Assembly: GCA_951406725.2 (NCBI GenBank)
Contig: OX597815.1
Coordinates: 133,238,001-133,302,000, forward strand
Direction of reading: 5' to 3'
DNA: 64,000 bases
DNA from: Octopus vulgaris
Taxonomy: Eukaryota
Below are positions 1 to 64,000 of this stretch, piece by piece; within the stretch, counting starts at the first letter, position 1, and every line of letters begins with the position of its first letter. A model generated the notes under the pieces. The model was not told the origin of the DNA. It was given only the letters and a program-made list of their open reading frames with translations, and did no database searches. The position numbers and the translations under genes were made by a program.

Positions 1-5
1 AATGT

Positions 6-1178
6 TTGAGGCCGATATGGCAACAAACTACTTATATAACGAGGGGTAGTCGCTTCGGCACGGTAGAGGTGCGTTTCCCTAGCGAAGAAAAAGCTAGGGA
101 ACATTCAACAAGAACGTTGAAGTCGGAAGATGTAGTTCTTCTACCATTTTATTTAGGAATGAGAACTTCCAAAATAACGGTCACAGATATTCCTCCCGAA
201 ATAGATGTGGAGTTTGTCATAGCAGCGATTCTCTTAGGCAAAGAGGAAGAAATTGCCATTCTTCAGTCTAAGAGATATCGCCACATGAACTGGTATGGAC
301 AAGACTTAGACCTTGTGATCCAAGCAAACCCCACGGACTTGGAAAAATTGCCCAGCTCCCTCACCATTGGAGATAAGACCAGCATGATGGTAATAGTCGA
401 GGGGAGAAAGCCTAGGTGTTATAAATGTGGCGAGAAAGGCCACATAAGGTCGAGCTGTAAGAAGACAGCCAAAGAAAATGCTGCAGAGGCAAGCACGACG
501 CCGAAAACAACAACTACACCGCTAGAAATAGCAACCACGTCGCGCACCCCAATTGCCGAAGTTCAACCAACAACGGGAGAAAACAACAACGACAACAACA
601 ACAACAACATCCAGGAGTGGGTCACCATAGAACCTTCAAAAAGAAGACGGAAACGGAAAAATCCACCCTCTTCGGATACACAGGACTATACTCCGAGACA
701 GACAAGCACACCCACAAATACAGTCGCAAACACACACGTAGCCAAAAAACATACACATTGGAAAAAGCACACACAAACACACACACACCTACCACAAGCA
801 CACACACACCTACAAATACCCACGCTTCTACAAGCACACACACACCCACAAACACAAACACACACACCCCTCCACAATCGCCTAACTAAAAAAAGAAACA
901 CCCTCACAGCGATAAATAAAAACAATAACCCATTAAGAGAAAAAATTATTTTAATGAAATCGGCGAAAAAATATATCGTAACAGATATAAATAGTACTAT
1001 TTCTGAAAATGTAGAATTTTATACAATAGATAACGCTGATTATTTTGAACTAAAAAAATCTTTTGCGGAGGACGTCGGCCCGTTACAGATGAACTTTTCG
1101 AGCCATCTGTACAGGCAATTCGCAAAAAAAACTGTCCTCGCAAAACATAACACTCACAGACAGAAAAGAGGAGGGTGA
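6..1178 (+). CDS. LINE ORF1 (gag-like, CCHC zinc knuckle), probably 5'-incomplete
   Basis: 390-aa open frame with VEGRKPRCYKCGEKGHIRSSC (CX2CX4HX4C) and a low-complexity, basic C-terminal half, directly upstream of the APE domain. Confidence 0.8.
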   Translation: MRPIWQQTTYITRGSRFGTVEVRFPSEEKAREHSTRTLKSEDVVLLPFYLGMRTSKITVTDIPPEIDVEFVIAAILLGKEEEIAILQSKRYRHMNWYGQDLDLVIQANPTDLEKLPSSLTIGDKTSMMVIVEGRKPRCYKCGEKGHIRSSCKKTAKENAAEASTTPKTTTTPLEIATTSRTPIAEVQPTTGENNNDNNNNNIQEWVTIEPSKRRRKRKNPPSSDTQDYTPRQTSTPTNTVANTHVAKKHTHWKKHTQTHTHLPQAHTHLQIPTLLQAHTHPQTQTHTPLHNRLTKKRNTLTAINKNNNPLREKIILMKSAKKYIVTDINSTISENVEFYTIDNADYFELKKSFAEDVGPLQMNFSSHLYRQFAKKTVLAKHNTHRQKRGG

Positions 1179-1326
1179 AACTACACCCTCTCTTCCGTAA
1201 AACAGTAAGTTTTAAACTTTCGACTAATTTTTCACATTCTCGTTTAAACTCGGTTGTATAAATATTCGCGGCCTGGGGTCGTATTGGAAGCAAAGCTATC
1301 TCCTTAACGACCTTAGGTCGCATCGT

Positions 1327-3744
1327 TTGGATGTAGTGGTAATTACCGAATCCAGACTGAGTGGGCTGCAGGACTTTACGCCCCTTCTAAACGGCTACGA
1401 GAAATACGTTTCTCCCTGTCGACCTGGAGGGGGAGGAGGAGTGGCAGTGCTGGTCAGGAAAAACCTGGGTTTAGAGATTAGAACTGTCTTTATAGATCCG
1501 GAAGGCAGGTTGGTCGTTTTGGATGTGACGCACAGCAGTGGTAAAGTGTTCAGGCTGGTCGCTGTCTATGCTCCCTGCGAAGGAAAAGCCGGGCAGAAAG
1601 AGTATTTCAAAAGCCTAGAGAATTTTCTTGGCACGTTGAACACGTTAGTATTGCTAGGTGACTTCAACATAATTTGCGATGCACGCGTAGATTATGTTGG
1701 CTCGAGAAAGATTAGGAGGGGATTACCTCACCTCAACGATATGCTAAGTCGTTTCTAATTGGCAGATAGATTCAGACTGGACCACCCAAACACTCCAGCG
1801 TGGACTTGGGCAAGAAACGACGGGTCGTCCAGTTCTTACATTGATAGAATCATAACTAGAAGCTGTCCACTTAGCTGTCCACAACACCATATCGTCAGCT
1901 ACAGCGATCACAAATTAGTGACCTGTACGCTCGACATAAATAGCATGTGTAGACGATGTACCGGTTACTGGAAGCTAAACAAGTCACTATTGGACTGTGA
2001 AGCCTACAGGAATCGTATTAAACAATTAGTAATGAGGGTGTTAACCGGATCCATTATCAACAACAAATGGTGGTACGCCCTGAAAAGAGCCATCAAATTT
2101 GAGTCAATTAGGTTTAGCAAAGAACTAGCTAGTGCTAGAAACAAAATAGAAAACGAACTAGTTAAGGCAATGAGGCAATGAGGTCAGGCAGTGCATCGAA
2201 AGTGTTAGCGGCGAGGTTAGCACTCGACCAACATCTCAAAGCTAAACATGAAGGGTGCATCGTCAGGGCTAAGATCCGTGCAATGAGACAAGAAGGGATC
2301 AATGCAGACGGATGGGCCCGGATGGTAGAGGGCCAGCGTGGCAACAACTCAACCATTCGATCCTTGACGGGCCCAAATGGTCAATTAGTAGATGAACCCG
2401 AGGAGATGTGCAAGGTGTTTCATGATCATTTCGCCTAGCTATTCGGGAGGAGCAGCGAGCTGGAGCGCGGGGAGAAGTTCGCAGACTTCCTAGCCGGTTC
2501 GCCGTGTCTATCGAGGCGCCGTGTCTATGTGAGGCGCCGATCACAGCCAAAGAAGTCGAGGATATGTTGGCAGACTGCGGCGGGGACAAATCGCCGGGAC
2601 TCGATGGTCTGCCTTACGAACTCTATAGTAGCATGGCAGACTTGTTTGGGCACCTACTTGCATGCGTGTACACCAACTGGCAGCAGAACGGGAGAATTCC
2701 TAAGTCTGTGAGCCGAGGGGTGGTAGCGCTGTTAAGAAAGGACCCAAACAAGGGGGATTTAATTGATAATTTTCGGCCCATCACTCTGCTTAACGCAGAG
2801 TTGAAGATTTTGGCCAAGGTCTTAGCAAAAAGGTTGGCGCGGGTCGTGGGTGAACTTGTTGGCGAGGCGCAAACTTGCTCCATCCCTGGAAGGACCATCC
2901 ACGACAATCTCCACTTTCTACGCTATGCCTTAGAAAGGGTAAATAGGATTCCTGGCAAGGGTGGGGCTATGGTCCACTTGGACCAATCGAAAGCGTTTGA
3001 TAGGGTGGACCATTAGTATCTTGCGGCAGTCCTCGCGGCGGCTGGCTTCGGCCCGACCTTCCGCGGATGGATCATCGCTTTATACAGCAACATCGAATCG
3101 GTAGTTCGGGTAAATGGTTGTTTTTCGGAGCCGTTCAGCATTGAACGTTCGGTACGTCAAGGGTGTCCTCTCTCCCCGCTTCTCTACGTTTTGGCCCTCG
3201 AGCCGTTGCTGAGGAGGTTGGAAACTATGAGAGACACTCCGCAAGATCTAGGGTGCGGAAAGTCAGCTTCGGTGTATGCGGACGACATCACCGTCATCGT
3301 TTCCCGAGTCGAGCACCTACAATGGGTGGGTGAGGCCTTAAGGGACTGCGAAGCGGTGGCAGGAGCGAAAGTCAACCGGGATAAATCGGTCGGCTTGCAA
3401 CTCGGCACCTGGAGGGGCAAGTCGATGTCTTCCGACAGCGTCGTAGGACGTTGGACGGAAGGAGCGGTGAAAATGCTTGGAATCTGGTAAGGTCCAGATC
3501 TCCAGATAGAGAAGAACTGGAGCGAGGTGGCGAGAAAGGTGGCTCTCCTAACTCAGACATGGTCTGAGCGGAAGCTGTCCTTGAAAGGGAGGGCGGAAGT
3601 TGCAGAGGTGTTTATCGCCTCTGTAATCACTTACCGCCTGACCGTCGTGCCTTGCCCCGATTCGTGGCTGAACAAACTAGAACGCATGTTCTTTCGCTTT
3701 TTGTGGAGGGGCAGCAGACCTCTTGTAAGGCGCTCTATTTGCTG
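1327..3744 (+). pseudogene. LINE ORF2 (APE endonuclease + reverse transcriptase), disrupted
   Basis: APE motifs ITES, VYAP, LGDFN, SYIDRI, SDH and GYWKLN. RT motifs KSPGLDGLP, FRPITLLN, LDQSKAFDRVDH, VRQGCPLSP and YADD. Stops at 1758, 3016 and 3490, frameshifts, and a short tandem duplication near 2500-2540. Confidence 0.9.
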
Positions 3745-3840
3745 TTTGTTTATTCATATGTTTCGTCTCATTCGATACCCTGACCCCCAACGTTTGTTTT
3801 GTCCCCTCTTTTTCTCAAACTTATGGTGAATAAAGAAATA

Positions 3841-3841
<1 letters not shown>

Positions 3842-3878
<37 letters not shown>

Positions 3879-4039
3879 TTCTCTCTCTATCTTTCTCTCT
3901 CTCTCTTTCTCTCTCTATCTTTCTCTCTCTATCTTTCTCTCTCTATCTTTCTCTCTCTATCTTTCTCTCTCTCTTTATCTCTCTTTCTTTCTCTGTTTCT
4001 CTCTTTCTCTCTCTTTCTTTCTTTCTCTTTCCTTATCTT

Positions 4040-4073
<34 letters not shown>

Positions 4074-4165
4074 GCTCTCGCTCTCTCTCTTTCTCTCTCT
4101 ATCTTTCTCTCTCTCTTTCTCTCTCTATCTTTCTCTCTCTCTTTATCTCTCTTTCTTTCTCTGTT

Positions 4166-4227
<62 letters not shown>

Positions 4228-4262
4228 TCTCTCACTCTCTCTCTCTCTCTCTCCTCGCTTTC
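3842..4262. repeat. (CT)n-rich compound microsatellite
   Basis: Read directly from the sequence. Confidence 0.95.
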
Positions 4263-5089
4263 CTCTACAGCTGAACAATCAACGACTCAGAATGGAAATA
4301 AGTCAAATATGATTTTTTTAAACTATGAACTATTTTCTCTTTGTAAGAAATTTGGTAAATTAAAAGCTTTATATGATGTAAAGGAAAAAATATTAAATAT
4401 GTGTCTTTTTTCCTCTTTGATGTAAATTCCTCAACTTAATATAATTTAGCTTAACCAAAAGAGATTATATCTTTTGTAATGGTAAATTCAGCAGGAGCTC
4501 ACACTAAGTGTTAAAAACATAAAGACAACCCACTAAGTATTAGAATCTAACAACCTTCAAAGAGTAACTGGACATTTTATTCTATAGATTTTTAAAAAGA
4601 TAGACTCCCACCAGATAAATTTTTCTTGAGATCATACAAGAAGTAGAGACATGCAAAGAGATGAATAATTTACTAAGCGTTAGTCATATATTTATTAAAC
4701 AAAGGTGGTATATATATATATATACAGCATAAATGTTTTGTATGAGAATCCAATGTTATATAATGGTTGTTTTATGCGAGAAATCAATGCTATATTATAA
4801 ATAATGGTATAATATTAGTATTAATAAAGCAACTTGGTGAACTGATTGGGACATATGTCTAAAGATGAAATTTTCAAGGTATACAATCGTTTAAATTAAA
4901 AACTCAGGAATTTTGATTGACACAATCTGATAATTGTTGTTGGCCAGTGAAACCCCACTAGAGAGCAATGCATGTTTCGATTTCATGTAGCTGCGTCTAG
5001 AAAATTTCAGTCAAATGGAGTTTGCCTTTTATGCATACTCAAGGAAGAACTGTATGCTTCGCTAAACTCATCGTTCATCATTTTTGCAG

Positions 5090-5366
5090 TAATACCGTGG
5101 ATAGATTGGCTAAAGTCCTTTCCCGAGTCATATAGACTCATGGGGAAGGTTTCCCGGTTTCCCGGTTTCCGTGACTCAGATTTTCCCCACTGGACGGGAC
5201 ATCGGACCGTCGAAGGATTACTCATTTTGCCAGCTGAGTAAACTGGAGCAACGTGAAAGGAAATGCTCTGCTCAAGAACACAGCGAGCCGCCCGGTCCAG
5301 GAATCGAAACCACAATCTTATGACCATGAGTCTAACACCTTAATCACTAAGCCACGCGCCTCCACA
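5090..5366 (-). mobile_element. tRNA-derived SINE
   Basis: Minus-strand head GGCGCGTGGCTTAGTGATTAAG...GGTTTCGATTCC (A/B boxes). Related copies lie near 11970-12090, 14650-14860 and 43190-43515. Confidence 0.7.
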
Positions 5367-5679
5367 AAATAATACAGTTAGGTTGATAGAAAGCAGTGTT
5401 AATGCTAAATTGTGTGCGGTATATAAACAGCACAACACAAACCAACTTCAGAACTACAGCCATCAATAGATGTTAGTGAATCAACCTTTCTCAAAACTTG
5501 GACTGTGCCAGCATCTTTTTGAATGATTTTAGCAAAGACATAAAGGATTCATGTACGCATCCATCTGTATATGTTTCCAGTGTGTGTTTCTACATATTTA
5601 TATTCTTTTATTCTTTTACTGGCTTCAGCGAGAGGCTGGGGCTATGTTGGAGCAGCGCCTTTCAGTGTTTTGGGGGTCT

Positions 5680-6790
5680 CCTTTCGGTACTGTTTTCAGA
5701 GAAGCAATAAATGACACAAAAAGAAACGGGCTGACGTTCTTGAAAGAGTTTACAGTGTCCCACCCCACCACATCCCAACCCCAAAGCCAAGCAGAATGCT
5801 ACTATTTATGGCTCCTTTTTGCATGAAGTACGTGGTCCCAAATCATTCCAAGATTCGAGGAGGATGAATGGTCATGTGTGTGAAACTTATAGGGAAGCAC
5901 GCTATCAACAAGTTTTTTGGGGTTTTTTTTTTTAGAAAATGATGAGCATTGGGAACTTGAATTGACTGAAGCATCAGTATCAGATTCTCCAATAAAACTC
6001 CGTAGCCTTTTTGCAATTATACAGAACATGTGTCAACTTGGCAGTTCCCTACAGCTTTGGATAAAACATCGTGAGGACATGATTCTCTTTTTCTCTCTTT
6101 TACTTGTTTCAGTCATTTGACTGCGGCCATGCTGGAAAATCGCTTTTAGTCGAGCAAATCGACCCCGGGACTTATTCTTTGTAAGCCCAGTACTTATTCT
6201 ATCGGTCTCTTTTGCCGAACCGCTAAGTGACGGGGACGTAAACACACCAGTATCGGTTGTCAAGCAATGTTAGGGGGACAAACACAGACACACAAACACA
6301 CACACATGCATATATATATATATATACATATATACGACAGGCTTCTTTCAGTTTCCGTCTACCAAATCCACTCACAAGGCATTGGTCGGCCCGGGGCTAT
6401 AGCAGAAGACACTTGCCCAAGATGCCACGCAGTGGGACTGAACCCGGAACCATGTGGTTGGTTAGCAAGCTACTTACCACACAGCCACTCCTGCGCCTAT
6501 TGAGGACTTAAACTAGGCAGTTCAACTGGCAAACCCAGATATCAATATTCAGTTCTCTGAAGCAATTTTTGAATAAGCACAGATTGAAATTGAGGATCAA
6601 GTTTTAGATATGGGAGACAAAAATTTGCAAATCTGGTTTTGGACTGCCAAAAACAAACCGTCATATTAGTGATTTAACTTCAAGAGACATAGCAAGAGAG
6701 ACAAATTATGACATCACAGACTTAGCTGCATTTGTAAATGAACGTGAAGCTAAACTTCTTCCAGAACAACGCTGTGCGTATGATAAAATG
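5680..6790 (+). mobile_element. Helitron RepHel remnant, interrupted by a SINE at ~6085-6497
   Basis: Frame-broken peptides RVYSV..AECYYLWLL.HEVRGP, LENDEHWELELTEAS..PIKLRSLFAI..LWIKHREDM and NYDITDLAAFVNEREAKLLPEQRCAYDK match the Rep-to-helicase linker of Helitrons. Confidence 0.75.
6085..6497 (-). mobile_element. tRNA-derived SINE with internal CA/TA microsatellite (octopus-type family)
   Basis: Head GGCGCAGGAGTGGCTGTGTGGTAAG...GGTTCAGTCCC. Close copies at ~13555-14045(-), 22746-23110(+), 24065-24450(+), 28937-29310(+), 33775-34160(+), 34435-34738(-) and 41815-42150(+). Confidence 0.85.
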
Positions 6791-6821
6791 TTTCATGTTT
6801 TTATTATTATTATCATCATTA

Positions 6822-6889
<68 letters not shown>

Positions 6890-7220
6890 TTTCTATGTTT
6901 GACTTTTGCTTTATGTTTGTACAAGTTGGCTCCAAGTCTCACCCAGAGACCTCAAGAGACAACAGGTTGGAAGTTCACGTTGTTGTTATGCCTAGTGTGC
7001 CATATATTTGGGAGATTTTTCCCCTTTTTTTTCTTTTTGGTGTTGTACTAGTGAATGTCTAATAATTTTTTTTTTTTTTAAGTTTGTTTTAAACCTTGGG
7101 ATTACATAGAGAGTATTTTGCGTAGGATATGAGCAGTTCCCATGAGCACTATCTTTTGAATTTCTGCCATTTTGGGGTTTCCTGGTATCTGAGTTAGGTA
7201 GCAATCAGCCCCTTACGCTA
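6890..7220 (-). mobile_element. R4/Dong-type retrotransposon 3' end, 5'-truncated
   Basis: Minus strand encodes LTQIPGNPKMAEIQKIVLMGTAHILRKILSM* plus a 3' UTR. Flanked by (TAT)n on both sides. Confidence 0.8.
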
Positions 7221-7237
7221 TTATTATTATTATTATT

Positions 7238-7920
7238 CAGTAGTTTTATTTTTATTTTTATAGCGTGCTTTCACTTCACTACCGAGCGCAGCTCTGTGTG
7301 CCTTGGGTAGGTGCTGTGATTTGTTGTGATGCTCTGATGGTTATTGTATGGAAAGTGTTCTGCGTAGGATGTGGGCAGTGCCTAGTAGTGCAATTTTCTG
7401 TATGTTATATGTGTTTGTAAGTCCTGGTGTTTTTGTTATGTATTTGTCTGAATATTTTTTTATCATGCCTAATGCACCTACTATGATAGGAATTGTTTCT
7501 GTTTTCAGATTCCACATTCTAGTTACCTCTATTTCCAGGTCTTTGTATTTTGAGAGTTTCTCCATTTCTTTTAGAGACACGTTGTCATCTGCCGGTATTG
7601 ATACATCAATTAAAAAGCATTTTTTTTCTTCATGATCTCTGACAACTATATCTGGTCTGTTGGCCTTAATTTCTCTATCTGTGTGTATCGGCATATCCCA
7701 GAGTATGGTTGCTTTCTCGTTTTCTGTGACCTTTTCTGGTGTGTGCCTATACCATCTTTTTTCTGTTGTTATTCCATAATGTTGGCATAGCTTCCAATGT
7801 ATGTAGGTTCCAACTCTGTCATGTCTGTGAATATATTCCTTCTTAGCCAGGACTGGGCAGCTAGAGATAATATGATTTATTGTTTCTTGTCCATCTCCAC
7901 ATATTCTGCAGTTACTTGTA
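7238..7920 (-). mobile_element. R4/Dong-type retrotransposon, RLE domain and 3' UTR
   Basis: ORF 7341-7694 carries ANRPDIVV..LIDVSIP..KLSKY..LGTAHILRRTLS (PD-(D/E)xK RLE). Upstream CPVLAKKEYIHRHD is readable. Flanked by (TAT)n. Confidence 0.9.
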
Positions 7921-7963
<43 letters not shown>

Positions 7964-8096
7964 TTGTATTGTGAATTGATTTCCCAACTGAAGAATAAAT
8001 TGTATCCCAATTGTAGAATAAATTGAATTTAGAATAACAAATTTCTCCACGACATATTTCGCTTTTTTTCTTTCAATATATACGGAACAATTTCAT

Positions 8097-8126
8097 TCCC
8101 GGGCAACGCCGGGTGCTTCTGCTAGT
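8097..8126 (+). mobile_element. Helitron 3' terminus (hairpin + CTAG)
   Basis: CCCGG-GCAACG-CCGGG hairpin, then TGCTTCTG-CTAG followed by T. It lies downstream of the RepHel remnant. Confidence 0.75.
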
Positions 8127-8353
8127 CATCTATAAAACTCAAAGACGCCACAGTACGTCTTTGCTGCATACGAAAGTTGAAAACGCCATCAATTCAATAG
8201 TGATATTTAGTCGTGGACGGACACTTTTCTGTGGCGGAGTTTACTGCTATTGGAATTCTTATCATGAACGTCTCATCACTTCTTAATAAATATACCAGAG
8301 TGTAGATATCGAGCATAAAATTCTTTGTATGATAAACATTTGTGTGTGTGTAC

Positions 8354-8481
<128 letters not shown>

Positions 8482-8616
8482 CGCTCGCACACACTACGAA
8501 AAAGGTTCTTCCAAAAAGGTTAGTAATATCCTGATAAAAGATTTTATAACCTTTTTTAAATATTATTTTTAATCCTCTTTATACTTAAAAACTGTATTAA
8601 GTAATTTTCAGAAAGA

Positions 8617-8650
<34 letters not shown>

Positions 8651-8692
8651 TAAATGAAAGAATGGAGTCGAACGACGATTTTAACAAAATTC

Positions 8693-8786
8693 CTTTACTC
8701 TCGACACATGTTTCGAAGGTTGCATATTCCTAATTCCGAAGGAATAAAGGGTGCATTATGCCGCCATCTCATCAGGAAAGGCAAAG
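8693..8786 (-). ncRNA. Type I hammerhead ribozyme (intact core)
   Basis: Minus strand reads CUUUGcCUUUC-CUGAUGA-G[long stem II GAuGG..GCAUA/UAUGC..CCuUC]C-GAAA-C(AUGU)GUC-GAGAGUAAAG. Stem I arms pair with one bulge. The GUC site is at 8705-8703. Confidence 0.75.
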
Positions 8787-8988
8787 AACTTATGTCAGCA
8801 CCATGAAGAGCAAAAACTTTGAGAGAGAGTAGCAAAAACTTGAGAGAGAGTAGCAGTCAATAATTTTACGACGCTATAATAAAGCTTCACTGTATATATT
8901 CTGGCAAAGATGTGAGGGCAGCGAACATAAAACATTTCGTCTTACCTCTAGGAAGAACATTAGCTAAATGGACAACCCCGAATCGGAT

Positions 8989-9063
8989 AATCTAGTACCT
9001 AGGGTTCGGAGTCTTCAAATACGATTGTTATCGTAAATTTGATTAGTCTTCATCAGCTAGATT
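8989..9063 (-). ncRNA. Type I hammerhead ribozyme, degenerate (GAAA>GAAC)
   Basis: Minus strand reads AAUCUAG-CUGAUGA-[hairpin UCAAA.UACGAU/AUCGUA.UUUGA]-CGAAc-CCUAGG-UA-CUAGAUU. Stem I is a perfect 7 bp and stem III is palindromic. There is one core substitution and the base of stem II is weak. Confidence 0.55.
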
Positions 9064-10159
9064 TAAGATTTACCTGGACAATATTTCATATGTTGCAACA
9101 TCAATGCCAGTATACTCGCCTCATCGCCTAGCCGTTGACAGAATCGAGAACAGTGAAAAAGTTTTAAATGAAAAATTAAATATTGTAATACAAATGTATT
9201 AGTTTCCAGTCAAATAAAGCACCGTAAAGGTAGAAGTATAAATACAGAGTAGCGGTACAACAAGGCACCAATGTTTACTGGAAATAGCAATCGATAAATT
9301 TACGACGCTATAGTAAAGTTTCACTGTATATATATATACCAGCAAAGACGAGTGAGGGTAGCGAACATAAAAAATTTCGTCTTACCTCTATGAAGAGCAT
9401 TAGATAAGTGGACAATCCAGAATCGTATAATCTAGTAACTATGTTATAAAACTGTAATAATATTGTAACAATAAACAAATTTTGAAGATGATGTATAGTT
9501 CTGTTCTTCATTATGATGTAATATATATATAGATATATGGCTTTGTTGTCACAAGAATTTATATTTAGGTGTTACTTGTCTTTTACTTCAAAAAGAAAAA
9601 AAGTCTCAATTTACAAATATTGCTAATAGCTTTCGGTTATATTTTAAAACATGAAACAATAAATGTTCTTTTTTTTTTAACCCTTCGATTGTTCTTTCTT
9701 CTTTTATTTTTGATACGTTTAAAAGAAACAGAGTGTGTAAGATTAAAATAATTGTTTAAATTATGATATTTTTATTACGTTTTTATGATCTTTTGAGACA
9801 ACTAGTGTTTGAATTATGAGTCTTTTTCACTCTGTTTATTACGCTTTTTAAAACTGATAGATGTTAAGAAATTAAAAAGAAAAAAGACGCATAAACAAAT
9901 TGTTATCTTGATTTCAGACAATTCAATCAAAGAATCTATAACATAACTGAACAAATAATAATAACTAGATGAATGAACATACCAGTAAAACATTTATATA
10001 TTGTATCTGGCTAACCACCTTAGTGTCAAGTTGGTTGGAACAGACCGCTAGCTGACCAAATTGCATTAAAATGCAGTTTAAATGTTTGCTTGCTTTTTTC
10101 TTTTTTTTTTGTACTCAATTTTGAAATTTCCCAGTTGTAATTTGCAAGTGTTAGTACAG

Positions 10160-10650
10160 TCATGAGTCAGCGTCAGCATTCAGTCCTCAGAAGAACAGGG
10201 GCTGGTAAAAAGGCCAAACTTGCCATCTTCAATTCAGTTTTCGTGTCTAACCTCACGCAGGGTCATCAATGTTGGCTAGTGACCGAGAGTACGATCGCAA
10301 ATAAAAGCGGCCGAAACGCAGGTTCCTCCGAAGGATGTCTAGAATAAAGTTACTCAACAGGGTGGTCTCACAATATGGGGAAGTAACGGCTCTATCTGGA
10401 GAGACTCCATTATTTCCGAACTACGCACCCTGTCAAGGGTACTATGGACATGTGATTAAAATGGCACAGGAAATATCACAAGACGGATTCTTCAAGCAGA
10501 ACCCACCAGCAGGAGCCCCAGGAATAGACCAAGAATGAGATGGTTGAATAATATTGAGTCTCAGTTGGTCATGCCTGAGAATGCTGCAGGAAAGTGTGAT
10601 GACGATTGCTTCTGGTATTACACTAAAGAGAAGGTGTCTGTGAAATGGAC
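10160..10650 (+). mobile_element. RTE-clade LINE 3' fragment (Expander/Rex3-like), decayed
   Basis: Broken peptides KKAKLAIFNSVFVSNLTQGHQCWLVTE, YYGHVIKM and GRPRMRW resemble the RTE C-terminus. Confidence 0.6.
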
Positions 10651-12094
10651 GGATGGTAACTTGTATTTACATTCTTTCATGATCGCCGAAATAGTACAAG
10701 TAACAAATTGAGAGGAATTCGGTTGCTAATGTATGAATCCCTGTAAAAATTCCTTAAGAATCTAGCCAAAAGTAAAACCACTGTCGGTAACAACACATTT
10801 TTCCGGGCTCTTGGATCATTTTTCTTCCTTCTATTTGAAAAGGGGAATTTTCCCCGAAACATTATTTGATAATTAAACAATCTATGTAAGGTAATATAAT
10901 GTCTTTCCTCTTTGCATTTATATCTTGACATTGTTGTCCATGTTTGTTTAATTTCTCATCTGTATTTCTTAAAGGATTCGGCGAACATTTATTTCATTGC
11001 AATGCTTGAGGCAAAATATAAAACTCTACACCAGCCCACAGTGATGCTTTACCGCAGCTAAAGCTGCACGGCTGAAACGTATAAAAGAATAAAAGAATAT
11101 AAACGAAGTAAAGTTAATAAGGACGACAGTTATCCGGGTGGTCTTATTTTCTTTCTATGTTTGTATTCAACTGAATTTACCCAAGTGGCGATAAAACGAA
11201 CTTCAGTTATAGAGAACAGGTAATTCATTCAAGTTTTCCTCGAGAAAACTGGTTATGTGGCTTAACCAAGCAAACTCATAAATCTTCAATTATAAGATAA
11301 ATAGATATTTCTTTGTCATAAGAACATGGAGCAGTGTATTGTATATTATCAATGTGTATCGAATTATTTCCTTTTATTTTGAAATTTAATACAAAACCAG
11401 AAATATCACTAAATATTTTGAAAGATAATTTCGCTCAATAGTTGAATAATTTTTTTTGTGAATAATTATGTGGTTCAATAAAGAAAAATTGAGAAGCACT
11501 TAAATTTCTTTTAATATTATTGATCTGCTGATATTTTCAAAACAAATGTTGATAAAGTTGATAGTTATAGGAAAACAACTTGTATACAACAGGTGCATTT
11601 AGCTGATCATTGACTATTTCGTTGCCACTATTGTTGAGAAGTGTTTAATGACGTCAGATGAGCACGATTTCCAATAGACATGTTAACGTCCTATAGAATA
11701 TCAAACATCTCTATCCCCACACCTTCTGTCTCCCTCTCTTTCTTTCACACACGCACATACACCTATATGTGCGTGTGTGTATCTGTGCGTCTGTGTCTGC
11801 GTGTCTGTGTGTACATGTATGCGTTAGAAATTTGCTTCCCAACCACATCGTTCCGGGTTCATTTCGACTGCGTGGCTCCTATCTTCTACTATGGCCGCGG
11901 GTCAACCAAACCCTTGTGAGCAGATTTCATAGACGGAAACTGAAAGAAGCCCTTCAGACAGATAGACAGGTAGCTGAGTGGACGTGAAATAAAGTGTCTT
12001 GCTCAAGGGCACAACGCGCTGCCGGAAATCGAACTCATGACCTTAGAATCGTGAGTCGAATACGCTAACCACTAATCCACGCCCCTTCACTCAC

Positions 12095-12775
12095 ACACAT
12101 ACATAGATACATGCGCACATACATACATATATACATACGTACATACATACATACATACATACATACATACATACATACATACATGCATACATACATACAT
12201 ACATACATACATATACTACGTACATACATACATACATACATACATACATACAGACATACATGCATGCATACATACATGCATACAGGCGCACATTCGTAAA
12301 TACATACATATATACATACATATATACATACATACATGCGTACATACATACAGATACACATATGTACATACATACATGCATGCATGCATACGTGCATGCA
12401 TACATACATACATACATACATACATACATACATACATACATACATACACTCTCTCTCCCACACATATATACATTATTTACATTATTTACATTTGACAGAT
12501 ATTTGTGCTCCTGCTTTCATCATACATACATACATGCATGCATGCATACATACATGCATACATGCGCACATTCGTAAATACATGCATATATACATACATA
12601 TATACATACATACATGCGTACATACATACAGATACACATACGTACACACATACATACATGCATGCATGCATACGTGCATGCATACATACATACATACATA
12701 CATACATACATACATACATACATACATACATACATACATACATACATACATACACTCTCTCTCCCACACATATAT
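12095..12775. repeat. (TACA)n compound microsatellite with a ~306-bp tandem duplication
   Basis: Unique interruptions (CACATTCGTAAA; ACTCTCTCTCCCACAC...GCTCCTGCTTTCATCA) recur. The second one recurs 306 bp apart. Confidence 0.9.
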
Positions 12776-12912
12776 ACATTATTTACATTATTTACATTTG
12801 ACAGATATTTGTGCTCCTGCTTTCATCAGGTGTCTTGGAAAAGTTTCGAACCTGGGTTCTCATTCCTAAGGTGTTTCTTCGATGTTGTTATTATTATTAT
12901 TATTATTATTAA

Positions 12913-12948
<36 letters not shown>

Positions 12949-13751
12949 GGTCACTGCCTGGAATCGAACTCGGAATCTTGGGGTTAGTAGCCCGCGCGCT
13001 TAACCACTACGCCATATGCAAATATTCGTCAAACGTAAATAATGTAAATAATGTATTATGAGCTTGCTGGTGGACTTGCTTTGGCTAGCCTCTAGTGCCA
13101 GCGAAAAACAAATGTACATGATTTAAAAACCACTGCCATGGTTGAACAGATTGCCTCAAGTCTTAAAAACCTGAGGTCGATCTCATGGGAAAGTATACTC
13201 TACTAGGCACAAATTGGTTCAGATATTTTTAAATGAAGTACAGGAGATGGAATCTTTGTAAAATCACATCGGATGTATTGTATCTGCAACTGAAATAACC
13301 GGAAATATCACAGATTTATGGTGGATTTTTGGAGCAGCAAGAAAGAAGACATTTCCCTCAGCAATAGTTGCTGAAGAACTAGAGAAGGTTTTACTTGAAC
13401 ACCGGCTCAAAATTCTCTTAACAAATGTTGAGAGCTTGTACGAATAAATTCCTTGTCTAATTAAAGGTGTGACTGATGCCAAAGGTGGGGCAGCTCTGTA
13501 TTGGATAATAAATCTTCCATATTCCCTTTACTTTGCCTAACACCTTTATCGGTATTCTTTTATTTGTTTATCATTTGATTGCGGTCATGCTGGAGCACCG
13601 CCTCTAGTTGAGCAAACTGACCTTTGTAGGCCTAGTACTTATTTTATCGGTAACCGCTATGTTACGAGGACGTAAACACACCAGCATCGGTTGTCAAGCA
13701 ATGTGGTGGGGGGACAAACACAGACACACAAACACACACGCACACACACAC

Positions 13752-13889
<138 letters not shown>

Positions 13890-14921
13890 GATGGTCTTCT
13901 TTCAGTTTCCGTCTACCAAATCCATTCACAAAGCTTTGGTCGGCCCGAGGCTATAGTAGAAGACACTTGCCAAGGTGCCACGCAGTGACTGAACCCGGAA
14001 CCATATGGTTGATAGCAATCTACTTACCACACAGCCACTCCACACCATATATCATATATATAATGAATATGCATTTACGTATGGTCCTCTGAGTATGTGT
14101 GTGAATACACATGTGTGCGTGTATGTATGTGCGTTTCTGTATTCACGTTTGGCATGCTACGTAGTTTGAAAGCATACGTACTTAATGCGGATATTTCTGG
14201 ATGATATGTTTCTTATCAGCGTTGTTAAATCTGACAAGCAATCATTCATTCAGTAAATGATATAATGAAGGAAGCTGAAACAGAGCTTAATAATATAAAC
14301 ATATTTAATAATCGTTGTATATGATATCAGAAATAATATCATCACCTGACGACAATAAGCGAGAATGACAGGTCATTTAAATCCAGTCAGTGGAGAACTA
14401 CGAGATCCGGTTGTGATGATTGCAAATATTAGAAGAGATCTTGTTTTGTTGACATTGCTGACAACTCTCATTTAAACAGTGAGCTTGTTGGGTCGTTAAA
14501 GCGTAGGACAAAATACCTCGTGTTATTTGATCCAATTCTCTGTATTCTGAGTTGAAATCCAACAGTGGTCGTCTTTGTTTTTCGGTCTTTCCATGTGGAT
14601 AAAAGAAAGTAACAATCCAAAGAGCTAGGTAATTGTCTCTAGTACTTTCTATGGCGTATAAGTAACCGAGATCACAATATTCCCCCTGAACGGAATGCTT
14701 GTCTTTAGTAGGGTTGCTAATTTACAACTAAGTGGACTGGAGAAATCTGAATTGAAGTGTTTTGCTCAAGAACACAACGCATAGCCCGATCCGAGAATCG
14801 AAACCACCGTCTTGCGATTATGAGTGCAACACCTTAACCACTAAGCCACGTGCCTTCACCAAGGAGATGGTTAGATTAGCAGAGGATCTCTCATTGCCGG
14901 CTTATTATTACTATTATCATA

Positions 14922-15120
14922 AGGCGACGATCTAGCAGAATTGTTAGGACGCCGGATGAGATGCTTAGCGGTATTTCGTCCGTCTTTACGTTCTGTGTTC
15001 AAATTCCGCCGACTTTGCCTTTCATCCTTTCGGGGTCGATAAATTAAGTACTAGTTGCGTACTGGAGTTGATCTAATCGACTGGCCTTCTCCCCCAAAAT
15101 TTGTGCCTAGAGTAGAAAAA
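14922..15120 (+). mobile_element. tRNA-like SINE, second family (GGCGAGCTGGCAGAATCGTTAG head; GCCTTTCATCCTTTCGGGGTCGATAAA core)
   Basis: Many similar copies at ~15975-16185, 20222-20455, 23115-23330(-), 30885-31130, 33400-33770(-), 53425-53640, 58700-58930, 59465-59665(-) and 61925-62130(-). Confidence 0.8.
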
Positions 15121-15154
15121 AATTATTACTATTAATTTTTTTATTATTTTTTAA

Positions 15155-15882
15155 ATTTTAATCTGCGTTTTTGTTACAGTCACTTGCTGAGATATATCCA
15201 GCGTCCTGGGGCGAATGAAGGATAAGGGATGTTACAATATGACTGAAAGCTTGGGGAGGGGAGGTAGCAAAATATCTTCATGTAATACAACACAGACATT
15301 TAAATGGATAGCGTTTTTCTAAGGATGTGAGCAGTACTTGTCAGCACAATCGCTTGGATTTCTCTGAGACATGGTTCTCCTGAGATCTTATCTAGACGTT
15401 TCTGACATTTCTTTTTTATCATACCTAGGGCACCTACAATGACAGGAACAGTTCTCGTTTTAAGATGCTACATCTTTTGTATTTCAATTTCCAGGTCCTT
15501 AAATTTACTTAGTTTGTCAAATTCCTTGATAGATATATTTCTATCAGTGGGAACACTTACATCTATTAGTGTACAAGTATTTTCTTCCCTGTTTTTAATA
15601 ATTATATCTGGTCGATTAGCCTGGATCGTTCTGTCAGTGTTGAGTGGAAAATCACAGAGGATTGTGACATTTTTACCTTCAACGATCGACTCAGGATGAT
15701 GTTCGTACCAGTAAGTAGGAGTGCTGATTTTGTCGTGTTTACATATTTTTCAATGTAAATACTATCCTACCCTATCGTGACGATTTTTATATTTGTTTGG
15801 TGTCAGCACAGGACATCCCGAGAAGAGATGGTCTATTGTTTCATCAAATGTGTTGCAGAATTTGCATTTAGGGTCAGAACCA
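15155..15882 (-). mobile_element. Decayed 5'-truncated copy of the R4/Dong family that is intact at 53.7-58.3 kb
   Basis: The 3' UTR and RLE-coding sequence align by eye with 53717-54440. Flanked by TAT-rich repeats. Confidence 0.85.
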
Positions 15883-15885
15883 TTA

Positions 15886-15949
<64 letters not shown>

Positions 15950-16211
15950 TTATTATTATTATTACTGTTATATAAGGTGGTGAGCCAGCAGAATCGTTAG
16001 CATGCTGGATGAAATGCTTAGTGGTTTTTCGCCCGTCGCTACATTCTGAGTTCAAATTCCGCCGAGGTTGACTTTCCCTTTCATCCTTTCGGGGTCGATA
16101 AATTAAGTACCAGTTGAGTACTGGAGTCGATGTAATAAACTATTCCCCTCCTAAATTTCAGGTCTTGTGCCTATAGTAGAAAGGATTACCATTATTATTA
16201 TTATTATTATT

Positions 16212-16806
16212 GAGTGAGAGAGCAGTGCATGCCATCATAGTGACACTGGGGTAAAATATACGAAGCCCAGTATACCTATCATGACTACCTGTCTGATAAG
16301 GGTACACCAGGCACATGTATCACAACCATATGTGCACGACATGGTGATCTCATATCAAGATGAACAGCACATGACCTTGCAGGTGGGGCCCAGTTAGAAT
16401 TTTCATCTGGTCGAGTAACCCATCCCGCTCAAAAGGTCTCTGAATAAGGGTTGTTTAAAGATGTTGAACGAACCACCTATGTTTCCAGAAGTGAATTATC
16501 CAAACCTCTAAGAATTCCTTTCAACACATGGTTATGATACTCCCCCACTATTTCTGCTCATGATCAGAGATGCACATATCGTCAGCCACCAAGAGACATG
16601 CTCAACAGGTTAAGGTCAAACAGCTGACAAGCAAATCTGTGGTATTGAGCAGAATATTTACCGTAGCCCATCTTTTATACCAAGACAAAACGATGTACAT
16701 GATAACACTTCCAATCAGTTAAGATCAGAAGCCATAAGAGCCACTGTCTGGTACTGCATCAGGGCATTTATACTGCATCAGGCATTGGTACTGCATCAGG
16801 GCATTT
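16212..16806. mobile_element. Non-coding interspersed repeat embedded in (TAT)n
   Basis: ~600 bp of complex sequence with sharp borders on TAT arrays and a triplicated TACTGCATCAGGGCATT end. Confidence 0.45.
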
Positions 16807-16827
16807 ATTATTATTATTATTATTATT

Positions 16828-17055
16828 CAGTAGTTTTATTTATATAGCGTGCTTTCACTACCGAGCGCATCTCTGTGTGCCTTAGGTATGTGCTGTGATT
16901 TGTTGTGATGCTCTGATGGTTATTGTACGGAAAGTGTTCTGCGTAGGATGTGTGCAGTGCCTAGTAGTGCAATTTTCTGTATGTTATATGTGTTTGTAAG
17001 TCCTGGTGTTTTTGTTATGTATTTATCTGAATATTTTTTATCATGCCTAATGCAG
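16828..17055 (-). mobile_element. R4/Dong 3' end (same family as 7238-7920)
   Basis: Near-identical to 7238-7475. Flanked by (TAT)n. Confidence 0.85.
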
Positions 17056-17059
17056 TTAC

Positions 17060-17099
<40 letters not shown>

Positions 17100-17460
17100 G
17101 CCTTTGCACAGCTTCTAACGCTGGAGATGTACTACAGCGTCAGCTGTTCACTACCAGTGAACTAAGGTAACACCTCTTATTTTTCGAGCACCTTCCGGAG
17201 TATTCGAGCGGTTCCAAGCAGTGCTGTTTTCTGCAAGTATTCCACCTTTATTGCAGCCCATATTTGTTCCATGTACTTTTCAAGATTTTTACTCACTGTT
17301 TCCAGGGCCCCGATAATTATTGGTATTACTACCACCTTTTTCATTGACCACAACTGCTTAACCTCCCAAGCTAACCTGTCATGTGTATCGACTTTTCTTT
17401 CTTCCTTATCGCATACTTTGTTGTCAGCTGGTCATGCTATATCTATGATCCAAAACAAAT
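17100..17460 (-). mobile_element. R4/Dong-type 3' fragment, another family
   Basis: Minus strand encodes IIDIA*PADNKVCDKEERKVDT...IIGALETVSKNL...LQKTALLGTARILRKVLE. Flanked by (TAT)n. Confidence 0.75.
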
Positions 17461-17485
17461 TATTACTATGTTGATGACGATGGTG

Positions 17486-17541
<56 letters not shown>

Positions 17542-18375
17542 GCCGAGATCGACTTTACCTTTCATCTTTCCAGAGTCGCTAAAATAAAAATCAGTTGGTC
17601 ACAGAAGTTGATGTAAACAGTTAACCCCCTTCCCCACAAAATTGGCTGTCTAGTACGAAAAGCCAGAAGATTTATTATTACTATCCTTTTTCTTACTCTT
17701 ATTATTGAAATTACCGTGAGCAAATACAGCTTATCTAGATCAGAAAAATTTATATTTTTTACCAACCACGGCCAAAGGGGAAAAATATTTCGTCTTGCAT
17801 TATTTATTTATCAAGAGTAAACTATTGAACATAGTTTGAGTTTTCCGTTGACATTTCATCTCAAGATGGCTTCTCATGAAAGAAACGCCTCCACAAAAAT
17901 TTAACTTAATCATAACTACACAGAGAACGAAAACTAAAAATTACAGAAGCAAAATAAATTTAATTTCATAACAAGTCTCGTGATTTTTTTCACAAAAAAA
18001 AGCGTCAATTTGATCAATTTAAACAATATTGTTAAAATATCGCCAACATCAACAATAACAAAGACGGCATAGGCGTTCGACGCCTTTTACTGACTTTTCT
18101 CTCATAGATTCTTCCTCTCGGCCTATTTGAAGTTGATATTTCTCAGCCTCTTCGTAACCTCGTTCCACTTCTTATCCAACCTTGAGGTTCGCTTCTAATT
18201 AGACACCCTAAATTGTCTTAACAGGGACGGCATGCCAGCGATCATCGAAGTTAGCCGTTATAGTTTCCGGTTTAGTTCCACAGCACGGCACCTGCAGCAA
18301 GTGTCTGTTATTATAGCGCTGGACCAACCAATGGCTTGTGAGTGAAACTGTGAAAACTCGCCGTATATATATAGC

Positions 18376-18419
<44 letters not shown>

Positions 18420-18428
18420 TATAGATAT

Positions 18429-18505
<77 letters not shown>

Positions 18506-18603
18506 GAAAGAGAGAGTACTTAACTGTTAACAAGAAATTTTTTTTTCCGACTGTTTGTTTTCCGAATGCTTGTGCATTTATTATGTTTTAACGCACTATG
18601 TGT

Positions 18604-18675
<72 letters not shown>

Positions 18676-20680
18676 GTGACTTCGTGACTGTGTTTGTCAC
18701 CCAACATCGCTTGACAATTGGTGTTCGTTTGTTTACTTTCCCGTAACTTAATGGTTCGGCGAAAGAACTGATAAAATAAATACCGAGTTTTAAAAATAAG
18801 TACTGAGGTCAATTTGTTCGACCAAAACCCTTCAAAGTATCCCAGCATGGTTGCAATCCGACTGACACAAGTAACAACTTGCAGACAAAGGAGTCACTCT
18901 AAAAATTTCTGCTCTTTAACGCGCGATTTTGTCTACATATTTTCATATACTCGACGGACATTAGGTTAGATTTTTTTTTAATTGCTATAAGCTTACGAGA
19001 TTGTGAGATAATCTCAAAATAAAGCTTCAAATTAAATTACATAATAATTGTTTCTAGTATTGATACAAGGTTCAGAATTTGTAGAAGGGAGTTAGTCGAT
19101 TACGTCAACCTCGGCATTTGATTGATGCTTCATTTAATCAGTCCCGAAATAGATGAATTATCATCCTAAATCATGCGCAGCGTGCTGTCAGAATGGGCAT
19201 TTTCCCCGTAATGAATTTAATTAAACTACATACAAACATCCTTTGATAGCTTTTAAATTAATTCCATGTTAATGAACTCTTAATTCTCTATTTTTAATAA
19301 TTCTGTTTAATTTATTTAATCACATATAGCAACTCATTTTATTAAAATTCAATGCAATAATCAAATAAATAACACACACACACACACACCGGTTACCTAG
19401 GCATCTACATACCATCTCTATTCAAATTATATCAAATACATTGTATAATGTAAATAAAACTTGATCACCTTTTTTCCTATTAGTCTTATAATAAAATAGT
19501 AATTATTTGTTATATGGAGTAAAAAGCCGCTTTGCTTCTGTTGTGACCAACCTAACTTTCAAAGAATTATGACGCTATAAAGAGCTGAAGTCATAGGAGT
19601 GCACAAAAGTAATGAGTTTCCATAAAATAAGCACAGTGCATAGCTCCGCGACTCTGAAAGTGAAATGACCACAACACACAAGTATAATATACGGAGAGAA
19701 AATAACCTTGATCTAAATGTAACTGGTTATATAAGTTAAGAAAATATATAGTTAAAACTAAAAGATATAACGGACATATAAATTTAACCTTTGAAAGAAG
19801 GAATGCATGTTGAAGCTCAGCAATTCTGAAGGGAAGTGATTCGCGACGTGGTACATTATTTTGTCGATCTCGAAACAATGAAAGGTAAGGTTGATCTGGG
19901 TGGAAGTGGAACTCAAAATGGTAGAATAAGAACCAGACTTTACAAAAAAATATAAGTACTGGGGGTTTTATGGGGGTTTTTTTCGACTAAAATCCTTCGA
20001 GGCGGTGTCCTAGTATGGTCGCTGTCCAATGACTGAAACAAGTGAAAGATAAAAAATGAAGAACATTAATTAAGCAAAGAAAATGGCCCAAAATAAACAA
20101 CGAAACAACGAAATTAAATCCAAGCAATTCTACTGAGCAGCAGAAGCTGAACCAAAACTAAAAACACGAAGAGAAGTAAATGGGAGAAAATTCAAAAAGA
20201 AAATGTTGCTAATGATAGAAAGGGTGGCGAGCTGGCAGAATCGTTAGCACGCCGGGCGAAATGTTCAGCAGTATTTCATCTGCCGTTAAGTTCTGAGTTC
20301 AAATTCCGCCGATGTCGAGTTTGCCTTTCAGCCTTTTGGGGTCGATTAAATAAGTACCAGTTAGGCACTGGGGTCGATGTAATCGACTTAATCCTTTTTG
20401 TCTGTCCTTGTTTGCTCCCTCTATGTTTAGCCCCCTGTGGCCAATAAAGAAATAAATGTTGAATATGAAAATAATCCAAAGAGGGAGCTACTTGTAAATG
20501 GATAAGCACAAGCATGGCTGTGTGGTTAAAAAGCTCACTTTTCGATCAAATAGTTTCGGTCAGTTCCACTCCAGAGCACCTTGAGCAAGTGTTCTCTACA
20601 ACAGCCCTGGGTCGACCAACACCAAGCGAGTGAATTTAGTAGATAGAAAATGCGTGGAAGTTCGTCATATATATCTCTAA

Positions 20681-20759
<79 letters not shown>

Positions 20760-22088
20760 GCATGCGCAAACCACTTCACAATCTATTCGGAAAAAATGAC
20801 CGATAGAACATGTACTAGACTTTAAAAAGACATAACTATTTCGGTCCAATGAATGACACAAAAAAAAGAAACACACAAAGGATATTTTTCTCTTGTACAA
20901 CCGAAAAGCAACAACAAATGGAAAAAACAACATGGATGACAGAGAAAAATAAAAACGGATTTGATTATCAATGTCACTAGAATAGAGGTATTCAACTGCT
21001 TAAGTAATCATAAAGGAAAGTGAGTCTGTCAGATCTACTCAAATAGAAATGTGTAGTCCGGAACAAACAGACAGGGAATCACTTGAGCTGCTTTACTGCG
21101 TTATATATCCCGTTTTTTTTTTTTTTTTTTTGCTTTCGCATTCAAATCCCATCGAAGCTATCTTTGTCTTTCATCCTTCCAGGATCGATAAATAAAGTAC
21201 GAGTCAAATTGATTGAATAGAGGAATCAATCATTAGAGTATTTACTATTAGTTCCGGATATTTACATTCTGAGTTCAAATCCTACCATGGACTATTTGGA
21301 CAACAGGCTTAATCCATTACCCAGATTAACACCACCGCATGGTCGTTGAGTGACTTTGTGGGTGTTTATTCTATTGTAAGCATTTGAATTAGGTCACTGC
21401 CTTGAGAATACCATCCGTCCTTCAACCCCTCTATCAGTCTTGAAGGCCTTGTAAAGAGTCATAGATATAACCTATCCTTCCCTTCCTAAATAATAAAAAA
21501 GCAACGTGGAAAAGTTACATAGAAAGATTGAAAACAAGAAAAGAGCTTTCGATCTTTGATGGAATCTATAACTAAAAGACACAAAGGAAAAAAGAAAACA
21601 AATATTACATAAATATACTATAAAATAATTTTAAATATACTATAAAAAAAATAAATATACTATAAAAAAATGAAGAATTGCCTAAGACAAGAGATTCTCG
21701 TTAAATTTGTCATCATGAAAAGTGAAAAACATTTCTTTGAACAAAACAAAACAGTTTTGCTCAAATAGTTTTTCCAACTGAAAAAATGATTTCAACAAGA
21801 ATCGGATAAAAACAAAGGAGAGAAGCCAATATAGTGCCAACAGCAAAATTCAAGAGAAGGAGTGTGTGGATAACAGATGGATAACCGAAGGCCAGAATGT
21901 TCAGAACAAGTGCAAAAACTGAACAGTCGTTAGTGAATGGTTACCCAAAATAACGTCAGTGCTTATGTCATCTCTACAAACGTGTATTCCCATTGTTATA
22001 ACAAGGGAAAAGAAAGGTTTTATACTTCATGCTCTCTGTCTGTCTGTCTCTCTCTCTCTCTTCCTCCTTCTCTCTCTCTCTTCCTCCT

Positions 22089-22133
<45 letters not shown>

Positions 22134-24208
22134 CTTAAGATTATTTGAAAGGAAAAGATGGGATAAAAATACCCTTGTGTTTGTTGTTTTCTCCCTTATT
22201 TTTTAATTATTTTTATTTTTAATTTAAAATTAAAACTTCAGATGTTGTCGTAAACCAAATTGGGTGAAAATATCTAATAATTTGCATATTTATTCCTTAT
22301 AGGTTCAGACACATTCGAACATGAATATGAACGTGCATTTGTCATGAAGAAGTTGTTCTGTTACAAAGCGCTATAGCGATTAGCATATTCCTGTTCGAAT
22401 ATACGGGGCCATATAGATAAATTTGCTAGCCACCATTTTGATTCTCGCTGCTCAACGCGCATATGACGATTTTATGGAATCCCTTTTGTTTCTGATATAG
22501 TCAACCAGAACTATAATATAAGGGAGAAGTTAGTCAATCAAGTCGACTAACCTCTCCTTCAAATGCAATACCTGTACTTGACTGGTACTTCACTTTACCG
22601 ACCTCCGAAAGAATTTCAAGCACAATTGACATCGATAGGATGGGAACTCAGAATATAACACTCGAAAGAAATATTGGAAGGCATTTTTCCGGCGCTCTTA
22701 CAATTTGGCAAATCCAATACCCTTTAAAAAATATGTAGTAATAGTGCAGGCGTGGTTGTGTTGTAAAAAGCTTGCTTCTCAACCACATTGTTCCGGGTTC
22801 AGTCCTGCTATATGGTAACTTGGGCAAGTATCTTCGACTATAGCCTCGGGCCGGCCAAAGTGAGTGGATTTAGTAGACGGAAACTGAAAGAAGCCCGTCG
22901 TATATGTGGGTGTGTTTAACCCCCACCCCACCATTTGACAACTGGCGTTAGTTTGCTTACGTCCCCGTAACTTAGTGGTTCGGCAAAAGAGACCGATATA
23001 AGAAATACCAGACTTTAAAAAATAGAAATAAGTACTGGAGTCGATTCATTCAACTAAAATTCTTCCAGGCGGTATCCCGGCATGGCAACAGCCTAATGAC
23101 TGAGACAAAAGGATTTCTAATTTAGGCCCAGAACCAACAATTTCAGAGGAATGATATTAGTAGAAACCATCGACTCCATTACTTAACCAGTACTTTATTT
23201 TATCGACCCCGAAAGGATGAAAGACAAAGTTGACTTCGGCGGGATTTGAACTCAAAACTCAGTGGCTCGAAACAAATACCCCAAAGTATTGTTTGCTGAG
23301 GCTCTAATGGTTCAGCCAATCCATCACCCTTTAAACAAATATCTAATAAAGAAATTCCATATTAAACCGTTTTGTGTGTGTGTGTGTGTGTGTGTGTTTT
23401 TAATTTTTAGGCAGTTGAGTTGAAATTTTAATTTCAATAGAAATCAACAGGAGTTACAAGATTAATTTCAATTTTCGATATTTTTCGATTCCGTTCTTGC
23501 TGATTTGATTTTATTAATTCAAAAATTTCAAATTTGAACAAATCCTGATGAATCTAGGAAAACAAATTTCTTAATAATTCGTGAGGTGCAAGCTGTACAC
23601 CTCAACCAATAACGAAAAGCACCAGTGATCAGAATATTTATATTTGAATCTGCAAAAAACCTATTAACAATGAATAGATACGCCACCGTTTAGGTTCCCG
23701 CTGGTCTGCATGAACATCATGTTAGTTAATGTTCGACAGATATTATCACGCATTGGTAAATAATGTTTTGCTGATTACTATGAACAAGAACTTGTACCAT
23801 TGTCAGTTGATCGATCCGATGAGGTAGCTTTGTCTGAGGAGATTCACAATTAGGTCAAAACACCGCAGTGACTCAATGTCTCCTTTCACCGGTGAATCGC
23901 GTGTTATTAACATAGATCGTCTAAATGGAGGAGATGTCCTCCGATGATGAAAACCGACAGCGGTCAGATACTCATGTTCGAATCAGCCAAGACGTATTGA
24001 GAATGAATAGATGTGTTATGATGTTCTTAAAATTTCCGATATTGCTGTGAAGTTATAAAGTTGGTAGGAAGTTTGTTTCCCAACATCATGGTTCCAGGTT
24101 CAGTCCCACTGCGTGGCTCCTTGGGAAAGTGTTTTCAACTACAGCCTCAAGCCGAATAAAGCCTTCTGAGTGGATTTGATAATCGGAAACTAAAAGAAGC
24201 CTATTGTA

Positions 24209-24266
<58 letters not shown>

Positions 24267-24842
24267 TATGTGTGTCCTCCATTACCGCTTGACAACCAGT
24301 GATGGTTTGTTCGCGCCCTCATAACTTAGCGGTTCGGCAAAAGACAAGGAATAATTGCCAAACTTTAAAAAAAACTTCTTCAAGGTGGTGCCACAGCATG
24401 GCCACAGTCTAATGACTGAAATAAATAAAAGATAAAAGATAAACGATAAAAGAAAACCATGAGTGTATTTAGCGAGTAGTAATCTCTTGCTAAACCGCAT
24501 CTTCAAACAGGTTTCAATTCCTTGATTCAACTCAGCCCATTTAAATTACGTTGCTAATGCTCTGGAGAAAAGCATAAATGTGCAACAGCATGATGTTCCC
24601 TTTTCTGAAATATCTGATATATTGTGTATATAAACATATTGTTTTTTTTATTCTTTTATCTGTTTCAGTCATTTGACTGCGGTCATGCTGGAGCACTGCC
24701 TTTAGTCGAACAAATCGACCCAAGACTTATTCTTTGTAAACCTAATACTTATTCTATCGGTATCGGTATAAACACACCAACATTGGTTGTCAGGCGACGG
24801 TAGGGTGGGGGTACAAACGCAGACACACAAACATATACATAT

Positions 24843-26230
24843 ATGAATTCTGGCTCGTTGGCATAAAGAATTTCCAGTTTCACCTATATAATTCTCTTTG
24901 CATGTGGAACAGGTTATGCAATATATTACGTTCTGCGTCTTGCAATTCATGTCTGCATTTACTTAGAATGTGTGACCACTCTTAAAATATATTTGTTTGT
25001 TTTCCTCTATATATTTGTAGATGGAGTTACTGTAGATCCCACATCTACTATCTCCACATTCTTTCACAAAGAATTCGGTTTTATTCTCTGATGAGAATTT
25101 TTTCCCTTGTTAGTTGTTTCTTCAGGTTTTTCTCTTGGCGTTTACTGCTTTTTAAACAATATTTGTTTAATAGGCTTCCCATTTGGGGGCTTTGGTAAGT
25201 TTGAATGTATAATTTGAAACATGTTGGTAACTCCAGGGTTGTGTGTATTTATGAAAGGAATGACGTTTTCTTTGTTTTTCTTTTTTAGAGTTCTGAGTTG
25301 TGTGATGTCCAGTTTCATTGCTCTTGAGATTCCGTTTTTTATTAATTTGAGTGGGAATTTCTGTTCTAGTAGGAAGTTTTAAGTTCATTTAGTCTTATTT
25401 CGCGTGTTTGTGAGTCGATCAATATGTTGCATATGCGTCTTGCCATACTATATGAAATGTTTCTTTTTATGTGGGATGGGTGGCAGGAGTAGAAATTTAA
25501 ATATTGGTGTGTGTTGATTTTTTTGTAGTAGATGTCTGTTGTGACGATCTTGATGTTGATAGCTAGGAAGGGAAGTTCGTTGTAGCTGGTATCTATTGTG
25601 AAGTTGATAGATGGGTGCAGTGTGTTGAGGATGTTGTGGAATGTTCATAGATCTTCTGATCTGTTCCAAAAGATGAAACAGTCACCGAGGTAGCCAATAA
25701 GACCAATATTCGCAGGGCCCCAAGCACCAACACAGCAACTAAACCACTTCATAGATGTACTCCTCAAACCTTTATGCCCACTGATACCAAGCTACATAAT
25801 GGATGACATAGACTTCCTCGGTTCCGGACAACACCATACTTGCAAGCTTCGATGTTACAAACTAATACACGAACATACCACACACCCTGGGTCTAGAAGC
25901 GATAAAACAATGGATAGAAAATACAGGGAAGTCATAGATAAACGTTTCAAAACAGACTTTATCACCAAAGCCGCCCAATTAATACTTGGAGAAAACACAT
26001 TCTCCTTTAACAACAAGACATACGACAGATAAAGGGCACGGCTATGGATACGAAATTCGCACCTTCATATGCCAACTTGGTGATGGGTTTCCTTGAGAAC
26101 AAAGTATACGATGAAATAAGGAAAGTCTTCGAACGTGACTTCAGAGAAGACGACAAGAAAAAGTGGAAATGCTACCTCGATGACTGTTTCATCTTTTGGA
26201 ACAGATTAGATCTACGAACATTCCACAATA
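24843..26230 (-). mobile_element. Penelope-like element (RT + GIY-YIG) with an inverted 5' part
   Basis: The minus strand 25694-24843 encodes YLGDCFIFW, a DIYYKK thumb and the GIY-YIG NVIYCITCSTCKENYIGET. The plus strand 25695-26230 encodes upstream RT (RPIFAGP, GTAMDTKFAPSYANLVMG, YLDDCFIFW). Confidence 0.85.
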
Positions 26231-26235
26231 TATAT

Positions 26236-26321
<86 letters not shown>

Positions 26322-26335
26322 GTACGTATATATAT

Positions 26336-26373
<38 letters not shown>

Positions 26374-28286
26374 TCACGCACATGCATACATGCACACACA
26401 AACATATTTCGTATATACATATTATTGTTATCCCTTTTCTCATGGTACTTTAGCGCGGACACATCAATTCTCCGTTAAGCAATATGCAATACTCCTAAGT
26501 TATTTGCTTTTCAATATCCCTGACGTGCGTTGCCGCCGTCAATGTGGTGTAGCGTAAAAGGTTGTATTCCCTAAGCATTTAGAATAGGAAGATACGAAGT
26601 ATATTTCTCATAAACCAATAACAGAGGATAGCTGCTTACCCACTTAATCTGATCGAAAAGATCATCTTTCAAGTTTCCAATAATGTTAGCGAATTACTTT
26701 TGAATCATGCGAAGAGAGAATGTCACGATACATCTGTAATTAAATAACGGACTGATAATAAAACACTCGTTGTAATCATCATTGAAACTATTAATATGTT
26801 TTTGCTTTTTGTTTCTTATTATTATTTCTAATAAGCCAAAAGAACATACACCATTCTGCGCACTCTCACGTATGTAGATCCAAATACGCCTCACACATAC
26901 ACACATTTATACTCTAAGGCATAATACATTAGACGCAGTTCTTTTAAGCATGAACTATGGGAATTTATTCATACATTTACTGCCAAATATTCTAAATTAC
27001 TGTACTTACGTTTTATGCAACACCTGTTTGATCTACACACATACGCACACATCTATATATACATATGCATGAATATACATCACACACTTGTGAAAATAAA
27101 CTTATGGACATATACTATAGTCATTGCCTCACAAAGCGATCCTATCAATATTCAACTGTGTTCTTTTTGCTAACCAATATATTTTCTAAATTGAAATAAC
27201 ACCTACGACATACCATAAAAACACAAATATCAGGCAAACGAAATAACATTCAGTTTTCGTTTATTGCTTTTGGACACTTAATGTGTCGGCTGCGCCCTTC
27301 ATTTGTAGTGTGTTGTCTCTTCTGAATGTTGTCAGCTTAATGTGCTGGTAACAGTGCCTATCTTTTGTACTTATCTCTCTGTTTCTCCCAAAGTGGCGAA
27401 TGTTCAACTGTTCTAGCTCTCTCTTTTTTTTCTCTCTCTCTCTCTCTCTCTTTATCTCTCTTTCTCTCTCGCTTTCTCTTTCTCTCTCGTTCTCTCTCTC
27501 TTTCTCTCGTTCTCTTTCTCTCTCTTCTTCCTTCTCTCTCTCTTCCCCTGTCTCTCCCCCTCTCATTTGACCGTCGGTTTCTGTACATTCACACGTAAAC
27601 CTTCATATATACACAATCCTGTTTATACAGTATATGACGATGTTATATGTAGTCACCATTAAGAGCCGACAACGGATTATTTACTGTCATGCAATATACA
27701 AGAAAGACCAGCCAAATCGCCCCCAAATCACACTCTACTCTCTTAGAAAGAAAATGACACATTGGATAATATGAACCTGGGTGAACTGGCCAGGAAAGTA
27801 CAAGATGGTCACATTTTGAAGCGCCTTTGATCAATAACCTACTTGTTCAAGGTGGACCTGGAGCAATCAACATCAACTACGACTGAATTGAAATTCAATA
27901 ATTAAATGAATTGATGTGGCCTCTGTCGCTTTGAATGAACAAAACAGAACGTGGGTCAGGTAAACAAGAACAGACGTTACGATCGTTTCTGTAGGGAAGC
28001 TAGACATGAAGTCTATTATTACTTTGAACTTCTTGTTCAAATATTTCTAAACTATTGTACATATAATCATTATTTAGAGTATATTAGGTTGATAAACAAT
28101 TTCGTTAATTCTAATATCATATCTTGATGCAGAAATACGTGGCGTGTTTTAAAAACCTGCACATTTAAAGTATCGCTAAGCATGAAACTATTTGTAACTC
28201 TTCCGTAATTGTGTATTAAATAAGAATTTTCCTTTCTCTGGGTGGAGTACATTTTTCTTGAATTTACCTATACTATATCTGTAAAC

Positions 28287-28434
<148 letters not shown>

Positions 28435-29670
28435 CAGATGTCGATCCAGGTTCATTAAATATAACAAGATTGTCACATCTCCTACAGAAGACGTTCATAG
28501 TCAATAGATGTGGGTATTTACTAAGTGAATAAATAATAGAATGTGTCAAATAAAGCCCAAAGTTATTCACTTGATCTCACTTGATTCTTGTCATCTTCAT
28601 CATCGCCATGACGTCCGAGGTTTACTACTATGCCAATGTAAAAAAACTTCAGCATGCACCCTGACATATTCTGGCACAAAAGTATAAAATCCTCCTAAGC
28701 TATCTATTTCTAATATCTGCGCATTGAAAGGCGGCAATCCGGCTGAAGTATTATCACGCTGGACAGAATACTGAGTAGCATTTCTTTCCACTTTATGCTT
28801 TAAGCTCAAATTCAACTGAGGTCCACTTTGCCCTTCGTCCTTACAGAGTTTATAAAATAAGTTCAAGTTGAGAATAAGTGTGAGCACGCGTGTCATTGCG
28901 TTTGTCCGACTCCCACGACATCGCTGTCCATCTATAGGCACAGGTATGGCTGTGCGGTTAAGAAGCTCGCTTTGCAACCACGTGGTTTCGAGTTCGGTCT
29001 CACTGCGCGACACCCTGGCCGAGTGTCTTTTAGTATAACCCCAAACCGAACAATGCCTTCAGAGTAAATTTGGTAGAAGGAAAATGCTTGAAAGACAGCC
29101 GTGTAGGGGGCGGCGTTCTTGTCCCATACACCGCTTGGCAACTAATATTGGCTTGCTACATCCACGTAACTCAGCGTTTCGGCAAAAGAAGCCAGCAGAA
29201 TAAGTTCTAGACTTAAAAAAATACATCCTGGGGTCAATTTGTTCGGCAAAACCTTTCAAGGTAGTTCTCCAGCATAGCCAAAATCCAATGACTGAAAACA
29301 ATGAAAAATAAAGATCCTATTCTAAATAGATATAACCGACGAGACTATTTAGCTTCAAACCCGACAATGGATAACAAAACAAAAAGAAGAGAATGCTTGC
29401 TCTATGACTTATATGCAAAGAGATTTCACCCTATTTGCATATAAGCCATAGACAAACGATTCACTTGACTTCGAGACGGCCATAGTACATTGTACTCATT
29501 CTTGGTGATTACGAGACAAGTTGTTTTTGGTGGTCTATGACATTCAAGTATTCTTTAAACTCGACGTCGTTTGAGGAGTTCTCTCCGGACGCTATAATCC
29601 GCAACAAATTTGATGTATATCACCAAAATACATGCACTATGTAAGTTCGACCGATCAGATATATACGTAT

Positions 29671-30650
29671 ATGAAGGAGTCCCTAATTTGCATACCGAAA
29701 ATGTTTAACCCCTCTATAAACTGTTTAAATACTCAACAAATGCAACAGTTATTCGATGAAGGAGTCCCTAATTTGCATACCGAAAATTTTTAACCCCTCT
29801 ATAAACTGTTTAAATACTCAACAAATGCAGTAGTTATTCGATGAAGGAGTCCCTAATTTGCATACCGAAAATTTTTAACTCTCTATAAACTGTTTAAATA
29901 CTCATCAAGTGCAGCAGTTATTCTATGTAGGAGTCCCTAATTTGCATACCGATAATTTTTAACACTCTATAAACTGTATATATACTGAACAAATGCAGCA
30001 GTTATTCGATGAAGGAGTCCCTAATTTGCATAACGAAAATTTTTAACCCCTCTATAAAATGTATATAGACTCAACAAATGCAGCAGTTATTCTATGCAGG
30101 AATCCATAATTTGCATACCGAATATATTTAACACTCTATAAACTGTTTATATTCTCAACAAATGCAGTAGTTATTCGATGAAGGAGTCCCTAATTTGCAT
30201 ACCGAAAATTTTTAACTCTCTATAAACTGTTTAAATACTCATCAAATGCAGCAGTTATTCTATGTAGGAGTCCCTAATTTGCATACCGATAATTTTTAAC
30301 ACTCTATAAACTGTATATATACTCAACAAATGCAGCAGTTATTCTATGAAGGAGCCCCTAATTTGCATACCGAAATTTTTTAACACTCTATAAACTGTAT
30401 ATATACTGAACAAATGCAGCAGTTATTCGATGAAGGAGTCCCTAATTTGCATAACGAAAATTTTTAACCCCTCTATAAAATGTATATAGACTCAACAAAT
30501 GCAGCAGTTATTCTATGCAGGAATCCATAATTTGCATACCGAATATATTTAACACTCTATAAACTGTTTATATTCTCAACAAATGCAGTAGTTATTCGAT
30601 GATGGAGTCCCTAATTTGCATACCGAAAATTTTTAACCGCTCTATAAACT
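29671..30650. repeat. ~84-85 bp tandem satellite, ~11.5 copies
   Basis: Unit ATGAAGGAGTCCCTAATTTGCATACCGAAAATTTTTAACCCCTCTATAAACTGTTTAAATACTCAACAAATGCAGCAGTTATTCG starts at 29671, 29756, 29841, 29925 and so on. Confidence 0.95.
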
Positions 30651-31153
30651 TTCTACTCTGAGTTTCACTTCACGTTGGGCTATCCAGTCATGAATAACCC
30701 AGCTTGTCAATTTTTGATATAATAAACAAATCTATCGGCTCAGCCCAACGCATTGAGTATCTACACTATTCTTTTATAGCTTCAGCCAGGTGACTGTGGT
30801 CATGCTGGAGCACTACCATGAGACAAAAGCAATCGTTAGCACGAGTGTAAAGTATATTTTAATATTTCTTTCTATTCCTCAAAAGCGGTGAGCTGGCAGA
30901 ATCGTTTGCACGCCGGGCAAAATGCTTAGCGGCATGTTGTCCGCCTTTACGTGTTGAGTTCAAATTTTTCCGGGGTCGACTTTGCCTTCCATCCTAACGT
31001 GATCGATAAAATAAGTACCAGGTGAGCATTGAGGTCAATAAAATAAGCACTAGTTGAGGTCTAGAGTCGATGTAATCGACTTACCCTCTCCCTCGAAATT
31101 GCTGGCCTTGTGCCAGAATTTGAAGCCAATATTCTTCACAACTTTTACTTTAT

Positions 31154-31211
<58 letters not shown>

Positions 31212-31243
31212 GATAGATAGGTAGATAGATAGATAGATAGATA

Positions 31244-32519
31244 TGTTTCTTTATTAGCCACACAGGGCTGCACACAGATAGAACAAATTACAAGGTAGAG
31301 CTTTTCTTTTGAAGGTTTAAAAAAATTTTTTTAAATAAAAAATAAAAAAATAAAATAAAAATAAAATAAAAAAGGGGGGGTCGATCAAAAGGGATCGTAA
31401 AAGGAGAGAAAGAGGACAAAAAAAAGGGGGGGTTAAAAAAAATGGGGGAGAGGAAAAAAATTGATCAATAGGGATCGTTATCACAGAAATGTCAATATGA
31501 AGTGTAAAGGGGAGGACAGGTGAGGTTTACCCGTGGAAAGAAAAGCCTACGGAAAAGACCACGGTAACCTCGGTCAATGAAGTCACATGTTATATTTCTT
31601 TTTTTTTTTTATTTGCAAATAAGCAACTCTCTGTATTAATTTTTACGGTTCATAGAATCATAGTCAAGGTGGCTTCGTCATTCATACGTGCCATCCTTGC
31701 TACATTCACCCATCTTTTTTTAAAACATTCACTAGACAAAACTTGCCTCTCTACTCTCACTTTTTCTTCAAGTGATACTTGAAGAAGTTGATGAGAGATT
31801 GACCAGAGAGGAAAGTGTTTGTCTCTAATCCTTTCAGACGCGTCCACCAGATACATTCTTTCGCCATAGCCACAAGTATGATAAAAATAGCTCTTCCTTC
31901 CCGTTTGAAGGAAGGAGGCGTGACGATATTAACGATAGACTCGGCTGATAAACCGACACGTCCCACACGTGACAGCAGTCGTTCGACATAAGCCCACAGG
32001 TGGGAAATTGCTGGACACTGCACGATTGCGTGCAGAGCGGTTTCGTCGCTCTGCCCGCATCTCGGGCAGGTCGGCCCCGTGTTTCTCGAGCCATGCCTAT
32101 AGAGCTTATCCCGAACGGGTAGCGCTTCTCGGTAGCACCGCCAGGCCAGGGATCTCTGGAAGTTGTCCATAGGTCCCGGGCCGAAAGTCGTTTGAAACAG
32201 GCGGGTCAGGTATTCCTCGTCGACGCCCAGGTTTGCCCCGAGCTCGTCGTCGTACCTCCCCTCCACTAATCCCCTATAGAATGCTTTGGTTGTGTTGAAG
32301 TCACTCAAGGTCGACCCGGGACGGCAGAGTTGCTTGAGAGCAACGCGACACTCGCGGTGCCATTCGCCCTTCTTCGGCCTCTTTTTGATCCACGACTGTA
32401 GTTCGGTCATGGAGACGAGTTGCGGGAATGCGTGCCTCACAAACGGCGACCACACCTGTTCACCGTCGTCTACATAGAGCCGGAGATGTCGCAGTCTCAG
32501 CGCGTGTCTGCGCATCATC

Positions 32520-32520
<1 letters not shown>
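31244..32520 (-). mobile_element. Tx1-clade LINE 3' portion (zinc-finger C-terminus + 3' UTR) inserted in (GATA)n
   Basis: Frame reads RRHALRLRHL...LAWRCYREALPVRDKLYRHG...CPRCGQSDETALHAIVQCP...FFKYHL. The 3' UTR ends AATAAAGAAACA(TATC)n. GATA arrays lie at 31154-31243 and 32521-32602. Confidence 0.85.
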
Positions 32521-32589
<69 letters not shown>

Positions 32590-33910
32590 TGATAGATAGA
32601 TAGTGCGTAATGTATGGATATGAAGAGTGTAAGGTGAAAGATGATAAAAGTGCAAAAATTCTTGAATGAATCATTTTATTGACGCCTCAGTGTAATATGT
32701 CTCTTTGGCAAGATTCATCTCCATATTTAATATTCTAAGCACGCTTCAATATTCCTAGATCGTTTTCAAATTGATTTGATCTACGAAATCTTTCCCAATA
32801 ATAGATTTCACATATTGGCACAATGCCAGAATGAAAGACATCTTTGAGTACTGACGGAATTTGAAATCGGAACTTAACACAATAACGCCGTAGGACAAGT
32901 AATTTGGCGCTCTACCAATTGCGTTTCTTTATCGTGCTCTTCCTTTTCATTATAGTATGTTTTATCATAGTTTGATGACACACTTTATTGCTTAGAATAT
33001 TTGTTAACCACTGGTAGTTCATTTCTTTTTATACTATGAGATCAACGAACGTCTCCTAGAGAATCACATGTCAAGAACATAGTGCTTGTCATGTTATTAT
33101 CGCAATAATGTACAGTGGTGGTTTCTTGTTGCCCTACTCCAGGTATTTTTTACAAGACATCATCTAATCAGCTAGATACAGACCACGTATGCTTTGGTAC
33201 TTAGAACATAAAAACCCGAAGCAAATACTCTAAAAGTTCCGTCATCACATCGCCCCTTGGCAAGTATTGTATGGAATTCAAACGTTGGAATAAATATTGC
33301 AAAGCATTTTATCACACGCTCTAACGCATCTTATAAGCCGCCACTTTACGTACAATCTATAACTTCAAAAATTAAATAAATTTATTGTTAATATATTTCT
33401 TTCTACGATAGACAGAAAGCCTGAAATTTTGGAGGAAGCGGTTACTTGATTACATCGATTTCCGTGTGCTTAGCTGGTACTTACTTTAGCGATCGATGGA
33501 TAAAAGGTAAAGTCGATCTCGGCGGAGTTCGAACACAGAATGTAAAGCTTAAGGAACTGTGGTTAAGTATTTTCCCAACATGCTAACGATTTTGCTCGCT
33601 AGCTGCCCTTGCTGATATATTGGTTTCAAATTTTGGCACAAGACCAGCAATTTCGGGGCAAAGGACTTGTCAATTACATCGGACCCAGTACTTAACTGGT
33701 GCTTATTTTATCGACCCCGAAAGGATGAAAGTCAAAGTCGATCTCGGTGGAATTTGAACTCAGAGCTTTAAAGCCACATGGCTCTGGGTTCAGTCCCACT
33801 GCGTGGCACCTTGGGCAAGTGTCTTTTACTATAACCTCGGGCCGAACAAAGCCTTCTGAGTGGATTTGATAGTCGGAAACTAAAAGAAGCCTACTGTATG
33901 CGTGTGTGTG

Positions 33911-33973
<63 letters not shown>

Positions 33974-34747
33974 TTCCCCCAAACATCGCTTGACAACCGA
34001 TGTTGGTGTGTCAGCGTCTCCGTAACTTAGCAGTTCGGCAAAAGAGACAGATAGAATAAGTACTAGGCTTACAAAAAATAACTTCTGGGGTCGATTTGTT
34101 TGACTAAAAGGCGGTGCGCTAGCATGGCCACAGTCAAATGACTAAAACAAATAAAAGAGTGAGCATTTTTCCGGCGTGCTAACGATTCTACCACCTTACC
34201 GCCTTTGTTAATATATTAAAATCAATTTCTGGGTTCAACTTCCGCCGACATCAACTTTGCCTTTCATTCCTTTTGGGGGTCGATAAAATAAGCCCTAGTC
34301 AAATACTGGGATCGGCGTAATCAACTTTATGCTTCCACCGAACTTGCTGACCCTGAGCCAAAATTTCAAATCAACATATCAAAATCAATTTATTGATGTA
34401 CTTTCCCAAGTTGCTGACCAGTTTTTCCCATTCGCGTCGAGCAAATCGACTCAGGACTTATTTTTTGTAAGACTAGTACTTATTCTATCGGTCTCTTTTG
34501 CCGAACCGCTAAGCTACGGAGACGTAAACACACCAGCATCGGTCAAGCGATGTTGGGAGGACAAACACAGACACACACATACATATATATATACATATAT
34601 ACGACGGGCTTCTTTCAGTTTCCGTCTACTAAATCCACTCAACAAGGCTTTGGTCGGCCCGAGGCTATAGTAGAAGACTGAACCCTGAACCATGTGGTCG
34701 GTAAGCAAGCTACTTACCACACAGCCACTCCTACGCCTATGTATGTC

Positions 34748-34801
<54 letters not shown>

Positions 34802-34871
34802 CACGTATATGTGTATAAAGATATATATATATATACGTATATGTGTATAAATTTAGATAGATAGATGGATG

Positions 34872-34951
<80 letters not shown>

Positions 34952-34990
34952 TAGATTTATATATACATACACACACACGCGTGTGTATGT

Positions 34991-35645
34991 GTGGATCTTT
35001 TCGCGGGTGCCTGTCAGCGTGCTTTGGAGCGGTTCAACTTCTCCAGGCGCCACCCCCGCCTCAACATCTCCCCGGCCGAGCTCTCGGCTCTTCGTTCCCT
35101 CCGACGGCGCGCTGACATTGTCATTAAACCGGCCGACAAGGGTGGAGCTGTGGTGGTGTGGCGCGCGGACCTCTACAGGGCCGAGGCGCTCCGCCAATTC
35201 AATGACACCTCCTTCTACTCCCCTCTGTCCTCTGACCCCACGCTTAGCTACCAACAGACGGTCTCCTCTACTGTCCACGACCTCATCTCGTCTTCCCGTC
35301 TCCCCCACACCGCATCCAACATCATTGTCCGAACCCTACGCACCCCCACCATTTACTTCCTCCCCAAAATCCACAAACCCAACAACCCTGGCCGCCCCGT
35401 CGTCTCCGCCTGCAACTGCCCAAGAGAAAGAGGATAAAAAAAAGAGGACGCCATGATAGATCGTTAACTCCTACACGCATTTTTTTCTCTCCTTGTTTTT
35501 TTCTGTGTATCCTTCTGTCGAAGAGCGTAGGCTCGAAACGTAAAAGACTTTTTCTATTTCTATTCCTGAACGCTATACTAATACATTTGTTTGTTTGTAC
35601 TCCACCTGCCTTCGTCTTTTGTTTATTTTCGTAAACTTTCCCTTT
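34991..35645 (+). mobile_element. Penelope-like RT N-terminal fragment joined to a pseudo-LTR-like 3' segment
   Basis: ELSALRSLRRRADIVIKPADKGGAVVVW and YFLPKIHKPNNPGRPVVS are hallmark PLE motifs. The downstream non-coding part has a hammerhead-like motif at 35510-35548. Confidence 0.85.
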
Positions 35646-35662
35646 ATATATGTATGTATGCA

Positions 35663-36247
35663 TAGTAATGCCTCGATATACAAGTTAATTTGTTCCCAGA
35701 GACCGCTCGTAAAACAAAGACTCGTAAAGCAGAGCAATAATTTCCCATGGTAGCAATATTATACATCGTAATTCCTCCCAGAAAAATATTTTCCCTATAA
35801 TATTTAAAATACTCATAAATAAATGGCAATAAAACAACAGTGGAATGTAAAGAATATTTTACGTAAAGTAAAAAGAATGTCAAGATCATTTATAATTAAA
35901 AAAAATTATTATTATTATCGTTTTCTGAATCACTTTCACTCGCATTAGACTCGAACACACCATCACTTGTAGACGTGATCACCAATTCACAAGCACTCGT
36001 AGACAGACTTGTAGATTTCTTTTTTAAAAAACAAGTCTAGAATTGCTTGCTTAGAAGAAGCTTCTTTTTTTCGCCACTATAAATTTCTCGGTAACACGCA
36101 GAAGCATTTATTATGGTAGTAAAAACTTTTGCACTTTGTTCAAAATTTGGATCTTGTGCTTGAAAAATTTCAGCTCAAAGTGAGCTGAAAAATAAAACTC
36201 GTAAACCCGGTGGTCTCGTAAAGCGGGTCCTCGTAAAATAAAGTATG
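35663..36247. mobile_element. Possible pogo/Tigger-like MITE
   Basis: Left end TAGTAATGCCTCGATATACAAG, with repeated CTCGTAAA subterminal motifs at both ends. The right TIR is degenerate. Confidence 0.35.
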
Positions 36248-38334
36248 TATGTATGTATGTATGTATGTATGTATGTATGTATGTATGTGGTTGTGTTCTT
36301 TATGTCAATGTGTTTTGTTCTGCTTAACTGTAAATATTCGTCGCTCAGACACAGGTTAACCAACGATAAACTTTAATTCTTTGATGTACATTAACCAAAA
36401 TGCTGATTAGAAAATTCTGAGTGTGTGGCGAGTATCATACTGATATTTGCAATTCCCAGTCTGTGGCCCCTTGTAGCAGTTTCACTTCACTTATAACGTG
36501 AATTCTCTCGAGAAGAGAAGTTATATATCCCATATTCACCTCTATTGAAGTCATTCCGGTCGAATACCCATTTGTTGGATGGATACCACTAATCCTGAAA
36601 GACCAACTAAATGACTAAGTACATACGATGGTAAATAAATAGTTTTATGTGTGTGTCTGCATGCAAAAGAGGGAGGAAAGGGATTAGATGAAACGAAAAT
36701 GAAAGAATGATAGACAAACTAACATATGTTATTATGTACACAGAGAAACAGTTGGAAACAGAAGGAATGAAATTGACGGAAAAACTCATCAAGCAGAACT
36801 TTAATGGCTTCGGCAAATATGAAAATTGCAAATCTGAATAAGTACAACATACGATGCAAATCTCCAGCCAGTTGGATTATGCTTTACACGAAGTGATCGA
36901 AATGGTGAAAGAGCAAAATGAAAAAGTAAAGAGAAAATATTATAGAGTTAGTTTACCATCGATGATGACGTATTTGCTCGGTGTTGTTGTTATTTAACCC
37001 CCATGAAGACATTATGATCAAAAGCATTCAAATTGTAACCAGTTATTTTTTTTTTCCTTCTTCATTTTAGGCTTGATGCATGTAGAACTCGAATATGCAG
37101 TAGATAGTTTCCTTTTAAGAAGCTAAGATGAGATTTTAGGGAGATTTGGCTGCTAATCGATGATATTCCAACTGAATCCATTTCATTTTCTGTTGTTGTT
37201 TTTTACCCACAAACGGCATACTCAATTATCTAGTCTCATCTTTCACTAAAACGGTAGGTGAGGAGGCATATTTGAGGAATGGCAGTTACTAGAGAATAAT
37301 ACAACAATAAATTTCAATGTTTTCCATTCTTCATTTCATTTTCGTTGGTGAAATCTTAAATTGCATTTGTGAGCAGTTAAATATGGAGAACATTTTTTCG
37401 ACTTCTTTTCAATTTTACAAAAACAAAGCATTGCTATTCAATTGAAGAAGGATAGGTCGAATTTTCTAACATCGTATAGAAATCTTCATCGTATAGAAAT
37501 CTTCATCGTATAATTCCAATCTTTGTATATCCACTAATGTATCTCTTTAATATATGGTTTTGCTTAAATAAGCTTACCAAATACGGATTGTTGTTCAATT
37601 TTAAAAATGTTGGTCGAAGTTTCTCTCTACATAGTTCCTCTTAAATCAGGCCATGACAAACCAGTAAACAATTTAAGCATGCGTTAGATAACCAAGATTA
37701 GCGAAACACTAAAGGCTTGATTTTTTTCCAAATCTACATATTTCATGGTGCATGTTGTATATCATAACATTTTTTCCCTTTTAATAAATAAAAGAAATCT
37801 TGAAATTTTAAACTTTCCAGTTACCACAGTCCATCGTAATTTATTTATATTACTTACTGCTATTTAGTGTTAAATTAATGTACTTTAAAACTAAGTTATA
37901 TTTAATATAGCTATGACATCTGACTTGGATAACATGAAAAAAAAACGGAATTATTTTATAATCAATACTTACGTCTCAATATTTTGTGACTGAACCCGTT
38001 ACTTGTCCAAAGCATTTTCATAAGCATGTCACAAACGTTCATGCTTGTTTTAGGGTTACTCTTGTTTCATGCCAGAGTAAATATTTCCTCTCATAAGTCT
38101 AATGTTATTTTATTCGTTAAAAAAAAGGAATATTATTGCTCGACCATGCTCGGGGCATCGTTTGGCCTATCTATACGATATATTTTTTCTCTGTGGACAA
38201 ATGGATTATGTGTGGTTAATATTGTGCATCCATTTCAAATTCCACTGAGGCTGACTTTGCCTTTCATCTTTTCAGGGTCGATAAAATAAGTAAGAGATGA
38301 TCACTGGAGTTGATATAAACGATTTAGCCCCACA

Positions 38335-39198
38335 CGAAGTCTGATCAATAAGTATCCGGACTGTTGCCATAGTTACGAAGCTAAAGCACGCAGTGTGAAG
38401 CCGCTTGGCGAAGATTGACCGTGAACTTTGCTGTGAATGCGCACGAAGTTTTAACGTTCTAGCTCACTTCTGCTGTTTACAACAGTGCTTGAAAGGAACG
38501 TGTGTAGCGTTTGATCGTCGCATTCACCATGACAGAAAGTTGTGATGACAATACCTGCTCAGAGCCCTACGCAAAGTTGCAGAAAGTGTATGGAGAGGAG
38601 TGCATGAGCCGCACACAAGTGTACGAGTAGTTCAGATATTTCCAAGTTAGCAGAAAAAATGTCGATATTGACGAGCGTTCTGGGTGACCCGGAACCAGCA
38701 GAACTGAGTAAAACATCGCAGATGTGCGTGCAGTTGTGAGGGGAAAATCGTTAAATCACTACCCGTGAATTATGAGAAGATGTGCAGATTAGTTACAGTT
38801 CAGTCCATTATCACAGAAGATTTGGGTACGGGACGCGTGTCTGCCAAGTTTGTGACAAAACTGCTTTCAGCTGACCAAAAGGACACTCGGGTTTCAGTTG
38901 CACAAGATCTCCTTGGTTGTGTCGAGAACGATGAAAACTTTTTGAAAACTGCGTAGGCCTCTGAGCAAGTATCGCCAAGCTTTTGGCAAAATTTGATGCA
39001 GATTCTCTGGTCAACTTTCTCTGTCATGGTCAGTGCGATGATTACACGCTACACACCTTCCTTCCAAGCACTGCTGTAAACAGCGGAAGTGAGCATGTGC
39101 AATAGGGTTCAAGGTCAATCTGTGCAAAGCGTCTTCTCTCCGTGTGCTTTAGCTTCGTTACTATGGCAACAGTGCAGATACTTATTGATCAGACCACT
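38335..39198. mobile_element. Mariner-derived non-autonomous element with long inverted ends
   Basis: TIR GTCTGATCAATAAGTATC..ACTGTTGCCATAGT at both ends. Transposase remnants MTEKVDQRICIKFCQKLG (minus) and KLQKVYGEECMSRTQVYE..DERSG.P, RVSAKFVTKLL (plus). Confidence 0.85.
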
Positions 39199-39391
39199 TA
39201 CATACAGACAGTGCAGGCTATCATATCTGAGGTTGTGAACTAAAAATATTTTCTCGTTAATTGAGATTATAATTCTAATGAAAACAAAAGTCATCAACGC
39301 CAATGAAAATTATTTTCAGAAAGTGCAAGGGAGAAAACTACTGAAATTTCAATCAGTAAAAGTATTAAATAAAGATTTGAAGTGTTATGGA

Positions 39392-39435
39392 AATATCAGA
39401 CATGTTTCGATCTGATTAGACCTCGTCAGTGAATT
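39392..39435 (-). ncRNA. Minimal type I hammerhead ribozyme
   Basis: Minus strand reads AAUUCA-CUGACGA-GGUCU(AAUC)AGAUC-GAAA-C(AU)GUC-UGAuAUU. It has a complete core, a 5-bp stem II, a palindromic ACAUGU stem III and a GUC site. Confidence 0.7.
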
Positions 39436-42400
39436 ACAGAGGCTCCTTTATGCTTTTATTCTTGTTTCAGCCATTGGACTATAACCATGCTGAGGCTCTG
39501 TTTTAAAGAGTTTAGTTGATCAAATCGATCCCTGTACGTATTTCAAGTTTGGAACTTATTCTAATTACTTTTTGCTAAATCGCTAGGTTTGATGTAATTA
39601 AACTAAGCTCCAGTTGTCAAACACTGAGAGACAAATACAATGATATCATCATCATTATCATCATTTAATGTCCATGTTATATGCTGGTATCGATTGAAAG
39701 GTTTGACAGAAGCCGATGTCTCCAAGGATTGCATCGAGCTCTAGCACAGTTTTATGGTCCTTCCTAATGCCCATCATTTTACGGTGAAGACAGGGTGCTC
39801 TCTTTTGAGCCAGCTGCACTACTGAGGTTGCCATGCAATTTGCAGCAGGACTACTAACTCTGGGATAGTTGTGTGTGTATGTGGGAGAACAGGCACCTAA
39901 GGAGTGTCCATGTACTAATTCTCTGACATTGTGTGTATGTGTGTGTGTTTGTGTGGACGTATGTATGTGCTGTGTGTATCTTTCACCGAATGATATAAAC
40001 ATTGGCGAGAGATTGAGAAAAATCAGTGCATTACGAAGTAACTTCCTTTAGATATTTATTCATCACCGAGCTAGCTATACGTCCTTGTAAGTGAGTCTCA
40101 CAGTCTGAAATACTGCAAACTAAGTGATTGGCCTATTCAAGACCTGTAACCAACAGTATCATTGTTCACACAAAATAAACCCCAATATCGCTATTTTTTA
40201 GAAAAACAAAAAAAAAAAAACAAGAAACAAAAAAATCAAAACACAAAACCAATCAGACATAAAAAAACCCAGCAGCGTTTTTACTTACAAAATGTTATAT
40301 AAACTAAAGTAGATAACTAATATATGTTGACAGTCGGTTGAATCGACTCTCTTTTGTCTGCAAGTAGGTAATTTTCTGATAATTGAAGAAAACATTTCAA
40401 GCATTCTACACTGGGTAAACACAACCGCTGTTTTTGTTGTTGTTTTTTTATGATACAAATGTCATTTAATGACAGATAAAATGTACAGTTATTACGTTGT
40501 TATTTACATTTATAGATGTGACCTCCACTCATAAAAACATACTGGAAAAGTCCAGGTATAATACACTACAACGTTATAAAACCCATTTCGATTTTGGAGT
40601 CTAAAGAGTTTTAAAAGCTTCACAATAACATTTATAACGCACTGTGTTGTATAAAAGTGGATAGTCAACACTACTGTTGCCAGAATAAAGTCACTTACAA
40701 ACACCCTAATGGACTCAGAGCTGCTCATCTAAGAGAAGGTAACTCCATACAAATCCTGCATTCTGATAACTACTGGGATCATGACACTTGTTACACGAGA
40801 CCAGCACAAATTTGATGGTCGAGAGAATGGGATTGACTCTGCACAAACCATGTCGACAATAATAGTATTTATTGTGCAGATTGTTCAGCAAATCAAGACA
40901 CTGGCATTAAAACAGTCACACTTTCTTCCTTGTGCAGTGGTAACAGGGAAAAAAACAACGGTGATAGACAGAAAATGCAACCAGAATCTTCAGCTTTGAT
41001 GCTGCTCACAGGCGGCCTTAAGCGATGGTCGTTTTAGCTATATCTTGCTGAACATTTCATTCGTCGAATCGACGAGAGAGTCAAAAGCAATTTAATCATA
41101 ATAAAGCATTATTACATTATTGTGTTTATTCTTAATAAAAGTGAACGGGAAAACTTTGAAGCCCAATACTTTGTAGCCAATGTATTACAAACACTCCTAA
41201 TTTTAATCTTCATTTCAGTGAAAAAAGTTCGTTAATACACGGAGTTTTATGCTAAATGATGTTTTAATGACTACTAAAAACAGATGTTTGCAAGTTTCCA
41301 ACACAAGGGCACAAAATGTCTGAAAGAGATATGGATGCACAAAAGTGGTTTTCAAATTTTGGCCCAAAGCCAGAAGTTTCGGGTGTGTGCCTGTGAGCGC
41401 GTGTAGCCAAGTAGTTCGCTTTGTAACCAGAAGATTCTGAGTTCGATCTTACTGTCTAGCATCTTGGACATGTGTGTCTTTCAGTGTAACCTCATGTTGA
41501 CGAAGACCTTGATAGCGAAAGGTCATGGATGGAGACAGTAGAAATTTGTCAGTTGAAATGCTCTTACAGTTCAATGATCCAGCCTTGTCTCATGTGCTGA
41601 TTGTACTTGAAAATTATCTTTAGGATTCAGGAGTCTGTGGAGTATTCAGCCACTTTGTACATTAATTCAATGAGTAGCTCCTTCAGCTTATCAACGGACT
41701 GGACGTTCATGTTTTCTTAACATGAATTCATCACACACACACATATACATGTGTATGCGTGCATGTGTGTGTGTGTTTCTGAGCATGTATACATGTATAT
41801 GAGTGTATCCATACTTGGTTGTGTAGTTAAGAAGTTCGCTTTGCACCCATATAACTTTGAGGGTTCAGTCCTTGGGCCAACGAAAGCCTTGTGAGTCAAT
41901 TTGGTAGATGGAAACTGAAAAAAAACAATTTGTGCCTATGTTTGTCCACCACCACACTGCTTGGCAGCCAGTGTTGGTGTGTTTACATCCTCATAACTTA
42001 GCAATTTTACAAAAGGGACTGATAGAATAAGTAACATGCTTTAAAAAATAAGAGTACTCAGGATCGATTCTTTCAACTAAACATTCTTCAGAGCAGTACC
42101 CCAGCATGGCCACAGTCTAATGACAGAAACAATTAAAAAATAAAAGAAAAAAAGATTATTTTTATCAAATTTTTTTTTTCCCCAATATAACTTGCTTTAA
42201 GTAAAAATATCTCAGGAAGGATATATAGAAGAATGTTTCTGTTGTTTTCTCCAACTCATTTCTTACAAAGAAAATTTTAAATATTTATAGATTTTCTTCC
42301 TTCTTCCAAATTACATATTTAACTATGTATAATTTTTCTTCATTATTTAATTTTAAAGTCTTCTCGTTACTGAGAACAATGGGTTTTTATTGTGCTCTTT

Positions 42401-42691
42401 TTTGTTTCTCTCGAGGTATTAAATTCTATATCTTTTTTTTGTTTGTATATGTTATTGTTTGGTACCAATAAGCTGTGACTAAGCAGATATATGATCAGAA
42501 GCATTTCCATAATGGCCATCCTCTTTTTTGATGACTTATTTTTTATATATATTCCAAGACAACATTACACAAAGTAGTCCATCCTTTATTTATGTTTTAA
42601 AATGATTGAAAAATTCAATTACTATTCTTAGCAAATTGACCAATCAAAATAAGCCTACTGGCTAACTAAATATTCTACTGACAAGAATATG

Positions 42692-42878
42692 CAGCAATCC
42701 CTCGACTATCGCGGGTGTTATGATCCAAAACCTCCCACAGAAATAATTAAAATCTAAAAAAATATAAATACCTATCAACCACAAAAACCAGTGATATAAA
42801 TTTACATACATTAGCCAGAAAAATCCATGATGTACTGAGTGCACAATAGGTGAACCACAATATGGTGAGGGATTACTG
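42692..42878. mobile_element. Tigger/pogo-like MITE
   Basis: TIRs CAGCAATCCCTCGACTAT and ATATGGTGAGGGATTACTG, with TA on the right side. Confidence 0.6.
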
Positions 42879-44903
42879 TAAAACATTCTTTTCCTACTGT
42901 CAATCATTGGAGTGAGGTAATGCTGGGGTATAAACTACTGAAGTGTTTAGTGAATTAAGACTTATTCTTTTCAAGTTTCATGCCTATTCCATTGCCTCTT
43001 TTGCCAATTCACTATTATAGGGATATCAACAAACCAACACTGGTAGAAATAAACACAAAGACAGATACACACAGACAGACATGTGTGTGTGTCCTTCCCT
43101 GAGCGTCTGCTAATACTTTACATGTACCACATCCTCACATTGTTGTGTTTCTTGCTTGTTTTTCTTTTTGGGATTTACTGTGTGTGTGAGTGTGTGTATG
43201 TATGGAGCACTCCGTCGGTTATGACAATGAGGGTCCCAGCTGATACAATCAATGGAACAGCCTGCTCTTAAAATTAACGTGCAAGTGGCTGAGCACTCCA
43301 CAGACACTTGCACGTAGTTCTCGGGGAGATTCAGTGTGACACAGAAAGTGACAAGGCTTGCCCTTTGAAATACAGGTACTACCCATTTTTGCCAACTGAG
43401 TCGACTGGAGCAACATGAAATAAAGTGTCTTGCTCAAGGACACAACGCATTGCTGGGAATTGAACTCATGACCTTACGATCGTGAGCCAAATACCCTAAC
43501 CACTAAGCCACATATCATACATACAAGTGGATGGCCATCATCATGTATATATGTATGTATACATACATGCCTGCATACATACATATGTATACATATAAAT
43601 CCATTGTGTGTGTGTGTGTGTGTACATACATCATCATCATCATCATCATCGTTTAACGTCCGCTTGATGATGATGATGTATGTATGTATGTATGTACACA
43701 CATACAATGGATTTTGACACACTTTCTGTCTATCAAATTCATTCACAAGGCATTATTAAGCCCAGAATTATAGAAGAAGATATTTGCCCAAGGTGCAACA
43801 TAGTTGAACTAAAGCTTCCTATCGTGTGATTGTGAAGCAAACTTCTCAAATACACAGCCATGCTTGCACAGCACACAGAAGATGATGTTAGAAATTAATA
43901 TTGGAGACATACTCCAGCAGTTAATTACTTCAGAAAAGAATAGATTTTCCATAGAAAGAAGCACATGTACATTGTAGAGCCAGGGCTGTTCCAATGAAGA
44001 GAGATGTTACACTGCTGATCAACACATAGATGGTTCAGCTATTTATGATTAGTTCTGCACTGTGTCAATAACAAAACACTTTGATCTTCCAAAGAAAAAA
44101 GTACAAGAACCATAGCTGTTCCAATAGAGAGAAAGCAGTATGTTATATTGTTGATCAATAAATAGATGGTTCAAGTACTGACAACTGGTTTTGCGTTGTA
44201 TGACTAATGAAAATACTTAGTTTCCAGCTGCTCCATCCACCTATATGTATGTACCACATTTGTTTTTATACTCTTCTTTGCTAGAGCTACACCAGCCTTC
44301 ACCTGCTACTCAATTCAATTAAAGAAATCTCAAATTAGCAGCTTGTTCATGGATACAACACACAACTAGATGAAGAATTAAGCCCACAATATATGTATGA
44401 GTGTGTGAGAGGTGGGGTGTGTGTGTGTTAGCACAAAAAGAACTTTCTAATCAACTTGTATCTTTATAGTTTGGTAATTAAGAAATGTAATGTTCCAAAG
44501 AACAATGAAACCAATAGTAAAATACTCTGACTCATCAAGTGTATTTCAAAGTACAAGCAAAACCTGAACATCTCACTCTTGGAACTCTTAAAGTAAATTT
44601 ATTGTTCCTGTCAAATATACAAACGATTGAAGGAGGCCATCATCCTTAATTTAGTAACATTAGGGAGTGATACTGTGATAGAAATAGCAAAATACAAGAC
44701 TGAATATATTGCCATTATTACATTTGGACTTGTAATTTCTGTCATTGACTTTGCTGCTTCAAACTTTTCTAGAGGCAATAAAATTATTTCCCAACAACAT
44801 GATTATTTTATCTTCAGTCACATTGTGTGACACATTGGGTGTCTTCTGCTATAGCTCTAGGCTGACTAAAGCCTTGTGAGTGGCTTTAATAGACTGAAAG
44901 AAG

Positions 44904-44904
<1 letters not shown>

Positions 44905-44953
<49 letters not shown>

Positions 44954-44968
44954 TATACACATATATAT

Positions 44969-45004
<36 letters not shown>

Positions 45005-45019
45005 CATATATATATACAC

Positions 45020-45052
<33 letters not shown>

Positions 45053-45086
45053 AACATATATATATACACACATATATATATACACG

Positions 45087-45122
<36 letters not shown>

Positions 45123-46481
45123 CATATATATATACACACATATATATATACACATATATATATATATATATACATATATATATACACGTATATATATATA
45201 CACATATATATATATACACGTATATATATATACACATATATATATAATCATATATACATATATATATATATATCATCATATATACATATATATATCATCA
45301 TATATACATATATATATATCATCATATATACATATATATATCATCATATATACATATATATATATCATCATATATACATATATATATATATCATCATATA
45401 TACATATATATATATATATCATCATATATACATATATATATATATCATCATATATACATATATATATCATCATATATACATATATATATCATCATATATA
45501 CATATATATATATATCATCATATATACATATATATATATATCATCATATATACATATATATATATATCATCATATATACATATATATATATATCATCATA
45601 TATACATATATATATATATCATCATATATACATATATATATCATCATATATACATATATATATATATCATCATATATACATATATATATCATCATATATA
45701 CATATATATATATCATCATATATACATATATATATATATCATCATATATACATATATATATATATCATCATATATACATATATATATATATCATCATATA
45801 TACATATATATATATATCATCATATATACATATATATATATCATCATATATACATATATATATATATCATCATATATACATATATATATATATCATCATC
45901 ATATATACATATATATATATATATATCATCATCATATATACATATATATATATATCATCATCATATATACATATATATATATATCATCATATATATATAT
46001 ATATATCATCATATATACATATATATATATATATATCATCATATATACATATATATATATATATATATCATCATATATACATATATATATATACCATCAT
46101 ATATACATATATATATATCATCATATATACATATATATATATATATCATCATATATACATATATATATATATATCATCATATATACATATATATATATAT
46201 ATCATCATATATACATATATATATATATCATCATATATACATATATATATATATCATCATATATACATATATATATCATCATATATACATATATATATAT
46301 ATCATCATATATACATATATCATCATATATACATATATATATATCATCATATATACATATATATATATATCATCATCATATATATATATATATATATCAT
46401 CATATATACATATATATATATATCATCATATATACATATATATATATATATCATCATATATACATATATATATATATCATC

Positions 46482-46525
<44 letters not shown>
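44905..46525. repeat. 1.6-kb (TA)n-based compound micro/minisatellite (CATCATATATACA(TA)n units)
   Basis: Read directly from the sequence. Confidence 0.95.
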
Positions 46526-46526
<1 letters not shown>

Positions 46527-46609
46527 GGTCCCGGGTTGATTCGGGGTTAACCACAGTAAATAAGGTACTCAATACATAGCAGAGTAAAATTAATTCATTA
46601 TATAGAAGG

Positions 46610-46660
46610 AGCTTCTACAGGACTAGAACTGTTTCATTCAAGAGAAATCATCAGGAAGCT
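46610..46660 (-). ncRNA. Type I hammerhead ribozyme (inverted copy of 47599-47649)
   Basis: Exact reverse complement of the plus-strand motif at 47599-47649. Confidence 0.65.
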
Positions 46661-47090
46661 AGCTAACAAGGTGTATGTAGGTGTATATGTATGTGTGTAT
46701 ATATATTTATTGGTGTATATGTATGGACTAGTCTTCTAAACGTGTAGACATGAATCTGTAGGTACGCGTACGTATGTGTATATATGTGAATGTATGTAGA
46801 TGTATGTATGTATGAATATAACGCGTGCGTGCGTGTATGTGTATGAGTGTACGAATGAGTGAGTGTGCGTGCTAATGAGTGTGCGTGCTAATGAGTGTGC
46901 GTGCGTGAGTGAGTGCTTGTGTTCAAGTAGAAAGATAAATGGACTTGCTGTCGTAGCCAAGATGCTTGTGACCCGCGGTCAAAGATAACAAAAGTAATAA
47001 ATGAAGATAATAATAAAATTAAAATTAGGGAATGGGTTTGTATTTGTATGTATATGTGTGTATGTGTAGGTATGTATAGGTACACATGTG

Positions 47091-47135
<45 letters not shown>

Positions 47136-47236
47136 ATATATGTGTATATAGGGACTTGTGTGTGCATGTGTGTATGTGGATATGTGTGTGTATGTGTGTA
47201 TGTGTATGTGTGTGTATGTATATATTTTTTTGTGTG

Positions 47237-47298
<62 letters not shown>

Positions 47299-47598
47299 CA
47301 TGTATATATATATGTGTGTGTGTGTATGTATGTGTGTATGTATATGTGTGTGTGTATATATATACATATGTGTATATGTATAAGTGAGAATCTCCTTGTT
47401 TACCTAAAACTCTATACTTCTATATATTTTTTTATTTTTTTATTCTTTTATTTATTCTTTTATCTAATTTACCACTGACTCCTTGACCACTCCCCCAAGT
47501 ATGATATTTTTGCGCTATGCCTACCCCCAAAAAGTCCCCCACCACCACCCCTTTAAACCTGCCTAAATGTATAAATGCCAATACAATTCTTGTTAGCT

Positions 47599-47649
47599 AG
47601 CTTCCTGATGATTTCTCTTGAATGAAACAGTTCTAGTCCTGTAGAAGCT
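47599..47649 (+). ncRNA. Type I hammerhead ribozyme
   Basis: AGCUUC-CUGAUGA-UUUC(UCUU)GAAU-GAAA-CAG(UUCUAGUC)CUG-UA-GAAGCU. It has a 6-bp stem I, a 4-bp stem III and a GUA site at 47641-47643. Stem II is short with a U-U at its base. Confidence 0.65.
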
Positions 47650-47874
47650 CCTTCTATCTAATAAATATATATATATATATAATTCTGTAGGTATATAATA
47701 CCACTAGCTAAAGTTATGTGTATCTTTATTGTAATTTTTATGGTGGTTTTTGGAGCAATGGCTCTGATTTTAATAAGTGGTATTATATACCCTACTGAAT
47801 CTTAAAATAATTTATATTGTGCCTTTACAGGCACAATATTATTACTATAAATAACAGTAATAATACTTCTTTAT

Positions 47875-48160
47875 CATCATCATCATCATCATCATTTAAC
47901 GTCCGCTTTCCATGCTAGCATGGGTTGGACGGTTCAACTGGGGTCTGGGAAGCCAGAAGGCTGCACCAGGCCCATTCTGATCTGGCAGTGTTTCTATAGC
48001 TGGATGCCCTTCCTAACACCAACCACTCCGAGAGTGTAGTGGGTGCTTTTTACGTGCCACCGGCACAGAGACCAGACTGGGCTGGCAACGACCACGATCA
48101 GGTGGTGCTTTTTACTTGCCACCGGCATGGAGGCCAGTCAAGGCGGCGCTGGCTACAGCG
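47875..48160 (-). mobile_element. RTE-associated SINE or RTE 3' end with (CAT)n tail
   Basis: (CAT)n-TTTAACGTCCGCTTTCCATGCTAGCATGGGTTGGACGG...GGATGCCCTTCCTAAC. Decayed relatives at ~39650-39860, 58955-59110 and 60270-60480 (opposite strand). Confidence 0.55.
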
Positions 48161-48625
48161 TATATATAAATATATCTATTTATATATATACATATATATA
48201 TTTATATGCAAATACACACACTCATCCTTGTTTTAGAATCATGTGATAGCAGTAAATGAGTATCACCATCATGCAGGGTGTGTCACAGTGTTCCAGTCTT
48301 CTCTGTAAATATGTCCAAAGAGAAACAATACCCTATTTGGCAAGAGGAAGGGCATAAGCCTACAGAAAATAATATGTATGTATGTATGTACACACACACA
48401 TATATACACATATATATATGTATGCGCACACACATATACATATATTTTCACACACACACATACACATATTAAGTTTATATATTAATTTTGCAAGAGTCTT
48501 GATGTGAAATCATGTGTTGAAACAGATATTGTTGTATTTAGGGATGGTCATGTTGCCAGTTTAGCCAATAAAAACACACGCACTATATATTTGGTGTTAA
48601 TTTGCTTCAGCTTTATTTTATTTTT

Positions 48626-48690
48626 TACATTAATCGTATTTCGGCCAGAGTTCTTTCATCACACTTCTGTGACCTCATCAGTGGTCCTTT
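48626..48690 (-). ncRNA. Hammerhead ribozyme truncated at its cleavage triplet
   Basis: Minus strand reads GGACCA-CUGAUGA-GGUCA...UGGCC-GAAA-UACGAUUAAU-GUA and then an A-rich flank. The 3' arm of stem I is absent. Confidence 0.55.
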
Positions 48691-49928
48691 GCTTTCTTTT
48701 TTCTTATTTGTGTTTCTTTCCTTACTAACGATCAGCCATTTTGTATTTTGTATTCCTATTGTATATGTCTTTATTTGCACATGCGTATACCCCTATGTGT
48801 CGATGTTTTGTAAGTGCGTGTGGGGGGTGCCTGTATTATCTGTATTCCCTGTTTATACACGTTTGTTTAATTCGTTTTTATTTATTTTGTTCATTATTAT
48901 TATTTTTTCTATTCTTTCTTCTTTTGTATTTAATTTAATTTAATTTTTTTTAATTTTAAATTTTGTTAATGTACATAGTTATTTAATTCCATTTGTTCAT
49001 CTGTATATTGTATTATATTTTGTTCATATTGTTATCAGTTTATGGGGATCTTATTCTGTCATATGTTGTGGTGTGTTGGGGGTGTGTGCTAGTGTTCAAT
49101 TCCAGTTTCCTATTCAGGCTAGATTTATCTTCTATTATGTACGTAGCTTCTGTAATTTGTCTAAGCGTTGCGTCTGTTCTATGTGTGGACAAGATTTTAA
49201 CTTCTATGTTGTTGAGTGAGCCCACATGTTCCTGCTCAGTGTGCTGGTACAGAACCAATGAGCTCTTCTCTTCCTTAAATTCCCTCCAATGGTCATTTAC
49301 CCGCTCTCCTATGCTCCATGTCGTTTCCCCTACTACGTCGTTGTCTTGTTACTGCATCATCCCTCTGTACGTCTTATACAATAGACTACATTTCTGGCTT
49401 TACAGTTTGTTTGTGGGCTAAATCTACACACAGTACAGTTCCTATCAGTACAGGGGGGTCTACTAAAAGGGTAGGATCTACCGATTAGGGATTTGATAGG
49501 GTTGCCTGGCCTTTCAACAACCTTAATCCTTAGCTTAAGTTTGTCTAGGGCCCTTCTAAAGCAGTACACCAGTTCGCCTCTAGGGGTGGTGTCGACAAAC
49601 ATGACACTCTGGTATTTGTGGCTATCATACCAAGAGTTGGCCTTCCCTACTTTCTTCTTAGTCCTTTCAATGGTGTTCCATGACTTGCTCCTATAGAGTG
49701 GGCAAATCCCATTCCTATCATTACATATGATAGCTTCAAATTTCCTCATGGCTCCTTTGTATATTCTGATCCTTTCTTTATAGCTGTAAGCTGAGAACTG
49801 CATGTGGTGAACGAAATGTTGTATGTGTCTCTTTAACTCTGTTGGGTCTCACATGTGGAACACATTTCGCATTACTCTGACGAGGTCAGAGCAATGCGAG
49901 TGTGCGACCCAACAGAGTTAAAGAGACA
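48626..49928 (-). mobile_element. Penelope-like element 3' half (Naiad-like), with 3' UTR ending in a hammerhead half
   Basis: PLYRSKSW, VMFVDTTPRGEL, IKVVERPG, Cys linker CTDRNCTVC..NCKARNVVYCI, VGET, ERVNDH and LRQITEA..LN (GIY-YIG). Frameshifted. Confidence 0.8.
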
Positions 49929-50305
49929 TAGGCCAAGATAATGGTTGCTAACCCATGATGAAGCACTAATCTAATCTTAAGTATTCTGTCGCATACTCTG
50001 ACTACCTCAATTACCTTATCTACCCATTTCTCCACAAGAAGTATACCCACGCTCCCGACCCTGTCAGTGTTCCCTGCCCAGAAAATCCTGTACCTGTGTT
50101 CTTTGCTTTTGAGGTACCTAGCAGAATCTCCTCTCCACCTTACTTCTTGGATGCAGCACATATCGACACATCTCTCTTCAAGCATCTCAACAATCTCACC
50201 AGACCTACCTTTCAGTGTGCCGACATTGAGAGTGCCAACCCTGAGGGTGTGGGAGGTATGGGCCCTTGAGTCCCTAGGACGGGGGACAGTAGTGTCATGT
50301 ACCTG
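49929..50305 (-). mobile_element. RTE-clade LINE APE endonuclease N-terminal fragment
   Basis: LRVGTLNVGTLKGRSGEIVEML..VDMCCIQEVRWRG..VGILL..RILKIRL..IILAY. Confidence 0.8.
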
Positions 50306-51197
50306 AAAAGAGAGCTTGCATTTGGCAGAATTCATAAACAAACAATAAGTTCAACCTGCGTACACTACACTATCATATTTTTGCACTATATGATCACTAC
50401 CTTATATAGTAGGGGTGGGGATGGCGTAAAGCCTTTAGAAGTGTTCGTGGGAGACAACCAAAGCATGACAAAAAATAGGGACTTCCGGTACAGGTGCATG
50501 GGTTGGGAGGGATTGCACACCGCAAAGTAGCAAATATGGACAAGAGCATCTCCTGGATACATATTCTTTCGGTGGAGGTATTAAGAATCAAGTAGGGGAA
50601 TCTGAGTGCGTGCGCTAGTTTATATAGGGTGGTGGTGGTGGTGGTGGTGGAGGAGGAGGAAGTAGGAAGTCTTGGCAAGGTGAGTGGTAATCGAATGAGA
50701 GAGAGACATAGTGAGATAGAGAGAGGGAAGGGGTCAGGACACGAGGGAGAGATATTCTTTTGGGATTTGTGTGGCATAGTTAATTTAACGAGACAGCAAA
50801 TGTTGATAATAGTAAATAGAATTGAAGAATCTGAGAGCCAATCTAAGACAAAATTAGAGACAAATGACTCTGTGATAAACTTTAATAGATGAATGAATGA
50901 ATATGTTGCAGCTAAGGAAATGCGTGAGCTAAGGTTATCTTAGGCAACAACAAGTAAGATGAAACTATAGAACTATATTTACATGATGACATGGTGCTGA
51001 AATAGACAGAATAATGAAAGAACTAATAAGGGGTTTGTAATCCGCACAGAAATAGAAGAGTAGGTGACAGGGTTGAAAAGATAAAATATCTTATCTGAGC
51101 ATATTCTGGGATTCGTATTTTTCAGCCAAGGTATTGAGTCAAGTAAGGGAGTCAGTGTGTGTGCGCTATTTTATATACGGTGGTGGTAGTGGTGGAG

Positions 51198-51233
<36 letters not shown>

Positions 51234-51402
51234 TCCAAGAAAGTTAGGGGTTGTGAATCCAACCCAGTAAGGGATAATATCTATCCAATATACTGCTGGT
51301 AGAATACCCAATTGTTAATACACAAGTGTTTTTTATTGCATTGCAATTACATTACCTAGTGTATCAAATGAGTGAAGGTAAAGAGATATTTTACCATTAA
51401 TT

Positions 51403-51797
51403 TATATAGCAAATAAGAAAATGGAGGAGAACAATAGGTGGTTCATCAACTTTTGGACATTAACTTATTTATTTATTAAACTGATAACTATAATAACATA
51501 CATACATATAGCATATTATTCTTTACATATAAGATATAAAATATAGTAATATGTAAAGATACCAGTAATTATTATAAAAAACATGAATATAAATTGATAA
51601 AATATTCATGTTTTTTATAATGATTACTAGTATCCTTATATATCACTATATTTTATATCATATCTTATATGTAAAGAATAATACGTTAGATGTATGTATG
51701 TTATTATAATTATCAGTTTAATAAATAAATAAGTTAACATAATTTAATGCCCAAAAGTTGATGAACCACCTATTGTTCTCCTCCATTTTCTTATTTG

Positions 51798-51803
<6 letters not shown>
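51403..51803. repeat. ~400-bp imperfect palindrome (fold-back)
   Basis: TAGCAAATAAGAAAATGGAGGAGAACAATAGGTGGTTCATCAACTTTTGG... is mirrored at 51750-51803. The loop is near 51591-51601. Confidence 0.9.
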
Positions 51804-51852
<49 letters not shown>

Positions 51853-53711
51853 CATACAAGACATAAGTTTCATAACCTACAAAATATCCACACTACCACA
51901 CTTTAAACACACTCATTATAACTTTTTATCTCCATTTGAACGAAGGTATTTAGAATGCCCAAACTTATTTCTGCAAATGTGCTAAGCACTGATGCCAGTC
52001 ATAGTTTAATCAATAAGCATAGGAGCAAGGTAAATGCAGTAAAAATAGGGGATCAAGTATGGCCCCATTTAGGTGGCCCTTCAGAAATTGAACCTCCTTA
52101 CAATACTCCCTGTGAGTTCATGGTATGAAATTCGTTGTCATTAATCCAATATCGGTCGCCATTGCCATCTATTTAGTTTAAAATGCAATAAGAATAGGAG
52201 AGGGGTCAGTGGAGCCACAATTAGGCGACCCTTAAAAAAATAGACCCCCTTAGGACATTCCTTGGGATTAAGGATTTGAGTTACATTGTCCTCACACCAA
52301 CGGTCTAGGAGGAGTTGAACAATTTATTTAGAATAAAGCATAAAATCCTTGTGGAAAAAGGAATGTGAATAAAGAAGTTCGTAACATAATGCCTTTTTAA
52401 AAAGAGCGAAGGGTGTACGTGAAGTGATATACTTAAAGCTGAGACACGAAACTAGGACAGAAGACTCGAAAGAAAGATGTTTTCTATATAAGAAATTCTC
52501 CAAAAAACAAAGGAGATAACTATGAAACGAAACACACTAGTATTAAAGGGAAGCAACTCCAGCTATTTCATCTCCGTAATGACCACCAGAATTAACGAAG
52601 GAACTTCTATACTTCAACTTCACTAGCTAGAAATAACAGCCGATTCTCTTAACAAATACACAACTAACTAAAAAAAGGGAAATAAAGAACATATTGGATA
52701 ATATAGACCAAGATACATTATACTTGAAAAATGCTAAACTAGTTACAAATGGAACTGTCTAAATAAAGTTAGGGTCAATTTAATCAACTGACCTTTATCC
52801 CACATCAAATTTTCTGGTCTTGTGCCTAAATTAGAAATTATCATTAAGTGTAGAATAATGATAAAATAATTTGAAATTTGGAGAATGTCTTGAGACATTT
52901 TGTCCCAACACTTATCGTTTTGAGTTCAAATATCAGTCAGGTCAACTATGTCTTTCATCTTCAGCACACATCAGAGTCAATGATATTATCAAAACCTCTT
53001 CTCTCAAAATTGTAGGGTTTGTGTTGAAATTTGAAACAGTTGTCATTATTACTTACTTACTTGTACTTGTGGTGACATTCACCCTGGGTGGGTTGAGACG
53101 ACTTCTTCTACCACCCTCGAGGCATCTCGAAGAAGTTGGAAGAAGTTTCGTGGGAATATGTGGATTTCACAAGCGGTCCCCAACAGTTGTCATTATTATT
53201 GTTGCTAGGCGAAATTCTTAACGGTATTTCACCTGCCACTACATTCTGAGTTCAAATTCCGCTGAGGGTAACTTTGTCTTTCATCCTTTAGGGGTCAATA
53301 AATTGAATACCAATGAAAAGCTGGGGTTGATGTAATCAAGTAGTCCCCTCCCACAAAATTCCAAGGCCGTGTAGCCTTGAGTAGAAAGGATTATTATTGT
53401 TGCTGTCAATATTATTCTTGTTAAAGATGGTGAGCTAGCAGAAACATTAGCATGCCAGGCGAAACACTTAATGGTATTTCGTCTGTCTTTATGTTCTGAG
53501 TTCAAATTCCGCTGAGGTTGACTTTGCCTTTCATCCATTTGGGGTTGATAAATTAAGTACCAGTTGCATACTGGGGTCGATCTAATCGACTGCCCTCCCA
53601 CCTCCCCCAAAATTTCAGGCCTTTTGCCTAGAGTAGAAACGAATATTATTATTATTATTATTATTACTATTATTATTATTACTATTATTATTATTATTAT
53701 TACTATTGTTA

Positions 53712-56700
53712 TTTACTTTTAATCTGCATGTTTGATGCAATCACCTGCCGGGGCACACCCAGCGCCCTAGGGCAAGTGAAGGTTAAGAGTTGTTGAAATA
53801 TAGCTGAAAGCTTGGGGAGGGGAAGTAGAGAAATATCTCCATGTAATACAAACACAAACATTTACATTGATAGGGTTTTTCTAAGGATGTGGGCAGTACT
53901 TGTTAGCACAATCTTTTGGATTTCCTTGAGACATGGTTTTCCAGGGATATTGTCTAGGTGTTTCTGACATCCCTTTTTTATCATACCTAGGGCACCTACA
54001 ATAACAGGAACAGTTTTTGTTTTAAGATTCCACATCCTCTGTATTTCGATTTCCAGGTCCTTATATTTACTAAGTTTGTCAAATTCCTTGACAGATACAT
54101 TTTTATCAGTGGGGACGCTTACTTCTATTAGTCTGCAGGTATTTTCTTCCCTGTCTTTAACAATTATGTCTGGTCGATTAGCCTTGATCGTTCTGTCAGT
54201 GTTGACTGGAAAATCCCAGAGGATGGTGACATCTTTACCTTCAACAACTGGCTGAGGATGGTGTTCATACCAGTTAGCAGGAGTGTCGGATTTGTAGTGT
54301 TTACATATCTTCCAATGTATATACTGTCCTACCCTATCGTGGCGATTTTTGTATTCGTTTGGTGTCAGCACAGGACATCCCGAAACGAGATGGTCTATTG
54401 TTTCGTCAAATGTGTCACAGAATCTGCATTTAGGGTCAGTACCGTTTCGGAGAACGTTAGCCTGGTAATTTCTGGTAAACAAGCTTTGATCTTGTGCTGC
54501 CATTATGAAGCCTTCAGTCTCTGCTTTCAATCCAGAACTCTTCAGCCACTGATGGGTTGTTGCTTGGTCTACATCAGCATTTTGGCTTCGGAGAATGTAT
54601 TGTCCATGCAGGGGCTTCTGGCTCCACCGCCTCTCAATTTGATTCTGCCCATTCTTTTTTGCAGTCTGCCTGATTCGCTTTGCTTGCTTGGTAGCAGTGG
54701 TTTCTGGCTCTTCACCTGATTCAAGGTTAATGCCTAGTTCCCTTTCGAACTTATAAGCTTCCTTGACAATAGAATGCAGCTTTTTGCTGCTTTCGTGTTC
54801 ACACACAAGTCGCAGCATCCAGTCGTTTGTACTAGATAGGTACCTGTTCATTCCTACAGTAGAGGTCTTATAGCACAGCTCCAATTGCATCATTCCTCTC
54901 CCCCCGCTGCTTCTAGGTAGGTACAAGCGGTCTACATCTGCCTTAGGGTGGTGCATGCTCCTGGATGTCAGTAACTTTCTTGTCTTCCTGTCCAAGCGTT
55001 GGAGTTCCGTAAGGTTCCAGTTAATGATGTTAAAACTGTACTGGACTACTGGAAGTGCCAGGGTGTTAATGGCCTCAATGCAATTTTTGGAGTTGAGTTC
55101 AGTCTTCAGTACAAGCCTTATTCTCCTATAGTACTCCTTTCTTATTTTTTCCTTCATAGTAGCATGATGTATACCATCTCCTTCGTTGATTCCTAGGTAT
55201 TTGTAGCTTTCTTGTGGGTCAAGTTCCTTGATGGTAGTGTCAATATCTAATTTAACAGAAGCTGTTTGCCTGAGCTTGCCTCTTACAAAAGTTGCTTTAG
55301 CACACTTATCAAGGCCAAAATCCATTCCGATATCATTGCTAAACTCTTTAACAGTTGTTAGCAGCCCTTCTAGCTCTTGGTCATTCTTGGCAAACAGCTT
55401 TAGATCGTCCATATAAAAAAGGTGGTTTATTAACTTGCTAAAAACTTTGTACCCATATCTGGCACTATCCAATTCGTTTGAGAGTGGGATCAGTGCCATG
55501 CAAAAAAGTAATGGAGAGAGGGAGTCACCTTGAAAGATGCCTCGTTTGATGTTGATGCTGTTGGACTGGCTCATCCCATTACTATGGCTTAGAAAGAGAC
55601 GTGTGTTCCACATGGTCATGCTATTCTCTAAGAATTTTGAGACGACAGGGGAGATCTTGTATATCTCAAGGGCCTTGAGTATCCATTTATGTGGGACACT
55701 GTCATACGCTTTCCTGTAGTCTATCCATGCCATACTCAGGTTTTTGTTTTTGCTCCGGCAATTCTCTACAATCATTCTGTTTATGAGCAATTGGTCTTTG
55801 CACCCATAAGAGTTTCTTTTACAACCTTTTTGAGCTTGTGGAAGGATAGAATTTTGTTCAAGGAAAGCGTACATTCTCTCCGTTATTATGGATGTGAGGA
55901 TTTTGTAGGTGGTGTTGAGACATGTTATTGGCCGGTAATTCTTTGGGTTTTTTGTGTCTTCGGTTTTAGGTAATAGGTAGGTGGTTCCTTCAGTCAGCCA
56001 AGCAGGTATTTGCTCTGGGTTCTGAATGACATCAGACAGAGATGCAGCGAGATGTTCGTGTACCTCTGTCAAACAATTCAGCCAGAAGTTAGGGATCCGA
56101 TCCAGTCCTGGGGTTTTCCATTTATGAGCCTTCCTAAGGACACACCTTAGCTCCTCTATTCCTATTGCTTCCCATTTCTGTTCTTCAAGTTCATCCAGTC
56201 TCTCTTTCTCACGTTCTATCCAGTCAGCCTCAGCATTAAACTCTTTTTCGTTGCTCCATACCTTCTTCCAGAACTCCTCCACTTCCTCAATCTTAGGTGG
56301 ATCTTCTATGTGTATTTTATTTTTGCCAATTTCCCTATAAAATTTCTTTGCATCTGTCTTAAAAAATTTATTTTGTCGATAAAATTTGTTTCTTTTGTCA
56401 TACCTTCTAAGCCGTTGAGCTTTCAACTGTATCCGTTGTTTCAACAGTTCCTTAGTTGCAGGGAGGTTTATGAGATCTTTGATTTTATATTTTTGCTTGA
56501 TTTTTCTAGCTTTTCTCGGCTTAATATTCACTCCTCTAGCAAGCTCATCGAGAACTGAAACATCCGCCCGCAGAGATTCAATCTCTTTTTGTATCGCTAC
56601 TTTCCACTTAGGAGGTTCATTGACATGCCTGGCCTTTTTCTTTGTCATCTTAATACCTAGTTGGGTAGTTACTACTTTAGCAGTGGAATAAATGAGATTA

Positions 56701-58292
56701 TTTAAGGTTGTCAAATCATTCCCCTTATTTCTTAAGATCTGTCCTAGGGCAACGTTATATGTCATGATTGTGTTGTTATTTCTTGTGCCATTTGAAAACT
56801 TTGGTAGTGGTTCTCTATTAACCATGTCAGTGAGCTCAATCTTGCCGAGTTCTCTCATAATGTCCACTTTTGCTTCCATAATCTTTTCTCTATTATTCAC
56901 CTCAAATTCTATGTCATATCTATTTTGGTTTTCTTGAGGAAGGTCTACGTTCTCCTCTTTTTTCAAATCTCTCGTCTTCGCTATTCTTTGTTTAACTTCC
57001 CCATTGGGAAGTTGATTTGCCGCTTGTACACTGGCTTCTGTGCTACTATTACCTATTTCGTCTACATTGTTGCTGTTTTCTTTTGGTCTACCATGAGCTA
57101 TTAGTGTCCTAATTTTGTCAATTTCAGCGTCAGTTAGTCTTTTGTTTTTAATTATATCTCTGCGTACATTACTTAATTTATTTGCGTCTATATATCTACG
57201 TACGTCATTGCCTACTGAATTTCTCCATGAGATGTATGTTTGTACACTGAGGTTATTGTTTGGGTTTAGTTGGGCTGTATAAAAAGCTTTCAACACATCT
57301 CTATAGTCCTCTCTGGTCCATTTTATACGTTTTGCTTTAGGTGGTGTTTTTGGTGGTGTCACTACAAGTCCAGAGTTAGAAGTATTCTGGTTCTGGTCAC
57401 CTGGTAGATCGTCTTTTTGAGAGTTTGTTCCAGCAGCAAACTTTTCGACCCCAGTCTGGTTCCCTACTGGGTAACGCGGTCCTTGTTGTCCCGGGCGATG
57501 ACCGATCCGGCATGATTTTTGGCTTGTTTTCATTAAATGATTGACGGCGACATCAGAGGGGTCAATTTTTTCAGAGTCAACTTTTTGACAAGACGCCGCT
57601 TCTGTGACGGTGACAGGGTCAATTTTTTGACAAAACACCGCTTCTGAATTCTCCGAATTAATATATTGTTCATATCGAACTCGCATAAGACTTACAGATC
57701 GAAATTCGCCTCTATTTCTTTTGGTAGTCATGTTTCCGGGCATAACTGTGTAGTGACTTTCTAAATTCAGTGACCAATTTTCTCTTTTTTGCGTTTGTTC
57801 GTGAAAAATCGCTTTGTTTTTGTTTTGTTTTCGTCCGCGTAACGTGGTTTTTCTTTCTGTGTGTACGTGTGAGCGCGTGTATGCATTATTTATGCTTTAT
57901 AATTAAAATGTGTACATGTATGCACAAACAGTTGCATGTATACTTTATAATTAAAATGTGTACGTGTATGCATAAACAGTTGCATGTATACTTATTTAAT
58001 TAATTAATTAATTAATCAATTTATGTACTTACTGTCTTTCAAGAGCTCTGATGTTCGCTTCTATTTCTTATGCATGTCACATGGAAATATTGTGCATAAA
58101 AGAAAGAAAACCATACTATATATGGCAATAATAGTTCGGACTTTTTAGTTACTTTGCCTTAAAAGAAAATTTGGAAAAGATATTTTGTGGAACCTTTCTT
58201 CCATTGTAACGATGTTGTTGGATTAAATTCGTTTTTTGGAGAGAGGCTCCCAGGGAACATCCATGTTGTTATTCCGGAACATCCATGTTGTT
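53712..58292 (-). mobile_element. Full-length R4/Dong-clade non-LTR retrotransposon in a TAA microsatellite
   Basis: Single intact ORF with ~550 bp 5' and ~150 bp 3' untranslated regions. (TAT)n arrays lie at 53644-53711 and 58291-58397. Confidence 0.9.
53862..57743 (-). CDS. Reverse transcriptase with C-terminal CCHC finger and restriction-like endonuclease (R4/Dong)
   Basis: 1293 aa with no stops. Motifs KTPGLDRI, YRPITCL, IDYRKAYDSVPH, GIFQGDSLSP, YMDDLKL, YKYLG, CRFC..ETIDHLVSGC, RHD and RPDII..IEVSVP..KLSKY. Confidence 0.95.
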   Translation of the reverse strand: MPGNMTTKRNRGEFRSVSLMRVRYEQYINSENSEAVFCQKIDPVTVTEAASCQKVDSEKIDPSDVAVNHLMKTSQKSCRIGHRPGQQGPRYPVGNQTGVEKFAAGTNSQKDDLPGDQNQNTSNSGLVVTPPKTPPKAKRIKWTREDYRDVLKAFYTAQLNPNNNLSVQTYISWRNSVGNDVRRYIDANKLSNVRRDIIKNKRLTDAEIDKIRTLIAHGRPKENSNNVDEIGNSSTEASVQAANQLPNGEVKQRIAKTRDLKKEENVDLPQENQNRYDIEFEVNNREKIMEAKVDIMRELGKIELTDMVNREPLPKFSNGTRNNNTIMTYNVALGQILRNKGNDLTTLNNLIYSTAKVVTTQLGIKMTKKKARHVNEPPKWKVAIQKEIESLRADVSVLDELARGVNIKPRKARKIKQKYKIKDLINLPATKELLKQRIQLKAQRLRRYDKRNKFYRQNKFFKTDAKKFYREIGKNKIHIEDPPKIEEVEEFWKKVWSNEKEFNAEADWIEREKERLDELEEQKWEAIGIEELRCVLRKAHKWKTPGLDRIPNFWLNCLTEVHEHLAASLSDVIQNPEQIPAWLTEGTTYLLPKTEDTKNPKNYRPITCLNTTYKILTSIITERMYAFLEQNSILPQAQKGCKRNSYGCKDQLLINRMIVENCRSKNKNLSMAWIDYRKAYDSVPHKWILKALEIYKISPVVSKFLENSMTMWNTRLFLSHSNGMSQSNSINIKRGIFQGDSLSPLLFCMALIPLSNELDSARYGYKVFSKLINHLFYMDDLKLFAKNDQELEGLLTTVKEFSNDIGMDFGLDKCAKATFVRGKLRQTASVKLDIDTTIKELDPQESYKYLGINEGDGIHHATMKEKIRKEYYRRIRLVLKTELNSKNCIEAINTLALPVVQYSFNIINWNLTELQRLDRKTRKLLTSRSMHHPKADVDRLYLPRSSGGRGMMQLELCYKTSTVGMNRYLSSTNDWMLRLVCEHESSKKLHSIVKEAYKFERELGINLESGEEPETTATKQAKRIRQTAKKNGQNQIERRWSQKPLHGQYILRSQNADVDQATTHQWLKSSGLKAETEGFIMAAQDQSLFTRNYQANVLRNGTDPKCRFCDTFDETIDHLVSGCPVLTPNEYKNRHDRVGQYIHWKICKHYKSDTPANWYEHHPQPVVEGKDVTILWDFPVNTDRTIKANRPDIIVKDREENTCRLIEVSVPTDKNVSVKEFDKLSKYKDLEIEIQRMWNLKTKTVPVIVGALGMIKKGCQKHLDNIPGKPCLKEIQKIVLTSTAHILRKTLSM

Positions 58293-58397
58293 ATTATTAT
58301 TATTATTACTATTATTATTATTACTATTATTATTATTATTACTATTATTATTATTATTATTATTATCATTATTATCATTATTATTACTATTATTATT

Positions 58398-58628
58398 TAT
58401 GGGTTTTTCTTCTTTCAAATTTGCTTCCATTTCTTGCCGAGTGTTTTCCCGACTCCTAGGGCAAAGAAACTCATAGTATACATTGGTAGACCATTAAACT
58501 AAACTCACTAGTTCGTTCATTTTTTTTTTGATAGAAATAAAGTTAACTTAAAATACATGGGTAGTAATAGTTCTCACATCGACAATGCTCTTCTCAATAC
58601 GTGTGATGTACCAGTTAAGACAATCTTT
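58398..58628 (-). mobile_element. R4/Dong-type 3' tip, another family
   Basis: Minus strand encodes KIVLTGTSHVLRRALSM* plus a 3' UTR. Flanked by (TAT)n. Confidence 0.75.
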
Positions 58629-58666
58629 ATTATTATTATTATTACTATTATTATTATTATTATTAC

Positions 58667-58699
<33 letters not shown>

Positions 58700-59117
58700 G
58701 GTGGCAAGTGGGCAGAATCACTACCATGCCAAGCAAAATGCTTAGCGGCATTTCATTCATCTTCACATTCTAAGTTTTCTAAGTTCAAATTCCATCAAGG
58801 TTAGCTTGCTTTTCGTCCTTTCAAGATCGATAACTTGAGTACCAGTGAAACACTGGGGTTGATGTAATTGACTAAGCTACTTCTTTGAAACACAAAATTG
58901 CTGGCCTTGTGCCAAAAATTGAAACCAGTATTTTGCAACATAAGCACATCATCTCCATCATCATCACTTTTTAACATCCACCTTTCCTATTGGGCATGGG
59001 CAGGATGGTTGAACAAGGATCCGACAGCTCGAAAAACTGTAATGCTCCCATGTCTGCTTCAGCACAGTCTCTATGGCTTGATGTACTTCCTAATGCCAAC
59101 CACTTTATAGAATATAC

Positions 59118-59418
59118 TACAAGGGTGAGTCAAAATGAATGCCATTTTGTTTAGGACAGCTATAATTACCAACACTGGAACATGTATCATACATCAAAAT
59201 GAAGTTGGTCCTCTGTGGATCACATCCCTACTTCTCAACATAGTCACCGTTTCTCTCAATAGCAATGTTCCACCTTCGAATGAGAGCATGTATCCCTGCC
59301 CCATAAAATTCTGATGACTGTTCTTTGAGCCACTTCTTCACTACAGTTTCACTTCCTTGTCACTGGAATAATGTTTGCTTCTCAAACCCTCTTTCATGGG
59401 GCCAAAGAGATGATAGTC
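59118..59418 (-). mobile_element. Mariner transposase C-terminal fragment with right end
   Basis: Minus strand reads DYHLFGPMKEGLR..VKKWLKEQSSEFYGAGIHALIRRWNIAIERNGDYVEK*. TA-CAAGGGTGAGTCAAAA is TIR-like. Confidence 0.75.
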
Positions 59419-59684
59419 CAGCAGCAGCGACTGCGGCGGTGGCGGCGGCGACCCTTTTTTGCTATAAGCACAAGGTCTGAAATTTGAGGGGTGGGGGCTT
59501 GTAAATTATATCAACCCCAGAGGTCCACTGGTACTTATTTCATCAACCCCCAAAAGGATGAAAAGCAAAGTCGACCTTGGCGGAATTTGAACTAAGAATG
59601 TAAAGACAGACAAAATGCCGCTAAGCATTTTGTCCATCACGCTAATGAGTCTGCCAGCTCACCACCACAATGATGATGATGATG

Positions 59685-59746
<62 letters not shown>

Positions 59747-60652
59747 GATGATGGCTTCTGATTTATTAGACAAATCAAATACAAAAAAAAAATTAATCAT
59801 TCAAACCAAAACCCAAAAGTCCCTAACAAATGCTCAACACATAAAGCAAACTTAAAGAATGAATTACTTCCACCAGCATTCACTACATCCATCCGTGCCC
59901 TTCCAACCCAATCCAATCTTTACAGTTGTCACTTGTGTTCCCTCCCTTCACCCATCCCCATCTCTCACTCTCCACACACGCTAGTAACCTGCACCCACCA
60001 CAACACACCTGGTTCTTCTGATACCCCGCAACCCCTGCTACTGATTTCATACCTTGAGGGTCCACCTTGACACCTCCTCACCCTCAACATCACTACTTTT
60101 ATCTCTTTCCAGCCCTACCCGATCACATCCACCCTGCCTTCCAGAATATGCACAGTTCATGTAGCTTCTGTACAACAAAAAAACCTGTTCTGTGCTGGTC
60201 CCTACTTTCCTACTTTAATTGCATCATCTCTAAGTGTAAATCTTCCTCATCAGGGTTTGATGTCTTGCAAGTAGCATGACAACCTCAACAGTGCTGGTGG
60301 CACGAAAAAATACACTCAATACATGCTGTAAAGTGGTTAGCATTAGGGAAAGACATCCAACTACAGAGACCCTACCAAAGCAAGCATTTGAGCTTGATGC
60401 CGTTCCTTGGATCCACTGAATTCTGTCAAACCATCCAGTGCATACCATGATGAAACAGGGACATTAAACAATAATGATGGTGATGCTAATGATGGTGATG
60501 CTGATGAAGGCGGCAGCGGCGGCGGTGGTGGTGGTGGTTGTGGTGATGGGAGGCATTTAATGAAATTGTCACATAAAACATTTTAGAAAAGATAAGAAAA
60601 CTAAAGATATTAATGGTTGAATATTTTATAATCTAGTTTAAGAAATATTAAA

Positions 60653-60820
60653 TTACATATAAAGAACATCACATATTACTAACTTTTCCAACATACTTCC
60701 GATAAGTGTCTGGTTTCGATAGAATGAAGCTGAAGTGGAACCAGACAGCATAAATCCATCGTTGGAAAATACCTCTTTCATTGATTTTATCAACCCATTT
60801 TCTACTTCAAGCTTTAAAAC
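60653..60820 (-). CDS. PON: Terminal coding exon of a paraoxonase/arylesterase-like gene
   Basis: A pyrimidine tract and CAG acceptor (60822-60821) precede VLKLEVENGLIKSMKEVFSNDGFMLSGSTSASFYRNQTLIGSMLEKLVICDVLYM*. This parallels the PON C-terminus as recalled (VLRIQ..[36 protein letters not shown]). No upstream exons were found in the window. Confidence 0.7.
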   Translation of the reverse strand, partial: VLKLEVENGLIKSMKEVFSNDGFMLSGSTSASFYRNQTLIGSMLEKLVICDVLYM

Positions 60821-60892
60821 CTGTGCAATTAAAGAAAACATGAATAAATGAATACCTCAGAATACTAAACAAAATTAATAGGCATAAACATG

Positions 60893-61820
60893 GAGAATGC
60901 AATAAGATAGGTGGAGGCCTGAATGCAATAAGATAGAGAGAGGCTTGAATGCAATATGACAGATAGAGGCTTGAATGTAATAAGATAGATAGAGGCTTGA
61001 ATGCAATAAGATAGATAGAGGCTTGAATGCGATAAGATAGAGAGAGGCTTGAATGCAATAAGATAGATAGAGGCCTAAATGCAATAAGATAGAGGCTTGA
61101 ATGCAATATGATAGATAGAGACCTGAATGCAATAAGATAGATAGAGGCTTGAATGCAATAAAATAGACAGAGGCTTGAATGCAATAAGTTAGATAGAGGC
61201 CTAAATGCAATAAGATAGAGGCCTGAATGCAATAGGTTAGATAGAGGCCTGAATGAAATAAGATAGATAGAGGCTTGAATGCAATAAAATAGACAGAGGC
61301 TTAAATGCAATAAGATAAATAGAGGCCTAAATGCAATAAGAGGCCTGAATGCAATAGGTTAGATAGAGGCCTGAATGAAATAAGATAGATAGAGGCTTGA
61401 ATGCAATATGATAGATAGAGGTTAGAATGTAATGAGATAGATAGAGGCCTGAATGCAATAGGTTAGATAGAGGCTTGAATGCAATAAGATAGATAGAGGT
61501 TAGAATGTAATAAGATAGACAGAGGCCTGAATGCAATTAGATAGATAGAGGCTTGAATGCAATTAGATAGACAGAGGCTTGAATGCAATAAAATAGACAG
61601 AGGCTTGAATGCAATAAGATAGATAGAGGCTTGAATGCAATAAAATAGACAGAGGCTTGAATGCAATAAGATAGATAGAGGCTTGAATGCAATATGATAG
61701 ATAGAGGCCTGAATGCAATAAGATAGATAGAGGCTTGAATGCAATAAGATAGACAGAGGCTTGAATGCAATAAAATAGATAGAGGTTTGAATGCAATAAA
61801 ATAGATAGAGGCTTGAATAA
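60893..61820. repeat. 26-bp minisatellite (GAGGCTTGAATGCAATAAGATAGATA), ~35 copies with 22-bp variants
   Basis: Read directly from the sequence. It lies in the intron just upstream of the PON-like exon. Confidence 0.95.
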
Positions 61821-62300
61821 TGTTGTAGATGCACATATGCAGATATAGAAAAACAGTCATATGCACATGAAACATAATTTAATAGGCATAAACGTAGAGA
61901 ATGCAATAACAATGATATTGGTTTCAAATTTTAGCACAAGGCCAGATATTTTAGGGAAGCGAATAACTTGATTACACTGACCGCCAGCACTCAACTGGTA
62001 TTCATTTTATCAACCCTGAAAGGATGAATGGCCAAGTCAACCTTGGTAGAATTTGAACTCAGAATGCAAGGCCAGATGAAATGCCACTATGCATTTTGCA
62101 GCGTGCTAACAATTCAGCCAGTTCACCAAATATATTAATGGGTTGTTAACCTCAGCATTAGTCTGCATGGTTGACAAAAGACTTACACCCCAGTTCATAA
62201 TTAACCCTTTCATTACAATATTTCTGTTGAAATGCACTGCCTTTGTTTTAATTAGTTTTGGAAATAATGAAGAATTTAGTAAAATAACATTTTAGTTAAT

Positions 62301-62445
62301 AAAGTTTATATGCCAACAGAATGTGGCAGTCCTATACAGGATGATGTTACTGTTGTTTTAGCCCCAGGAAAAAATAAAACAACAAAAATACAATAGTAAC
62401 GTCGTCCTTTATAGGACTGCCATATTCTGTTGGCGTATAAACTTT
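62301..62445. repeat. 56-bp-arm inverted repeat
   Basis: 62301-62356 matches the reverse complement of 62390-62445 with 6 mismatches. Confidence 0.9.
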
Positions 62446-64000
62446 ACTATTCGGTATTGCTACTGTATATCTCTTGCTCAGTGATTTAAAACAAGTTGTT
62501 TTTCTCTAACATTTTAGTTATTAAGCTGGTATTTGGGATATAAACCAACATGGAATTTTGATGAAAGCTTTTAATTTAGATCGCTTAAATACAGGAGGTT
62601 TATGCCATAGAAATAGAGGCAGTCTCAGATGGATTAATATCAAAGAGAATAAGTTGGTGCTTGAAATATAAATTAAGATGAAATTTTGAAGGAAAGCTTT
62701 GTACAGATAAATAAATGTATGTGTGTATAGATAACCAAACATACATATATTTAAGCATGTATGCATTCTTAAACAGATCTATGCATGTATAGACAGATAG
62801 AAGCCTTTAAGCATATATAGATATATACATATATATACATGTATGTGTGTAGAGATAGAGGCTTGAATGATATTGTAGATGCATGTATGCACACATAGAA
62901 AAACAGTTGTATGCACGTGAAACATATGTGCATATTTATAAATAAATGCATCTGCACATATGTACATGCGTGCAAAGATCTATTTAAGCATACAGGTATT
63001 GCTAGATAGACTTCTGCATATATCCATGTTTGTATGCATGTATAGACAGAAGTACACGTCTCATATTTCCATGCATCAAAGTGTGTATATGTAGATGTAT
63101 GCATAAATGTGTAGATAGATGAATTTGTATGTGTACATAGATGTATAGATAGATGCATGAATGTCTGTATGGACAAGCGTACGTATGCTTGTTTGTATTC
63201 CTGTAGGTACAAATAAATTTATGCATTTACGTATGTAAATAGAAATTTTCAAACGACACCCCTTCGCTTCTAGGGACATAACTTAATACAAAGTTACCTC
63301 CCTTACATTTTTCATTGACTCTGAAACAGAAAAGTTTGGGCTTTTATTATGTTGAAGTGAAATAAAGCCTTGCAACTTTAGATTTGTATGAAGAATCATG
63401 AATAAGTTTATTGAGGAGTGGAGTTTTGACACAGCTCCCATATTTATTTTCCAGTGTTATTCGTCAAGTTCTATAGGACTTCTATAACAGAACGCCTTCA
63501 TGCTATATAAAGTAGTCGTTATTCCGATATTTTAATAAGTTACTTCCCTTTATGTTAATTTGTTTTACATATTTTTTTCAATTCTAGACGTTCACAATCA
63601 TAATCTAATCGCTCTGCTCCAGTCTACTGGCTCTCTGGAATATTCTCACCATCTTAAAACAGGAGACAGATTAAATATTATTATCCATGCTTTGGTTGCA
63701 AGTCACGCAATCCCAGTCAGCAAAAGTAGAGTAGATCTACATCATGAAGTTAAGTGATCAACTCTTTAGGAAGCAATCACAAGTTTTGCACACTTAAAAA
63801 TGTTGCACTTTTGTCTATTCTGCAAGTATTCTTTGCACTCTATCATGCAGCAACGTTGTTTTCATTATTTTAGTTATTGCTGATACTTAACACCAGGTTG
63901 GTACTGATTAAAAAGACCTATAGCCAGAGGCATTAAAGCCAGGCCCATCCCATTATTTTTCAGGAACAGTGTACCTCAGACTACATCATCTCCTGGTTAC

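Follow-up and report, generated by a model that had tools for sequence, protein, structure and literature searches.

Organization of the locus

The window analyzed here, the whole 64-kb stretch of Octopus vulgaris DNA, is rich in microsatellites and carries several fragments that belong to LINEs or to Penelope-like elements (PLEs). Within it lies a unit bounded by two outward-facing arms that are separated by 918 nt (Table 1). As the original prediction had claimed, the arms form a perfect inverted repeat: they are exact reverse complements at 69 of 69 positions, far above the longest exact inverted repeat found in 200 dinucleotide shuffles of 46530-47686 (maximum, 20 nt; mean, 12 nt). Outward, the similarity of the arms reaches 76 of 78 positions (to 46593 and 47666, by BLAST), and inward the match stops immediately. 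Full identity ends at the base of a hairpin predicted at 47641-47657. The unit is asymmetric, with 72 nt outside the left arm and a right-side counterpart of only about 9 nt; the one-sided extension measures 58 to 72 nt. A direct repeat of the arm or the tail was not found at this locus.

The surroundings and the interior had been described as simple repeats, which proved accurate in part. The left flank is a TA-rich array of 1.6 kb and is the likely insertion target. The right flank contains only 8 TA units (47666-47681). The interior is mostly microsatellite between 46671 and 47385, where 72% of the steps are TA, AT, TG, or GT, and not between 47386 and 47588, where the proportion is 28%. 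No coding interior was found, as the ATG-started frames of 60 to 159 codons in the unit are microsatellite read-throughs only. The stretch directly upstream of the right arm contains a C-rich tract and a TATAAAT sequence at 47570-47576, and where it begins on its 5' side is obscured by the masked interval 47390-47456.

The heptamer TGTAGGT is the sole direct repeat of at least 6 nt (with at least three different letters) common to both end regions of the unit. Of its 8 occurrences on the window's plus strand, 5, including 3 interior ones, fall within 1.17 kb (46523-47692). Because of the three interior copies, and because a 9-bp version, TATGTAGGT, brackets the left arm alone (46521-46529 and 46674-46682), we treat TGTAGGT as a weak candidate for a target site duplication (TSD). 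Its excess in this interval may reflect a target preference, nested events, or microsatellite drift.

Table 1. Features of the inverted-arm unit and its borders
Feature	Position	Strand	Basis
(TA)n / CATATATATAT-CAT microsatellite array	44919..46522	.	TRF period 2, 753 copies; sequence
Candidate 7-bp TSD TGTAGGT, left copy	46523..46529	+	Direct repeat between end regions
Candidate PLE tail, 72 nt added to the inverted arm at its 3' side	46530..46601	-	Sequence; no second copy in window
Hammerhead end of the family, here inverted and 5'-truncated (= 47589-47657)	46602..46670	-	Sequence match
Type I hammerhead motif, inverted arm; predicted cut 46616/46615, after GUA	46610..46660	-	Descriptor match
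TG/TA microsatellite-rich noncoding stretch; nonrepetitive island at ~46910-47040	46671..47385	.	Tandem-repeat and composition analysis
Pseudo-LTR-like stretch of the high-copy family, adjoining the right arm upstream	47458..47588	+	Contig depth, bridging contigs
Right arm in native family context, near-private G at 47596	47589..47657	+	Match and run contigs
Type I hammerhead motif, right arm; predicted cut 47643/47644	47599..47649	+	Descriptor match
Predicted 7-bp hairpin across the cut site, competing with the hammerhead fold	47641..47657	+	Fold prediction
AATAAA (47660-47665), then (TA)8	47660..47681	+	Sequence
Candidate TSD TGTAGGT, right copy	47686..47692	+	Single-copy depth starts about here

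A hammerhead-like motif in each arm

Both strands of the window were searched with a type I descriptor that specified CUGANGA, GAAA, and UH, at least 4 pairs each in stems I and III, and 3 of 4 pairs in stem II. Exactly two matches were obtained, one per arm, whereas 100 shuffled windows yielded 0.02 on average and never more than 1. The earlier claim of a hammerhead in each arm is borne out to this extent, since the core and three helices are present, and the descriptor returned the same two cut sites as the original prediction. In the right arm, stem I comprises 6 bp (47599-47604 with 47644-47649) and is followed by CUGAUGA at 47605-47611. Stem II has 3 bp, a 4-nt loop, and a U·U apposition (47612/47623) at its base, and is followed by GAAA at 47624-47627. 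Stem III has 4 bp and an 8-nt loop containing CUAG, and the cleavage triplet is GUA.

The hammerhead call rests on our own descriptor, since Rfam returned no hammerhead at the gathering score in the window, nor any with an E value of 10 or less in 46400-47800 or 47560-47670. Apart from a snoRNA at an E value of 1.8, the weak Rfam matches that did appear were to miRNA models and were driven by microsatellites. Exact-pattern scans for the hammerhead core gave 0 matches in viral, metagenome (two scans), and prokaryote genome collections.

The motif lacks a Watson-Crick pair at 10.1-11.1: U·U is found in place of G10.1-C11.1, a pair reported to be highly conserved in hammerheads in the available text of PMC4209133. 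The mismatch had been flagged before, and it is real; as a mark of decay it does not hold up, for it is the family-wide state, with no variant at 3% or more at these two positions across four sequencing runs. The arm motif is a hammerhead-like variant, and its self-cleavage is a prediction from sequence. No measurement of the effect of U·U at 10.1-11.1 on cleavage was found in the portions of the literature that were available.

Predicted folding

The statements in this section are computed predictions. In an isolated 53-mer, the probability of formation is 0.99 for helix I and 0.38 for stem III, and the 69-mer folds no better than its own shuffles (z = -0.06). When 8 nt are added downstream, the 47641-47657 hairpin is preferred over the hammerhead (-10.9 versus -7.8 kcal/mol), and helix I prevails only in transcripts that end at 47649-47656. 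The cofolded dimer showed swapping of stem I rather than a canonical dimer.

In RNA that runs from end to end (46530-47686), the arms pair completely as a 69-bp duplex of -127.4 kcal/mol. A transcript from either strand had been expected to cleave itself. This expectation was not upheld: since the arms pair completely, the hammerhead is predicted to be buried and silent in the through-transcript of either strand.

The right arm is the end of a high-copy family

We searched public sequencing runs with 47390-47870 (481 of the ~1,160 bases in the unit and its right flank together) and found the query partly present in 20 of 24 runs, which comprised five organism codes and nine studies. None of these runs is recorded as RNA. 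Four runs were aligned, in all cases as contigs: X1 and X2, which come from organism A and two studies, X3 from organism B, and X9, which is guessed to be RNA. The alignments skip 47390-47456 and 47649-47689 as repeats. Beyond these four runs, shares under 0.5 were excluded from the evidence. The assembly may derive from X1, and independent support therefore comes from X2 and X3. The depth of X9 over the repeat was 20,827 to 58,935, and given its guessed nature it was set aside as evidence.

Summed contig depth over 47458-47644 was 0.49 to 2.6 million in X1, 0.01 to 1.2 million in X2, and 0.6 to 1.5 million in X3, and the flank at 47696-47712 had depths of 39.7, 13.5, and 24.9, respectively. 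Relative to the single-copy flank, the depth at 47596 is about 10,000- to 12,000-fold, which is a rough order of magnitude and not a copy number. The hammerhead motif closes the high-copy stretch (47458-47648), and AATAAA follows.

Depth is continuous across the inner border of the right arm (47588/47589), and contigs that cover 31 letters or more to either side of it are seen in X1 (47551-47639), X2 (47557-47642), and X9 (47550-47627). These come from the 32 pieces listed out of 10,919, among which there was none for X3. From the bridging contigs we conclude that the family lies on the plus strand, with the right arm as its native 3' end, and that the left arm is an added inverted copy. The same contigs rule out the minus strand as the main body of the family. 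The inner junction of the left arm was absent among the 24 loose ends listed out of 236 (6 per run), and depth over the arm showed no consistent doubling. The locus had been taken for a fixed element bounded by two hammerheads. The continuation of the right arm into its upstream sequence throughout the family, together with the absence of the left inner junction among the listed loose ends, leaves such an element unsupported.

One loose end of X1 (16 contigs) has a different inverted junction, in which the hammerhead core, reverse-complemented and altered once in loop II, abuts 47599. It could be a second outward-facing pair, without a spacer and listed for X1 only, or else a library chimera. 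This fold-back sits at an AGCT palindrome and may represent palindromic mini-insertions of a sister subfamily or, again, chimeras of the library.

The loose ends of X2, X3, and X9 (47518-47595) suggest at least one diverged sister family with the same hammerhead and different upstream sequence. In a related subfamily of X3 and X9, U at core position 7 is replaced by A; this position is known to be free to vary.

On the right, 47714-47831 appears to be an older dispersed repeat, with contigs 85 to 90% alike and a summed depth of up to 37,000. Because of this repeat, single-copy depth is seen only at ~47690-47712 and in the difference-free contigs covering 47776-47870.

Age, constraint, and a shared rare base

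The family majority departs from this copy at a single position, 47596, within 47458-47648, so this copy is young. The majority base is A, which makes up 90.9, 94.1, 97.4, and 96.8% of the depth in the four runs. Bases that are neither A nor C, including the G of the window, make up at most 1.4, 0.019, 0.048, and 0%, respectively. Both arms carry this rare G, and they are therefore likely to share one template. In X2, the depth that is neither A nor C at 47596 is 85, or ~2.3 times that of the single-copy contig (37.7), and it may include T; this excess is weakly compatible with two arms. A young, nonautonomous PLE-type derivative had been proposed for the locus, and both the single majority difference and the layout, which fits published PLE insertions, agree with that proposal.

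Substitutions at 3% or more occupy 11 positions in 47458-47597 (140 nt) and 0 positions in 47598-47648 (51 nt). By hand arithmetic, the chance that all 11 would fall outside the hammerhead is (140/191)^11, or ~0.03. This gives modest support to constraint on the hammerhead, weakened by the masked edge at 47649.

A probable single insertion of the PLE type

The locus probably holds one young, 5'-truncated, noncoding insertion of a very abundant PLE-type family, in which the hammerhead-bearing 3' end was likely copied twice from one template. The extension on one arm, the candidate 7-bp TSD, and the (TA)n target appear to fit the published layout of PLE insertions with inverted pseudo-LTRs (pLTRs). 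The locus likely works as a PLE insertion, the PLE label being assigned by layout and by the hammerhead end.

The insertion may have formed as follows, with the nicking and priming steps modeled on the available text of PMC11167929. A PLE reverse transcriptase (RT)-endonuclease supplied in trans would nick both strands at the edge of (TA)n, possibly 7 bp apart (TGTAGGT), and each free 3' end would prime reverse transcription near the 3' end of RNA from one source. The first cDNA would start in the tail and halt after ~141 nt (46530-46670, minus strand). The second, untailed, would start near the base of the 47641-47657 hairpin and run longer, up to ~1 kb. The 5' ends of the two cDNAs would then be joined head to head, and 46671-47385 would be either the microsatellite-rich 5' part of the family or captured host DNA. 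The hammerhead would be the family's pLTR ribozyme, with predicted cutting limited to RNA started inside the unit, where it is probably weak, cotranscriptional, or protein assisted.

Several features sit less easily with this reading. Of the 9 bases that border the 69 on the outside, 2 differ between the arms; under a single template, this can be explained only by a right copy that ends at 47657. The extension of 58 to 72 nt exceeds the published PLE tails of 30 to 40 bp. The 9-bp repeat around the left arm and the interior copies of TGTAGGT allow a reading as separate insertions. An autonomous element with the same 3' end was not found, and the neighboring PLE fragment is dissimilar in DNA.

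Relation to known elements

The architecture itself is already known: publications of 2013-2014 described inverted pLTR pairs that bear hammerheads on opposite strands. The comparisons here refer to those parts of the cited papers that were available. In typical PLE insertions, a pLTR is inverted and 5'-truncated, only one end has a tail, and there is a bias toward (TA)n (PMC8557442), and the same layout is given as typical in PMC8969392. Inverted pLTR units with TSDs of 8 to 10 bp and a tail at one end were described by Arkhipova et al. (2013, PMC3846280), as was noncoding DNA captured between solo pLTRs. The octopus copy resembles insertions of EN+ PLEs (PMC3846280; Craig et al. 2021, PMC8557442) in its inverted, 5'-truncated 3' end and one-sided extension, in a short candidate TSD around the whole unit at a likely (TA)n target, and in a TATA-like box upstream of the ribozyme and noncoding DNA between the repeats. 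It differs from them in having neither an open reading frame nor a direct tandem pLTR, and in the length of its extension (58-72 versus 30-40 nt).

In Schistosoma mansoni, dual hammerheads ~100 to 700 bp apart on opposite strands have been ascribed to truncated PLEs (Cervera and de la Pena 2014, PMC4209133). The octopus pair is similar in that it consists of two type I motifs on opposite strands, from a family whose copies are mostly dispersed. Its arms are farther apart (918 nt), and its motif, which is not a minimal hammerhead, combines a stem III of 4 bp and an 8-nt loop with a 3-bp stem II and U·U in place of G10.1-C11.1, and shows little variation across the family. Metazoan PLE hammerheads are reported in the same source to have low activity in vitro.

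Animal non-LTR retrozymes form head-to-tail tandem units of ~300 bp and circular RNA (PMC7229834; bioRxiv 10.64898/2026.07.22.740005, as far as their available text goes). Like the octopus family, they are noncoding and high copy with a type I hammerhead; they are probably mobilized by PLE proteins, and solo monomers are common among them. Unlike them, the octopus locus has no head-to-tail tandem unit.

A mechanistic parallel proposed for the octopus copy is PAc (Poseidon, Anolis), in which the PLE protein cleaves both strands of AT-rich DNA and extends each of them, with two RT start sites defining the tail (Frangieh et al. 2024, PMC11167929). Cutting and extension of both strands, yielding one tailed and one untailed end, would account for the octopus copy in the same way. 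According to the available text of that paper, the PAc hammerhead requires protein for its activity and is dispensable for insertion in vitro. Whereas the PAc open reading frame begins within the hammerhead, the frames begun by ATGs in or after the octopus motif are closed by stops only a few codons on.

Our literature searches turned up no account of hammerhead repeats in cephalopods. In the 2026 repeat annotation of O. vulgaris (PMC13282606), the word "ribozyme" has 0 occurrences in the main text, the part of the source available; 31 recently active PLE families are reported there. The family described here may already be included in the library of that study or in Repbase/Dfam. The value of the present observations lies in the abundance of the family, its conserved U·U variant, and the rare base shared by the arms, which offers a handle on how inverted arms form. 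The formation of PLE inverted arms and tails is called unresolved in the available PLE literature, and thousands of young copies would allow it to be tested directly. If active, a hammerhead with U10.1·U11.1 would broaden search descriptors that now miss such motifs.

A more far-reaching, joint reading is rather doubtful. It holds that the family is an undescribed nonautonomous PLE parasite of ~10^4 copies with an active U·U hammerhead gated by the hairpin, and that this copy records an inversion from one template. Were it true, the right-hand ~200 to 270 bp would be the end of a PLE parasite common to several related species, and the family-wide U·U hammerhead would still cut. The downstream hairpin would leave a transcription window of ~8 nt and mark one start of reverse transcription, and the near-private base would be a natural record that both arms came from one template in one event.

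Alternative explanations

Among the rivals to a single PLE-type insertion, the one that survives best, improbable as we consider it, invokes two separate short insertions (solo pLTRs or retrozyme-type monomers) ~0.9 kb apart in a host microsatellite, followed by gene conversion. It would account for the 9-bp repeat that flanks the left arm plus tail alone, for matches of 9 to 10 bp to the right flank at 46755 and 47065, and for the abrupt end of identity, with 2 mismatches in the next 9 nt. Near neighbors are expected at ~10^4 copies, and gene conversion would also carry the private base into both arms. It takes three events rather than one, however, and a copy with 1 majority difference in ~190 bp is so young that little time was available for conversion. 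Moreover, a single 7-bp repeat brackets the whole unit, and the one-event layout is the published norm in the available text of PMC8557442 and PMC3846280.

It is very unlikely that the unit is a MITE-like DNA transposon flanked by TA, with terminal inverted repeats (TIRs) of 65 to 69 bp that happen to contain a hammerhead. Perfect inverted arms ~1.05 kb apart, both ending in TA beside AT-rich DNA, and an interior devoid of coding sequence would suit such an element. Were two arms present in every copy, however, 47589 would be expected among the top loose ends, and this junction is absent among the 24 listed out of 236; nor is the depth of the arm consistently doubled, and the inverted junction of X1 is a different one. 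To our knowledge, no hammerhead occurs in the TIRs of a DNA transposon. Hammerheads are, on the other hand, a hallmark of PLE ends (PMC4209133, in the text available).

We give hardly more than a slight chance to an artefact of assembly or polishing that duplicated or homogenized one arm. Read evidence is lacking across the left arm and the right outer junction (47649-47689 was skipped as a repeat), and the adjacent long TA array is error prone. Against this, the repeat spans only 69 bp and all four of its flanks differ, as they would not in a fold-back chimera, and the shared base departs from the family majority, toward which a collapse would have pulled it. The X2 depth at 47596 that is neither A nor C is weakly compatible with two arms, with the caveat that it may include T.

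An ambisense ribozyme element had been offered as an alternative. An integrated replicon of this kind, a viroid- or ambivirus-like RNA with one hammerhead per polarity, would suit the hammerhead near the 3' end of each strand, and is scarcely credible: one of the two ribozymes is a copy of the other, and unit-length RNA of either strand is accordingly predicted to pair both arms completely (-127.4 versus -7.8 kcal/mol for the hammerhead), one cut per strand with no tandem copy makes excision of a monomer impossible, the two-arm form is apparently not the family norm, and no match to the core pattern was obtained in collections of viral, metagenome, or prokaryote sequence.

Other repeats in the window

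PLEs are present in the vicinity, as seen from an RT fragment with a CX4CxxC linker at 49300-49890. A frame there (49357-49848, minus strand) had 1 match among 52 candidates, an 803-aa RT-domain protein of Octopus vulgaris (NCBI) to which it is 82% identical, and the linker follows the RT in both. This linker is associated with Neptune/Nematis PLEs in the available text of PMC8557442. The fragment was considered as a partner of the inverted-arm unit and rejected as belonging to a different family, since there is no significant similarity in DNA (best, 40 nt at 75%, E = 0.057).

The minus-strand interval 48640-49930 appears to be a decayed PLE fragment, 78% alike over 197 aa to P0001 (tblastn), with a broken endonuclease region. 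The 5' end of the fragment carries a fold-back palindrome (49826-49929) whose DNA fold amounts to -42.8 kcal/mol. A CUGAUGA...GAAA core without a clear stem I is found at ~48681-48635. The interval may represent a second inverted PLE junction, from a different family, within 1 to 2 kb. A further core, CUGACGA...CGAAA with a plausible 4-bp stem II, occurs at 39429 on the minus strand; it failed the stem I/III descriptor and is possibly a decayed minimal hammerhead.

At 34955-35437 (plus strand), a frame without a Pfam match above the cutoff contains IKPADKG and PGRPVVS, which we take to resemble the N-terminal part of a PLE reverse transcriptase. An uninterrupted frame of 1,344 codons at 53862-57896 (minus strand) matches RVT_1 (E = 3.7e-31) and, weakly, zf-RVT, and looks like a young non-LTR retrotransposon, presumably with a C-terminal restriction-like endonuclease. 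A fragment related to this element lies at 7341-7922. Broken LINE-type fragments, with endonuclease-like or RT-like frames in translations judged by eye, are found at 1228-3490 (plus strand) and 31757-32686 (minus strand). A scan for tRNA genes as a tRNA/SINE head, run with bacterial settings, gave 0 in the window. Two minisatellite arrays are present, one at 29671-30650 with an 84-bp unit (11.6 copies) and the other at 60895-61818 with a 26-bp unit (36 copies).
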